From: an uncultured Planctomycetota bacterium
GTDB lineage: Bacteria; Planctomycetota; Planctomycetia; Isosphaerales; Isosphaeraceae
Reading direction: 5' to 3'
DNA: 64,000 nucleotides
NCBI GenBank assembly: GCA_963823665.1
Contig: CAWGMQ010000002.1
Location: 128,001 to 192,000, forward strand
Positions 1 to 64,000 of this stretch are shown here, one piece after another. Numbering within the stretch: position 1 is the first letter of the stretch; each line of letters begins with the position of its first letter. A program made the position numbers and the translations under genes. Under the pieces are notes generated by a model that was not told the origin of the DNA, searched no databases, and was given only the letters and a program-made list of their open reading frames with translations.

Positions 1-693
1 GTCGCCGGGGGTGTACTACCCGCTGGCAAGTCTGTATTCGGGACATTGTAGGTCGTGGGAGTGTACACAGTACCTGTCGTAGCCGGGGCGAGCGAGCCCG
101 TCGACGTGCCCGCAGGGGTTGTCGCGGCCGGGACCGTGTAATAGGTCGGCGGCGTATAGTAGTAACCGGGGCTGCTCGTGTAGTAGTAAGTCGGTGTCGC
201 CGTGTTGGCTGCGGTCGTGTAGTAAGTTGGCGTCATCGGCTGCACGAACCGGCGCCGGAACAGACCGAACGGGAAGCCACGACGAACCGGTGTGTAGTAC
301 GTCTGTGCAGGCACGGTGTACACCGGAGCCGAACCGGTGGTGTAATAGTAATACGTCCCCGGCGCTGCCGTGCCGTACACCATGTTTCCGTTGCGTGCGG
401 GGTAGTAGTAGGTCGTGCCGTTCGTCGGAACCGTTGTTGTCGCGCCCGGCCCAGCTACGGAACTTCCGGAATTGGTCGCGGACGCAGGCGATACTATCGG
501 GTTCGCCACGCCTTGCTGTATCGCAGTCGACGGATTTGTCACTGCGGCTGCCTCAGATGCTTGGATGTTGGGAACCGAACTACTCACCGCCGATGGCTGA
601 GTGCTGGGCTGTTGCGCGAAGAGACTGGTTCTCGCCGACCCAAGCAAGAATGGCTGCGGTCAGCATGACACAGAGGCCCAGGTTGCTGCGCAT
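1..693 (-). CDS. Secreted low-complexity Thr/Tyr/Pro-rich protein (runs off the window edge; probable +1 frameshift near 615-620)
   Basis: GGAGG RBS before ATG at 693; signal-like MRSNLGLCVMLTAAILAWVG; after a 1-base shift the frame stays open to base 1 (QQPSTQPSAV...TTYYYPARNG...PGTYYYYTTG...PVRRGFPFGLFRRRF...TPTYYYTSSPGYYYTPPTYY). Not in the supplied ORF track. Confidence 0.7.
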
Positions 694-870
694 GGTGAAG
701 TCCTCCATAGTGACATGGTCCTCAAGAACTCAACGCAAACGTGCCAAATGGCTGGCAAAAAGCATGCCGTCCAGGGTTCCGATGGTTGGTCTTGTCCTGG
801 TAGAAGTGAATACAAAACGAACGCGATCTGACATGAGTTTGATTCAGACGTCCGGCATCATGGCAACCCG

Positions 871-1281
871 TTACTCTCTCCGATTCTCCTTCCGGATCAC
901 CAGCTTCAGCCCGGACCATGTCTCGTCGACGGCACAGACCTTGATGTCGACTAGCCCCAGCGGAAGCGCAATCTCGCGGACCGTATGCTCAGTGACTTCA
1001 GAAGGAACGCCGGAAGACTTCTTCGGCCATGACACCCAGATGATTCCGCTCTGCTTGATCTTCTTCTGGAGAGTTTTCAGCGACGCTCGGAGCTCTGACC
1101 GGCCTTTGGTAAAGACGTGCACCAGGTCGAGTTCGTGTTCGGCCCTCGACAAGATCACCACGTTTTCAGGAAGCGGATCGACGAGCGCCGCATAGTCGCC
1201 AGGCGCATTCACAACGTGAACGATCATCCCTGGCTTGATCCCCAACTTCCGCGCCAGAGGTGTCCCCGAATATCCTGGCAT
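871..1281 (-). CDS. DUF3052-family protein
   Basis: MPGYSGTPLARKLGIKPG start, IWVSWPKKSSGVPSEVTE and GLVDIKVCAVDETWSGLKLVIR signatures; start moved to the ATG of MPGYSG. Confidence 0.85.
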   Translation of the reverse strand: MPGYSGTPLARKLGIKPGMIVHVVNAPGDYAALVDPLPENVVILSRAEHELDLVHVFTKGRSELRASLKTLQKKIKQSGIIWVSWPKKSSGVPSEVTEHTVREIALPLGLVDIKVCAVDETWSGLKLVIRKENRRE

Positions 1282-1462
1282 CTGGATGGCGTCTTTCTTT
1301 CTTGTAGCGGCGCGATGGCGCATGGCTTCATACCAGATTGTATCAATCGCCAAGACGGCTCGCTTCTGCGAGTGGTTGACGGCACACTGATGGGCAGCAA
1401 GGCGATTTCAGCAAGAGTCGCCGTCGCATCGATTCCTCTACACCGTCAGCGAGGTGAAGCAC

Positions 1463-2255
1463 GTGTTCGGTTTGTTCAAGCAGCGAAGGCGCAATCGGTT
1501 GAGAGCCTGCGCCCTTTCCGACTGACTGGCTGACGATCGTCGAGAAGAACGTCCGATTTTACACGTGCCTTCCCGAGGCCGACCGGCTCGAGCTTCGAGG
1601 ATTGATCCAGGTCTTCCTCGCCGAGAAGATTTTCGAAGGCTGCGGCGGGCTGGTTTTGACCGACGAGATCAAGGTGACGATAGCCGCCCAGGCGTGCTTG
1701 CTCTTGCTTCACCGTGACACTGACATCTACCCCAGGCTCACCACGGTGCTCGTCTATCCCAGCGCTTATATTGCCAGAGCCATCAAGCCGATTGGAAGCG
1801 GGCTTGCTCTGGAAGGTGAGAACGTGAACCTGGGTGAATCGTGGACCAACGGGATCGTCGTGTTGTCGTGGGATGAAATCCGCGCAGGTGCGTCGGACGT
1901 TCAGGATGGCAGAAATCTGGTGCTCCATGAGTTTGCCCATCAACTGGATCGAGAAGACGGCGCCGTGGACGGGACCCCGCTCCTGGATCAGCGCAGTCAG
2001 TATGTTGCCTGGGCTCGCGTTCTGAATGCCGAGTACGAGCGGCTCAAACGCGAAAGCTGGATGGGGCGGCCCACTGTCCTCGACGAATACGGCGCCACCG
2101 ACCACGCCGAATTCTTCGCTGTCGCAACGGAATGCTTCTTCGAAAAGCCGAGAGTCCTCGAAAAACGACATCCCGAGCTCTACGCCGAATTGCGATCCTT
2201 CTATCGGCAAGATCCCGCGACACTTCTGCCCCAAACTCACCGGCCAGGCCCGTGA
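1463..2255 (+). CDS. mtfA: MtfA-like zinc peptidase (M90 family), frameshifted near 1507
   Basis: NLVLHEFAHQLD zinc motif, LDEYGATDHAEFFAVATECFFEKP; N-terminus MFGLFKQRRRNRLR (GTG 1463, GAGG RBS) lies in an adjacent frame and joins APFPTDWLTIVEKN. Confidence 0.85.
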
Positions 2256-2269
2256 ACGAATGATTCTCA

Positions 2270-3052
2270 TCACGCGGACCAGCGCAATTGAACGAACACC
2301 TCGGCCGTTGCGAACAGGTTCGCAAGCGCGTGCAGCAGCACTGTGAGCAATAGCGAAGAGCTTCCATAACGCACGATGCCGAGATAGAGGCCCATCACCG
2401 CGACTCCCAGGACGCCGTACCAATCGTACTGGAAATGAATGAGTGCAAAAATCGTTGTGCTGACGATGATTGCTGCGACAGGCCCGGCTCTAGACGATGC
2501 GATTCCTCTGTACAGAAACCCGCGAAACAGAATCTCATCGCCCAGCGGCGCCAGCACGACCACCGCGAAGACGAGAAAGGGCGGCTACGAGTTGCGGTAG
2601 AAGTCCACCATGATCTTCGGCACAAGTGGGCGGCTGAGGAAGTACGAGGTTAAATCCGTTCCCACAAGCACGACAGCGAGGCCCGCTATCGCCACGGACA
2701 GTGATCGCGCGGTTGGCCTCCTCAGACCAAGGTATTCTCGGATGGGACACCCTCTGAGCCAGATGAGCAGGATAACAAACCCAGCGAGTGCGGGTGTGCT
2801 CGCGAGCGTCGCCGCTGCCAGCATATTGCCGTTGATCGAGAGATCAGCGACGATCGCCCTAAGATCATCGAGCTTCGCACCAGGCTGTGCTGCAATCTGG
2901 ACGATTGCGAAGATGGTCTCTACCGCGATCTGCACGCCAAACAACACGAACAAACACAGGATAGTCCAGCCCACGGTCCCCAGCGAATCCTCGTATGACG
3001 GCGATCGGTATCGGTCGTCCGGTCCTATGCCCAGGAGTCGACCTACGCTCAA
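2270..3052 (-). pseudogene. CPBP/Abi (CAAX protease-like) intramembrane metalloprotease with in-frame TAG at 2585-2587
   Basis: APLGDEILFRGFLY, FALIHFQY and LLHALANL motifs; ORFs 2585..3052 and 2270..2563 share one frame, separated by a single TAG (FYRNS*PPFLVFAVVVLAP). Confidence 0.75.
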
Positions 3053-3070
3053 CCTCAGTGGAGCGACCGC

Positions 3071-3382
3071 GTGAATACCTGGACCGTTCTGTACTGGATC
3101 GGCTGCATCGTGGGTGCCGCAGGAGGCCTCTACGCTTTACACAGATTCGCGCTTCATCTGGAAGAGCGTGGGCACCTCTACTATCTGAACAAGAAGCCGA
3201 AAAGCAGCACGATCGGCTCCTTTGTCGCCCTGCAAAGAGCACTCGAGCCCCAGGTTCAGCATGTGATCCGCGTAACAGAAGAGACCCATCTCCACGGAGA
3301 AGAGGGCGGTTCCGGCCAGGGTGATCCCGAAGGCCGCAATGCTCTAGGCACCGAATGCACCGAGTCTCCCGGAACGGTCTGA
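3071..3382 (+). CDS. Small hypothetical protein with N-terminal TM helix
   Basis: GGAG RBS; hydrophobic WTVLYWIGCIVGAAGGLYALH followed by LEERGHLYY. Confidence 0.65.
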   Translation: MNTWTVLYWIGCIVGAAGGLYALHRFALHLEERGHLYYLNKKPKSSTIGSFVALQRALEPQVQHVIRVTEETHLHGEEGGSGQGDPEGRNALGTECTESPGTV

Positions 3383-3402
3383 CTCGCCTTCCAGCGGGTG
3401 GC

Positions 3403-3633
3403 TCAGCACGGATCGAGCAGCGCCAATCGTCGCACAACAACGTCAGGTAGATCGGTCACCGAATGCTTGGTGCCACAAATCGCAGTCATTCCCGGAAGAT
3501 CCTCGCTCGTCCACTCTGGCCCCATCGCCGCCGCCACTGAAACACCGTCCGGCGGCGCTAGAGTCGGGCGAACGACCGTGTCGGCCCAGGCGTATCGAGG
3601 ACGCTCGTATTCAAATCGACGGCCGTGGTCCAT
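3403..3633 (-). CDS. Small hypothetical protein (76 aa)
   Basis: GGGGAG RBS upstream of ATG; fills the gap and is divergent from the ECF fusion gene. Confidence 0.4.
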   Translation of the reverse strand: MDHGRRFEYERPRYAWADTVVRPTLAPPDGVSVAAAMGPEWTSEDLPGMTAICGTKHSVTDLPDVVVRRLALLDPC

Positions 3634-3831
3634 GATTCAACGGCTCCCCTTCGCGTCAGTCGGTGACAGCGTGTCCAACACATTCTATCCGCCGATCACA
3701 GCAAAGTTTATGCTCAGTAGAAGCTTGGCAGCCCGATCCGAACGGAAAATTCCCAGGAATTCTGAAATGGCGAGCCCCTCTGAATGTCACTACGGTATGA
3801 GATCGGCCCGATGACGAGAGGGTAACGACGA

Positions 3832-6306
3832 ATGAGACGAGATTCGCAGGCCGCATCGGCAGTAGTCCAGGCTTGCTGGAGTCGAGATGAGACTCCAGCG
3901 AGAACAGACTCGCAACTTGTGCAAGGCTTCATCCGTGGGACCGACGAGTCAGCCGAGGCCGCTTTCGCCGCTCTCGTCGAGCGTCACGGCCCGATCGTCC
4001 ATCGCGTCTGCCTCGACGTCATTGGCAATCTGCATGATGCACAAGACGCCGCGCAGGCGGTCTTTCTCATACTGGCCAGGAAAGCTCGGTCGATCCGAAA
4101 ACCAGAATCACTCGGCCCGTGGCTGCACGGCGTTGCACTCCGCGTGGCGAGACGCGTGAGGAGCCAGGCGGCCAGGCGGAAGTCCGCAGAACGCCAGAAA
4201 GCGGATATCACGACTCGTCAACAAGGTCTCGCAGAACACGGGCACGACTCCATGGGCCACGACGATTTGCACAACGAGATCAATCGGCTTCCCGAAAAGT
4301 ATCGCCGTCCCATCATTCTTTGCTACATGCAAGGACGGACACAGCCCCAAGCGGCGCAGATGCTGGGCTGGCCCTTGGGAACCGTTCAGACTCGTCTTCA
4401 CCGCGGCCGGGAACGCCTGCGCACAAGACTCTCCCGCTCCGGCATGGGCCTGTTAGCACTGACCGGCTCGGACTTGACGAAATCGCTCTCTACGACCGCC
4501 GGTGCGCTTGATCGGCAATGGGCCGAGCAGACCTCTCACGCCGCGGTCCGGTTCGCTGCTGGTAAAACAACGGCAGGTCTTGTCGCTCCATCAGTGGCAG
4601 GATTGGCAAGTTCGGTGCTGACAGCCATGCTCGGTGACTCGCTCAAAACCCTCGCGCTCATCCCGATCGCACTCTTGCTCGTTGCTGCTGGTCTCACCTT
4701 GAACGGGCGTAGAACGACGGAAGTTAAGCCCCGGAATCTGGTCCTCGAATCCCAGTCGACAACGTCTGCGCCACAGACTGATAGACAGCGCACACCAAAC
4801 GCGACAGTACGGCAAGCCTCTGGTGAAACGAACGCCGAAAAGGATGAGCCCCAAAAGCAGGTACCGCTCGCCGATTTGAAAACACGAACCGCCGGGGCAG
4901 CCACTCCGGCGTCCCCTTTGCAGACACCGGTGATTGCGCCACCGCCGCGGGATCCTGTGCTCGACGACGCCAGTCTCTCGAAGCCGCCCACCTCATCAGA
5001 TCACGCGCGGACCCTGGCCCTCCTCGAGCCTCGGTCTGAGCGGGCGCTCAGGCTGGGCCGTGAGCTGTTCGAAAGAGTCTGGGCCAGAGAAGACCCGCGT
5101 GCCCACGGTGGTGATGGCCTCGGACCGGTTTTCAACGGGCAATCGTGCGTAAGCTGTCATAACCTGGGCGGATCAGGCGGCGCCGGGGCAATCGATCGGA
5201 ACATCGAAATCGTCACTGCGACCGGCGGCGATCCTGGCGACTACGCGGGGTTCTCCTATTTCTTCAGCATGGACCTCCCGGCCGGTCGGTTCGAATACCG
5301 CATCGGTGACGGTTCGCAGGCCTCAGCCAAGGGTGAACGAAGAGCCGATCCCAGACTCGCCGCCGGGATCCATGCAGGCTTCCAGCAGTCGCGCAGCGTG
5401 GTGTTGCACCGATTTAGCATCGATCCCACGTACAACGCCTGGCGCGAGTCCGTGCCCGGCCGGCACGGCACCATCCTGATTCGGAGCTCAGAACGGAACC
5501 CGCCTCCTCTGTTCGGAGCGGGGCCGATCGACACCATTCCCTCGGAGGTCATCGAAGCTGCCGCGAAACGGCGGTCTTCCGGTTCGGCGCAAGTCAAGGG
5601 TCGCGTCAGCCGCCTCAAAGATGGACGAGTCGGCCGCTTCGGATGGAAGGCACAAACAGCAACACTCGAAGAATTCGTCCTCTCCGCCGCCGCCGGAGAG
5701 ATGGGGCTGGAAGTACCTGACCGTCACCAGGCCGCTGATCCACGCCTTCCGGGAGTCGCCGCAAGAGGGCTCGACATGGACCAGGACGAATGCAATCTCT
5801 TGATCAACTACGTGCGCAGTCTTCCCGCTCCAATCGCCGCCAAACCCGATGATGACAGGATCGTCTCTCAAATCAAGGCGGGTGAGGCAAGCTTCAAATC
5901 CATCGGTTGCGCCGCGTGCCATTTACCGAAATTAGGCGAAGTCGTGGGCATTTACAGCGACCTTCTGCTGCACGACATGGGCCCGGCGCTCGCCGACGCC
6001 GACACCTACACCGTCTTTAATGGTGAGCCATCAAGGCCCGGCGGTCCCGAGCCCGCAAGTCCGGACCTCGCTCGCGCCGGCACGGAAGCCGCATCCGCCC
6101 GTGAATGGCGTACTCCACCTCTTTGGGGCCTTCGAGCGTCCGCCCCGTACTTGCACGATGGCCGAGCCCCTGGAATTCCAGAAGCCATCACGATGCACGG
6201 CGGCCAGGGTGCGACAGCCGCACGGCGGTTCGCCGAGCTTTCCCCCAGGCGCAGGCAACAGCTCGAAGCATTCCTCATGTCGCTCGCCTCGCCGTCCACC
6301 GATTGA
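3832..6306 (+). CDS. ECF sigma factor fused via a TM helix to a di-heme oxidoreductase-like (DHOR/DUF1111-type) domain
   Basis: sigma2 (AFAALVERHGPIVHRVC, DAQDAAQAVFL, PWLHGVA) and sigma4 (LPEKYRRPIILCY, GWPLGTVQTRLHRGR); TM LALIPIALLLVAAGLTL; DGLGPVFNGQSCVSCH, GRFGWKAQ, GCAACH, YSDLLLHDMG, EWRTPPLWGL, PYLHDGRA. Confidence 0.88.
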   Translation: MRRDSQAASAVVQACWSRDETPARTDSQLVQGFIRGTDESAEAAFAALVERHGPIVHRVCLDVIGNLHDAQDAAQAVFLILARKARSIRKPESLGPWLHGVALRVARRVRSQAARRKSAERQKADITTRQQGLAEHGHDSMGHDDLHNEINRLPEKYRRPIILCYMQGRTQPQAAQMLGWPLGTVQTRLHRGRERLRTRLSRSGMGLLALTGSDLTKSLSTTAGALDRQWAEQTSHAAVRFAAGKTTAGLVAPSVAGLASSVLTAMLGDSLKTLALIPIALLLVAAGLTLNGRRTTEVKPRNLVLESQSTTSAPQTDRQRTPNATVRQASGETNAEKDEPQKQVPLADLKTRTAGAATPASPLQTPVIAPPPRDPVLDDASLSKPPTSSDHARTLALLEPRSERALRLGRELFERVWAREDPRAHGGDGLGPVFNGQSCVSCHNLGGSGGAGAIDRNIEIVTATGGDPGDYAGFSYFFSMDLPAGRFEYRIGDGSQASAKGERRADPRLAAGIHAGFQQSRSVVLHRFSIDPTYNAWRESVPGRHGTILIRSSERNPPPLFGAGPIDTIPSEVIEAAAKRRSSGSAQVKGRVSRLKDGRVGRFGWKAQTATLEEFVLSAAAGEMGLEVPDRHQAADPRLPGVAARGLDMDQDECNLLINYVRSLPAPIAAKPDDDRIVSQIKAGEASFKSIGCAACHLPKLGEVVGIYSDLLLHDMGPALADADTYTVFNGEPSRPGGPEPASPDLARAGTEAASAREWRTPPLWGLRASAPYLHDGRAPGIPEAITMHGGQGATAARRFAELSPRRRQQLEAFLMSLASPSTD

Positions 6307-6366
6307 TGCGGGAGTCCGTACTGAACGACTCGCCGCGAACTAAAGGAACCAGCTTGCCCGCCGGGA

Positions 6367-8952
6367 TCATTTGACGGGCGCGCCACGCAGCTCCTGTAAT
6401 CGGCGCCGAAGGTCCCAGACCGCCAACTGGTCAAGCTGGTGGATCGCATCGCCTTCATCAAACTCGAGCTCGGTTTCGACGCGCACCCAGCACGCAATCT
6501 GCTCCACACCACCCTCGATCGGAGCCGGGACTCGCCAGCATCGCGCCATTCCGTCGGCACTCGCCGTCGCAAGCCGCCGGTTATCCGCATCAAATGCCAC
6601 ACAGCTCACCGCCCCGCGGTGCACCAGCGCAGGCCCGATTGGCAAGGCGGTCTCGGCATCCCAGAGCCGGACAGTTCCGTCCCGGCTACCCGTCGCGATC
6701 ATCGTGCCGGCGCTGTTAAATGCCAGACAATCGACTGGCCCTCGATGAGAGAGTGGTTCTCCGATCGGTCGAAATGTCTTGGTATCCCAGAGCCTTGCGG
6801 TCCCATCCTGGCTCGTCGTCACAATCGCACGGCCGTCCGGGCTATACACCACGCAACCGGTGTCACCTCGAAGGGGGATCTCCGCCACGGTCGTCCAGCG
6901 CTCCGTTTCCCAGAGTCGCGCGCGACCATCGAGGCAACCGGTGACGAGCATTCGTCCGTCGGGGTTGAAGGCCAAAGTACTCACGGCCGCCGGGTGCCGT
7001 AAATCCTCACCCAGCAGTCTTCCGTCAGCGGCCTCTCGAAATCGTACCACACCGTCGTCGCCCGCCGTGGCTAACCGTGTGCCATCGGGATGGAACGCCA
7101 CGGCCAGCACTCGTCCATCGTTTTTCGCCGGCTCGCCGACCGGACACCATGTCTTGGTCTCCCAGAGCGAGGCAGAAGCGGTTCCGCTCGCCGTCGCGAT
7201 CCTCGACCCATCCGGGCTGAAGCAAAGGGCGGTGACTGCGGCCCCGTGTACGCAGGGATTGCCGGCAGGGGCTGCGGAGTGCGCATCCCACTGCCTCATC
7301 GCTCCGTCATCGCTCGCCGTGGCCACAATTCGCCCGTCCGGGCTGAACGCGATTGCCCGGATGGCCCTCTCGTGGCGAATCGGCGATGAGAGCAGCCCAC
7401 CCTTCGCGACATCCCACAGCCGCAGCACGTGGTCCGCGCCCGCGGTCGCCAGCAATCGCCCGTCCGGGCTGAACACAACGGCCTGAAGCGCCGAGCCGTG
7501 CGCCAGCGTGCGTTCCACCAGTTTCGTCCTTGAATGCCAGCCATGCAGGCTCGCACGAACAGCCCGCTCGATCCCCGGCGAGTCCGGCGGGATGCTCTCC
7601 AGCGCACGCGCCAGCCAGAGCATCCCCTCGTTGGCCATGTCCCGGACGAAGAGGTTCTGCGCTCGCTCGATGCAAAGGCGGCCAAGCGATCGCTTCGCCT
7701 CATGCAGAGCGCGTTCCTGCTCGCTCCGATAGCTCACTTCCGCCAGCCAGACTTCGATCTCTCCGGCAAGCGCAAGCGCCGTCTGGTGGCGGTCCTCCGG
7801 CCTGAGGGCCATCGCTTTCAAGCAGATCGCCTCGAGCTTCGGGTCAATCGACCGGCGCAGTCGTCTCGGCGCCGGAAAGATGCCGCGACTGACTCGATGC
7901 AGCACGTCTTGAAGGTCTCCGGAAGGAAAAGGGCCGTGTCCCACGAGCAAGCAGTAAAGCGTCGCCCCGAGTCCGTAGACATCGCTCGCCGGCTCGACTT
8001 CTGAAAGGCCCGCCGAGGCTTGCTCGGGGCTCATGTATTGCGGCGTCCCGATCGCCGCCCCAGGCCGCGTGAGCGAAAGCTCTACGCCGAGACCACTCTC
8101 GAGAGACGAGCCGGATGGCTCGGACTGAGGATGCGCAGCCGTCTTGGCGACACCCCAGTCAACGACCAGCGTCTCGCCAAATCGCCCGAGCATGATGTTC
8201 TCCGGTTTCAGATCCCGATGCACCACACCCCGGCTGTGCGCGTACGCAACCGCATTGCAGGCGTCAATGAAGCTGCGCAACAGTCGCCGGAATGCCAGCT
8301 CCCGCTCGCCGGGGCTGTGGCCTGCACGCTTGGCTCCATGAAATCGCTCGATCGCTTGTTTGAGTGTTTCCCCCTCAATGAATCGCATTGCGTAATACGG
8401 CCGGCCATCGCTGTGCCGGCCCAGGCCGTAAACCGGCACGATTCCCGGATGCTCCAGCCTCCCGGTCACCATGGCCTCCCTCAAAAAGCGCGATTGGCTT
8501 TGAGGGTCATGCGCGTGGTAGGCCTGAAGCTCTTTGAGCGCCACCTGGCGGTCCAGCTCGACGTCGAGGGCTAGAAACACCTCGCCCAGCCCTCCCTTGG
8601 CATGCGGCCGGATGACCCGGAATCGCTCGGCATCCTCGATCAAGCCCGATGCGTCTTGCGCTCGATCTGCGGTGACTCCAGAACGGTCACCATTCTCCGA
8701 GCGCTTGTCCGGTGGTGAGTAGGCCACGGTCGCCGAATGCCCCGGTTCTCCCCCCTTGAGCTGGCCTTGGACCAGCAGAACCCCGGCTCTGTCGAGCGCG
8801 CCTTGCTCGACGAGGATCTCCTCCATTGACCCACTTTCAGCGCTGTTCCACGCGTCAAAGGCTTCCAGAAGCTGACGATGATCGATCAGCCCGCGCTTGA
8901 GTGCGAGCATCCCGATCACGAGGTCGCTCTCGCCATGGGCGCGTCGCGTCAT
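6367..8952 (-). CDS. Hanks-type Ser/Thr protein kinase with C-terminal WD40 repeats
   Basis: HAKGGLGEV, VALKE, HRDLKPEN, VDWG, GTPQYMSPEQ, DVYGLG; repeated H...VAFSPDG...TAS.DG..RLWD. Confidence 0.93.
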   Translation of the reverse strand: MTRRAHGESDLVIGMLALKRGLIDHRQLLEAFDAWNSAESGSMEEILVEQGALDRAGVLLVQGQLKGGEPGHSATVAYSPPDKRSENGDRSGVTADRAQDASGLIEDAERFRVIRPHAKGGLGEVFLALDVELDRQVALKELQAYHAHDPQSQSRFLREAMVTGRLEHPGIVPVYGLGRHSDGRPYYAMRFIEGETLKQAIERFHGAKRAGHSPGERELAFRRLLRSFIDACNAVAYAHSRGVVHRDLKPENIMLGRFGETLVVDWGVAKTAAHPQSEPSGSSLESGLGVELSLTRPGAAIGTPQYMSPEQASAGLSEVEPASDVYGLGATLYCLLVGHGPFPSGDLQDVLHRVSRGIFPAPRRLRRSIDPKLEAICLKAMALRPEDRHQTALALAGEIEVWLAEVSYRSEQERALHEAKRSLGRLCIERAQNLFVRDMANEGMLWLARALESIPPDSPGIERAVRASLHGWHSRTKLVERTLAHGSALQAVVFSPDGRLLATAGADHVLRLWDVAKGGLLSSPIRHERAIRAIAFSPDGRIVATASDDGAMRQWDAHSAAPAGNPCVHGAAVTALCFSPDGSRIATASGTASASLWETKTWCPVGEPAKNDGRVLAVAFHPDGTRLATAGDDGVVRFREAADGRLLGEDLRHPAAVSTLAFNPDGRMLVTGCLDGRARLWETERWTTVAEIPLRGDTGCVVYSPDGRAIVTTSQDGTARLWDTKTFRPIGEPLSHRGPVDCLAFNSAGTMIATGSRDGTVRLWDAETALPIGPALVHRGAVSCVAFDADNRRLATASADGMARCWRVPAPIEGGVEQIACWVRVETELEFDEGDAIHQLDQLAVWDLRRRLQELRGAPVK

Positions 8953-9087
8953 GGGGTAAACACCGGCCCAAGGCGGACGTCGAAGAAGGGAGGCCCAGAC
9001 CCGCTCCAGACGTGTCGCGCAAGATGAATGGAAATGACCGTCGGGCCGCATTCCAGGTTAGCCGGTTCGACCATCAAGAGAAAGGCG

Positions 9088-10611
9088 TCACGAATTCTGG
9101 ACCAGCCCCTCGAGCTTGCCACTGCTCTGTGCAACCACCTGGGCGGCGACCTGGTTCGGGCTGTACCCTCCAGGAAGTCGCACGAGTGGCTTGCCGTGGC
9201 GATCACAGAACTGCCTGACATCTCCGAACGCGTGGCTCGACCAGCGGATCGCCAGCAACACAACGGCCACATCGGTCCGTGCGATGAGCGGCTCGAATGA
9301 ATCGATCGACTGATGTTCCTTGGTCTCGATCCAGATCAACTCCGAGAGCCCCAGAGCTCGTCGAAGCGATTCCTGCGCTTCGCGGCGCCGTGTTCCCCCG
9401 ATCAGGACGACGCTTCGGCCGTGCAGAAGCCGCCGGGCTTCGACCGCTTCCGGCGGCGGCGCGTGCGAAACAGCCTCTTTGGCCGGCGCTGGTCGCCGTG
9501 CCACGTATCGATCGATTTCACGCAGCACGCGTCGAAACCCATCGGGTAAGTCCTGACGCTCGGGAAGGTCGTCGATCACGCTGATGAGCGCGTTTCGCAT
9601 TTCAGGATTGCTGGGGGGTATGCCGTCCGCAACCAGGTGCTCCACCAGCCGGATAATCGCTTGCCAGTCCTCTAGAGAGGCTTCTCCCGTTTCGATGCGC
9701 GTTGAGTGTTCTTTGATCCGCTCAAGCTCGGAAGCGTGTTGCCTGGTGAGCTGACCAGTCGCTGCCGCCGCTTCGATGCGCGCCAGCAGATCGGACCAGT
9801 TGCCAGGATCTGCCTCATCGTCGGCCCGCATGAACCGCTTCAGATAAATTCGGTGGTGCGCAGCGGTGGTTTTTACCCATTCAAATACCTCTAATTGTTC
9901 GGGCGAGTCCGGAGCAGACAGCCGCTTCAGTGCGATCCTCAAGGTTGACTGTGCCTCGGCCACAAGTGGCAGCATTCGCTCGAATACCTTCGGCCCTTGG
10001 TTTTTTGCCAGCGCGATTCGCGCGATCGCTACGCCCTCGGCCAGCGACTCGAAACAGCCGGCCGTATTCTCGAGCAACGAAAGATCGGCCTGCTCAGAAG
10101 ATTCCGACGCCTTCGCCCAGTAATAGCAATCGGTGAACTTGTCGGCCCACTCGGCGATGTTCGACTCAACCGGCACATCTGGCTCGCAGCGATCGTTCCC
10201 CTCACGGCCTCGCAGAAGCCGCTCGACAGCCCACCGGGCCGCCTCCCCTTTCCACCGGCATCGCGCTTCGATTTCAACGAGCTCGTCGTACGAAGCTTTG
10301 CCACGCGATGCCGATGGAGAGGCACCCCCCAGTTCGCGCTGCGCCGCCAGAGACCTTCCAAGTGTCAGCTTCCGGAGCGGCTCGCCCGTGTCTTCGCCTA
10401 TCGCTTCGGCTCCGGCATCGACCGGCTCAACTTGCCCTGATGGACCTGGCTGCAACGGAGCGGGTTTCGTCTCGACTCGAGAACTCTCCGTCGCCGCCAG
10501 GATCTCCTCCGCCAGCGTCCGCAAATCGGCGCGAAGCTCCTCATCCGTGGCGGCCAGCGAGATCAACTGCTTCGCCTCGGACCTGATCACTTTCATCAGC
10601 CAGTCCGCCAT
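9088..10611 (-). CDS. Hypothetical helical protein with C-terminal DUF2325-like Rossmannoid domain
   Basis: 507-aa ORF with GGAGG RBS; C-terminal SVVLIGG...VAVVLLAIRWSSH...CDRHGKPLVRLPGG. Confidence 0.7.
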   Translation of the reverse strand: MADWLMKVIRSEAKQLISLAATDEELRADLRTLAEEILAATESSRVETKPAPLQPGPSGQVEPVDAGAEAIGEDTGEPLRKLTLGRSLAAQRELGGASPSASRGKASYDELVEIEARCRWKGEAARWAVERLLRGREGNDRCEPDVPVESNIAEWADKFTDCYYWAKASESSEQADLSLLENTAGCFESLAEGVAIARIALAKNQGPKVFERMLPLVAEAQSTLRIALKRLSAPDSPEQLEVFEWVKTTAAHHRIYLKRFMRADDEADPGNWSDLLARIEAAAATGQLTRQHASELERIKEHSTRIETGEASLEDWQAIIRLVEHLVADGIPPSNPEMRNALISVIDDLPERQDLPDGFRRVLREIDRYVARRPAPAKEAVSHAPPPEAVEARRLLHGRSVVLIGGTRRREAQESLRRALGLSELIWIETKEHQSIDSFEPLIARTDVAVVLLAIRWSSHAFGDVRQFCDRHGKPLVRLPGGYSPNQVAAQVVAQSSGKLEGLVQNS

Positions 10612-10737
10612 TTCCGCCTCCAGGTAACCAACATTCTAGCACTTCGACTCTTCCTGCTCGTGTCTTCGGCGATGGTAAACTGAAGAAAGTACTGGTATCG
10701 GGATTGATGCCGCTGCCACGTTGACCCGAGTTCCCTG

Positions 10738-11311
10738 ATGCTCGATCGGTTAATTCAAGTCACCCTGATCCTTTCAACCCTGGCACTATGCTGGCTCTGG
10801 ATGATGATCGTCCACGAGCTCGGCCATGTCATCCTGGCCTGGACGTCTGGCGAAACGGTTTCAATAGTCGTCCTCCATCCCCTGGCGATCTCCCGGACCG
10901 ACGCCACCCATGACAAGCATCCGCTCCTGGTGATCTTTGGTGGGCCCGCACTCGGCTCGTTGCTTCCCCTCGCCAGTCTACTCGCAGCCAAGCGCCTGCG
11001 ATCCCGTTTCGTCTATCTGTGGCAATTCTTCGCAGGATTCTGCCTCATCGCCAATGGTGCCTACCTCGGCCTCGGCTCCTTCTCCAATATTGGTGATGCC
11101 GGCGACCTAACTCTGCGCAGGCTGCCCGCAAGCTGTGATGGTCGCGTTCGGAATCGTGTGCGCGCCCGCAGGCCTCTGGCTCTGGAACGGCCTCGGACCC
11201 CACTTTGGCATCAAAGTCCCCAACGGCAAAGTGGACCGGACAGCCGCGCTGGGCGCTCTGGCGGTGCTGTTCATCACCGTGATCGCAGAACTCCTGATTT
11301 CTGCGCGATGA
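10738..11311 (+). CDS. M50-like membrane metallopeptidase, frameshifted near 11110
   Basis: VHELGH in a TM segment, GGP, GDAGDL; the +1 frame continues as hydrophobic LCAGCPQAVMVAFG...LWLWNGLGPHFG...LLISAR*. Confidence 0.75.
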
Positions 11312-11406
11312 AGACCGCCCCCCGAACCGCGCGATCTCCAGTTGTGTCCGCGAAGCGTGTATCGACAGGATCCTCTCGAACAAGCATTCATGTACAAGGA
11401 ATACCC

Positions 11407-11883
11407 ATGAACCGCAACCTGATCGAAACCTACGCCGCCGGTGGCCAGAAGCTCCGGCATGCCGTCGCGGGGCTGTCGCGCGAAGACCTGACCGCTCGCC
11501 CCGGACCTGGCGCATGGTCAATCCAGGAGCTGGTCATCCATCTCGCCGACAGCGACGCCATCTCCATCGACCGCATGAAGCGAATGCTCACCGAAGACAA
11601 TCCGTGTCTCCTCTATGCCGACGAATCTGCCTACGTCGAGCGACTTCATCACGACGACCAGTCGATTGAAGACGCGTTGACCCTCGTCGAAGTTAGCCGG
11701 CGGCAATGGTCGCGCGTGCTCCGGCTGTTGCCCGACGAAGCATTCTTGCGCCAGGGCACGCACAACCGTGCCGGAATCGTCACCGTGGGCCATTATGTCG
11801 AGAATTATATCAAGCACCTCGATTATCACCTCGATTTCCTCAAGGCCAAGCGCGAGCGACTCGGGAAAGCCCTCTCCGAGTAA
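11407..11883 (+). CDS. DinB/YfiT-like protein
   Basis: AGGA RBS; PGPGAWSIQELVIHLADSD, YADE, RQGTH, HLDYH metal-binding pattern. Confidence 0.88.
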   Translation: MNRNLIETYAAGGQKLRHAVAGLSREDLTARPGPGAWSIQELVIHLADSDAISIDRMKRMLTEDNPCLLYADESAYVERLHHDDQSIEDALTLVEVSRRQWSRVLRLLPDEAFLRQGTHNRAGIVTVGHYVENYIKHLDYHLDFLKAKRERLGKALSE

Positions 11884-12012
11884 TCCATCCCCCCAAAGCC
11901 AGCTTCCCTCGGATCGAGTCGTGGCAGCCGATCGCAAAAGCCGGTAAATTATCGATCAGTTGTTTAACACGACAAAGCGGCAGCATGCTGTTGGCCGAGG
12001 GAGGTATGAGCC

Positions 12013-15000
12013 ATGCGCAAGCACTGGCAAGGTTGCACGTGGGGCGTTCTCTGCACGCTCGCCTGGGCACTCATCGCCGACGCACAGGCACAGCCGGCGT
12101 CTCCCGTTGCGCCCCTCATCCTGCACGCCCGAGTTCGCGAAGCTCGGCCACCTTCCAGCCCTGAAGCGTCCCAGACGCAAGAGAAAACGCTCCGCTGGGA
12201 ACCAGCCCATACGGCCATCATTATCTGTGACATGTGGAACCAGCACTGGTGCCGGGGAGCAACTCGCCGGGTCGGCGAGCTCGCTCCCGCGATGAATCGA
12301 ACAATCGCCGCAGCGCGGGCCAAAGGCATCCTGATCATCCACGCCCCCAGCAGTTGCATGGAAGCCTATAAAGATCACCCCGCACGGAAAAACGCCCAAG
12401 CGGCCCCCAAGGCCGCGAACCTGCCCAAAGACATCGCCCAGTGGTGCAACAAGATTCCGTCTGAGGAACAAGGCATATACCCGATCGACCAGTCCGATGG
12501 CGGCTGCGACGACGGCCCGCAATGCCCCCAGGGCTCTCCCTGGAAGTCCCAGGTCGCGGCCATCGACATTCTCCCGCAAGATGCCATCAGCGATTCGGGC
12601 GAAGAAATCTGGAACCTCCTCGAATCCCGTGGAATCACAAACGTGATGATCATGGGTGTGCACCTGAATATGTGTGTTCTCGGCCGGCCATTCGGCCTGC
12701 GAAACCTCTCCCGATCGGGCAAAACCGTCGTCCTGGTCCGCGACCTGACCGACACGATGTACAATTCGCGGATGTGGCCTTATGTCAGTCACTTCGAGGG
12801 CACCAACCGCATCGTCGAGCACGTTGAGAAGTACGTAGCTCCCACGATCCTCTCCACCGAGTTGACGGGCCAGCCCGCGTTCAAGTTCCAGCCCGACGAC
12901 CGCCCCCGCATCGTCTTTCTGATCGGCGAAGATGAATACAAGACCGAAACAACCCTGCCGGCATTTGCAGTCAAGGAGCTCGAGCCGCTCGGACTCCGCT
13001 GCACGATGGCGATCGCAGACCCGAAAACCCCCCACAATTTTCCCGGCGCTCTTGCACTCGATGACGCCAACCTGCTGGTCTTGAGCGTTCGCCGGCGTGC
13101 ACCAAGTGCCGCCGAGATGGCCCTCATTCGGCGCTACATCGAAGCCGGCAAGCCACTCATCGGCATCCGCACTGCCTGCCACGCCTTCGACACCCGCGGC
13201 AAGGCACCGCCCGGCCATCTTGAGTGGACATCGTTTGATCCCGACGTACTCGGTGGTCATTACACCGGACATCATGCCAATAACGCGCCTCCAACCATCG
13301 AGAAGGCACCTGGCGCGCAAGATCTTCCGATCCTCGCCGGTGTGAGCACACCCTTTCCAGCCTCCGGCTCGCTCTACAAGACCAGTCCACTGGCAAATAC
13401 CGCCGTTCCGCTCTTGATGGGAAAGGCCGGCAATCTGCCGGTCGAACCCGTCGCCTGGGTCAATCGCAAAGGCGCGTTGCGCATCTTCTACACCTCGCTG
13501 GGACACCCTGGCGATTTCGAGCGGCCCGAATTCCGCCGCCTGCTCAAGAACGCCATTTTCTGGGCCCTTGACCGCCAGCCAGCGCCGCAAGCCAAGGATC
13601 GCACAACTGCCGCGGGCAACATTAACAGTCCGCCGTCGGAGAATCGCCTCCCTTTTGATCGAGGCCAAGACTCGCGTTCGCCACGCGCCGCCTTGGCCTC
13701 CTTCCAGGTTCCCGGCGATCTCCAGCTCGACCTTGTCTTGTCCGAGCCAATCGTTCGCCAGCCCGTCTCGATTTCCTTCGACGAGCGAGGCAGGCTCTGG
13801 GTGGTTCAGTATCTCCAGTATCCCGTGCCCGCCGGATTGAAAATGGTCAGCCACGATGGCGTCTGGCGCGCCGTCTACGACAAGGTCCCACCCCCTCCGC
13901 CACATCATTTTCGCGGCAAGGACAAGATCACGATTCATGAAGATACCGACGGCGACGGCGCCTTCGACCGCCACAAGACGTTTCTCGATGGTCTGAACAT
14001 CGTCACGGCTCTCGCGCATGGCCGAGGCGGCGTATGGGTTCTCAACCCGCCTTACCTCCTCTTTTACCCGGATCGCAATCACGATGATGTGCCCGATTCC
14101 GACCCGGAAGTCCACCTCCAAGGTTTCGGCCTGGAAGACACTCATTCCGTCGTCAACAGCCTTCGCTGGGGCCCCGACGGCTGGCTCTACGCGGCCCAGG
14201 GGTCGACCGTCACCGGCCATGTCACTCGCCCCGCTCTTGATGCCGGCAAAGAACCACAACACTCCATGGGTCAATTGATCTGGAGGTATCACCCTGAGTC
14301 GCATCGTTACGAGGTTTTTGCTGAAGGAGGAGGTAACGCATTCGGCGTTGAGATCGACGCCAAGGGACGCATTTACTCCGGCCATAACGGCGGCGACACC
14401 CGCGGCTTCCACTACGTCCAAGGCGCTTTTTACCAGAAGGGCTTCAACAAGCACGGGCCGCTTTCAAACCCTTACGCTTTTGGCTACTTCCCGGCGATGA
14501 AACACAATCGGGTTCCTCGGTTTACCCATACGTTCGTCATCTACGAGGCTGATGCACTTCCGCAGCCGTATCGTGGCTTGCTCTTCGGAGTCGCACCCTT
14601 GTTGAACCACGTGGTGATGAGCCGCGTTTCTCGCGACGGATCCTCTTTCCAGACCGAGGACGTTGGCCTGGCCGTCTCTTCGCGCGATCCTTGGTTCCGT
14701 CCCGTGGACATCAAGCCCGCACCCGACGGATCGCTCTATATCGCCGATTGGTACGACCGCCAGGTCAACCACTATCGCAACCACGAAGGCCAGATCGACT
14801 CCGGCAACGGACGGATCTATCGCCTCCGGGCCCGCAGCTCGGTCGCTGCACCGTTCAAGAAGCCGCTCGATCTCTCTCAACTGACCACTACCGGTTTGGT
14901 GCAGCTCCTCGATGATCCCAACCGGTGGACGCGAGAAACCGCACAGCGGCTGATCGCGGACCGGCGTGACCCAGCCATCGCGCCCGAGCTCGTTCGACTG

Positions 15001-16574
15001 CTGACCGAGAAAACTGGCCAGATCGCACTCGAAGCACTCTGGGCCTTGAACGGCATTGGAAAGCTCGACGAAGCAGTCGCACTCAAATCGCTCGATCATC
15101 CCGACCCCTACGTGCGGCTCTGGACCGCACGCCTTCTCTGCGACGCATCCCGGGTAACACCTGCCGTGTCCCGGGCGCTCGCCCATCGCGCCGCGATCGA
15201 GCCAGGTGTTGAGGTTCGTAGCCAGCTTGCTTGCTCCGCAAAACGTCTGCCGGCACCTGATGCGCTGCCGATCATTCGCGCGCTCCTCGCTCACACTGAG
15301 GATGAGCGAGATATCCACGTTCCCCTGTTGCTGTGGTGGGCGCTCGAAGCGAAGGTCGCATCCGACCCCGAGCTCGTGCTGGCCGCTTTTTCTGAGAGCG
15401 ATATCTGGAACCTGCCCATCGCGAAAAAGACGATACTCGAGCGGCTGATGCGCCGATTCGCCGCCGCCGGCACCAGGCAAGATTTGAGCCAGTGTGCCAG
15501 ACTGCTCGCCCTGGCACCCGGCCCGGAACACGTCAAGCATCTGATGGCAGGTTTCGAGTCGGCCTACGCCGGACGTTCGCTCGCCGGCTTGCCGCCGGAG
15601 CTGGTCGATGCTCTCGCGAAATTTAGCGGTGATTCCATCACGCTCGGCCTTCGGCGTGGCAAGAACCAGGCGATCTCCGATGCTCTCCGCATCCTGGCCG
15701 ACCCGCACGCCGATCGGACCAAGCAGCTCCAGATCCTCCAGACGCTTGGTGAAGTTCGACTCCCCGTTGCCGTGCCCGCCATTCTGCGTCTCGCGTGCGA
15801 GTCGTCTGACAACGCCCTCCGCTCTTCCGCCTTGATTGCCCTCACCGGATATGACGACCCGGCTATCTCCGCCGCCGTGATCAAGACCTGTCCCAGCATG
15901 CCCGACGATGTGCTGGCCTCGGCCCAGAGCATGCTGTCGTCGCGCCGAGCTTGGCGCACGAATTCCTCAAATCCATCGAGGCCGGGACAATCGACGCTCA
16001 TAGCGTTCCCAAAGAAATCGTGGAAAAGTTGATGCTGCTGGGCGATCCCGCGATCAACAGCACAATCACCCGTCTTTGGGGACCGTTGAAACCCGTTTCG
16101 ACAGCCGAACATCACGCCAGGATCACCCGCTTCGCCGCCATGATTGGTGAAGGATCCGGAATTCCCAAGCCCGGCAAGCAGATCTTTGAACAGCAATGCG
16201 CCCGGTGCCATTCGCTCTTCGGAAGGGGTGGAAAGCTCGGCCCCGACCTCACGACGTACCGTCGCGATGATCTGGAAACGATGCTCCTGAACATCGTCAA
16301 TCCCAGCGCCGAGATTCGCGAAGGATTCTCGGGCTCGATTGTCGCCTCGAGCGACGGACGCATCCTTTCCGGTGTGATCGTCGAGCAAGACAAGAACGTC
16401 GTCATCCTGCGCGACAGCGACGGCCACGACGCGATCCTGGCCCGAACCGCGATCGACGCCATGCGGCCCGCCGAAAAGTCTCTGATGCCCGAGGGATTGC
16501 TCGACAATCTCACCCCCCAGCAACTCCGCGATTTGTTCGCATACCTTCGAAGCACACAGCCTCTCGTTGACTGA
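12013..16574 (+). CDS. PVC-type heme-binding CxxCH protein: isochorismatase + ThuA-like + beta-propeller dehydrogenase-like + HEAT repeats + cytochrome c (frameshift near 15950)
   Basis: TAIIICDMWNQHWC and GVHLNMCVLGRPFG; GIRTACHAF...FYTSLGHP; FDERGRLWVVQYLQYP, WGPDGWLY, FRPVDI; C-terminal CARCH...GPDLT...SLMPEGLL in ORF 15951..16574. Confidence 0.88.
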
Positions 16575-17328
16575 TCTGATCCCGAAGCAAGCTGACAATT
16601 CCGGCCACGCGCCGAGCGTCGACTCGCGGCCACGAGCGCTCTGACCCATCGCACACAGCAGGGTTAATCACCCCCGACGTCATTTCACACACACCCGACC
16701 CAAGATGCACCTCCGTCACCTTCCCACGCCTCACCACCTGCACCACGCTATCCCCGTCCAACCGACCGCCGGCCATGACCACCAGCCGGCCGTTTGCACG
16801 GTTCACGAGCTCCGCCAGGTTCTCGACCCCCTCGAGGGCCGTGGGCCGGCCTCCCGACGTCAACACCCGATCGACACCCAGCTCAACCAAACGATCCAGT
16901 GCGTCCAGGAAACAATCCACCTGGTCAAATGCCTTGTGGAACGTCACCGCAAGCGGCCGCGCCAGCGCGACAAGCTCGGCGGTCCGATCGGCGTCAATCG
17001 TTGCGTCGGCTTTCAAGACGCCCACGACAACACCGGCGGCCCCGAGGTCTTTGGCCGATTCGATGTCATGGTGCATCACCGCTAGCTCAACGTCCGAGTA
17101 AACGAAATCGCCCGCACGCGGACGAATCAAGACATGCACCGGAATCCTCAGAGTTTGACAACATAGCGCAATCGCTCCAGCGCTCGGCGTTGTGCCCCCA
17201 ACCGACAGGTTGTCGCATAACTCGACGCGGTCTGCGCCGCCGGCTTCTGCGGCAATGGCCGACGCCACATCACTCACGCAGACCTCGACCTTCACGGGCG
17301 CGGCTGCTGCGACACCATGATCACTCAT
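16510..17328 (-). CDS. cutC: Copper homeostasis protein CutC
   Basis: VEVCV...GGADRVELC.NLSVGGTTPS, LIRPRAGDFVYS, TFHKAFD, RVLTSGG. Confidence 0.92.
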   Translation of the reverse strand: MSDHGVAAAAPVKVEVCVSDVASAIAAEAGGADRVELCDNLSVGGTTPSAGAIALCCQTLRIPVHVLIRPRAGDFVYSDVELAVMHHDIESAKDLGAAGVVVGVLKADATIDADRTAELVALARPLAVTFHKAFDQVDCFLDALDRLVELGVDRVLTSGGRPTALEGVENLAELVNRANGRLVVMAGGRLDGDSVVQVVRRGKVTEVHLGSGVCEMTSGVINPAVCDGSERSWPRVDARRVAGIVSLLRDQISQREAVCFEGMRTNRGVAGG

Positions 17329-17335
17329 CTCGCCC

Positions 17336-19012
17336 TCAAGATCCGATCCCGGCGCTTCGACCGAAGCAAACCAGCGTGATGTCGTCGAACTGTGATCGTC
17401 CCGACTGGTGCTCGCGAACTGTCGCCAGAATCGCTTCGCCCACCGCGGTTGCCCCCTGCGGTGCCTGAACCAGTGCCTCACGAAGACGCTGTTCCCCGAA
17501 TGGCTTGTCCCGTCGATCCCGCGCATCGGTCACCCCGTCGGAGTAAAGCACCACCACGTCGCCGGGTTCAAGTGCGACCGTGATCGCCTCATAGCCTCCG
17601 CCGCCGTCGATACCCAGTGGCGTCCCGGACTCCGTGCGACCCACCTCCTCGATCACGCCGCCGGACCGCCGGACAAGCGGACACGGATGACCAGCGCTGG
17701 CAACCGTCAAACGATGTGATCGTGGGTCAAGCTCCGTGAACGCCAAGGTCACAAATCGGCAGTCGAACTCCGCACTGCATACCCGATCGTTCACTTTCGA
17801 GAGCACCTCTCCAGGCGCAACCCCCGCGCGGACGAGGTGCCGCACCTCCGGACAGATTCCGGCCATCATGAGCGCCGCTGGCACGCCTTTGCCTGCAACG
17901 TCCCCGAGGATAATCGCCCAGCGGCCCGCCTCAGACTCCCCGAGCGCAGTCGACCCGACCGGGATGTAATCGTACAGATCGCCGCCAACCTCTTCCGTGG
18001 GTCGATAACATTCCCAGAACGCGTAACCCGGGATGCCGGGCCGGTCTCTCGGCAACAGTGCGAGCTGGATCTGACCGGCCGCCGCCCATGACGCTCGCTT
18101 CTTCACCAGCGTGTGGTTCTCCACAGCAATCCCCATCGGTACGGCCAGCGCCGCCAGCAGGTCAAGCTCCGGGGATGTGAATCGCTCTGTATCCATTCGG
18201 CTGTCGAGCTGCACCATTCCGACCGGCTTGCCGTCGCTACCGGGCAGCGGCACGACCAGCGCTGTTCGTAGCGAGGAAGCCACGCTCTGCTGACTCTTGT
18301 AATCCGAGTCGAGCGTCGCATCCGAGATCAACACGGCTTTGCCCTCCTCGAGAACCTGACGAGCAATCGTCCGGGAGAGCGACGGCGTCTCCGGCGGACC
18401 GCTGCGCCGCCGCGCCGCCCGTAAGGGAAGCGTTCCGTCCGGCTCCACGGTCAAGACGAAGCCACGCTCCGCCCGTGGAAACACAGCCATCAGCCCATCC
18501 AGCACCCGCGCAAACATCTCGTTCAGATCGGCCCCCCCGAGCGCGCGGTTCACATCGAGAATCGCCTGGAAGGCTTCGACCGGCTGCGCCAGCCGCCGTG
18601 CCAGCCGGATGGAGCTCAGGTCCTCAATCGACCCCAGCACCGTCGAGCGCTCCTCATCGTCTTTCCGAAGCCCGACAGTTGGATCACGGAAAATCAGTTC
18701 ATGCTCGAATATTCGCACCCGGCAGCCGTCGCGCAGACGAACAGCGTGGAACGGCATGAGCTTCTTGTCGTCAACGTAACTGTGGTTCTGGCTGTCGAGA
18801 TCGACCAGGTGGCAAGAACCATCCGTCCGACGTTCAACCCGGGCGTGATTCCGGGAGACCTTTGCGTCGTCGATCTGGATATCCGAGCCGCGCGTGCGGC
18901 CGATGTGAAGGTCGGTCCCCGTGATCTCGAACACGCGCACAACCTGACCGTCCCGGATCAATTCAAGTGTCGGAACGACTGGCTGCGATTTGAGATTCTT
19001 TGGCCCGTTCAT
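17336..19012 (-). CDS. FHA + GAF + SpoIIE/PP2C phosphatase
   Basis: FHA IGR...SRNHA...DLDSQN; GAF segment; GGDLYDY, GDVAGKG, SAGH, YSDGVTD, DDITLV. Confidence 0.92.
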   Translation of the reverse strand: MNGPKNLKSQPVVPTLELIRDGQVVRVFEITGTDLHIGRTRGSDIQIDDAKVSRNHARVERRTDGSCHLVDLDSQNHSYVDDKKLMPFHAVRLRDGCRVRIFEHELIFRDPTVGLRKDDEERSTVLGSIEDLSSIRLARRLAQPVEAFQAILDVNRALGGADLNEMFARVLDGLMAVFPRAERGFVLTVEPDGTLPLRAARRRSGPPETPSLSRTIARQVLEEGKAVLISDATLDSDYKSQQSVASSLRTALVVPLPGSDGKPVGMVQLDSRMDTERFTSPELDLLAALAVPMGIAVENHTLVKKRASWAAAGQIQLALLPRDRPGIPGYAFWECYRPTEEVGGDLYDYIPVGSTALGESEAGRWAIILGDVAGKGVPAALMMAGICPEVRHLVRAGVAPGEVLSKVNDRVCSAEFDCRFVTLAFTELDPRSHRLTVASAGHPCPLVRRSGGVIEEVGRTESGTPLGIDGGGGYEAITVALEPGDVVVLYSDGVTDARDRRDKPFGEQRLREALVQAPQGATAVGEAILATVREHQSGRSQFDDITLVCFGRSAGIGS

Positions 19013-19264
19013 CGTTTAGCCCCACAGACAGCCGTTTCGAGCCGGACTCGTCCCGCGCTGAACACAAACCATACGTCGCTGCCAGCTTCGGCACCCGCTG
19101 GGCGCACCTTCGGTCAGCAGCCAATTGTATCGCTTTGGGCGGAGCCCGGCGATCAAAACAGTTGGCGTGTCGCTCCCGAGCCGATTAACATAAGCTCTAC
19201 GCGAGCGCGCCGAACGGACTGCGGTGCGCTCCGCAGCCTCGATCCCTCCACAGGAGACCCCGCC

Positions 19265-20611
19265 GTGACTGACCGACCGCAAGCCGCCCGCCCGATCAAT
19301 CCCGCCTGTTCCTCCGACTCCTCGCAACATTCCAGCCGGCGCGATTTCCTTACGAGCTCGACCGCTGCACTTGCGGGAGCAAGCGCCCTGGCCACCGCCG
19401 CCGCAGTCTTGCCGGTGCCCATGGTTCACGCCGGTGGCAGCAGCACCATCAAGATCGGTCTGGTCGGTTGCGGCGGACGCGGCAGTGGTGCCGCCGAGGA
19501 AGCGTTGAAAGCCGACTCCGGCACCAAGCTGGTCGCCGTTGCCGACGCGTTCCAGGACCGGATCAATGATCACCTCTCGCACCTCAAGGAGCTGCCCGTC
19601 GGCTCCCGGATCGATGTTCCCAAAGACCGTCAATACACCGGCTTCGACGCCTACAAGCACGTCATCGACCAGGTCGACCTGGTCCTCCTCACCACGCCGC
19701 CGCATTTCCGGCCCCTTCACCTGGCCTATGCGGTCGAAAAAGGAGTGAACGCGTTTGTCGAGAAGCCGATGGCCGTCGACGGCCCCGGTCTGCGCAAGTA
19801 TCTCCAGGCGTGCAAAGACGCCCAGGCCAAGAACCTCTCTTTGGTCAATGGCTTCTGCTGGCGCTACGACGCCCCCCGCCGCCAGACCATGAAGCGCGTG
19901 ATGGACGGCCAGATCGGCGACATCGTCGCCATCGAAACAACCTACAACTCTCAGGGTGTCTGGGAGCCGCGTAAAACCCGCGAACAATGCGACTCCGACA
20001 TGGAATACCAGATGCGCAACTGGTACTACTACTGCTGGCTCTCCGGTGACCACATCACCGAGCAGGCCGTCCACGGCATCGACACCATGGCCTGGGCCAT
20101 GAACGACATGCCGCCGGTGAAATGCTGGGGCGTCGGCGGCCGCCAATCGCGCACCGATCCCAAGTACGGCAATATCTGGGACCATTTCTCCGTCGTCTAC
20201 GAATACCCGGGCAATGTCCGCGGTTACCACCACTGCCGCCATTGGGTCAACACGCCTCCCCAGGTCAAAGACTACGTGCTCGGCAGCAAGGGCACGGCCG
20301 ACGTCTTCGGCAATGCGATCACGGGTCCGAACAAGTGGCGTTATCGCGGTCAAAAGAAGGACAGCATGTACCAGGTTGAGCATGATGAGATGTTCGCCGC
20401 GATCCGTGCCGGCAAGCCGATCAACAACGGCGAAAAAGCCGCCGGAACGACACTCCTGGCCCTGATGGGCCGCACCGCCGCCTACACGGGCGAGGTCATC
20501 ACCCCCGAGATGATCCTCACGTCCAAGGAAGACCTGAGCCCCCCCAAGTACGAATTCGGCGCTCTGACTCCAGCGCCAATCCCCGTGCCCGGCACCACAA
20601 AGTTCGCTTGA
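19265..20611 (+). CDS. Tat-exported Gfo/Idh/MocA oxidoreductase
   Basis: SRRDFL twin-arginine motif, IGLVGCGGRGSGA, FVEKPMA, EQAVHGID; GTG start with GGAGA RBS. Confidence 0.9.
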   Translation: MTDRPQAARPINPACSSDSSQHSSRRDFLTSSTAALAGASALATAAAVLPVPMVHAGGSSTIKIGLVGCGGRGSGAAEEALKADSGTKLVAVADAFQDRINDHLSHLKELPVGSRIDVPKDRQYTGFDAYKHVIDQVDLVLLTTPPHFRPLHLAYAVEKGVNAFVEKPMAVDGPGLRKYLQACKDAQAKNLSLVNGFCWRYDAPRRQTMKRVMDGQIGDIVAIETTYNSQGVWEPRKTREQCDSDMEYQMRNWYYYCWLSGDHITEQAVHGIDTMAWAMNDMPPVKCWGVGGRQSRTDPKYGNIWDHFSVVYEYPGNVRGYHHCRHWVNTPPQVKDYVLGSKGTADVFGNAITGPNKWRYRGQKKDSMYQVEHDEMFAAIRAGKPINNGEKAAGTTLLALMGRTAAYTGEVITPEMILTSKEDLSPPKYEFGALTPAPIPVPGTTKFA

Positions 20612-20631
20612 GAGCAGACCGTGCAGTCTCC

Positions 20632-20656
20632 TTCCCACGCTCCCGCGTGAGAATGC
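20632..20656. repeat. Imperfect REP-like palindrome
   Basis: TTCCCACGC-TCCC-GCGTGAGAA just after the oxidoreductase stop. Confidence 0.45.
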
Positions 20657-20886
20657 CCACCGTTTCGACACGGGTGGTGTCTCACGCCCACGAACGCATC
20701 GGCTTGCCTTGCGCAAGTGTAAATGCAAGTTGAGTTTTCGTCGTTTTTTCGGGCGCTCAGCCATCGATAAAAAATGATAAAAAGTGATTAAAATTCTGAG
20801 AAATCTTCGCCCCGCGAGCCGTTCCCAGTCCGGGGGGGTGCCCAGCCCTCCGCCCCAGCCCACCCCTGGTCCCGCCGCGAGCATGT

Positions 20887-20949
20887 CCCTCCGTCCTCCG
20901 CACGCCACCCTCCGTCCTCCGCCCTCCGTCCTCCGCCCTCCGCCCTCCG
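20887..20949. repeat. Heptamer tandem repeat (YCCTCCG) x9, one degenerate unit
   Basis: ccctccg tcctccg cacgcca ccctccg tcctccg ccctccg tcctccg ccctccg ccctccg. Confidence 0.9.
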
Positions 20950-20951
20950 CT

Positions 20952-21077
20952 TGGGTTCGTTCGCGCAATCTGGCCACGTTGTCAAGTCCCATTTCGTTCT
21001 CGTTTTGTGATTCAATCACAAGTCGAGCCTCAACTTATGCATTCCCAGCCACGTGAGCCCGCTGGGTTCGTTCGCGC
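20952..21077. repeat. Two exact copies of 15-mer TGGGTTCGTTCGCGC
   Basis: Copies at 20952-20966 and 21063-21077. Confidence 0.85.
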
Positions 21078-21663
21078 GTTTTTCGCCGCCGAACAATCGG
21101 GTACAACCCTTCGCATTCAGAAAACCCCGAGTCCAAGTTCGCGTAGCCTGCTCGGAAACAGGGCCACCACCCAAGCGTGATCGATCGAGAAGGTCCATTC
21201 GGCGATACCGTGCTGGGTGCGACTCGTGTAGTTGACGACGAAGATGAGGACGAGGAGAAGGAGGTGGTTCTCATTGCCCCGAGCCGACTCCGGTGTCAGC
21301 GATCGAGACTCAGATAGGTAGATTATATCATGAGCCTCGTGGATCGGTTTATGTTTTCGATCAGGAAATCTGGATTTCTTCTGCGGGTCAGAGCGAATAG
21401 AACGATCATCACGATCGCAACGACTGAACAGGGAAGATTTGCGCACCGATTCTGCCAGAAACAGGCGTTTCCGAATGCTTGATAAGCGACAGCCGAGCTC
21501 GGCCTGATATTGCCAGGTGATACCCGTTCACCGCCTTCGGGGATGCTTGACCAAGCTGGACCGTTGCAATCTAATTGCACGCTAGGTGACCAGAACCCGG
21601 TCCAAAGCGGTTGGGCTCGCCGCTTATCTGCGAACTGTCGATTGATTCCAGGGAGCGGCAGTC

Positions 21664-22911
21664 GTGAACAAAGCCAGCGCGGTTGTCGTCGCAGTGGCCT
21701 TGGCCGCGCCGTTCTCGAGCGCAGCCCGGCAACAACACGACATCGTGGAGGCTAAAGCCGGCGAAACGATCGCCTCCATGGACGAGCTGCGATTTGTTCC
21801 CCCAAAGGACAAGGGCTCGGCGAGCTTGGTCGACGGCAGGTTTGGCCGCGCGGTCCGCTTTCGCTTCGCGGCCGATTCCGCCGGAAGCTTCTTCACAAGC
21901 AACATCCGCGGCACTCCCGCTTGGGACAAGGCTGAGGGATTTTCGTTCTGGGTCAGGGGCGAAGACCAGGCCGGCTTCGGCGGAATCGAATTTATATATG
22001 ATGACGATTACGCGGTCCGGTACGACCTCTGCTTCCCCATCCGGCCGCGCGAATGGACGAAAGTCGTCGCGGCCTGGCGAGACCTCGTCCCCGTGCTGCC
22101 GGGGCCGCGATCGAGGCCCCTGGGTCTGTCCGGCGGCAATCCGCCTTCAAAACTCTCGGCGCTCTTCGTGGGGCGGTGGTGGTACTGGTCGGAGTATCCG
22201 GCGCTGAGCTTTGATCTCGACGAGATTCGGCTGGAGCCCAAGGTTCGAAGGCCCCCGCCGCCGCTTCCGCGCGGAGACCCCCTGGAGCGCACGCGTGCGA
22301 AGCTGAAGGCGGGTCGTCCGGTCACCGTGGTGACGATGGGCGACTCACTAACCGACAAGCGACATTGGGCCAACCGCGAAGTCGCGTGGGTGGACATTTT
22401 GCGCGACGCCCTGAAACAGAAATTCGGCGCCGAGATCACGATCGTCAACCCCGCGATCGGCGGGACCCAGTTGCGGCAAAACGTGATCTTGATTCCGCGA
22501 TGGCTGGCCCTTGCGCCCGACCCGGATCTGGTGATCTTGTTTTTCGGCGGCAACGACTGGGATGCCGGAATGCGCGGCGGTGAATTCTATCTGGCATGCC
22601 TCGACGCCGTGGACCGCGTGCGACAGGCGACGAATGGCAGGTCCGACGTCTTGATCGTCACGACGAACCCCTCGGCGGCGCGGTGGGGCACGCTCGAAGA
22701 GTTGGCGGAAGCCTGCCGCCGAGCCGCTCGGGATCGCCGCGCAGGCCTTGCCGACACGGACCGAGCTTTTATTGAGGTTGGGAAAGACCATCCCGATGGG
22801 CTCTTCGTTCACGACCGGGTCCATCTAAGCCGCACTGGCCACACGGTCGTCGCCGAGACGGTCGCCCGCGCCATCGACTCCGCCGGCGCTCTAGCCGCAG
22901 AATCTCGGTAG
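21664..22911 (+). CDS. Secreted SGNH/GDSL hydrolase with N-terminal carbohydrate-binding-like domain
   Basis: Signal peptide; WDKAEGFSFWVRG CBM-like part; GDSLT, NPAIGG, FGGND, DRVH catalytic blocks. Confidence 0.88.
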   Translation: MNKASAVVVAVALAAPFSSAARQQHDIVEAKAGETIASMDELRFVPPKDKGSASLVDGRFGRAVRFRFAADSAGSFFTSNIRGTPAWDKAEGFSFWVRGEDQAGFGGIEFIYDDDYAVRYDLCFPIRPREWTKVVAAWRDLVPVLPGPRSRPLGLSGGNPPSKLSALFVGRWWYWSEYPALSFDLDEIRLEPKVRRPPPPLPRGDPLERTRAKLKAGRPVTVVTMGDSLTDKRHWANREVAWVDILRDALKQKFGAEITIVNPAIGGTQLRQNVILIPRWLALAPDPDLVILFFGGNDWDAGMRGGEFYLACLDAVDRVRQATNGRSDVLIVTTNPSAARWGTLEELAEACRRAARDRRAGLADTDRAFIEVGKDHPDGLFVHDRVHLSRTGHTVVAETVARAIDSAGALAAESR

Positions 22912-23041
22912 CGTGACGTACTCGCGGAGGAAAACAGGGGCGCAATTGGTTTGTCTAGGGGAGGGAAACACAGGGCCTGATAGACAAAGCCCCCAGGTGC
23001 TAGTCTCGCTGTTCTTGTCATGACAGCGCCTGCTCACATAA

Positions 23042-23128
23042 CTGAAGGCTTCCGTCAATACGAATCGCGTCCCGGCTTTCGTCCCTGAAGGCTTCCGTCA
23101 AATACGAATCGCGTCCCGGTTTCCGTCC
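23042..23128. repeat. Diverged tandem duplication (43 + 44 bp)
   Basis: ctgaaggcttccgtcaatacgaatcgcgtcccggctttcgtcc then ctgaaggcttccgtcaaatacgaatcgcgtcccggtttccgtcc (1 indel, 2 substitutions). Confidence 0.9.
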
Positions 23129-23167
23129 ACGAGCCCGTGCGAAACAGAACGCGAGGTGTCCTCGAAA
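23122..23167. repeat. 46-bp direct repeat, copy 1 (copy 2 at 33710-33755 inside the cyclase gene)
   Basis: tccgtccacgagcccgtg[c/t]gaaacag[a/c]acgcgaggtgtcctcgaaa, 44/46 identical. Confidence 0.92.
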
Positions 23168-23711
23168 TGAAGGCAGAAACCCACCCGTGTGTAGGGGGAC
23201 TGGGGGATTGAGCCCGCAGCAACTTGCGCGATCGGCAAGGCGCGCAGCGGACGGGAGTACGTGCGGCCTTCGTTCGGATGCGGACGAAGTGGAATGTTTT
23301 CCGTCGATGTTGCCCGCCAGCGCTTGCACATCAGGGCGGAGTCACATCATGCCCGTAATGCGCGGTCGCGGGCCGTCGCTCGAACCGCACTCGCAGCAAT
23401 TGCCGAACCGAGATCATCAGCGCGAAGTTTGCGATCCCTTGGGTGTCTCCCTTCCCTCGTCAAGCGTACAACTGTGTACCGCATGTCGCCGGGTGACCTC
23501 AAACCGATACGGGAAGCGAGCACGACGCAATCGCAAGGCAGGTTTTGACTGCACTGCGACTGTTCGCCGTTCGCTGCTCGCTGCTCACCTTAGCGACGCC
23601 GACCGATCCGAGTGGCTCATCGCGCAGGGCGTCTTCTGATTTCGGACGGCCATCATGGAGCCAAGCACTCTGCCAGAGACTTGTTTGACCCGTGGAGTTG
23701 TGACTTCATGC

Positions 23712-25593
23712 TCACGGCGTTAGCAGAGCAACGTCTGTTCTGCGCTTGGTGAGCTGTCGACTCGTCCGGGGCCGTCGCAATGCAGCTTCCATGCGATCGA
23801 ACCAAGCAACGAGTGCCAGGGTGACATTCAGCCGGCTGCCGGCCAGGGTGTCGCCGATCCCCATTGCATGCTCCCGCATTGCGTGAATCAGCTTCCCGGT
23901 GTCGATCACTCCGAGGTCGTTGAGTCTGGTACCCAGGACCATCGCCTCCAGGCTGGGCAGATTGCGCGAGGCCGCACCAGTAGATGTCATTGAAGCCTCG
24001 CTTGTCGCGCCTCGCTCGGATCGGTTCGGGCACGATGCCGCGCATTGCCTCTCGGAGGACCGGCTTGCGAGTCCCGAGTGATTCGCGGACAGCCCGAGGC
24101 ACACGCAGGCAGAACTCGACGAGCCGCGGGTCGAGGAACGGATGCGAGTTCGCCATCCCCAACGGCGCCGCGAGGTGCCAGGATGACCAGTTGCCGGAGC
24201 ACGTCTGGATCGCGCAGAGGTCCGCGGACCGCTCGGCGGAAGGGGTGTATAGGCTGCGCGCGAAGTCCAGGCCCTTCTCCCAGAGGTCGTGGTCCCGGGC
24301 GAACTCGCGAGCGATCCAGAGGGGAACTGCCGTCGCACTCAGCGCCGGCCAACCGCCTCGACCGCGGCGAAGCCACGTCCCGATGCCGTCGCGCAGGCTG
24401 GGCGGGATATTGGGCCCGAGCCCGCGGCGCCACCAGATGTCCGCCAGGCTCCGGTTGGTCGCCCGCGCCCATCGCCGCGCCTCGGCCAGCGACTCGATCC
24501 AACGACCGCGACGGACGAGGCCGGCAATCTGGAGGGAGCGCCCATCCAGGAAGTCGTCCGCCCCCGTGCCCGTGAGTATGGTAGCCGCGCCCGCCCGGTG
24601 CGCCTCATCGATCAGGAGTCGCTCCATCCCCATCCGGAAGAGTCCGGCATACGGCTCGTCGTGCTCGGGAATCCCCTCGCCAAACCAGTCGAAGTCGAGC
24701 GCCTCGTCAGCGTCAATGAACCGGCCGTCGATGAGTCCGCCCTGGTTGACGACCATCTCGGCGAACGCCCGTTCCCCCGCCAGGTGGGTATTCCGGTAGA
24801 CGAGCGACAGCGTCGTCAAGCGTCGCATGCCGCCGCTCCCATCAAGGCATCGCCGCGCCTGGCAGACCACCGACGAACTGTCCATCCCGCCCGAGAGGTG
24901 CGCCGCGACGGAACCGCGTGCGACCCGCTCGTCGACCGCGCGACGGAGGAGGTCCTCGCAGCGCGCGCCGGCTTCGACCAGGGTGATCGGTTCCTGGCGC
25001 TCAACGAGACCTGCCCAGTCCCAGGTCGTCGTTCGTTGGATGCACGGGCCCGGACCCAACGTAACGAGGGTTCCGGCCGGAACGCGCTGGACCCCTTCGA
25101 AAGGAGTCGTCTCGCCCGGCAATTCGGTGAACGCGTTTGATGCCATAAGGAAGCGCGAGAAGTACTCCAGGTTGTAGGATCGGCGCCCGCCCAATGACGT
25201 GATGTGGGTGCTCACGGCGACGCCCGGGCCGTCGATCGTCCAGTAAAGGGGCCAAGCGCCGAACGGGTCGCGCAGCGCCAGCAATCGCCGCCGCCGGGGA
25301 TCCCAGACCGCGAGGGAGAACTCACCCTCCAGCCTCGCGAGGCCGGCGGCACCGAGCTGGCGATGGACGGCCAGCGCGAACCCCGCGTCGGTTGCCGAGG
25401 TCAGGCTCTCGCGGACCGACGCCGGCAATCCCCGCATGGCTTCGTCGCGGTAGTGCAACCGACCGATCAAGATGGCTGCAGTCGCCAGGACGGGATCCTC
25501 GGCGAACGTGACGAATGATACCGCCGGCGTTCCGATCAAGCGGAATTCCGCGGGCATTCCCGGAAGACAAACAACCTCGAATCCTGGTTTCAT
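23712..25593 (-). CDS. Lasso peptide cyclase (C protein, asparagine-synthetase-like), frameshift near 23965
   Basis: LEGEFSL.VWD, RDPFG..PLY, AHLSGGMDSSSV ATP-PPase motif, LTGTGAD, HPFLDPRLVEF, K.VLREAMRG..PE.IR.R..K; no N-terminal glutaminase Cys; C-terminus continues in the adjacent frame (RNLPSLEAMV...LALVAWFD). Confidence 0.88.
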
Positions 25594-25786
25594 GGCGCAA
25601 CTCCCGATCCAGCAGAGTAGGAACCGAAGGGGACGAATTTCGACACGTCGAACGATTGGCATTGATGCCGGCGGGCGGTCCTGCGGCGGGCCCAGTCTCG
25701 ATCCTCGCGATCCCAGCGGGGCCTGGAGCAGCACTCCGGCGGAATTCCCGACGGGACCACATCTGCCCGGCAGCGCAGACTGCACA

Positions 25787-26560
25787 TCAGCGTGACCCGA
25801 AGTAATGGGCCACCGGCTGGTAGATCGCGCAGTTTTCCGGCTCATCGGTGACCACGCGTCCGCCGCACTCAACCCAGGCATGTGCCTCGAACGGATGCCG
25901 ACGGATGCCGACCTTCAGGACCGCCGGCAGCCCGTGGACCGCTCGAAGGATCTGGTAGCCCACGAGGGCTCGTTCCTTGCAGACCATCGGCAGGAGGACC
26001 CGGCGTGACGCCGCGTCGCGGACAAGCTGATCGACCGCGTCGATCACATCATCCCAGCCTGCGGGAGGGGACGGGCCCCGGTCGGCACGGTGCCAGCGTG
26101 TCCACAGCCGGACCGTGGTGGCCCAGCCGAGCAGCCGGATGCTGAACCAGGCGAGGACCATCAGCGATGCTACCGTAAGGCGGCCCGGAGCAGTGGTCCG
26201 TCCATGTCCGCGGCGACCTCGCGGTTTCTCGCTTTCCCGCGTGGCGGCGACCGGACCCCGATGCTTCACCAGCAGCCTTTTGCGGGCTAACTCGCCCACC
26301 AGCGTGGTGAGATCGGTGCGGATGCGGGCGTGGTCCACGCCGTAGAAGTCGGCAGCTCGATCCACCGCCACGTCGAATCCATCGTCGAGCACGAGCGTCA
26401 ACAGCTTCGTCCCGACCGGGTCGAGGCCATAGAACCGGCCTCGATTCAGGTTCAGCAGGCGAGCGATGCCGTCCTGGACGTCCAGGACGACGTCATTGCC
26501 CAGGCGGAGGCAACGTTCGCCCCGTCCCCGATCTGTGACCGCCTGATCCGTTCCCGCCAT
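25787..26560 (-). CDS. Fused lasso peptide B protein: PqqD-like RRE (B1) + transglutaminase-like leader peptidase (B2)
   Basis: RRE LLNLNRGRFYGLDPVG...YGVD...DL..LV.EL..KRLL; peptidase VCKERAL...LKVGIRRHPFEAHAWVE..G.VVTD (Cys-His-Asp). Confidence 0.92.
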   Translation of the reverse strand: MAGTDQAVTDRGRGERCLRLGNDVVLDVQDGIARLLNLNRGRFYGLDPVGTKLLTLVLDDGFDVAVDRAADFYGVDHARIRTDLTTLVGELARKRLLVKHRGPVAATRESEKPRGRRGHGRTTAPGRLTVASLMVLAWFSIRLLGWATTVRLWTRWHRADRGPSPPAGWDDVIDAVDQLVRDAASRRVLLPMVCKERALVGYQILRAVHGLPAVLKVGIRRHPFEAHAWVECGGRVVTDEPENCAIYQPVAHYFGSR

Positions 26561-26636
26561 GGCAATTCCCCCGTTAGAGAAAAGGACGGACCGCCCGGGC
26601 GGCGCGGAGCACGCCGCGGGCGGTCGCGCCGGACGA

Positions 26637-26840
26637 TCAAAAGTCGAAGAACCAACGCCCCGGGCCATCATCGAGGCGCCAGCCCGGGCCGCCCTGAAGC
26701 CGGTCCAACGAGCCGAGCACGTAGAGTTGGGGCACCCGATAGGCCGTGGTGAAGCACGGCACCGGCGCGGCCGACTCATCCGCACCGGGAGACTCGCCGT
26801 CTCCGAGAAATCCGTGATACCGTAGCCGCTCTGAGAACAT
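26637..26840 (-). CDS. Lasso precursor peptide A2 (67 aa); predicted core GGPGWRLDDGPGRWFFDF
   Basis: GAGGAG RBS; leader motif YRVPQLYVLGSLDRLQ (YxxPxLxxxG); directly upstream of the B gene. Confidence 0.87.
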   Translation of the reverse strand: MFSERLRYHGFLGDGESPGADESAAPVPCFTTAYRVPQLYVLGSLDRLQGGPGWRLDDGPGRWFFDF

Positions 26841-26892
26841 CACTGTCATCTCCTCGATTGAAGTACGCGACTGTTCATGGTCGTGAACGACC

Positions 26893-26920
26893 CGGCCGCG
26901 GGCCGGAGGGCCCGCGGCCG
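26893..26920. terminator. Perfect 12-bp GC stem-loop between the two precursors (terminator or mRNA-stabilising hairpin)
   Basis: CGGCCGCGGGCC-GGAG-GGCCCGCGGCCG; no U-tract. Confidence 0.65.
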
Positions 26921-26935
26921 CCATCGAAGCAGCGT

Positions 26936-27133
26936 TCAGAACCCGTTGAAGTACCAGCGGCTGGGGCCGTCGTACTCCGAACCGCTCAGGTAGCCCTGGA
27001 GCTTTTCAAGCGAGCCAAGATCGAAGACGGCGGGTTTGCCGTACGCATGGCACGGTGTAGGGCCAGCCGGAGCCGCGGTACGCGGTCTCTCGGGATCGCC
27101 CATCGGATTATAGATGCAGACCAATCGATTCAT
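26936..27133 (-). CDS. Lasso precursor peptide A1 (65 aa); predicted core GYLSGSEYDGPSRWYFNGF
   Basis: AAGGAAAGGAAG purine-rich RBS; leader motif YGKPAVFDLGSLEKLQ; core homologous to A2. Confidence 0.87.
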   Translation of the reverse strand: MNRLVCIYNPMGDPERPRTAAPAGPTPCHAYGKPAVFDLGSLEKLQGYLSGSEYDGPSRWYFNGF

Positions 27134-27206
27134 CGTTTCTTCCTTTCCTTCGTGCTGGGTGTGTGTGTGTGAAAACGATCTGCCTCTGTCGCCTGTCATC
27201 TCGGGA

Positions 27207-27260
27207 TCACTTTTTCCCGAGGATGATCTCAAGTGCATTGCCGATGATGATGTCGATCAT
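27207..27260 (-). CDS. Putative 17-aa micropeptide MIDIIIGNALEIILGKK
   Basis: GAGGAGG RBS 7 nt before ATG; same strand, just upstream of precursor A1; resembles the neighbouring micro-ORF. Confidence 0.55.
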   Translation of the reverse strand: MIDIIIGNALEIILGKK

Positions 27261-27343
27261 CTCATGGCCTCCTCGTGAACTTGTTGCGGTTCCAGTTCTT
27301 CGGCGACACCGCCCCCGAGGCGGGGCCGCCCGCACCATCGGCG

Positions 27344-27397
27344 TTACTTGCCGATGCTGATCTTGATCACGGCATCGAAATCGAACTCCTCGATCAC
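27344..27397 (-). CDS. Putative 17-aa micropeptide MIEEFDFDAVIKISIGK
   Basis: GTG start after purine-rich AGGAAAGAAGAGAG; high GC3 codon usage; followed by a GC hairpin (~27302-27330). Confidence 0.5.
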   Translation of the reverse strand: MIEEFDFDAVIKISIGK

Positions 27398-27470
27398 GTC
27401 TCTCTTCTTTCCTGCATGGTGACGGGTCACGAGACCGAGTGAGAAACGGCTCCAGGCTCGACACACGGCC

Positions 27471-27500
27471 CTGATACCAGGGTTGCGACTTGACTGTCGA
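27471..27500 (-). promoter_or_regulatory. Possible sigma70-type promoter for the micropeptide/lasso operon
   Basis: Minus strand TCGACA-N18-TATCAG with TGn extended -10; weak match to consensus. Confidence 0.3.
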
Positions 27501-27902
27501 CACAACGCCTTCCGAGGCAGATCGGTCGAGGAGAGGGTCGCCTTGTCGAACCCGATCTCCACGTGAACGCCTCTTTGGCGGTTGTCGCGCGGAGCCCCAT
27601 CCCTGCGCTTCTTCGAGTTTCGACCCCGAGGCTGCGCCAATTGACGAGCTTGCCGGGCCGGCGCACCGACCCGGCCGCGATCGAGCAATCCCGCTCGATC
27701 CGCGATTACTTGCCGACGTTCCTGACAACGGCCTTCACGGCTTCCGTGACGACGACCTGAATCAAACCGCCAAGGCAACTCATGGCTTTTCTCCTCGATT
27801 GTGCGGCAGCCGAGGAAGCCGACGCCGGCTTCCATCCTGCCCGTTGACATGCGAGAATTGCGCGAGCTGCCCTCAGCCCCGCTGAAACGAATCGGCAAAA
27901 AA

Positions 27903-28486
27903 ATGGGCGACGAACGACCGGATGACATAACTAGGCTCCTCAGCGAGGCTCGCGCCGGCGCTGGAAGGTGCGCACGAGGAGCTCGTGCGGGCCATCTACG
28001 GCGAGCTACGGAACATCGCGCAAGGGTGGATGCATCGCGAGCGAGCCGACCACACGCTTCAGCCGACCGCGCTGGTCAACGAGGCGTTCTGCCGCCTGCT
28101 GGAGAAAGAATCGCTGGTCAACGCCCCCAATCGCGCGTACATGTTCGCTGCGGCCGCGGAGGCGATGCGCCGCGTCCTGGTCGAGCATGCCCGCGCGCGT
28201 CGGACCAGGAAGCGGGGCGGGAACCGCGTGCGCGTCCCCCTGGACCAGGTCCTCGCCGGTTTCGACGAGCAAGGCGTGGATGTGATCGCCCTGCACGAAG
28301 CGCTCGAGGAACTGGCCAAGGCGTACCCACGGCAAAGCCAGGTCGTCACGTTCCGGTTCTTCGGCGGTCTCCACGGTGCCCGAGGTCGCGGAGGCGTTGC
28401 AACCGAAAGTTTCGGTCACGACGGTTGAGAGCGACTGGCGGTTCGCGAGGGCTTGATTGAAAGATCGGCTGGGGGCCGTGCCATGA
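27903..28486 (+). pseudogene. ECF43-like (kinase-associated) ECF sigma factor with two frameshifts (~27960, ~28370) and a premature TGA (28454-28456)
   Basis: DITRLL...IYGELRNIA...ERADHTLQPTALVNEAFCRL...MRRVLVEHAR.R...KRGG...FRFFGGL|TVPEVAEAL...SVTTVESDWRFARA*LKDRL; stop overlaps the kinase start (ATGA). Confidence 0.85.
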
Positions 28487-31400
28487 CGAATCCCGAACCG
28501 AATCAGCGGGTCTACGCCATCTTCGACCAGGTGCTTCAGTGCGACCCGTCCGACCGGCCGGCCCTGCTCGACGAATTGTGCGCCGACGATCACGAACTGC
28601 ACGCCGAAGTCGAGCGGCTCCTTGGCGCCGACGAGCGGGCCAGCCAAGAGGACTTCCTGGCGCCACCGAAACAACCAGCAGGCGACGCCGACCACCACCC
28701 GCGGCCACCCCTGAGGCTGCACGGGCTGGAGGCGCACGTCCGCTGCCCACAATGCCAGAACCCGATCGGGCTGGCGAACTTGTCTGTCGCCGAGAACGAG
28801 GTGGTTTGCCCCTCCTGCGGATCGAGCTTCCAGTTGGAGCGGGAGTCGACCGTCCCTTGGAGCCTGCGAAAGGGCCAACGGTGGCTCGGCCGATTCGAGC
28901 TGATCAAGCCTGCCGGTCTCGGGGCCTTTGGCACGGTGTACGAAGCTCGCGACCACCAGCTCGCCCGCACGGTGGCCATCAAGGTTCCCCGGATCGGCAA
29001 TCTAGCCACTGAGGATGATCGCGAACGGTTTCTGCGGGAGGGTCGCAGCGTTGCCCAGTTGCGGCACGAGTTCATCGTGGCGGTCCACGAGGTGGGGGAG
29101 CAAGAGGGGGTGCCCTACCTGGTCAGCGACTTCGTGAAGGGGCTGTCACTGTCGGACTGGCTGACCGGTCGCCGGCTGGCCCCGAACGAAGCCGCCCGTC
29201 TCATTGCCGAGATCGCCCGTGCCCTCCAGTACGCCCACGAGCGGGGAGTGATCCACCGCGACGTCAAGCCGTCAAATATCATGTTGGACGACCAACTGAA
29301 GCCGCACTTGATGGACTTTGGGCTGGCCAAGCGCGACGTCGGCGAAATCACCATGACGATTGAGGGCGACGTGCTGGGAACCCCGGCGTACATGAGCCCT
29401 GAGCAGGCGCAGGGGCAAGGCCACAAAGTCGATGGGCGCAGCGACGTCTATAGCCTGGGAGTCGTCCTCTACCAGCTGCTGACCGACGAATTGCCGTTTC
29501 GCGGCAATCCGCGGATGTTGCTGTACCAGGTGCTCAACGACGAGCCCAAACCCCCGCGTAAGATCAACGATCGCATCCCGCGCGATCTCGAGACAATGTG
29601 CCTGAAGGCTATGGCCAAGGAGCCGACACGCCGGTACTCTACTGCGGCCGCGCTTGCCGAGGATTTAGGGCGGTTCTTGAATGGGGAGCCGATCCAAGCT
29701 CGGCCGGTGGGACAGCTCGAACGGTCGGTCAAATGGCTCCGGCGACGGCCCGCGCTGGCGTCCGCCATCGGAGTTAGCCTGGCGGCAGTCGTCGCCCTCC
29801 TCGCACTCGGTTCCTGGTTTACCCTGAGCTTACAGGGAATCAACCAAGGCCTAAGCACGGCGAACGCCGAGATCACGCAGCGGCGGATGGAAACAGAGTC
29901 GGCCGCCAAGAAAACTCGAGAAAGCCTGGTCCGGCTCTCCAGCTCGACGGGCGACCACGCCGCCGAGGACGGTGACTGGTGGACCGCTCTGCTGTGGTAT
30001 CACCGCGCCTGGAAGCTCGATCAGGGTCGCGGCGAGGCCGGTGGCCATCGACAGCGGATCGCGGCGCTCCTCGCACGCTGCCCGCACCTTTTGGGAATCT
30101 GCTTCCATAAGGACGCGGTACTCGAGGCGGAGTTCACACCATCCGGCGAACGAATCGCGACGGTCACCGAGAATGCGCGTGCTTACCTGTGGGAGCCTCG
30201 TCGGAATCAGTGCCTGGCCGAATTGCGCCACGAAGGAGCCGTAGTTCATGTTACGATCGATCCGGCCGGCCAGCGGATTGCCACGGCCGGGAAGGACGGC
30301 TGCGTTCGATTGTGGAACGCCACCGACGGCAAACCGCTCCTCTCTCTGCATCACCCTGCTGCGGTCAATTGGGCCGCATTCAGCGCCGACGGGACGTACT
30401 TGGCCACCGCTTGCACCGATGGTTTCGTCCGGCTCTGGCAGGCCGACACAGGCGCTGTCGGCTCCGTCAAGATCGCGACGGCCGGCGCAGCGCTGTTCGT
30501 TGTCTTCAGCCCGGATAGCTCCCGGTTCTTGACGGTCGATGACTCGGAACATGCGCGGGTCTGGAACGCAGCAACCGGTGAGGCGCAAAGTCCACCTTTA
30601 CCGCACCGAATGCAGCCCGGGAGTCTGGGTCCTGTCGCCAAGGTGCTTCCCTCGTTCAGTCCGGACGGTCGCTGGGTCGTAACGGTTTATAATCACGGCC
30701 GCTCGGACGGCGTGACCGCGTATGAAAAAAGCTCACTGCATTTCTGGTAAGCAGGAACAGAGTTCAGCAGCGTGCCACGGGGCAAAGCTCTCAGCCAGGC
30801 CGTTTTCAGTCCGGACAGCAAACAGGTCCTCACATTTGGATCAACCCGCACGGTCTGGCTGCTGAACGTGCCTGGAGGCCCCGACGCTGGGGAACGGTAT
30901 TTTGAAACTCCGCGCGAGGTGCAACGCGGTTGTTTTTCTCCGGACGGCCGGGTGATCGCCACGGCGAGTAGTGGAGGATGGGTCCAATTCTGGGATCGCT
31001 CGCGCTTGCTTCCCATCGGCGCCACCACGAGCGACAAGCCCGGCATGAGTTTCCGTCACGTGGCATCGCTCACACAACTCGTGTTCAGCCCGGACGGCAG
31101 CTATGTGTTGTCGGCCGGCCACGATGGAACCGCACGATTGTGGCAACTGCCGCCCAGTCAGTTTCGTGGTCGATTTTATGAATTCGACTGCGGCCGAGCC
31201 CACCTGAGTGGGTCGTGGCCGGATCTCGCCACGGGTCTCAGCGTTGCTTATAGTCCTGACGGGAAGCGAGAGATTCGTTTCGGCCCGCCGGGCAAGACAA
31301 CCATCCAAGAGCGCACCCGTAGCCGGGCGGTTGTTACCTTGAATACCGAGGGCGCTGTGCTCGGGGCTGAGTTCAGCGCGGACGGGCAAAGGGTGGCGAC

Positions 31401-32985
31401 CATCGCCATGAACGGGGTGAGGATCTGGTCTGCCCAGTCTGGAGAGGCGATCGGCCCTCGGTTCCCGGTGAATGGCCGCGTGGACTTGAGCCTCGATGGC
31501 CAAGGCCATCGTCTTGCGGCGGCTGATATAAACGGTGCCGTCTACACCTGGGAGGCGGATACGGGAAGAACGCTGGTTGAGCCGTTTCTGGCCCCCTCTG
31601 ACGCAAGCAAAGATCTCGTTCGCGTGAGCGCGGCCGCTCGGCCGAAAGGACCCTCGACCGCCCAGCAATCGGTCATCTCGCTGAGCGAGAACGGCGGACT
31701 ACTTGCCGCTGCGACTAGGTTCAAGACCGGAGCTCATCCAACTGCGGCACTCATCGACGTCGAGACCGGTTCGACACGCTTCGTCGTCACGAAGACGAAT
31801 GCGGTCATTCAGTCTCTCAAACTGAGCCGCGATGGCAAGCACTTACTCATCGCGTCCTCCGACACGACGGCGCGGGTCTACGACAGCGCGACCGGCGAGC
31901 CGGCCGGACCGCCCTTGCGACATCCCAACTTCGTCCGTTCTGCGACATTCAGTTGCGACGGACGGTATGTCGCAACGGCCGATGCGCTGCAAAACGTCCG
32001 CGTCTGGGACGGCACGACCGGCGACCTCCTGGTACCTCCCCTGCCGGCAAGATCGGGCGCTGAGCCAAATCGTGTTTGGTTCAGCCGGGACGATCGGCGC
32101 GTCGTTCTGCGATCGAACGCCGGCAGTCTCATTCAGTGGGATCTTCCGGCTCTCGGCGCTGCGATGTTTCCCTCGACCGAATTGATGGATCTTCTTGTCG
32201 GCCTAACGATCGATGAGACGGAGGGCATCGCGTTCGTGGACATGAACACCTTCCGCGACGCACCGGAACATTTCGGCGAGATTTGGTTGTACTGGATCGA
32301 TCACGGCTTGCTCCAAACGCCGGCACGCGTCGGCGATAACCGTTCCGTGGGCATGCCGGCCCCGGAGCCGAAAGGTCGCGAGTTAGCGGGCTGGGGATTG
32401 GCCATCGACCCGGACAACGATTGCGAAATCCGTGCTGAGCAGAATGTTCTGTCCTTGCGGGTGCCCGGCCGTTTGCACGACGTGTCTCCCGATGGAAGCC
32501 TGGCCAATGCACCGCGCGTCCTGCGCTCAGTGCAAGGTGATTTCGCTTTCACAGTTAAGGTCGTCGCCAAATTCCAACCTGGCCCAACGTCTGTTAATCC
32601 TCGGATATTATCGCAGAACAGGGCCGGCATCCTTGTCTGGAACAATTCGGAAAACTTCATTCGGCTAGATCGGGTCGCCATTTTTCGCGATGGAAAAACC
32701 TTCGGCGGCGTCCTCCTGAGTTCGGTGACCGATGGCCAGCCTCCGCCCCTCCTCGGCGAAACAGCTCAGCACGAAACGTACTATGTGCGAGTTCATCGCA
32801 AGGGAAACGTCATTATCGGTGCGTTCTCCAAGGACGGCACCAAATGGACGGAGCTCAAGCCGATCGAAATTAGCTGGCCGGCAACGCTGAAAGTTGGGCT
32901 CGACGCGGCGAACTCCAGTTCCGAGCCGTTTTCGGTGGAATTCAAAGAGGCGGATCTCCAGGCCAACGGCGCTGCATCGAAGTAG
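28483..32985 (+). CDS. Ser/Thr kinase with zinc ribbon, TM helix, WD40 repeats and C-terminal ConA/DUF1349-like domain; in-frame TAA at 30748-30750
   Basis: CPQC...CPSC; GLGAFGTV, VAIK, HRDVKPSN, DFG, GTPAYMSPEQ; ORFs 28453..30750 and 30772..32985 share one frame and WD40 repeats continue across the stop; C-terminal NAPRVLRSVQGDF...AGILVW...FSKDGTKW. Confidence 0.85.
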
Positions 32986-33432
32986 TGCTGGCCGCACGGC
33001 AAGAGCTAGTGCTGACAGCCGTCTTTGCGTAAACCGCAAGCTGACCTGCCACTGAGCGCCCGTGACGCACCGGCAACCCGGCGGCCGTCATGCAATGTCC
33101 CGTCTCGACTCCGGCGATCCTTGGCCGAACGAGCCAAGCAGTGAGACCGCCTCGGTCCCATTGCTCGGGAATGAATAGACGGAGAACCGCTGCCTGCTCG
33201 GGTGCCGAGTATCAGAGACTAGCGAGAAATCAAGCGAGACTGAAGATGCTTCCCAAACGGCCGTTGACCAGCTCGAGCATCGCGGGCCGTCGCTTCGCGC
33301 GACTGATGCCTCGGCCGTGCGCGGCGGCGCCGAATACTTCGCGCTCCAGTCCGACGATACGCCCGCCCGCTTCAGCCAAGACGAACGGTAGGCCCAGTGC
33401 AATGGGGTATCACGCGCGTAACCAGTCCGGTT

Positions 33433-34047
33433 CTATCGAAGAATCGCACGCACCGGCGCCCCATCAGCCCCAACCAGCTTCATGGGAAGCGCAATCAGCT
33501 CATAAACACCGTCAGGAACACCCGAAAGCTCGAGCGATTCGAGAATCGTGATCCCATTCGCCCCCAATGCGTGATGAACCGGCAGAGTCTTGCTGTCCAG
33601 TTGGTCGACCGACGGAACATCGAGCCCCACCAGAACGACCCCCTGTCGACTGAGCCACTCCGGAAGATCTTCATCCATGACGGGGATACTCGCCGGAAAG
33701 CACGCGTGGTCCGTCCACGAGCCCGTGTGAAACAGCACGCGAGGTGTCCTCGAAAGATCGAACCGCTCCACATCCTCCCGCCGAATTCGCAAGGAGCCGG
33801 CAATAGAGATCACCCGTGCAGGTCCGATAAACGGCTCCAGCCCGACCGCGTCAATGGTGGCACCTGCGTCATCGTAATGAAACGGCGCATCCGCATGAGA
33901 CCCGGTATGAACGCTCAGCCCAAACTGGCCCACATTCACCGTCGCCCCGTCCTGCTTCCTCCACGTCCAGGTAAATCGGAACGGCGTGTCATCAGGCCAG
34001 ACGGCGAGCGAATCACTCATCGGAATCGTTATGTCGTGGATCGTCAT
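33433..34047 (-). CDS. kynB: Cyclase-family metallohydrolase (kynurenine formamidase-like)
   Basis: VWPDD, HTGSHADAPFH, LVGLDVPSVD, ILESL, YELIALPMKLVGADGAPVRAIL. Confidence 0.88.
   Translation of the reverse strand: MTIHDITIPMSDSLAVWPDDTPFRFTWTWRKQDGATVNVGQFGLSVHTGSHADAPFHYDDAGATIDAVGLEPFIGPARVISIAGSLRIRREDVERFDLSRTPRVLFHTGSWTDHACFPASIPVMDEDLPEWLSRQGVVLVGLDVPSVDQLDSKTLPVHHALGANGITILESLELSGVPDGVYELIALPMKLVGADGAPVRAILR
33710..33755. repeat. 46-bp direct repeat, copy 2
   Basis: 44/46 identical to 23122-23167. Confidence 0.92.
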
Positions 34048-34287
34048 TTGATTGGTTGGCTCCAGACTCGTCGATTCGCTCCCGAATTGCAGTAGCCTGG
34101 ATCGAGATCTCCCAGTCGACGTCCCAGATTCGCAATCTCAGGCGGCGGCGATGGTACATCACGCGGAGCACATCAGCTACAATAAATGGGCAACCAGCAG
34201 GAGCAGCGCGAAAACTGCTGGACACGTGTAGCAGCGAGCACTTAGCCTGTGGGAATGGGCAACAACGACAAACGATGAGAAAAAGCG

Positions 34288-34581
34288 ATGGCAACCTCGA
34301 CCGTCACCCATTACCAGCACTTGGAGGCGCGTCCCGGCTCCAACTATCGCCAGCTCTTCTTGAAGGATCGCCGCATCCGCGCTGCCGTCGTCTACGAAGC
34401 AGTCCACGGTCCCGACCCTTACTCTCCCGATGAGTTCGCCCGCGAGTACGCTGTGCCTCTGGAAGCGGTGCGCGAGGCGCTCGACTACGTCGCCAACAAC
34501 ATGGCGTTGATCGAAGCGGAGCGGGACCGCGAAGCAGCTGACGTCCGAGCCCGTCATCTCGATCGTCCAAAGCAGTCGTAA
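34288..34581 (+). CDS. DUF433-like antitoxin
   Basis: YQHLEARPGSNYRQLFLKDRRIRA...SPDEFAREYAVPLEAVREALDY HTH pattern. Confidence 0.8.
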   Translation: MATSTVTHYQHLEARPGSNYRQLFLKDRRIRAAVVYEAVHGPDPYSPDEFAREYAVPLEAVREALDYVANNMALIEAERDREAADVRARHLDRPKQS

Positions 34582-34693
34582 CGACCCACGTCATAACCTG
34601 ACCGAGCGGGCTATCGCGACGGCACTTTCAAACTTGGAGTCTTCTGGAAACGCCCTCGCCGACGCAATCCACGTCCTGAATCATTGGCGTTGA
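34580..34693 (+). pseudogene. C-terminal remnant of a PIN-like (DUF5615-type) toxin
   Basis: Start-less frame NDPRHNLTERAIATALSNLESSGNALADAIHVLNHWR* directly after the antitoxin; resembles toxin C-termini by recollection. Confidence 0.6.
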
Positions 34694-34719
34694 GTTTCCG
34701 TCCATCCGTTCCCGATCCA

Positions 34720-37700
34720 TCAAAGCCCGGCCACGGCGCTCTTCCGCCGAAGCTGAAGTACTTTGGCGTCAGGATCAACAACGACTTTCACCGGCTCGAA
34801 GTGACTCTTGATCTCAACCTTCTTCGACTCACCCTTCCCCAACACAACCGTCGCACGTGCTTCCTTGTAATCAGCCGAAGCCGATCCATCCTTGTTGAAC
34901 CGTTCCCCGCGCGTCGCAGCGATCTCAACCGGCATCTCCCCGCTTCCGGCATTCTCCACCCGCACGCTCACGTCCCAGCTTTCCCCCCGCGCCGTTTTCT
35001 TCGCGTCGTGCAACACATATTCAGGCACCACCACTTCATGGAACCACTGATGAGTAAAGGCGTCGAACGCGGCGGGATCAGCGGCGAACGGCCGCATCGA
35101 GACCAGAAAATCTTGAAGGACGGGATGATCCGTATTGGCTTGATACGTCTTGATGAACGCCCGCATGCCGGCCAGGGCCTTGTCGCGTCCCATCTGGTTG
35201 AGGAGCATCCAGAAGACCCAGCCTCCCTTGTCGTAAGTGACAGTGGTGTCGCCAGGGCGCTCGCCGGTGATCTTCACCAGCGGGAGCTCTGAGTCAGACT
35301 GCCGGCTCCGAGTATAACTCGCCTCGAGCCGCTTGCAAAAATCAATGCGGGAGTTCAATCCCTTCGCCTGCTCAACCAGCAGAATGGTCGAGAAATGCGC
35401 AGTGCCTTCCGAGAGGATGTTGCCCCCAGGTCCCTTGCCCGGCGAAAGCAGGTTGCCCCACCACTGGTGCGCCGCCTCATGCGACGTGATCTCGAACGCA
35501 GCGTGGTTCTCCGGCGTGCTCGAAGTCAAGAAGCCGATACCCTCGGAGAACGTGATATTCGTGGGAAATCCCTGCGCATAGCCGGCAAGGTTGGGAAACT
35601 CGCTGAGCTTCAGCTCGCGCCACGGAAACGGGTAAAACCACTCGGAACAATAACGACGCGCCGCGTCGAGCGCCTCGCGCATCTCGGCGATGTTGTAAGG
35701 ATGCCCGCGGTAGTAGTAAACGGCTGTCCCTTCGCCGCGCTCCACCTGCCATCGTCCCGCAATCACGTTGAAGAAGCTCACCGGAAAGTCGCTCTCCCAG
35801 ACCACCGTGCGGCGGCCATCTTTCACATCTTCGGCAGTCTTCGTGCCCACTGAATTGATGGTGAAATCTTCCGGCCCCGTGACCGTGATCTTCGTCGTAT
35901 AAGGCGCTCTGGCCCCCATGAAGGAATCCGTCTGCCCCTTGTAGAAGTCGTCACGATATTCCTTGGGATCTTGACGGTTCTCGTCGTCGATCCCGACCGA
36001 GTCTTGAAACCCGAGCAAGGGTACGATGCTCGGGCGAAAGCTCGTCAAAACAACCGATGAAGGGAGGATGAACTCCGGAGCACCGCCACCACGCTTGCTG
36101 ATCCCCCGCGGAAAAGTCCCCTCGTGTTCGAACCCGATCTCCACTTTCTGGCCGGGCGCGAACGAGCCCCCCGGTGGAATGAACACGTATAAATGTGAGC
36201 GGTCGATCGGTGACACCGGTTCACCCCCCATCGTCCACGAAAGCTTCTCCCAGTGTAGACCACCCGTCAGCAAGATTTCGTCAAGCGGCTTCTCGCCGAG
36301 ATTGACCAGCAGATATTTGCCCTTTGCATGGTATCGATGCTTTTCCGGAAAGAGGTCCAGCTCGAGCGTCACGTGCTGAATATCAGGCACCCTGGCATCG
36401 CGATACGTGGCGAGGTTCTTCCGCCAGTAATCCTTCGCCTGCTTCTCTGCCGAGCCTCCTTCGTAGCCCCAGCCGACCAGAAGAGCGAGCCAGATGCCCG
36501 CCGCCAGCGGCACAATGGCCCACGGCAACAGCCTGAGCACAGTGCGGAAGAGCGAAACCGGCCGAAGGCGGTGGATGAATCGTGTCGCATCAACTTCGCG
36601 CCAACGCGCAAACCGCAGTGTCATCGCCACGAAGAGGACCGTCACGCCCACTGCAAGCACGCGGCTCAAGACAATCGCAATGCGATCCAGCTCCAGCGTA
36701 CTGATGTCGCTCGCGTGTACCGCACTCCAGAGCGGCCAGTTCCCCACCCAGTTGATCCGGTCGGTCATGAGGCGATAACCCGTGAAGTAGAGCAAAGGCA
36801 GCGCGAGCGCATACGTCGTGTACCGATTCTGAGTGATCGTGTGAACCAAAGTCACAAAGCCGGTCCACACCAGAATCGAGGGAGCGAGCAACAACCCCCA
36901 GTAGAGCAAGAACGGCCGGAGCTGGACGCCGACTTTTTGCTGGATCGCGAGCGCGATCAACCCCGCCACGAAAAGCGCGATCACGACGACGATCGCAACC
37001 ACCGCCAGTGCGATGCTCTTCCCCAGCAAGAACGCGCCGCTGCGAACGGGCGTGGCAAACGCGATCGCCGCCAGCCGCGTCGACCGCTCCCGCTCGATCG
37101 CCTCGACTGTGTAAAACAGCAGAAGAAGGCAGAGGCACGTGATCAGCGTGCCCATCGTGCCCACGGCGAAACGAACCGGCGTGATGAGCAGCGACGTGTC
37201 GAGAAAGCTCACTTCGATGAGCGCCGTGGCAACCGTCTGCAGCAAGATCAGCGGAATGAACAGATAAAGCCCTGGGCTAGAGCGCAGCTCGATAAGCTCG
37301 ATTCTCGCCACGTGCCAGGCACCCGCCAGCAAGCCCGGGCGCGCTGACCTCATCCCCAGCGATTCCAGTGCTGCCGCCCGCTTGACAACAACCGGTAATG
37401 GATTGGGCTCCGCCGCCAAAATAGCGTGCTTCCTGGTTCGTTGCGAGACAACTCCGCGCAGTCGTCTCGTGAAATGCCAGCGGCCCAGAGCCACGGCCAG
37501 TAAGCCCAGTCCAATGAAGACCGCACGGCTGATCAGGAAACCCCGATCGAGCGGGATCGCCGCCGTGTTGTAGAAGTTTACCCCGCGGTCCACCTTCAGC
37601 CAGGTCTCGTTGAGCCAGCGAAACCCCGCTGAGTCGATCATCATGAGTGCGTAATCGACCCGCGGGTCAAGCCAGCTCGGCGACCACTCCCACAGGAAGA

Positions 37701-38322
37701 AGCCGTTAAGAATCACGATCGCCACCGGCAGCAGAAACACAAGTACAGGCCGGCGCGACCACTCGCCGATTGCAAACGATACACCTGCCAGGAAAACGAT
37801 CGTCGGTACCGAAAAGACGAGCGCAGGTTTGAGGTAATTAAGAAGGTGGAACGAACCGCGAAATTCCTGCGCCTCAGCGTTGGGCATCAGGTGGAAGAAG
37901 AAAGCGCTCGCCGCCAGGTGAATGCACAGGATGCAGAGACATCCTGTCAGCACGGCACCGAACTTCGCCCAGATATATTCGCGCGGGCGAAGCGCCGTCG
38001 CATGGAGCATGTCCCCCAGTCGCCACTCCTCGTCCTGGATGATCGCCATGCCTGCGGCGACGGAGATGAAAAAGGCATAAAACATCGTCGTGAAGATCGC
38101 AAGCTGCATCGCTATGGCAAATTCGGAGGTGATATACGCCTTCGTGCCCCCAACCGAAGCGTCGCCCGAGACAATCCGCACGTTTCCGCCCGAAAGTCCC
38201 CAGGCGGTAAGCGCAAGGACAAGCGCCCACACGGCAAAAAGCGGGCGTCGCGAATGATAGACCAGATCGCCCAGGAACACGGTCCGAAAACGCGACCACG
38301 CCCGCCATGGTCTCCCCATCAT
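34720..38322 (-). CDS. ABC-2 type permease (two membrane domains) fused to an M1-family aminopeptidase
   Basis: Multi-TM N-terminal half; YAQGFP, HEAAHQWWGN...LSEG, TYDKGGWVFWML. Confidence 0.92.
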   Translation of the reverse strand: MMGRPWRAWSRFRTVFLGDLVYHSRRPLFAVWALVLALTAWGLSGGNVRIVSGDASVGGTKAYITSEFAIAMQLAIFTTMFYAFFISVAAGMAIIQDEEWRLGDMLHATALRPREYIWAKFGAVLTGCLCILCIHLAASAFFFHLMPNAEAQEFRGSFHLLNYLKPALVFSVPTIVFLAGVSFAIGEWSRRPVLVFLLPVAIVILNGFFLWEWSPSWLDPRVDYALMMIDSAGFRWLNETWLKVDRGVNFYNTAAIPLDRGFLISRAVFIGLGLLAVALGRWHFTRRLRGVVSQRTRKHAILAAEPNPLPVVVKRAAALESLGMRSARPGLLAGAWHVARIELIELRSSPGLYLFIPLILLQTVATALIEVSFLDTSLLITPVRFAVGTMGTLITCLCLLLLFYTVEAIERERSTRLAAIAFATPVRSGAFLLGKSIALAVVAIVVVIALFVAGLIALAIQQKVGVQLRPFLLYWGLLLAPSILVWTGFVTLVHTITQNRYTTYALALPLLYFTGYRLMTDRINWVGNWPLWSAVHASDISTLELDRIAIVLSRVLAVGVTVLFVAMTLRFARWREVDATRFIHRLRPVSLFRTVLRLLPWAIVPLAAGIWLALLVGWGYEGGSAEKQAKDYWRKNLATYRDARVPDIQHVTLELDLFPEKHRYHAKGKYLLVNLGEKPLDEILLTGGLHWEKLSWTMGGEPVSPIDRSHLYVFIPPGGSFAPGQKVEIGFEHEGTFPRGISKRGGGAPEFILPSSVVLTSFRPSIVPLLGFQDSVGIDDENRQDPKEYRDDFYKGQTDSFMGARAPYTTKITVTGPEDFTINSVGTKTAEDVKDGRRTVVWESDFPVSFFNVIAGRWQVERGEGTAVYYYRGHPYNIAEMREALDAARRYCSEWFYPFPWRELKLSEFPNLAGYAQGFPTNITFSEGIGFLTSSTPENHAAFEITSHEAAHQWWGNLLSPGKGPGGNILSEGTAHFSTILLVEQAKGLNSRIDFCKRLEASYTRSRQSDSELPLVKITGERPGDTTVTYDKGGWVFWMLLNQMGRDKALAGMRAFIKTYQANTDHPVLQDFLVSMRPFAADPAAFDAFTHQWFHEVVVPEYVLHDAKKTARGESWDVSVRVENAGSGEMPVEIAATRGERFNKDGSASADYKEARATVVLGKGESKKVEIKSHFEPVKVVVDPDAKVLQLRRKSAVAGL

Positions 38323-39281
38323 GCCTCACCTCGTTCACCGTGGCCGTGGACGAGCGCCGCACCGTTGGCCAACTCGCGAACCGCAGGTGCACTCGTACCG
38401 GGAAGACTACCGGTTCTGATCGCGACCAGGTACGCATCTTCGAGTGTCGGCGCAATCGGAGCGAACCCGCCAGGCGGCGTACCATTGGGTTCATAGACCC
38501 GCACCCGGTTCCGCCCTTCGACCAGATAAGCCTGGGTCACGCATCGCGCAGGATCGGCCTCGAGCTGCTCGTACTGTGCAGCGGGTATCGAGCCTTCGTA
38601 AATCGTTCCCTCGATCGCCTCGCGGGCCCCGCTTGGCGTCGTGTTGGCCACCAGCCGGCCACTCCTGATCACGGCAAAGCGCGGGCAAAGCACAGCCACA
38701 TCCTCCACGATGTGGGTGGAGAGCAGCACGATCCGGTCCGCGGCCAGCTCGGAGAGCAACCGGTAAAACCGCAGTCGCTCTTCGGGGTCGAGCCCCGCCG
38801 TTGGCTCGTCGACGATCATCAACCGAGGGTTGCCGGCAATGGCTTGCGCGATCCCCAGCCGCTGTCGCATCCCGCCTGAGTACGTCTTGACCTTGCGCCA
38901 GCCTGCAAACGAAAGGTTCACCCGCTCCAGCAAGTCGCGACACAACGCGCGCAGGCCCTGAGGCGCACTCACACCCTTGAGCCGCAACAGGTATTCGAGC
39001 ATTTTCTCGCCGGTCAGGTGCGGAAAAAAACCGAAGTCCTGCGGAAGGTAGCCCAGAACCTCCCAGATACGCTCGGGACGCTTGAGCATCGACTCGCCGT
39101 CGAGAGTCGCAAGGCCCGAGCTCGATTCCAGCAGGCCCGCCAGAATCCTCATCAATGTCGTCTTGCCCGCACCATTGGGCCCCAGCAGACCGAACATCCC
39201 GTTCGGCACGTCCAGATCGATCCCGGCAAGCGCCGTGACGGGGCCGGGGTAGATCTTCACCAGATCACGTATGACGAGCAT
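38319..39281 (-). CDS. ABC transporter ATP-binding protein
   Basis: GPNGAGKTT, YSGGMRQR, IVDEPTAGLD, STH; overlaps the permease start (ATGA). Confidence 0.95.
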   Translation of the reverse strand: MLVIRDLVKIYPGPVTALAGIDLDVPNGMFGLLGPNGAGKTTLMRILAGLLESSSGLATLDGESMLKRPERIWEVLGYLPQDFGFFPHLTGEKMLEYLLRLKGVSAPQGLRALCRDLLERVNLSFAGWRKVKTYSGGMRQRLGIAQAIAGNPRLMIVDEPTAGLDPEERLRFYRLLSELAADRIVLLSTHIVEDVAVLCPRFAVIRSGRLVANTTPSGAREAIEGTIYEGSIPAAQYEQLEADPARCVTQAYLVEGRNRVRVYEPNGTPPGGFAPIAPTLEDAYLVAIRTGSLPGTSAPAVRELANGAALVHGHGERGEA

Positions 39282-39512
39282 TCTTTCTCCTTGACTAGCG
39301 ACCACTCGACAATTCGTCGCCGTTAGACAAAGATTTCAGGCACAGGACCGAACATCCTACCGAATACCAACGCGGGAACTGAACACCAGTTCCATAACTG
39401 GTTCGATTCCCGGGTTGTAATCAAGATGAGGCGGGCCGGCCTGCTTTTTGCGGGGGGCTAGGGGCTGACAACCCGAAAACAACAATTTCAATCGAGTTGA
39501 GACGAGCATCCG

Positions 39513-40379
39513 ATGTCGACCAATGATCCCGAATTCTACCAGACACCGAAGTTCACTCCGGAGCAGTACGAGGCCCCTCCGCACCAGCGCGGATGCTTCT
39601 TCTACGGCTGCATCATCGCTATCGTGCTGACGGTGCTCGCGGCGATTTTCGTGGGCATCCTCCTCTTTGTCCTTTACCGCTGGGCAGGTCGCATGGCTGA
39701 AGAATACACCGGCACCGCCCCGGAACAGCTCCCCGTGCTCGAAATGTCCGCTGAAAAGCGTCAAGCGGTGAAAGATCGGGTTGAGGTGTTCCGCAAGGCC
39801 GTGGAAGCCGGGACGACGGTTGAGCCCCTCGTCTTGACCAGCGACGACCTTAATGCCCTGATCGAGGAGAACCCCGAACTGAAGGGTCGCATTTACGTCA
39901 AGGTCGAGGGCGACGAGGTCAAAGGGCGGGTTAGCTTCCCCCTTGATAAACTGAACATGCCAGTGATCGGGGGCCTTGTCAAAGGCCGCTATCTGAATGG
40001 CGAAGCCGATCTCAAGGCATCCCTTCGCGACGGCGTCTTGATCGTCACGCTCGACAATTTTGCGGTCAACGGCAAGAAACCGCCGGAAGATTTCATGAAG
40101 AATATGCGGCAGCAAAACCTCGCCAAAGACGCATACAAGGACGAGAAAACCTCCGAGATGATCCGCAAGCTTGAAAGCCTCGAGATCAAGGACGGAACGA
40201 TTATCCTCAAGGTTCGAGCCAAGACCTCAGGCGCCGGCGAGTCAAAAGACAAGGACAAGAAGTCCGTGCCCGTCGAGCTCGTGCCATCCAAGACGCAACC
40301 ATCCCCCAGCGGAGAGCCGCAGCCCAAAGCAGCGCCCGAGCCGGCTCCCGCCCAGGTAATACCCAAGAAGGCTGCTTGA
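39513..40379 (+). CDS. Hypothetical membrane-anchored protein
   Basis: RGCFFYGC followed by a TM helix, charged soluble domain and Pro-rich tail. Confidence 0.8.
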   Translation: MSTNDPEFYQTPKFTPEQYEAPPHQRGCFFYGCIIAIVLTVLAAIFVGILLFVLYRWAGRMAEEYTGTAPEQLPVLEMSAEKRQAVKDRVEVFRKAVEAGTTVEPLVLTSDDLNALIEENPELKGRIYVKVEGDEVKGRVSFPLDKLNMPVIGGLVKGRYLNGEADLKASLRDGVLIVTLDNFAVNGKKPPEDFMKNMRQQNLAKDAYKDEKTSEMIRKLESLEIKDGTIILKVRAKTSGAGESKDKDKKSVPVELVPSKTQPSPSGEPQPKAAPEPAPAQVIPKKAA

Positions 40380-40388
40380 TGCCGATGA

Positions 40389-40413
40389 CCCCGGCCGTGA
40401 TGTACGGCCGGGG
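40389..40413 (+). terminator. Stem-loop after the membrane protein gene
   Basis: CCCCGGCCGT-GATGT-ACGGCCGGGG perfect 10-bp stem. Confidence 0.55.
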
Positions 40414-40531
40414 CCCTTCATCCGATTGACCCGCACCAGGTTGATATCAAACGGCTCTCGACGATCACCGCGGGTGATATTTCGACAAGAAACAAAGGGA
40501 GAGAAACTCTTTCACACGGCACTAACTTATC

Positions 40532-41095
40532 ATGGCATCGCTCAAGGGTCAGTTGTTGATCGCGTCGACCGGTCTGGTTGACCCCAACTTCGCGCGCACC
40601 GTAGTGCTGATTGCGGCTCACGGCGAGGAGGGTGCGCTCGGGTTGATCCTCAATCGTGAGATGAGCATGCCCCTTCACCAGGTCTGGGGGCAGATCAGCC
40701 AGTCGGAGTGCGTCCGCGGAGGAAACGTGCGCCATGGCGGGCCGGTCGGCGGCACCTTGATGGCGATTCACGACTTGAGGCCCCATGCCAACCTGATCGT
40801 CACCGACGATGTCTACATCGCAACCGAGCTGCACGACATGGAGTCGCTTGCCGGGTCCGATGACGGCCAGGCGATTTTCTACATCGGTCATTCTGGGTGG
40901 GGGCCGGGCCAGCTCGAAAATGAGCTTGCTGAAGGCTCATGGCTGCTCCTGCCGTGCGACCCCCACCATGTCTTCACCGACACCGACAGCGACTTGAATG
41001 CGCTCTGGAAAGACGCCATGAATGAGGCCGGACGCCGCCAGATCCAGTCCGTCATCCCCATCAAGCACATCCCCGACAACCCCAGCCTGAACTGA
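40532..41095 (+). CDS. algH: YqgE/AlgH (UPF0301) family protein
   Basis: LKGQLLIA...DPNFARTVVLI..H...GALGLILNR, GGPV, GHSGWGPGQLENEL.EGSW. Confidence 0.92.
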   Translation: MASLKGQLLIASTGLVDPNFARTVVLIAAHGEEGALGLILNREMSMPLHQVWGQISQSECVRGGNVRHGGPVGGTLMAIHDLRPHANLIVTDDVYIATELHDMESLAGSDDGQAIFYIGHSGWGPGQLENELAEGSWLLLPCDPHHVFTDTDSDLNALWKDAMNEAGRRQIQSVIPIKHIPDNPSLN

Positions 41096-41173
41096 TCCGG
41101 GCCGAGCAATCCTTTCGGATTCGCCCCTGAGCGATCCCGCCCACAGCACCCGCCCTGCGTTTGTGCTCACTCC

Positions 41174-42644
41174 TTGGTGCGGCCATCACGGATGGCAATG
41201 GCCACCAGGTCATATGCCGTCAGCTTCCCGTCAGGCGATTCGATGCTTGCGGCCAGCTTCATGGCCTCCGCCATCTCGCCGTTGTGCGCGAGGCACCCCG
41301 CAAGATTTCCCAGGGCAACATTGCACGTGCCTGGCGGCATCGAGCGTGCGACCTTGGCAGCCTTGTTGCGTCTCGATCACCTTCAGGGCCCGTCGGCAGG
41401 TCGCCAGCGCAGCGTCACGGTCGCCGAGTGCAAGTTGCTCCTCCGCGTTCAAGAGCAGCAGCTCGCACCGGATCATCGCGTTGGTTCTCGTGCTTCCTGC
41501 GTATCGGATCCTTGGATCCCGTGACCTGAACGATCTCTTCGACAAATGGTTGAGCCTCGAGCGACTCAACAACCGTGACCATCCGGTTGAGCGTGACGCG
41601 GGCAGCGGCTACATTGCCCAGCTCGCGCCGATGCCTGGCAACCAGAGTCAGGGAACCGAGCAATGCAAAATCGCTCTTCTTGGTGTCGACACGATCGATC
41701 GAATCGTAGGCGATTTTCAATGTCGCCAGTGCCGCACCCCTGTCTCCCAGCGTCATCTGCGCCTTCGCAATGTTCGCGAGAGTATCAACCGTAAAGTCGA
41801 ATTCCATTCCTTCCCGCGGCAGCGCAGCGACGGCCTCCTTTGCTGCCTCGAGAGATCGACGAACGAGCTCCTGGCGATTCATTTCTCGATTCCTGCTGCG
41901 CCGCTTGCGCGGCGAACACCAGCAAAGTCCCGACGATCGCAGCGCCCAGCAAGCCGATTCCTTCCGGCACGGTCAATTTCATGGATTGGTCCTCAACCTT
42001 GAAAAGCCGACGAATGCGGGTCATCACCATCCGATCCGCCATCGCGAGCACCCCCGCACGCTTCTGACAGCGCGATCCGGCGAGCGCCACCAGAACTTCT
42101 GCGTAAGCAACCGGCCCGCCGCTTCGACCGACAACGAGCCGGTCACAGCACGACTCTCGCTCCAGAGAGAGCCATTCCGACGACCACCAAATCACCGGGT
42201 GGAAGAACAACAGCGATTCCACCAGCCGCTGGGAGATGTTGATCACGTTGTCCCACCGCCGAAGATGTGCCAGCTCGTGCATCAACACCATTTCGAGCTG
42301 GTCGGCGCTCCAGCCGCAAACAGCAGCCGGTGGCAGAAGAATCAGTGGGCGGAGCACGCCAATGAGCACCGGAACGGCCAGGCGATCGCACACGCCGATG
42401 CTGACCTGCCGTGCAATGTGCAGCGAGTCAGCCAGCGCACGCAGCCGGCGCGATAGCTCGCCACCGGTGATGAGCCGGCTCGATCGCCTCAACCCGCTGA
42501 CGCCGATCAGCCCGGTCAATAGCATCATCAGAGCGCACACTGAGCCGCCAGCACACCAGCTACTCCCCCCACCCAGACCAGATGCAACATCGTCCAGCCC
42601 GCGCCCGTCCATACCGGCGAATCGCTCAAAAGCCTGAAGCTCAT
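41174..42644 (-). pseudogene. BlaR1/MecR1-like M56 metallopeptidase, fragmented; 3' limit approximate
   Basis: ATG overlaps the blaI stop; GWTMLHLVW N-terminus shifts frame into PVLIGVLRPLILLP...HELAHLRRWD...FFHPVIWW...ERESCCD; further frame breaks near 41880 and 41480. Confidence 0.8.
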
Positions 42645-43298
42645 GACTTGGTCCCTTTCTTCCCTGAGGATCGCTTCTTGTCCTTTTGCGACCTGAGTAG
42701 CTCCGCGATTTCTTCGCGCTCGCCCTCGTCAAGCTCGCCCTCCTGTACCAGATGCGCAACCAGCCGGTGAGCTGAACCATCAAAGACAAGCAGCACAAGC
42801 TTGCCGATAAGACCTGATATCGTCGCCTTGCGGCTCACCCGAGCGTGCCACAAGTACCCGCGTGGTCCATCCGTACGCTCGACAAGATCCTTGGCGAGCA
42901 TCATTTTCAGCATGGTCGCCACGGTCGTTATCGCCACACCGCGCTGCTGAACGAGCACTTCGTGGATCTGTCCCAATCCCGCAGGACCCAGATCCCACAG
43001 AACCCTCAAGATCTCGAGCTCGCCGTCCGTCGGCTGCTTACTTGTGTAGTGGTTCAGCGTGAAATGGAATTCCCGGATTGCGTCGTTAGCTACTGGTGGA
43101 GAAACGATTGAGTGGAACGATTTAGCGCATTGGTACCAATCCCGAAGGTGAGGTGAGGGGCGGCTTCCTGCCGCCCTTCCTTCGGTCTTGGTCCCTGGGA
43201 CGGCGCTCAGGTCGTGTCGCCACGGAGTCCTATCCTCCGCCCAGGCCATTGGCCATCGTAGATCCATTCGACGGGGCTGACAACTGCTTTGCCCTGCG

Positions 43299-44281
43299 TC
43301 AACCGACTTGACGCTGCTGGGCACGGACTTCTTTTCGGCGACTCCTTGCCGCCTCGAGTTTGCGATCTCGGTCAGCAAAGATCTGCTTGTCTCGACCGCA
43401 CATCTTGGCCAGTGGTGTTACGTAGCCGATTGCACTATGAAGCCGCACCTCGTTGTAGTGCCGCACATAGCCCTCGACCAAGCGGATGGCATCCTCCACT
43501 GAAAGAGGTGTTCCCGGACGAATGCATTCTGACTTGATCGAACGATGCCATCGCTCGATCTTGCCATTACTCTGGGGATAGTACGGTGAGGTTCTCACGT
43601 GCGTCATACCGCAGATGCGGATGAATTCCTTGAAATCTCGAGCAATGAACTGAGGTCCGTTGTCGCTGATGATCCGGGGAGACACCCCGGGATATTGCTC
43701 GAGAGCTCGCTGAATAATTGTTTCGACGTCGCCTTCTTCCATCTTGGGCCGGATCTCCCAGTGCACGATCGACCGGCTGTAGCCGTCGAGCAAACTGCAA
43801 AGGAAGAAAAAGGTGCCGAGGACGTTGATATAGGCAATGTCGACGTGCCAGTGCTCGTGCGGACCGAGCGGTTGCTGGAACCCCGTTCCTTTGAGCGAAG
43901 GCTTGGTGTTGTGGCGGTTCATTAGACCGGCGTCGCTGAGCACTCGGTACACGCTGGAAGGGCTGGTCGCAACAACGTCGGCATCGAGCATCATGAACGT
44001 AAGCCTGCGGTAACCCTCAAGCGGATTCTTGTCGTGAAACTCGATGATCGCCTGCTTTTCCCAGTCTTCGAGCCACCAATCGCGGGGAATCCAACCGTTG
44101 TGCTCGTTGACTTTGCCGTAACGTTTTCGCCAGTCGTGGAACTTGCTCAGGCTGAAACCGATCCACTGGACGATTTGCTTGGCCGGGATTTCCGTCCGGT
44201 CCGACCAATAGCGAACGTAGTCGACGATCTGGTCACGAGTGTCGTGGGGAACCCAGGCTCCGGTCAGAGCTCCCCAAGAAC
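43299..44281 (-). CDS. IS3 OrfB, DDE integrase core (expressed by -1 frameshift)
   Basis: WHVDIAY, ISDNGPQF, YPQSNGKIERWH, YNEVRLHSAIGYVTP; frame open back to the A7G slippery site. Confidence 0.92.
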
Positions 44282-44572
44282 TTTTTTTAGTTTGACATGC
44301 TCTTCCAGCAGCTCGGACACGACCTCGTTCTTGCGCTGCAGTTTATCCTGAAGAGCAGCGATTCTGCGCTCCTGGTGCTTCTCCGGTGCCGAGCGAGTCT
44401 GCCCAAAGGCTGCGGCCCCGTTCTCGAACAACTGTTTCTGCCAGTTGTAGAACATCGATGGCTGGATGTCGTACTGATCGCAAAGATCAGAGACGGGGAT
44501 ACGCTCGATGAGATGGCGTCGCAGGATGGCAACTTTCTCGACCGCATCGTAGTGCTTACGTGGCTTGCTCAT
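44264..44572 (-). CDS. IS3 OrfA (HTH)
   Basis: RKHY...EKVAIL...VSDLCDQYDIQPSMFYNWQKQ; AAAAAAAG frameshift motif at 44281-44288. Confidence 0.92.
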   Translation of the reverse strand: MSKPRKHYDAVEKVAILRRHLIERIPVSDLCDQYDIQPSMFYNWQKQLFENGAAAFGQTRSAPEKHQERRIAALQDKLQRKNEVVSELLEEHVKLKKVLGEL

Positions 44573-44712
44573 GGAAGACCTCCCATTCGAGTTATAAGCT
44601 AACTCGAAACCGCGGTCATTCCATTTCCAACTGATTCAAAACACTTGCTCTTCGGGCCATCGCGCTCACTCCTCGTCTCCCAAGATGATCGCCACGTCAT
44701 CAAGCGGATCGG

Positions 44713-44741
44713 TTTCTATAGAATTAGAATCAATCTGTCAA
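44713..44741 (-). promoter_or_regulatory. Predicted blaI promoter with overlapping palindromic operator
   Basis: TTGACA-N17-TAGAAA; TTCTATAGAA palindrome and TTCTA-N6-TAGAA at 44714-44729. Confidence 0.65.
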
Positions 44742-44899
44742 CATCGACAAGTGCGGCTGAGCCGGATGATGCTCTCGTTGAATTTGGCTCCATTCTGATG
44801 GGTCACTCGGCGATCGGCAGCCTGGGATGTAGTAAACTGATGGTTCACCCGAGCAGAGTCCACTTGCTCTGCGGCAACGGAACTCCAAGGAAAAAAATC

Positions 44900-45907
44900 A
44901 TGAAGCGGTCACCGCGCCCCAGCTCTCCGTACCGAATTCGATCAGGGCAGGGGATTCTCGTGGCGCTTGCCCTGGCGCTCCTGGCTGCGTCGTCCGACGC
45001 CAGGGCCGACGATCCCGTGTCTGATCCAGCACCAGCGGCGTCGACGCTTCTTCCCGGAGCAGAAGATGGATTCGTCGATTCCAGCGGGGTCAAGATCCAC
45101 TTCGTCAGCCTGGGCCGCAAAGAAGACCCTCTGGTCGTCTTGATCCACGGCTTCCCCGACTTCTGGTATTCCTGGCGTGCTCAGATGCCTGAGCTGGCCA
45201 AACACTTCCACGTCGTCGCGATCGATCAGCGCGGCTACAACGCAAGTGATCAGCCCGAGGGCGTCGAGAACTACAAGACCGAGAAGTTAGTCGGCGACGT
45301 GGTCGCGGTCGTCAAGCACTTCGGGCCCGGCAAGGCGGTGATCGTCGGTCACGATTGGGGAGGCTTGGTCGCCTGGACTTTCGCCATGACTCATCCCGAA
45401 TTGACCGACAGACTCATCATCCTCAATCTGCCTCATCCCCGCGGGCTCCTTCGCGAGCTGGCCACGAACCCCGAACAACAGAAGAACAGCCAGTACGCCC
45501 GCAACTTTCAGAAAGACGATGCGGCCAAGCACGTTCCGCTGGAGTTTCTGACCGGTTGGGTCAAGGACGCCGAGGCCCGCAAGGTCTATCTCGCGGCGTT
45601 CAAGCGATCCTCCCTCGAAGGAATGCTCAACTACTACAAGGCAAACTACCCACGCTTGCCGGATGATGCCGCGAAAAACTCGGCCGCCAAGCAACCGGCG
45701 GTGCCCGATTTTCCTCCGGTCAAATGCTCCGTGCTCATGATCCACGGCCTCAAGGACCAGGCGCTCCTCCCCGGCGCACTCAACGACACATGGAAATGGA
45801 TCGACGCCGACCTGACGCTTGTGACGATCCCCGGCGCCGGCCATTTTGTCCAGCAAGATGCCGCGGAGTTCGTCACCAAGACGATGGCCGGCTGGCTCTT
45901 GAGGTAA
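44900..45907 (+). CDS. Secreted alpha/beta hydrolase (epoxide hydrolase-like)
   Basis: [36 protein letters not shown]; signal peptide. Confidence 0.92.
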
Positions 45908-45915
45908 TCAGAGCA

Positions 45916-47388
45916 CTACGAGAATAGACCACGAAACACCCGCCCTTCATTCACCGTCGGGCGCTCGGGACGACCCTGGTATCGGAAAACGAGCTGGGAG
46001 TGATCAACCCCGAGCGCGTGCAGAATCGTGGCGTGGATGTCGTGAACGTGCAGCCGGTTCTCGATGGCATGCAAACCCACTTCGTCGGTCTTCCCCACGA
46101 CGATTCCCGGCTTCACGCCCCCTCCAGCCATCCACATGGTGAAGCCATACGGATTATGATCCCGGCCGTCGCCTTTCTCGGACATCGGCGTGCGGCCGAA
46201 TTCGCCGCCCCAGACCACAAGCGTTTCCTCCAGCAAGCCACGGCTCTTGAGGTCCCTGAGAAGTCCCGCAACCGGCCGGTCCATGGCGCGGCACGTCTGG
46301 GCGTGGTTTGCTTCAATGGCGGTGTGGGCGTCCCACTTGCTCCCCGCTCCGCAGTAGATCTGCACAAACCGCACGCCGCGCTCGACCAGCCTTCGCGCCA
46401 GCAGACACAGCCGCCCGGTACGGTCGGTTGCCGGGTCGTCCAGGCCGTAGAGCGCATGCGTCGCTTCCGTCTCCCGCGCCAGGTCCACGGCCTCGGGCGC
46501 CTCGGCCTGCATCCGAAACGCCAGCTCGTAGCTCTTGATCCGGGCATCAAGCTCGGACTGGTCGATCCGCGAAAGGAGATGGCGCCGGTTGAGCTGGCCC
46601 AGGTATTCGAGCTTGCCCTGCTGTCGCGCCGGCCCGATGTTGGCCGGCGTTCGTAGATTCGCAATGGGCTGCATTCCGCCGTCGAGCTGCGTCCCCTGGT
46701 ACACCGCCGGCATGAAGCCTGTGCCCCAGTTTCGCGGGCCCCCGGCCACTGTGGCACGAGGGGCGTCTTTCATCACGACGAAACCCGGCAGGTTGGCATT
46801 CTCGCTCCCCAGCCCGTACGTGACCCAGCTTCCCAGCGAAGGACGCCCCGCCAGCGTGGAGCCCGTATTCATCTGGCACACGCCGCCAACATGATTGAGC
46901 CCGTTCGACCAGCACGACTGGATCACCGCGAGGTCGTCCGCGCACGTCGCGATGTTCGGCAGCCAGTCCGAGACCCAGATCCCACTCTGTCCGTGCTGCT
47001 TCCATTTTCGCCGCGATGCGAGCAGTGGCGCCCGGCCTTCTCCCATCGGCGTGATCACCGGCTTGAAGCTCGGTGGCAGCGGCTTGCCTTCTAGACCGTT
47101 GAGTGCGGGCTTGGGATCGAATGTGTCGATGTGGCTTGGACCACCTTCCATGAACAGGAAAATGACACTTCTCGCCATGGCCGGATGCCGCCAGGGCGCC
47201 GCTCCCGATGGCTCAGACCCCGCCGCGAGGTCGCACGATAGCAAATCGACCAGCGCGAGCGTCCCGAAACCAGCTCCCGCGCGCATCAGCCATTCGCGCC
47301 GATTTGCCGGCTGAATTCGATGGAGAGCTCGTCCCGCTTCCGGCTCGTCCGTCGCTTGCACACAGGATTGTGAGTCCGGAGAACGCAT
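45916..47388 (-). CDS. DUF1501 domain protein
   Basis: NRREWL, VIFLFMEGGPSHIDTFDPKP, LLARRLVERGVRFVQ, WDAH, GEFGRTP, GRDHN. Confidence 0.93.
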   Translation of the reverse strand: MRSPDSQSCVQATDEPEAGRALHRIQPANRREWLMRAGAGFGTLALVDLLSCDLAAGSEPSGAAPWRHPAMARSVIFLFMEGGPSHIDTFDPKPALNGLEGKPLPPSFKPVITPMGEGRAPLLASRRKWKQHGQSGIWVSDWLPNIATCADDLAVIQSCWSNGLNHVGGVCQMNTGSTLAGRPSLGSWVTYGLGSENANLPGFVVMKDAPRATVAGGPRNWGTGFMPAVYQGTQLDGGMQPIANLRTPANIGPARQQGKLEYLGQLNRRHLLSRIDQSELDARIKSYELAFRMQAEAPEAVDLARETEATHALYGLDDPATDRTGRLCLLARRLVERGVRFVQIYCGAGSKWDAHTAIEANHAQTCRAMDRPVAGLLRDLKSRGLLEETLVVWGGEFGRTPMSEKGDGRDHNPYGFTMWMAGGGVKPGIVVGKTDEVGLHAIENRLHVHDIHATILHALGVDHSQLVFRYQGRPERPTVNEGRVFRGLFS

Positions 47389-47398
47389 CCCGGCCGTC

Positions 47399-49963
47399 CT
47401 AGTCTACATAGAGGAACTCGTTGGAGTTGAGCAGCACATGACAGAAGTCGACGAGCGCAGCATGGTCGGCCGAGGGATCATTTTGATGGGGTGCCGCGCC
47501 CATCGATCGCGATTGTGTACGGAGGAAACCGATAGCCTCCGCAGTCTCGCCAGGCAAAGGACTGCGGCCGACGGCAAGCTGGTAGGCCCGTACAACCCGC
47601 CCTTCGATATCTGCCGAGCTTGGCTCCTCTCGCTCGAGCCTCTTCGCGAAGTCCTCCGCCCGGGCCAGGCCCCATTCGCCATTGATCAGGAGCAACGCCT
47701 GCGCGGCTGTCGTCGTTGTATTCCGTCGCGGAGTGCTGAAGTTCCCGTCTGGGCCATCATAGAGATCCAGCAGCTCTTCTGGTGCATTGCGGATCATGCG
47801 GGTGTCGATCGTGCGCCGCGATTGATTGCTCGAACCGCTCGGTCCGCCGATTACCCTCCTGAGCTCTCCACTCGCAGCGAGCACCGCGTCGCGAATCTCC
47901 CCGGCGTCAAGCCGCTGGACGACGTGCTTCCAGAGCAATCGATTCTCCGGATCCACTCGCTGTGCCAAAGCGATCTCCCGCGGGCTCCGGCTCGCTGATT
48001 GCCGATACACCGCCGACGTCACGATCAATCGGTCTAGCGGCTTGAGACGCCAGCCTTCCCGCACAAGCTCCTTCGCTAGCCAGTCAAGCAATTCGGGATG
48101 GCTGGGACGTTCGCCCAGCCGCCCGAAGTCGCCCGGCGTGCCCACAAGCCCTCGGCCGAAATGGTACTGCCAGACGCGATTCACGACGACGCGCGTTGAT
48201 AGCGGGTTGGTCCCCCCGCAGAGCCAGCGAGCCAGTGCCAGCCTCCGTCCCGTCGATTGCGGCACCGCCCGGCTCGCGTGCACCGGCGCGCCGGCCGCGT
48301 CCAGCACCGAGAGAAATCCCGGCTCGATCGCCTTTCCGCCGGAATCACCCGCAATGACTGTCGGTGGTGAAACGGGCCCGACGTCCGTCACCGTGAGCAC
48401 CGGCCCGGGAGGCACCGGCCGTAAGGCGTCGAACGCCTTGAGCTCCTTCTGAAGCTTGTCCCACCGGGCCTTGTCCGGCCCTTTGATCTGCACCGGCACC
48501 TGCCCGTACTCGAACGCGATTTGCCGGAAGGCCAGCGATCCGATCTGTTTCTGGAACGGTGTCCGTTCCTTCTCCGGCCTGTGCAAGATGGCCTGAATTT
48601 CCTCCGGGAACTTGGCCATCGCCGTGCGGGCACCTTTGTCCCGATAGGGCTGCTCGATGGCTTTGATCTGACGAAGGATCGCCGCAGCGGCTTCCTCCCA
48701 TGCAGCCTGCTTCGCTCGAAAGACAGCCCATTCGTCCGGGCGGGCAATACTCAGGTCGTCGCGCGGCAAGAGTGGCGTGAAGAACGCCTGAAGCCGGTAG
48801 TAATCTCGCTGGAGAATCGGGTCGAACTTGTGATCGTGGCACCGCGCGCAGCCGATGGAGAGCCCGAGGAACACTTCGCCGGTAACGTCCGTGATGTCAT
48901 TGAGGATGTCAGCCCATTGCCCGCACACGTCGCGCTGGTTGTATTCATAGGTGCCCATCCGCAAAAAGCCGACGGCGACCTTCAATTCGGGGTCGTCCGG
49001 GTCAAGCTCATCCCCGGCAAGTTGTTCGCTCACAAACCTGTCGTACGGCTTGTCGGTATTGAAAGCACGCACGACGTAATCGCGATAGCGCCAGGCCGAG
49101 GGTCGAAAAGCATCTTGCCGGTATCCGTCAGATTCCGCGTAGCGAACCAGATCGAGCCAGTGGCTACCAGAGCGCTGGCCGTAGGCTGGCGAAGCCAGCA
49201 GCCGGTCAACCAGCCGTTCGTACGCGTCAGGCGTTTCATCGTTGACGAACGAGTCAACTTCCGCTTTCGTCGGTGGCAGCCCTGTCAAATCGAAAGTCAC
49301 CCGCCGGATCAACGACTCTCTGCTCGCTTCTGCGGCAGGTACAAGACCCTTCTCTCGCAGTGCTTTGAGGACAAAGCGATCAATCGGATTTCGCGGCCAG
49401 AACGACCAGGAACCATACAGAGGACCAGAGACCTCCGGAGGCCTGCTTTCATGAACGCCCTGGAACGACCATAGCGCCTGATCGGTGGTCGTGAACTCCT
49501 CCGGCGCCGCAGCCGTTGCCTTGTTCGTGGCGTGGGCTGCACGATCACGAACCGGCCATGCCGCACCAGCAGCGATCCAGCGGGTGAGAATGGCGACTCT
49601 CTCGGGTGTGAGCTTTCCGTCCGGGGGCATCTCCGGACCCGCGTAATTGATCGCGGATACGAGCAGGCTCTCCTTCGGTTTTCCCGGCACGACCGCCGGT
49701 CCCGATTCGCCCCCCTTGAGAATCGCCTCGATCGAGTCGAGCCGCAGTCCCCCCTTTTGCTTCTTGCTGCCGTGACACGAATAGCACTTCTCAGCGAGCA
49801 GCGGCCTGACATTCTGCTCGAAAAACTTCTCTCGATCGCTTGCGCTTGTCGAATCGCCGCCGCCGGCACGAACGCGCGCCTGGCCCAAGGCGCATGAAAT
49901 CAGAAACGTGGGCAGCATGAGCAAGCCCAACGAAGCAGACCACAGCCGCTTGCGCTTCCTCAT
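47399..49963 (-). CDS. Planctomycete cytochrome c + DUF1549/DUF1553 (PSCyt2/PSD1) protein
   Basis: CYSCH, NPIDRF, RRVTFDLTGLPP, WLDLVRYAES, CARCHDHKFDP, VNRVWQYHFGRGLV, PSHPELLDWLA, NSNEFLYVD. Confidence 0.93.
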   Translation of the reverse strand: MRKRKRLWSASLGLLMLPTFLISCALGQARVRAGGGDSTSASDREKFFEQNVRPLLAEKCYSCHGSKKQKGGLRLDSIEAILKGGESGPAVVPGKPKESLLVSAINYAGPEMPPDGKLTPERVAILTRWIAAGAAWPVRDRAAHATNKATAAAPEEFTTTDQALWSFQGVHESRPPEVSGPLYGSWSFWPRNPIDRFVLKALREKGLVPAAEASRESLIRRVTFDLTGLPPTKAEVDSFVNDETPDAYERLVDRLLASPAYGQRSGSHWLDLVRYAESDGYRQDAFRPSAWRYRDYVVRAFNTDKPYDRFVSEQLAGDELDPDDPELKVAVGFLRMGTYEYNQRDVCGQWADILNDITDVTGEVFLGLSIGCARCHDHKFDPILQRDYYRLQAFFTPLLPRDDLSIARPDEWAVFRAKQAAWEEAAAAILRQIKAIEQPYRDKGARTAMAKFPEEIQAILHRPEKERTPFQKQIGSLAFRQIAFEYGQVPVQIKGPDKARWDKLQKELKAFDALRPVPPGPVLTVTDVGPVSPPTVIAGDSGGKAIEPGFLSVLDAAGAPVHASRAVPQSTGRRLALARWLCGGTNPLSTRVVVNRVWQYHFGRGLVGTPGDFGRLGERPSHPELLDWLAKELVREGWRLKPLDRLIVTSAVYRQSASRSPREIALAQRVDPENRLLWKHVVQRLDAGEIRDAVLAASGELRRVIGGPSGSSNQSRRTIDTRMIRNAPEELLDLYDGPDGNFSTPRRNTTTTAAQALLLINGEWGLARAEDFAKRLEREEPSSADIEGRVVRAYQLAVGRSPLPGETAEAIGFLRTQSRSMGAAPHQNDPSADHAALVDFCHVLLNSNEFLYVD

Positions 49964-50135
49964 CGGCGGGGCCTCGCACCGCGCAGTAACCAAGATTGGG
50001 AGTGTCCCAATTCTCTCTATCGACGCAGGAGGGCATATTGTTTAACAACCGTGTATCATAGACTGGCTCGCGCTGAAACGCCATTGATTTGACTCAGGTC
50101 ATCCGGGTTCACGCCCAGCGCTGGTTCGAAGCAAG

Positions 50136-51569
50136 ATGGCAAATCGACGAGACCAGCCGATCGCTTGCTGTTTATGTGTGCTTTTCGCGCTGCACGTCCT
50201 GTTCGCGCCCGGGTGCTATGCCCGGTGGCAAGATGAATCGGGAAAATCCGGTCCTCGCCCGCGTCCCAACGTTGTTTTCCTTTACACCGACGATCAGGCG
50301 CAGTGGGCACTCGGAGCCTACGGCAACCGCGAGATCAAAACTCCCAATCTCGACAGCCTGGCCCGACGCGGCGCCCTGTTTCGCAATGCATTCACAGTCA
50401 CCCCGGTGTGCTCGCCGTCCCGTGCAGCTCTCATGACGAGCCGCTACCCAAGCAAGCTGGGAATTGCCGATTGGATCGACCCTCGTAAAGAACCCGAAAT
50501 CGGGCTTGCTCCATCTACGATTACGTGGTCCGAACTGCTGAAAGGATTCGGTTACACCACGATGCTCGCCGGCAAGTGGCACCTCGGAACACGCGACGAA
50601 TTCCATCCCACTCGCCAGGGTTTCGACTTTTTCTTCGGCTTTCGCGACGGCAGTAACCAGCCGATCAATCCCCGGCTTGAAGTGGGCGGCCAATTGCGCC
50701 AGTTGGAGGGATCGCTCCCCGACTTGCTCGTAGACGAGGGCCTGAGCTTCATCGAGCACCATCGCCAGGCGCCGTTTCTCCTGTCGATTCACTTCCGCGC
50801 CCCTCACACGCCTTACGGTCCCGTGCCGGAACAAGACTCCGCCCCTTACCGCGTGCTCGATCCGACAATACCTGACGTGCCCGGCCTTCCCCGTGAACGC
50901 GTGAAGCAGCTCTATCGCGAATACTACGCCAGCGTCACCTCGGTCGATCGCAATGTAGGGCGGCTGCTCACAAAGCTGCACACGTGGGGGCTTGCCGAGC
51001 GAACAGCTGTAATTTTCACGAGCGACCACGGCTACATGATCGGCCAGCATGGACTCTGGCACAAAGGCAACGCCGCCTGGCTAGTCGAAGGCAAAAGGGG
51101 ATACCGCCCCAATATGTATGACGACGCGATCCGCGTGCCGCTCCTCATATCCTGGCCAGGAGTGGTCAAGCCTGGAACCACGGTCGAACGCGTGGTTTCC
51201 AATCTCGACTTGTTACCGACAATCCTCGAAATCGCGGGCCTGCAAACGCCGAGCAACCTTGAGATTCGAGGAAAGAGCGTACTACCGCTCTTGCGAGATC
51301 AGCACGCGGCCACCTGGGATGACACGCTCTTCGGGCAATACGACATGCACCATTACCAGATCGCCCGGATGCGAATGATCCGCACGCCCGACTGGAAACT
51401 CGTCAAACATTTCGAGACCGGCGGGCAGGATGAGCTCTATCACCTGGCTGACGATCCAGGTGAGACTCGCGACCTGGGAATCTCCACGCTGCCGGCGTAC
51501 ATCGCTCAGCTCAACTCCATGTCCGAGCGTCTCAAAACTTGGATGTTGCGGATCGGCGACCGACCGTAG
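50136..51569 (+). CDS. Formylglycine-dependent sulfatase
   Basis: PNVVFLYTDDQ, CSPSRAALMT (CxPxR), GKWHLG, FTSDHG. Confidence 0.95.
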   Translation: MANRRDQPIACCLCVLFALHVLFAPGCYARWQDESGKSGPRPRPNVVFLYTDDQAQWALGAYGNREIKTPNLDSLARRGALFRNAFTVTPVCSPSRAALMTSRYPSKLGIADWIDPRKEPEIGLAPSTITWSELLKGFGYTTMLAGKWHLGTRDEFHPTRQGFDFFFGFRDGSNQPINPRLEVGGQLRQLEGSLPDLLVDEGLSFIEHHRQAPFLLSIHFRAPHTPYGPVPEQDSAPYRVLDPTIPDVPGLPRERVKQLYREYYASVTSVDRNVGRLLTKLHTWGLAERTAVIFTSDHGYMIGQHGLWHKGNAAWLVEGKRGYRPNMYDDAIRVPLLISWPGVVKPGTTVERVVSNLDLLPTILEIAGLQTPSNLEIRGKSVLPLLRDQHAATWDDTLFGQYDMHHYQIARMRMIRTPDWKLVKHFETGGQDELYHLADDPGETRDLGISTLPAYIAQLNSMSERLKTWMLRIGDRP

Positions 51570-51584
51570 CATTCCTGTCATCGA

Positions 51585-53867
51585 TCAATCGTCCAGTGTC
51601 CGAGAACTCCGAGGCAGCCAGCGTATGTAGCTCGCGGGGTCGGAAAAATCGTCAGTCCAGACGGCCGACCTGGCGCGCAAACGTGGTTTCCGCCAGCGAG
51701 GATCGTCCGCCAGGTCACCAAGATCGTTTTCAACCGCGAGCAGAATCGCCCAGATTGAAGGCTTTTTCCCCGCCAAATCCTGCTCGGGACTGACGTCCAC
51801 GTCATACGCAATCCGGCAAACCAGTCCGGCGTCGATCGCTTGCCGGCCGAGCACCGGTTCCAGGTCCAGGTACCTATTCGATAAGTTGAATGCCATCACG
51901 CCCCTCGCCGCGAGCTTCGAGCGATAGAGGCTGATGGCTTCGCGGGAAAGAAGATGCACTGGTAAAGAGTCGGAGCTGAAGGCATCGAACACGATCAACC
52001 CGAATGTATGATCGGGTGCCTCACGGAGCCGCAGTCGCGCGTCACCCAGCACGATTTTCAACGCTTTCGCACGGCAATCCGCCAGATACGTGAAGAACCG
52101 CCGATCGGCAGCAATCCGTGCAATGAGCGGATCGATTTCATAAAACGTCCAGCGTTCATCGGGCCCAGCGTAGCTAGCCAGCGTGCCCGCTCCAAGCCCC
52201 AGGATAGCGACCTCCGGCGCAGTTCGCTTCAACTGAGGGCCAATCCACTCGAACAACCGGCCAATCGGGCCGGATCGAGTGAAGTATGTTAAAGGCTCGC
52301 GAGCGAGTGCCGGATCCAGGCTTTGCTGGCCGTGCAGCGTCGTGCCGTGGAACAGCCTGTGCACGTTTAGCTCTGGATCATGGGTCACCCGCACCACGCC
52401 AAAGAAGCTCCGCTCCACAAGGATTAATCGGCCGTCGACACCGCTTGAAAGCGCACTCGCCGCCAGCATCGCCGTGACACAGAGCGCGAATCGCAACGGT
52501 CGGCGCCTGGCCGTGATTGTGGCAAGCAGCCCCAGGCCCGATGCGATCACAACCGCCAGGACTCCCACCACAGACTCTGCCAGGCCGGCCTGGTTCGTCG
52601 TCAGCATCGCCGTCAACAGGAAGACCGCTCCCGGAAGCAGCAAATCGCGCAACCCCGATCTCCGCCGCTCCACGCTATCTCGAGGAGCCGCCAGCAGCGC
52701 GAGAATCACGGCCAGCGGATACTCGACAACGCGGCTGAACACCAAAGGCGCGACAAGTGCGGTGAAGATGCCGCCGAGCAGGCCACCCACGGCGATCGCC
52801 ACATAAAATGTGCTGGCGTGCTCACCGGCAGGGCGGGCCCGCGCAAGCGCGCCATGGCACGCCACACAACCTGCAAAGAATGCTGCGAGATGAAGCGGGA
52901 TCCATACCGCGTGCGGAAAGCCCGCGCTCATGACCAGCACAAGCGGTGCGACCAGGAAAGGCAGTACACGGCTCATGACGTCGACGGCGCGGGCCCCGAT
53001 GTGCGCAAACGCAACAATGAAGCTCAACAAATAAATGGCCAGTGGAATCACCCACAGCAAGGGGATAGCCGCCAGGTCAGTCGTCAAATAAGTTGTTACA
53101 CCCATCAGCCAGCTCGAGGGAATGAATACGAGAGCGAGCCACCGAGCCAGATCCAGTCTTGAGAGCTTCGTTTTCTTCTCGATTGAATCCCGGATCACAC
53201 CGTCTATGTGAACGCGTCGTTCGGCCTCACCCTGTCTCGACCGGCTCAACCGGCGAGCAAGCGCACCGCAGCAGAGAATCAGAATCGCCAGGAGTAGAAA
53301 CCCGGACCGCCACAGCCGGCTCTGCCAGCTCAAGCTCAAGCGTGGCTCGATCACGAGCGGATAAGCCACAAGCGCCGCCAAGCTTCCCGCATTGCTCGCG
53401 GCATACAGGAAATACGGGTCGCTCGCGCGAGGATGAGGCGAGAGCGCAAACCAGCACTGAAGTAGTGGAGCAGTCGCCGAGACGACGAGGACGGGCAAAG
53501 TTGCCGAGATCGCCAGTATGCCAAGCAAAACGAACGCCGGGTTACGCGTCGCCGGACCAGAAAAGAGGCCGGGGGCAATCTCGATCGGCTGCAACACATA
53601 GCCAAAAGTCAGAACCATCGCAAGCACGGAAAGGTGGAGAACTCCGGCGCTGCTCCGCTGGGTTGTCCCCGTGCGAATGAACCCGTGTGCGAAAAGGTAT
53701 CCACCCAGCAGAATAACCTGAAAGTACACCAGGCATGTGTTCCACACGGCCGGCGTGCCGCCGAGTTCGGGCAAGACCATCTTGCCTATCATGGGCTGCA
53801 CGGAGAACAACAGCGCCGCGCCGAGGAACGATGTCATACCGAAAAGAACCACGACGCCCAGTTTCAT
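51585..53867 (-). CDS. Membrane-bound spermidine-synthase-like methyltransferase fusion
   Basis: Multi-TM region (LGGTPAVW, PYFLYAASNAGS); HGTTLHG, LGLGAG, YEIDP, GDAR, DAFSSD, WTDDFS. Confidence 0.9.
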   Translation of the reverse strand: MKLGVVVLFGMTSFLGAALLFSVQPMIGKMVLPELGGTPAVWNTCLVYFQVILLGGYLFAHGFIRTGTTQRSSAGVLHLSVLAMVLTFGYVLQPIEIAPGLFSGPATRNPAFVLLGILAISATLPVLVVSATAPLLQCWFALSPHPRASDPYFLYAASNAGSLAALVAYPLVIEPRLSLSWQSRLWRSGFLLLAILILCCGALARRLSRSRQGEAERRVHIDGVIRDSIEKKTKLSRLDLARWLALVFIPSSWLMGVTTYLTTDLAAIPLLWVIPLAIYLLSFIVAFAHIGARAVDVMSRVLPFLVAPLVLVMSAGFPHAVWIPLHLAAFFAGCVACHGALARARPAGEHASTFYVAIAVGGLLGGIFTALVAPLVFSRVVEYPLAVILALLAAPRDSVERRRSGLRDLLLPGAVFLLTAMLTTNQAGLAESVVGVLAVVIASGLGLLATITARRRPLRFALCVTAMLAASALSSGVDGRLILVERSFFGVVRVTHDPELNVHRLFHGTTLHGQQSLDPALAREPLTYFTRSGPIGRLFEWIGPQLKRTAPEVAILGLGAGTLASYAGPDERWTFYEIDPLIARIAADRRFFTYLADCRAKALKIVLGDARLRLREAPDHTFGLIVFDAFSSDSLPVHLLSREAISLYRSKLAARGVMAFNLSNRYLDLEPVLGRQAIDAGLVCRIAYDVDVSPEQDLAGKKPSIWAILLAVENDLGDLADDPRWRKPRLRARSAVWTDDFSDPASYIRWLPRSSRTLDD

Positions 53868-54036
53868 GAATCACTCATTCCGCGATCACGATGCGCATCA
53901 TTCCGTTTAGCCCAGGACCAGACTCGGCGCCAAGCATCGGAAAAATGCATCTCGTCGCTCGACGGACAATACAATATCATTTGCGATCCCGGCCCAGGAT
54001 GCCCGGGCGATTCCCCTGAAAAGCTGAGGTCTTCCG

Positions 54037-55968
54037 TTGTCATCATTCCACCGCCGAATTGCCAGCCGGCTTCGATTTCGGGACTATCTGCGGCAGTACC
54101 GGTCCAGCTCGAAAGGCAAGCCGGAACCCCGAGCTGGGCTAAGTGCGGTCAAGCATCGCTCGTTGGCTCGATTATATCGCGAGCTTTACCAGATTCTCGT
54201 GGGCCACCGGGTGACTCTGGCGCTGGCGCTTGCAGGGCTTTCGATCGCAACCGTCATGAAGCTGATTCCACCCGCCGCCACCAAGGCGGTGATCGACTAC
54301 GTCGTGCTGGCCCGGCCGCTTCCTGAAGCAGTCACCTCCTGGCTTCCCTTCTCAGTCCCGGAGTCGCCGAAACTGCGTCTGTTCGGGTTGGTCGCGCTGG
54401 TCCTGCTCGTGTCAATCCTCGGTAAGTTCTTTGGATTGCTCAGCCGCTGGCAGGCAACCCGAGCCACCAAGCGGGTCCAGGTCGCAGTCCGGCGCCAGGT
54501 TTATGAGCACGCCATGCGGCTTCCCTTGCACCGGGTTTATGAGCTCAAGTCCGGCGGCGCTTCGAGCTTGCTTCGCGAGGATGCAGGCGGCGTCGGCGAG
54601 TTGATCTTCAGCATGCTCTATAACCCGTTCCAGGCCGTGGTTCAATTCCTTGGCGGCGTGGTCGTGCTGGCCTTCGTCGACTGGCGGCTCCTGCTTGGTG
54701 CACTCTTGCTGGTCCCCGGCGTCTACTATTCCGATCTCCTCTGGAACCGGCGCATTCGCCCGCTTTTCCGCGATATCCGCAAGGAGCGCCAGGATATCGA
54801 TAGCCAGACGACTGAGGTCTTCGGGGGTATGCGCGTGGTCCGCGCATTCGGCCGCCAGAAGAGCGAATCGGCGCGGTTCATGGGAGAAAACCACTTCATG
54901 GCGAGGCTCGAGCTCCACGCCTGGTGGCTTTCCCGATCGATCGAGCTTCTCTGGGAGTTTCTCTTGCCCATGGCCTCGGTGGGTCTGTTGCTCTACGGCG
55001 GTCTGCAGGTGATCGACGGCCGGCTTTCGCTGGGCGACCTCATGATGTTCCTGGTCTATCTGGCAATGCTCTTGGAGCCCATGGCCGTGCTGGCCACCAG
55101 CGTCACTCAGCTCCAGAACAATCTCTCAGGCTTCGACCGCGTGCTCGATCTGCTCGCCGAGCCGCGCGAAATGGCCGATTGCCCCGGCACTCGTTCCATC
55201 TCCAAGCCCGCAGTCTTGGGCCGGATCACACTCCGGGATGTCGATTTCATCTATCCGGGAACAACCCGCCAGGTCCTCCGCGATATCAACCTTGACGTCG
55301 AATCGGGCGAGACGATCGCCTTGGTCGGTCGCAGCGGATCGGGCAAGACAACGCTCTGTAATCTGGTCGCGCGATTCTATGACCCATCCGCCGGCGCCAT
55401 TGCTCTTGATGGAGTGGATCTCCGTGAGATTCAGGTCGAGAGCTACCGTCAACTCCTCGGAATCGTTGAGCAAGACGTCTTTCTCTTCGACGGCACAGTC
55501 GCCGAGAACATCGCCTACGGCCACCGCTCGGCGACGCCCGCTCGCATCGAACAAGCAGCCCGGGCCGCCAACGCTTCAGAATTCATCGAACGCTTGAGTG
55601 ACCGGTACGACACCGTGATTGGTGAGCGCGGAGTACGCTTGAGCGGCGGCCAGCGGCAGCGCCTTGCGATCGCGCGAGCCGTGTTGGCGGACCCCAGGAT
55701 CTTCATTCTCGACGAAGCAACCAGCAACCTGGATAGCGAAAGCGAACGCCTGATCCAGCAAAGCCTCGAACAACTGCTGCGCGGCCGCACCTCGTTCGTG
55801 ATCGCCCATCGCTTGAGCACGATCCGTCACGCCGATCGCATCCTGGTCCTGGACGCAGGCGCAATCGTCGAGGCCGGCAGTCACGCCGAGCTGATGGCCG
55901 GTAGCGGACTCTACCGCGACATGGTCGAGCTCCAGCGGATCGAACAAGGTGAGGAAATCCGTCCGTGA
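54037..55968 (+). CDS. ABC exporter, fused permease + ATPase (MsbA-like)
   Basis: TM domain; GRSGSGKTT, LSGGQRQR, ILDEATS, IAHRLST. Confidence 0.95.
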   Translation: MSSFHRRIASRLRFRDYLRQYRSSSKGKPEPRAGLSAVKHRSLARLYRELYQILVGHRVTLALALAGLSIATVMKLIPPAATKAVIDYVVLARPLPEAVTSWLPFSVPESPKLRLFGLVALVLLVSILGKFFGLLSRWQATRATKRVQVAVRRQVYEHAMRLPLHRVYELKSGGASSLLREDAGGVGELIFSMLYNPFQAVVQFLGGVVVLAFVDWRLLLGALLLVPGVYYSDLLWNRRIRPLFRDIRKERQDIDSQTTEVFGGMRVVRAFGRQKSESARFMGENHFMARLELHAWWLSRSIELLWEFLLPMASVGLLLYGGLQVIDGRLSLGDLMMFLVYLAMLLEPMAVLATSVTQLQNNLSGFDRVLDLLAEPREMADCPGTRSISKPAVLGRITLRDVDFIYPGTTRQVLRDINLDVESGETIALVGRSGSGKTTLCNLVARFYDPSAGAIALDGVDLREIQVESYRQLLGIVEQDVFLFDGTVAENIAYGHRSATPARIEQAARAANASEFIERLSDRYDTVIGERGVRLSGGQRQRLAIARAVLADPRIFILDEATSNLDSESERLIQQSLEQLLRGRTSFVIAHRLSTIRHADRILVLDAGAIVEAGSHAELMAGSGLYRDMVELQRIEQGEEIRP

Positions 55969-56001
55969 GCTCGGTGAAGCTGACGCGGAACAGCCACCGA
56001 T

Positions 56002-57348
56002 TCACCGTTCCGACAACACCATCTTCACCCCATGTGCCGGCCGCAACGTCATCGTAGGCAATGGTGTCACTCGCGCATCGTCCGCGAGCCGCAGCCGAAA
56101 CCGCTGAGCCACCGCCGCGAGTATCAGGGCCGATTCCATCAGCGCGAAGTTGTTGCCAATGCAGATTCTGGGTCCGCCGCCAAAGGGGAAGTAGGCGTAT
56201 CGGTGCAACCGTTGCAAGAGCCCTCCCTCCCACCGCTCGGGACGAAAAGTCTCGGGGTCATCGAACCAGCGGGCGTCCCGGTGGATGACCCATTGCGGCA
56301 TGAAGAATGTAGTACCAACCGGCATTGTGTAGCCGCCGAGCTCGACCGTCTCGATATTCTCGCGGCCCACCATCCAGGCTGTGGGATAGACGCGCAACGT
56401 CTCGTTGATCACGCTTTCGGTGTATGGCAAACGCGGTAAGTCGGCGACCGTCGCCGGCCGGCCTCCGAGCACTGTCTCGAGCTCCCGGTGCAGCCGCGCT
56501 TCGGCCTCCGGGTGTTGCGACAGCAAGAACCACGTCCAGGTGAGCGTATTCGCGGTCGTTTCATGGCCCGCCATGAAGAGTGTCATGACCTCGTCGCGGA
56601 GCTGAGTGTCTGTCATGCGCCGGCCGCTCTCCTCGTCCTGCGCTTTCAGCAGCATGGACAGCAAGTCGCCGCGGTCCTCCCCGCTCTTGCGGCGCTCGGC
56701 AATGATCGACCGCAAGATCTGCTCCAGCCGCCGGATCGCCCGCTCCACCCGGATGTTCATCGGCGTGGGAAACCAGTGCGGCGGAGACACCAGACTGGCC
56801 GTCCGGACGACGAACGCCTGCATCAGCGTATCCATCGCCGCGCTCACCTCGGCCGAATCGCCGCCAATCTCCGCGTCGAAGAGGGTCTTGGCGACGATTT
56901 CCAGCGTCAGCCGCATCATGGCATCCTGAGCGTCCCGAACCTGACCGTTCGCCCAGCCAAGCAGCATTCGCTCCGTGAGCTGCACCATGAGCTGACCATA
57001 GGCAGCAATTCGCTCGCGGTGAAAAGCGGGCTGCGCAAGCTTCCGCTGTCCACGCCAGAATTCGCCCTCGCTGATCAACAGCCCTTGACCGAGCGTGCGC
57101 GTTGCATCCCTCAACCGATAATGCTTGATGAACTTGCGATTTTGATTGACCAGAACTTCTTCAACCAGATCCGGATGATTGAGGAACACGACGACCCGCG
57201 GGCCAAAACGGGCCCACACAACATCCCCATATTCTTGGGCCCATCGCGTAAGGCTCCCCAGCCGGTCCCGGCCAAATTCCCTCAAATTTCCGAAGAGCCA
57301 CTGCTGCCGCGGACCAGGCGGAATCTGGGGCAGCGCGAGTGTTGACAT
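56002..57348 (-). CDS. Cytochrome P450
   Basis: AGHETT, ETLR, PERW, FGGGPRICIG. Confidence 0.96.
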   Translation of the reverse strand: MSTLALPQIPPGPRQQWLFGNLREFGRDRLGSLTRWAQEYGDVVWARFGPRVVVFLNHPDLVEEVLVNQNRKFIKHYRLRDATRTLGQGLLISEGEFWRGQRKLAQPAFHRERIAAYGQLMVQLTERMLLGWANGQVRDAQDAMMRLTLEIVAKTLFDAEIGGDSAEVSAAMDTLMQAFVVRTASLVSPPHWFPTPMNIRVERAIRRLEQILRSIIAERRKSGEDRGDLLSMLLKAQDEESGRRMTDTQLRDEVMTLFMAGHETTANTLTWTWFLLSQHPEAEARLHRELETVLGGRPATVADLPRLPYTESVINETLRVYPTAWMVGRENIETVELGGYTMPVGTTFFMPQWVIHRDARWFDDPETFRPERWEGGLLQRLHRYAYFPFGGGPRICIGNNFALMESALILAAVAQRFRLRLADDARVTPLPTMTLRPAHGVKMVLSER

Positions 57349-57509
57349 GGTCGGTCCGATCGTTGGCGGATGGATCACGCGAGCGCGTAGACTTTGGGAA
57401 TCTCGGCGCCGGCGACAGGTCGAAGGTTACGGATCCGGCACATCTGGTAGACATTGATACGAAAGTCGGGACAGGTGCTGATCAGGCATACAATTGTGCG
57501 CGACCTCCG

Positions 57510-60302
57510 TTATTTCTTGCGCAACAAGAACGCCAGCAGGTCCCTCATCTCCTGCTTCGTCATCGTGCGGGCCAGGTCCTCGGGCATGATCGAGATCGCC
57601 TGTGGCTTCCGCTCGGCGATATCGCCGCTCTTCAGTTGGATCCTGTGGCCTTCCGAATCGGCGAAGATCAACTCGCCCTCCGGCGACTGCGCGAGCAGAA
57701 TGCCAGTGAATACAGTCCCATCGTTCCGGGCAACAGCGTAGGCGACGAACTGCGGAGCAATCTCCTTGTTCGGTGTAACGATCGATTCGATCAGGCGCCG
57801 TTGGCTCGTGCCGGCTGGCAGCGCGGTGAGATCCGGCCCAGCGCGACTGCCTCGGCCTTGAACCTGATGGCAGCGATAGCATCCCGGCCCTCTGGCATGA
57901 AAGAACACACGCTCGCCCGCGGCCGAATCGGCGGGGCCACTCAACTGAGCCGCGAGAGCGTCGATATCGCTCCCCGGAGCTCGGGCTCCTTTCGACTGTG
58001 GTTGACCAGAAGCCACCCAATTCTGCAGGAAGTCCACCAGTTCAAGCCCCGCTGCATCATCGCGATTTGACCTGTGAAGCATGGACCGCTCACCTTCAGT
58101 AAGCGACACCCCGCGCAGGCTGCGGAGGGCTTCATGCCGCAGCGCCGGTTGACCACCAGAACCTAGAGCCAGCAACACTTCGCGATGCGCAGCGGCTTTC
58201 TCAGCCAGTCCGGCGACTGCCTCGGCGCGAATCACCAGCGACGCGCTTTGGTCACCGGTCAGCCTGGCCAGAATTTCAAATCGCCCGCCGCGCGGGCTCT
58301 GGCACAAACTTCGAACTGCTTCAGTCCGGACGGCCTCGCTGTGATTTCCCAGCAGGCGATTGAGGCGGTCAAGCGTGAGTACCGGATGGTCCGGCCGTAG
58401 CATTCGGAGTGCTTGCTGTAACACCAGGCCCGATGTTCGTTCGTCCTTCACGAGGGCTGCGACGTAGTCTTCACCGGCGATCTCGTCTTGAAGGCTTCGC
58501 GTCTTCCCGTCCAGTCTCTCCAGCGCCGCTAGAGTGGCCTCGAAGAGATTTCTCGCGTCGGCACTCGATGCAAGCGCGGCTTCTAAGGTCGAGCGAAACT
58601 CCTTCAATCGATGCTCACCCACCCACTGGATCGCCGCGAATCGTATGCGTGGATCCGGGTCAGACAGAAAGCCGGGCAAAACTGCCTTGACGTCTGAGTG
58701 ATCCGAATCTCGCAAGATCAGAAGCAAGCCCAGGCGCTGTTCGGCCGAGAGATCCTTTGACCCGGCAAGCGCAACGAGCTCGGTTTCGTGCTGCGAGATC
58801 CGCAGGCCCAGCCGCGCGGCTTGCTGAACGAACGGATCATCCGATCCGAGTGCCTTCAACAAGATCTCTTTGCCACCGGGATCCGACAGACGCCGCATCG
58901 CCGCCGCACGGACAAGCGGCGAGGGATCGGTCCCGGCGATATCCTTTAACTTGATTTGAGCGGCCGGCAGGATGCTCACGCCCAGCGCACGCAAGTCGGC
59001 CGAGTCGTGATGCAAGACAGACGCGGCAAGCTGCCCGTCGACGTTCCCCGTGCCGGCGGCCGCTGCCAGTGCAATCGCGGCCGACCTCCATGCGACAGGT
59101 CTATCTGGATTCAGCCGTGCAACCACGTTCATATCGACTTGGCGAAGCCGCCAGATCCGCCCCTTGCCATGCAGCGTGTATGACTTGTCGACCCAGTCGC
59201 TGATGTAGACCGAGCCGTCGGGCGCGATCGCGATGCCGACTGGCCGGAAATCCTCACCGCCGGTAACCACCGGTTCCATCGTTGCCCGAAACGATGCGCC
59301 ATGAGGCTTGAGCCGGTATCGCTCGATCCGGTGATCGCCCCATGAGGTGACCAGCAAGGTTCCGCGATAGTCTTCCGGAAGTTGATCTCGGTCGTATTCA
59401 ACAACGCCGCTCGGAGCCTCGCCTGTGCCGGCAACCATTCCCAGCGTGCCCGGCAGCTCACCATTCCAGGACGTGAAAGGGTGCACGCCTTTGCGGCCAT
59501 TTCGGAATCGATAGCCGTAGTCGCCTCCTTGCACGATGTGCAGCAGCCGGCAGGGAGGTCGCGAGTCGGGGTCGTTGTCGACGGCAAAGAGCCGTCCGAA
59601 AACGTCGAACGTCATGTGAAACGGGTTCCAGAACCCGGTGGCCACCCGCTCGAGCTTCGAGCCGTCGGGTCGGCATCGATAGATGTTGCCGCCTTCTCCA
59701 CCACCGGAAAGCGCTACTCCGTCGCTTCCGATGAGTCGGTAGTCGGCTCCCAGGTTCTCACCCAACCCGAAGTAGACGTTACCGGCAAAATCAAACGCGA
59801 ACCCCGAGAGCCCGTTGTGCGGGTAGTCGCCCGGCGTGTCCAGGCGAACGAACGGCGCCGGCAAGGAGCCAGGCTTGATGCCATCGGCCTTGCCATCGCC
59901 GTCCCGGTCCCAGAGGCGATAGAGAGCGCTTCGGGTCGCCACGAAGACAGATTCATCACCGGCCACACGCAGGTTCATCGTCATCCGCGTTCCTTCGAAG
60001 AAGGTGCCGGTGCACTCCGGCCTGCCGTCATGGTCCCGATCCTCAAACACACGAATTCGGTCCGCCGGCGGGCCGGAATAATTCGGAGGGCGGAAGTGCG
60101 TGTGACTTTCGATGACAAGTACGCGCCCACGGCCATCAACGGCGATTCCGGTGGGCGTGACAATTTCAGGCTCCGCCGCAATTCGCTCGAGCACCAGTCT
60201 GAAATCAAGCACTTTCGGAGGCACAGTGTTGGGCCTGTCCTCCACGGCGAGCACCGAAAACACGGCAATGCATAATTGAGCGACAGCGCCGATCATCGTC
60301 AT
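57510..60302 (-). CDS. PVC-type heme-binding CxxCH protein (beta-propeller + HEAT + cytochrome c)
   Basis: Signal peptide; ATGFWNPF, DNDPD, FRPVGI..PDGS.YISDW, HEAT repeats, CYRCH...GPDLT, SIMP. Confidence 0.92.
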   Translation of the reverse strand: MTMIGAVAQLCIAVFSVLAVEDRPNTVPPKVLDFRLVLERIAAEPEIVTPTGIAVDGRGRVLVIESHTHFRPPNYSGPPADRIRVFEDRDHDGRPECTGTFFEGTRMTMNLRVAGDESVFVATRSALYRLWDRDGDGKADGIKPGSLPAPFVRLDTPGDYPHNGLSGFAFDFAGNVYFGLGENLGADYRLIGSDGVALSGGGEGGNIYRCRPDGSKLERVATGFWNPFHMTFDVFGRLFAVDNDPDSRPPCRLLHIVQGGDYGYRFRNGRKGVHPFTSWNGELPGTLGMVAGTGEAPSGVVEYDRDQLPEDYRGTLLVTSWGDHRIERYRLKPHGASFRATMEPVVTGGEDFRPVGIAIAPDGSVYISDWVDKSYTLHGKGRIWRLRQVDMNVVARLNPDRPVAWRSAAIALAAAAGTGNVDGQLAASVLHHDSADLRALGVSILPAAQIKLKDIAGTDPSPLVRAAAMRRLSDPGGKEILLKALGSDDPFVQQAARLGLRISQHETELVALAGSKDLSAEQRLGLLLILRDSDHSDVKAVLPGFLSDPDPRIRFAAIQWVGEHRLKEFRSTLEAALASSADARNLFEATLAALERLDGKTRSLQDEIAGEDYVAALVKDERTSGLVLQQALRMLRPDHPVLTLDRLNRLLGNHSEAVRTEAVRSLCQSPRGGRFEILARLTGDQSASLVIRAEAVAGLAEKAAAHREVLLALGSGGQPALRHEALRSLRGVSLTEGERSMLHRSNRDDAAGLELVDFLQNWVASGQPQSKGARAPGSDIDALAAQLSGPADSAAGERVFFHARGPGCYRCHQVQGRGSRAGPDLTALPAGTSQRRLIESIVTPNKEIAPQFVAYAVARNDGTVFTGILLAQSPEGELIFADSEGHRIQLKSGDIAERKPQAISIMPEDLARTMTKQEMRDLLAFLLRKK

Positions 60303-60464
60303 TCGTTCTCCGAAGACCAGGTCGTGCAGGGCGTCTTCCGCAGTATAACCGCATTTCCTTGAGTGGGCCAACGCAAGAGGGCTAGGCCGTTTCGTGGCGT
60401 CAATTGCGGTGCTATGATCACGCTTGGCCAGATCGGCACGAGATCACCTCCCAGGAGAGCGAAC

Positions 60465-61790
60465 ATGGAATTCGAACGCGGCACCTTCTCTCGTCGGGGA
60501 TTTCTGGATCGCTCGCTGACGGCACTTGCACTCAGCGGTCTACCGCTTTGGTACGCTCGCGACGTTCTGGCTGACTTCGAGCAGCAAAACGCCCAGGACG
60601 AGAAGGCCAAGAAGGCCGGACCGAACGACCAGATCGTGATGGCGGCCATCGGCGTGGGAGGGCAGGGCACTGGCATCATGAAGTGGGCCAAGGGGAAGCC
60701 GGGTGTCAAGTTCGTCGCCGTCTGCGACATCGACTCAACCCACGCCAAGAAAGCAGTCAAGGAAATCGGCACCGATTGCGTCGAATACCATGATTTCCGT
60801 GAGCTCCTGGGCCGCCACGACCTGAACGCCGTCACAATCGGCACCGTCGATCACTGGCACGCGCTGACCTCGATCGCTGCCATGAAGGCTGGCTGCGACG
60901 TTTACTGCGAAAAGCCCCTCTCCCTGACCATCGAAGAAGGCAAGGCGATGGTCCAGGCAGCTCGAAAATACGACCGTGTCTTCCAGACCGGAAGCCAGCA
61001 GCGCTCTGACGATCGCTACCGGCTGGCCTGCGAGCTGGTACGCAACGGACGGATCGGCAAGGTCCACACGGTCGAGGCTCGTATCGGCGACAACCCGATT
61101 GGCGGTCCCTTCAAAACGAGCGCCGTTCCCGAAGGCCTCGACTGGGATTTCTGGAAAGGCCCCACCGCTGACATCCCTTACGTCAAAGAACGATGTCATT
61201 ATGAATTCAGGTGGTGGTATGAGTACAGCGGCGGCAAGCTCACCGACTGGGGTGCTCACCACAACGACATCGCCCAGTGGGGCCTGGGCAAGGACGGATC
61301 AGGCCCGGTGAACGTCACGGCGACCGGCCTCGCGCCCTCAAAGGAACCCAATAGCTACAACTGTCACCCGCACTTCGCCGTGACGTACACTTACTCGGAC
61401 GGCACCCACCTGATCACCTCAAGTGACGGTGAAAACGGCAACCGCTTCATCGGTGCAAAGGGGTGGATCTTCGTCAATCGCGAGCGCATCGAAGCCAGCG
61501 ATCCCAAGCTCATCGACGAGCCTCTTCCGAAGGACGCGACACGACTCTACGTCTCGAATGACCACATGGGCAACTTCATCGATGGAATTCGAACCAGAAA
61601 GCGATGCATCTGCGACGTCGAGGTTGGCTACCGCTCGGTGACTGTCTGCCACCTGGGCGCAATCGCGCTGCGCCTGGGCATCCCGCTCAACTGGGACCCC
61701 GAAGCCGAGAAGTTCGTCGGCCCCCGCTCCGAAAAAGGCAATGCCATGATCTCACGCGAAATGCGCTCCCCCTGGCGGCTTGAAGGCTAG
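60465..61790 (+). CDS. Tat-exported Gfo/Idh/MocA oxidoreductase
   Basis: SRRGFL, IGVGGQG, DHWH, YCEKP, GSQQRS, DWGAHH. Confidence 0.93.
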   Translation: MEFERGTFSRRGFLDRSLTALALSGLPLWYARDVLADFEQQNAQDEKAKKAGPNDQIVMAAIGVGGQGTGIMKWAKGKPGVKFVAVCDIDSTHAKKAVKEIGTDCVEYHDFRELLGRHDLNAVTIGTVDHWHALTSIAAMKAGCDVYCEKPLSLTIEEGKAMVQAARKYDRVFQTGSQQRSDDRYRLACELVRNGRIGKVHTVEARIGDNPIGGPFKTSAVPEGLDWDFWKGPTADIPYVKERCHYEFRWWYEYSGGKLTDWGAHHNDIAQWGLGKDGSGPVNVTATGLAPSKEPNSYNCHPHFAVTYTYSDGTHLITSSDGENGNRFIGAKGWIFVNRERIEASDPKLIDEPLPKDATRLYVSNDHMGNFIDGIRTRKRCICDVEVGYRSVTVCHLGAIALRLGIPLNWDPEAEKFVGPRSEKGNAMISREMRSPWRLEG

Positions 61791-63259
61791 ACTTTCTGAG
61801 CCTCGACACTCTTCTCGGGATCGATCAAGCTCCACAGAATTATGCCGACCAAGGCAATCGCCACGTAAACGTAGAAGCCAGGGTCCCACTGCGCTCTCCC
61901 GGTGTAGCCCAGCCCTCCCATCCAGTCGGCAAATCGGCCCAGAAAGATCTGGGAGGAGATCCCTCCGACAGCTCCCAGCATGTTCATCATTCCGAAGAGG
62001 GCACCCAGGTGTCGGCCGCTCACTTGTGTGGCGCTGGCCCACCACGCGGGAACCTGGATCTGGATGCCGAAGCACGCAATGGCGACGAAGATCGAGGCCA
62101 ACATATTCGATTCGGTGAAGATGCTGGCCAGCAACCCGCCCGCGGCAATCGCTGCACCCACCACGCTCTGCGCCGTGCGGCCCCAGCGCCGGTTTCCGGT
62201 CACGGCAACCAGCCAATCTGTCAACCGTCCGCCAAAATAACAGCCCAGAGCACCGCCGCCCAGCACCAAAGTGGTCAACCAGCTTGACAGATCAGGTGAG
62301 ACTCCGCGAGCCGACTGCAGATACTTTGGATACCAAGAAAACAACATGTAATAGACACCGGACATCGTCATCATCGCACCACCCAACAGCCAGATATTGG
62401 CACACGGGAGGACCTTGCTCCATGGAATCGGCTCGTGCGCTCCGGTGGAATGCTCATCGACCTTGATCAGATCGGGCGCCGGCACCTCGAACTCAGTCCA
62501 TTGGGCCTTGCGCGGCCCTGGCCCGCTCGAAATCAACTCTCGTTCAGCACTGTTGACCGCGCGGTGCTCGGCCGGATCATCACGAAACCAGAGATAAAAT
62601 GAGATCGCCCAGGTCAGCCCGATCAAACCAAAGACCACAAAAGTCCACCGCCAACCGAATCCGGCATATGTAGAGCGCCAGCCGAATGCGTCGAGGTTCC
62701 ATACCCTGCCGAGACCATTGATCAGGAATTGCGACGCGACTGGCGCGGCGGCGCCGCCGATCATCATGCCCGTTGTGACAATTCCCTGCGCCTCGCCACG
62801 AGCCGATTCTGGAAACCATTGCCGCAAGATCCGCGCCGAATTCGGCAATGCCCCCGCTTCGCCCGCCCCGAACAGGAATCGCACTGCCAGCAGCATCCAA
62901 AGACCTGTCGCTGCGCCGGTGAGTGCGGTGAAGAACGACCACCAGACCACAATCCGTGTGAGCACGCCACGCGAGCCGTAGCGATCTCCCCAGCGCCCGG
63001 TCGGGATCTCGAATACCGCGTAAGCCAGCGTGAACGCCGCGTGCACAAAGCCGAGCGCCGTGTCCGACAGCCCCAGCTCCCCTTGCATCATCGGCGCCGC
63101 CTGGCCAAGGCAAACTCGGTCGAGATAAAGCACAAACGTCATCACCGCCAGAAAGGCCAGTACGCGATAGCGCACCCACGTGGGCCGCTCATCCTCAATA
63201 AAGTGAGGCGTCTCTTCCGTCGAATCGACGTCGGTCCCCGGCCCAGGCAGATCGCTCAT
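61787..63259 (-). CDS. MFS transporter (anion:cation symporter / sugar-acid type)
   Basis: YLDRV, G.WGDRYGSR, RFLFGAGEAG, WFP...RG. Confidence 0.92.
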   Translation of the reverse strand: MSDLPGPGTDVDSTEETPHFIEDERPTWVRYRVLAFLAVMTFVLYLDRVCLGQAAPMMQGELGLSDTALGFVHAAFTLAYAVFEIPTGRWGDRYGSRGVLTRIVVWWSFFTALTGAATGLWMLLAVRFLFGAGEAGALPNSARILRQWFPESARGEAQGIVTTGMMIGGAAAPVASQFLINGLGRVWNLDAFGWRSTYAGFGWRWTFVVFGLIGLTWAISFYLWFRDDPAEHRAVNSAERELISSGPGPRKAQWTEFEVPAPDLIKVDEHSTGAHEPIPWSKVLPCANIWLLGGAMMTMSGVYYMLFSWYPKYLQSARGVSPDLSSWLTTLVLGGGALGCYFGGRLTDWLVAVTGNRRWGRTAQSVVGAAIAAGGLLASIFTESNMLASIFVAIACFGIQIQVPAWWASATQVSGRHLGALFGMMNMLGAVGGISSQIFLGRFADWMGGLGYTGRAQWDPGFYVYVAIALVGIILWSLIDPEKSVEAQKV

Positions 63260-63321
63260 GAGCGTGGAAGCTCCAGGATATGGGTGAAGCGCAGCGCCAG
63301 GAATGACACGATCAAACGGGT

Positions 63322-64000
63322 CTACTTTGTCGCCACCGACCGAGCTTTGGCCATCACCGCCTCGATCTCGACCGGCTTCCCTCCCTGGCGCTTGCTCTCG
63401 TCAGCGGCTTCCATGAACGCGAAAATCTCGATCGTCTCCTCGGCACTCACCGGCGGCTTGCCTGTCTTGAAGAACTTGACGATTTCGACCACCAGCGGCT
63501 CATATCCGCCGTATCCACCGCTGGGAGCAATTCCCTTCGTCCCGAAGACTGTCCCACCATAGTCATGATGACCCTGGCGAACACCGCGAAACGTGCCGAT
63601 GCGTCCCCCCTTCCAAACCCCGGTGACCAGCTCACTTCCCTCGGTCTGAACTCGGGAGACTTTCTCGCAGCCGGTCCCCATAATCGTGAACAGGGTCTCG
63701 ACTCCGTGCACGCCGTACCAGAAGAGGTCGGGATGGTGCTCTTCGAGCGAGCATGGGCCATAGGCGTCACAGCCGAGCACGTCGCCGACTTTGGCATTCG
63801 TACGCATTCCAGCAATACCAGGGCTATAGCGGAGCGAAGAGCTGGAGAAGCACGGCGTGTTGGTCTTCCTCGCCAGTTCGAAGATGGCAATCGCATCAGC
63901 CAGCGAGCCGGCGACCGGCTTGTCAATGAACACCGGCTTGTGCGCCTGGAAAACTGGCCGGGCTTGCTCGAGATGCGGCCGGCCATCGACGCTTTCCAGC
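63322..64000 (-). CDS. Gfo/Idh/MocA-family oxidoreductase (5' end outside the window)
   Basis: ESVDGRPHLEQ, FIDKP, FSSSSLRY, WYGVHGVE. Confidence 0.88.
   Translation of the reverse strand, partial: LESVDGRPHLEQARPVFQAHKPVFIDKPVAGSLADAIAIFELARKTNTPCFSSSSLRYSPGIAGMRTNAKVGDVLGCDAYGPCSLEEHHPDLFWYGVHGVETLFTIMGTGCEKVSRVQTEGSELVTGVWKGGRIGTFRGVRQGHHDYGGTVFGTKGIAPSGGYGGYEPLVVEIVKFFKTGKPPVSAEETIEIFAFMEAADESKRQGGKPVEIEAVMAKARSVATK

Follow-up and report, generated by a model that had tools for sequence, protein, structure and literature searches.

Three Gly-Lys-tailed micro-ORFs, a possible array of unmodified peptides, ahead of a planctomycete lasso peptide cluster

The window considered here is the whole 64-kb stretch of planctomycete DNA that was analysed, and all positions refer to it. 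Its minus strand carries a lasso peptide cluster with two precursor genes, A1 (26936..27133, 65 aa) and A2 (26637..26840, 67 aa), a gene in which B1 (RRE/PqqD) and B2 (peptidase) are fused (25787..26560; PF05402 and PF13471, with NF033537 above cut-off), and the lasso cyclase gene C (23720..25593; recognised by PF00733 and tblastn, with NF033535 below cut-off). The cyclase is full length and has an N-terminal GATase domain. The frame shift in it near 23966 (23963-23968) probably stems from faulty assembly: a short-read contig carries two extra letters at 23963, and this points to residual errors in the assembly. The canonical lasso leader, as given in passages of PMC12070363, has Y(-17), P(-14), L(-12) and T(-2). 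Both precursors obey the Y(-17)/P(-14) part of this rule, with Gln replacing Thr at -2, and pipelines requiring Thr(-2) could overlook such genes. The register of the A1 core follows from the same Y/P/L/T rule (PMC12070363, in part), and the predicted core begins with Tyr and has Asp8; that of A2 begins with Gly and has Asp7/Asp8. Several related lasso precursors likewise have Gln at -2. A1 and A2 are both called as proteins in a public collection of 15 billion proteins. Together with the fused B and C they belong to the fused B1-B2 lasso clusters of cyanobacteria and planctomycetes, the best loci of which have precursors with a common Y-x-x-P...LG(S/T/N)L leader in which position -2 is often Gln. 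The closest named relatives of B are cyanobacterial and the closest overall are metagenomic, at no more than about 50% identity (38-50% to the best matches).

Ahead of the precursors, on the same strand, lie three leaderless micro-ORFs in tandem: ORF0 (27706..27783, 25 aa, MSCLGGLIQVVVTEAVKAVVRNVGK), ORF1 (27344..27397, 17 aa, MIEEFDFDAVIKISIGK, with a GTG start) and ORF2 (27207..27260, 17 aa, MIDIIIGNALEIILGKK). The original prediction had named two 17-aa ORFs heading the lasso operon; both are present in the sequence where it placed them on the minus strand, and a third member, ORF0, had been overlooked. The spacing is 310 nt between ORF0 and ORF1 and 83 nt between ORF1 and ORF2. All three peptides finish with Gly-Lys or Gly-Lys-Lys (VGK in ORF0). 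The Y(-17)/P(-14)/L(-12)/T(-2) leader is absent from each of them, as had been claimed for the 17-aa pair, and where a lasso ring would close ORF1 has Asp8 (counting Met), a place taken by Gln or Asn in ORF0 and ORF2. The Shine-Dalgarno (SD) signals differ in strength: that of ORF2 is strong (GGAGG, -11.8 kcal/mol for anti-SD pairing), that of ORF0 reaches -8.9 kcal/mol, and that of ORF1 is weak (-4.3 kcal/mol, within a purine run of 12/12), compared with -6.3 and -10.8 for the true lasso precursors. The claim that both 17-aa ORFs have an RBS-like tract of their own thus stands for ORF2, and is qualified for ORF1 by the GTG start and the weak SD. ORF2 occurs without differences in a short-read contig from a public soil run (covering 27159-27309), and ORF0 is identical in another such contig (covering 27683-27909). 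ORF1 lies outside every short-read piece listed. ORF0 is absent from the 15-billion-protein collection.

The coding signal of the three can be set against that of chance ORFs. Codon adaptation (CAI) is 0.70 for ORF0, 0.93 for ORF1 and 0.77 for ORF2, where real-gene windows give 0.72±0.10 and non-genic short ORFs 0.60±0.11. GC3 is 0.88 in ORF1 and 0.75 in ORF2, in keeping with the GC3-rich codons originally reported for this pair. Ranked by codon log-odds among the 311 non-genic ORFs of 12-30 codons in the 64-kb window (226 stops), ORF1 comes first and ORF2 sixth. A joint filter, a codon score of at least 4 bits plus an SD or purine tract, with thresholds fixed after inspection of the data, is passed by 4 of the 311, namely the three micro-ORFs and one fragment of precursor A2 that is read in its frame; GK or GKK endings are found only at the stops of the three micro-ORFs. 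The codon, RBS and hairpin statistics therefore back the original view of real small coding units, leaderless and ahead of the lasso genes, and judged on these sequence features ORF0, ORF1 and ORF2 are probably translated.

Each small gene, the three micro-ORFs as well as A1 and A2, has its own 3' hairpin. After the stop of ORF0 there are two tandem GC-rich hairpins (27650..27704, minus strand) without a U-tract, and no terminator-like site was found there. A hairpin at 27299..27358 (minus strand) holds the Lys and stop codons of ORF1 in its loop and is followed by a second GC hairpin; a GC hairpin like those behind the true precursors had been predicted here and is present. The Lys and stop codons of ORF2 likewise lie in a hairpin loop (27194..27226, minus strand). 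A perfect 7-bp stem closes each of these two stop-bearing loops, an arrangement found at 11 of the 2600 stop-type triplets of the window. A U-tract terminator was sought after all three micro-ORFs and none was found, and, with an antisense RNA antitoxin in mind, no Rfam family came near its gathering score. No minus-strand promoter for the micro-ORFs or lasso genes was found, either as a sigma-70-type site or as a copy of the extracytoplasmic function (ECF) sigma factor motif described below.

The micro-ORFs are related at the DNA level in a way that is not simply end to end. The C-terminal half of ORF1 and the N-terminal half of ORF2 match at 19/22 nt in a shifted register (codon-shuffle p=0.003), and ORF0 matches ORF1 at 13/15 nt in the best window (p=0.005); in windows of 22 nt ORF0 has no significant match to the other two. 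Within ORF2 an 8-codon unit is present twice, in imperfect copies. From the 19/22-nt and 13/15-nt matches it seems that an 8-codon unit was duplicated, in a register differing from that of the end-to-end alignment. Across the 16.5-Mb genome the 12-mer RTCGGCAAGTAA has two copies, one at ORF0 and one at ORF1 (the reversed control has 3), and a 12-nt RBS region is common to ORF0 and lasso precursor A2. Protein alignment of ORF1 with ORF2 gives p=0.29 (local) and p=0.07 (global), and the pairs with ORF0 give p=0.03-0.08. The paralogy proposed for the 17-aa pair is consequently borne out by the DNA repeat, while the protein similarity falls within what composition alone provides. Between ORF0 and ORF1, at 27568-27515, there is a further copy of the GTTCACG-GGAG repeat that precedes ORF2; its RBS-like part (27568-27557) is degenerate and lacks a start, and 14 coding-like codons follow in the frame of ORF1. 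This is possibly a decayed fourth unit. A longer, 72-aa version of ORF1 beginning at 27562 is ruled out by the codon score of the extension (-6.8 bits).

On the plus strand, divergent from the micro-ORFs, are genes for an ECF sigma factor of the TIGR02999 type (27903..28480, end approximate) and a Ser/Thr kinase with WD40 repeats and DUF1349 (28483..32985). In the assembly the ECF gene is frameshifted near both ends (at 27958 and about 28340) and the kinase gene has an in-frame stop near 30748. Genome-wide there are 43 matches to ECF factors of this type. A two-box motif found upstream of this ECF subgroup, modelled from 25 other loci, lies at 27849..27880 (plus strand), oriented to the ECF gene; it scores highest in the whole window, has no minus-strand copy, and is a candidate autoregulated ECF promoter. 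The locus resembles the kinase-associated ECF groups (ECF43, ECF59-62, ECF217), which according to passages of PMC7826278 combine an ECF with a Ser/Thr kinase and have no anti-sigma factor; here too an ECF and a Ser/Thr kinase stand without one. Those same passages name no peptide ligand. In two other planctomycete lasso clusters (L035:6090-7128 and L041:133-1124) a divergent PF07638 ECF gene immediately precedes the precursor, with a kinase confirmed in L035 and a kinase-like start in L041. Of 47 lasso loci tested, 5 have kinase matches, one of which is weak, and such matches also lie in L036, L045 and L142. The ECFs of L035 and L041 have no tblastn match to the ECF of the window, suggesting, as far as sequence comparison goes, that lasso clusters have been paired repeatedly with different ECF groups. 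There are no such ORFs between ECF gene and precursor in L035 or L041, nor on the divergent side of 58 related ECF loci, one of which is 70% identical. As the ECF-kinase-lasso neighbourhood recurs without the micro-ORFs, they look like an insertion rather than a needed ligand, and these absences weaken the earlier suggestion that they are ligands for the WD40 kinase/ECF pair.

The region from 20.6 to 34.7 kb of the window is a genomic island whose place in the sister genome is taken by other genes, between flanks that are 86-87% identical. Non-coding repeats at its left end (20890-21540 and 22970-23090) have many copies in this genome and in the sister genome. The ABC ATPase and the ABC-2 permease fused to an M1 aminopeptidase domain (34720-39305) belong to the flank kept in the sister genome, and no exporter or immunity gene is seen within the island. 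Homologues of B are sparse, occurring in 3 of 120 family genomes and, in a shallow first look, in 1 of 400 genomes of the class. Among 160 B loci collected, a screen for short hydrophobic ORFs led by an RBS covered the best 31 that have upstream sequence, and nothing resembling the micro-ORFs was found upstream of the B genes; this search, which had been set as a check of the original prediction, thus returned no homologue. In the 1.94 Mb of collected loci no short ORF ending hydrophobic-GK(K), judged by eye, lies in that position, and GK micro-ORFs are missing from three lasso clusters of the same family. Micro-ORFs occur in none of the related fused B1-B2 clusters examined, and the literature searched on lasso clusters gave no description of accessory micro-ORFs. 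The suggestion that lasso clusters include them as a component is not supported: none was found at the 31 closest B loci, although the nearest B there is only about 50% identical, or in the three family clusters. With related clusters lacking them, the micro-ORFs are likely a local add-on and not a new part of lasso biosynthesis.

Wider searches gave the same picture. The DNA of the locus has only short matches in its own genome and 60 relatives, and the 16 examined with their context are unrelated. A profile of the three peptides, weak because it missed ORF1 itself, found no short-ORF match in 120 family genomes, the sister genome and five lasso-cluster genomes; its best E-values were 0.29-0.3, nearly all within long frames. 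Motif scans, for which positive controls worked in both family and phylum, were run more than once. In the 120 family genomes ORF1 is the only RBS-led micro-ORF among 57 matches. A second family scan (about 109 matches, 30 fetched and the rest judged by eye) gave no true relative, and across 400 phylum genomes no short ORF ending in GK was seen in the 30 examined of about 80 other matches. The matches examined fall at the ends of long genes or in antisense frames, or else encode peptides unlike these; the look-alikes L460, L463, L469 and L515, from the second family scan and a third with 10 matches, were rejected as C-termini of long genes or antisense frames (L469 and L515 by eye). Viral contigs have one match, outside any short ORF, plasmids have chance matches only, and Pfam, NCBIfam, PDB sequences, the ESM Atlas and Rfam offer nothing usable for the micro-ORFs. 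Such searches would miss diverged peptides, and the nearest lasso clusters reached are only about 50% identical in B, so that 'orphan' here means not found in the DNA searched, where the array is a feature of one genome. In the absence of a homologue there is no selection signal.

The peptides have net charges of +2 (ORF0), -2 (ORF1) and 0 (ORF2) and consist to 29-47% of Ile, Leu and Val. Their mean Eisenberg hydrophobicity is 0.25-0.42, with charged or polar residues throughout, and on these grounds a type I toxin with a hydrophobic helix of transmembrane length is rejected. The helical moment is significant for ORF0 (p=0.037) and not for ORF1 (p=0.94) or ORF2 (p=0.76); strand periodicity is not significant in ORF1 (p=0.085) and lacking in ORF2. 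These values do not support the beta-hairpin-like fold that had been proposed for the pair. A fragment or mimic of CsrA, of which the genome holds ten paralogues, was also considered and rejected, with a profile of 25 CsrA sequences giving p=0.33 (ORF2), 0.17 (ORF1) and 0.80 (ORF0).

Several known peptide systems share parts of this arrangement. Multi-peptide leaderless bacteriocins (aureocin A70, garvicin KS, cereucins), as described in passages of PMC6131525, are encoded by three or four tandem small genes, several of them first found as unannotated genes, for peptides of 26-34 aa and charge +2 to +5, accompanied by exporter and immunity genes. ORF0-2 fit the layout of tandem leaderless hydrophobic small genes needing no modifying enzyme (PMC6131525, in part). 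In contrast to those bacteriocins, however, they are 25, 17 and 17 aa long with charges of +2, -2 and 0, and the island has no visible exporter or immunity gene, the permease at 34720-39305 being part of the shared flank (PMC6131525, in part). The phenol-soluble modulins (PSMs) of Staphylococcus and the operon-leader small ORFs LspU/LspD offer a second likeness, namely unmodified peptides of about 20 aa from small ORFs at an operon head (passages of PMC12607899). PSMs are amphipathic helices that are exported by Pmt/AbcA, bind membranes and aggregate, whereas here a significant helical moment is seen in ORF0 alone and no Pmt/AbcA-type exporter is seen in the island (PMC12607899, in part). By analogy the micro-ORF array resembles PSM and leaderless-bacteriocin arrays in layout, not as a member of either.

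The explanation we prefer, and hold tentatively, is a lineage-specific array of unmodified, leaderless hydrophobic peptides that would act by membrane binding or aggregation. The array would have been born by local duplication in the host's lineage. Its three ORFs, presumably co-transcribed with the lasso genes, would be translated into short Ile/Val-rich peptides made alongside the lasso precursors, and the 3' hairpins may protect the mRNA of each small cistron and so make the peptides abundant. Bypassing the lasso enzymes, the products would bind membranes or aggregate, ORF0 perhaps as an amphipathic helix and ORF1 and ORF2 as acidic-to-basic hydrophobic strands. The codon and RBS signals, the 3' hairpins, the DNA repeats, the hydrophobic composition and the tandem layout speak for this reading; speaking against it are the missing homologues, the sizes and charges, the want of a helical moment in ORF1 and ORF2, the weak kinship of the proteins, the filter thresholds fixed after inspection, and the failure to find an exporter or immunity gene in the island or a minus-strand promoter.

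Rather unlikely, though the strongest of the rivals to this array, is that these are young or decaying duplicates of an RBS-ORF-hairpin unit with no selected function and weak or no translation. They are orphans in all searches and lie in an island absent at the syntenic site of the sister, the start-less, degenerate RBS-like repeat at 27568-27557 would be a relic of the same process, and the adjoining ECF and kinase genes have frame breaks in the assembly. At least one nearby frame break, however, is an assembly error, and near-optimal codons (CAI 0.93 in ORF1), three intact start/stop pairs and perfect stems over two of the stops are hard to maintain without selection. The micro-ORFs, being short, rich in branched-chain residues and followed by hairpins, resemble amino-acid attenuator leaders, and ribosomes reaching the stops of ORF1 and ORF2 would open the stems around them; the act of translation rather than the product might then tune the lasso mRNA, by Ile/Val attenuation or by stabilisation. 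This is unlikely, because no U-tract terminator stands behind any micro-ORF, the predicted lasso cores are not rich in Ile or Val, and modelled ribosome occupancy produces no switch: the start regions that follow are nearly unaffected (A1 stays 0.59-0.67 unpaired, and when a ribosome occupies ORF1 that of ORF2 is 0.30-0.31 unpaired), and the alternative pairing of the ORF1 arm with ORF2 has a modelled probability of at most 0.005. An amino-acid attenuator in the strict sense is rejected on the missing terminator and switch.

Streptococcal SHP/Rgg pheromones control RaS-RiPP operons, and the position of the micro-ORFs between a regulator and a RiPP operon invites comparison. In the passages of PMC3679016 the small hydrophobic peptide gene is divergent from rgg, and its product has a basic export part and a mature C-terminus of acidic residue, Ile and Gly. 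Here too a small hydrophobic peptide gene diverges from a regulator beside a RiPP operon, with an acidic residue, an Ile run and Gly, and ORF2 has two acidic-hydrophobic-Gly stretches like the mature SHP DIIIIVGG (PMC3679016, in part). The recurrence of a divergent ECF beside planctomycete lasso clusters likewise favours a role as signals or feedback modulators of the WD40 kinase-ECF pair. Yet the N-terminal part of the micro-ORFs is acidic and the tail is Lys, with neither a basic N-terminal export segment nor a C-terminal mature peptide of SHP form (Table 3 of PMC3679016, seen in part), the adjacent regulator is an ECF with a Ser/Thr kinase and no Rgg is seen in the locus, the motif of the ECF is missing from the minus strand, and the 58 ECF loci and two divergent-ECF lasso clusters are without such ORFs; we regard a signalling role as slightly less probable still than a cis-acting one. 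A part in lasso biosynthesis itself, whether as substrates without a leader or as decoys or chaperones that serve the RRE, the peptidase or the cyclase, is the least probable, and very much so. The micro-ORFs do lie directly upstream of the precursors on the same strand, ORF1 has its Asp at position 8, and leaderless lasso precursors exist, as in triculamin (PMC12070363, in part). Against this, ORF0 and ORF2 have no Asp or Glu at ring positions 7-9, none of the three has a leader motif, and the 31 and 3 related clusters lack them. Triculamin-type clusters have no B1/B2, an N-truncated cyclase and a PGDG core plus follower, while both B domains and a full-length cyclase with its GATase domain are present here and no micro-ORF contains PGDG, so membership of that type is rejected (PMC12070363, in part).

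Returning to the favoured array of unmodified peptides, a more specific and rather improbable form of the proposal is that the three Gly-Lys-tailed micropeptides are either membrane-permeabilising or surfactant partners of the lasso peptides, or reporters of operon output to the kinase-ECF pair. If so, an ECF system activated by a kinase would have a peptide ligand, and lasso clusters a layer of accessory peptides new to the literature searched on them. The signals of planctomycete ECF-linked kinases are unnamed in the passages of PMC7826278, and a peptide ligand would open that question. If translated, the micro-ORFs would be orphan small proteins that fall under the limits of gene callers, ride on a RiPP operon and are cheap to synthesise.

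Small ORFs of another kind stand ahead of a same-family lasso cluster (L034:7481-8089), which is preceded by two RBS-led small ORFs. They encode 89 and 84 aa, their starts resemble signal peptides, and one is Cys/His-rich. It may be more generally the case that genes for small proteins stand before lasso precursors.
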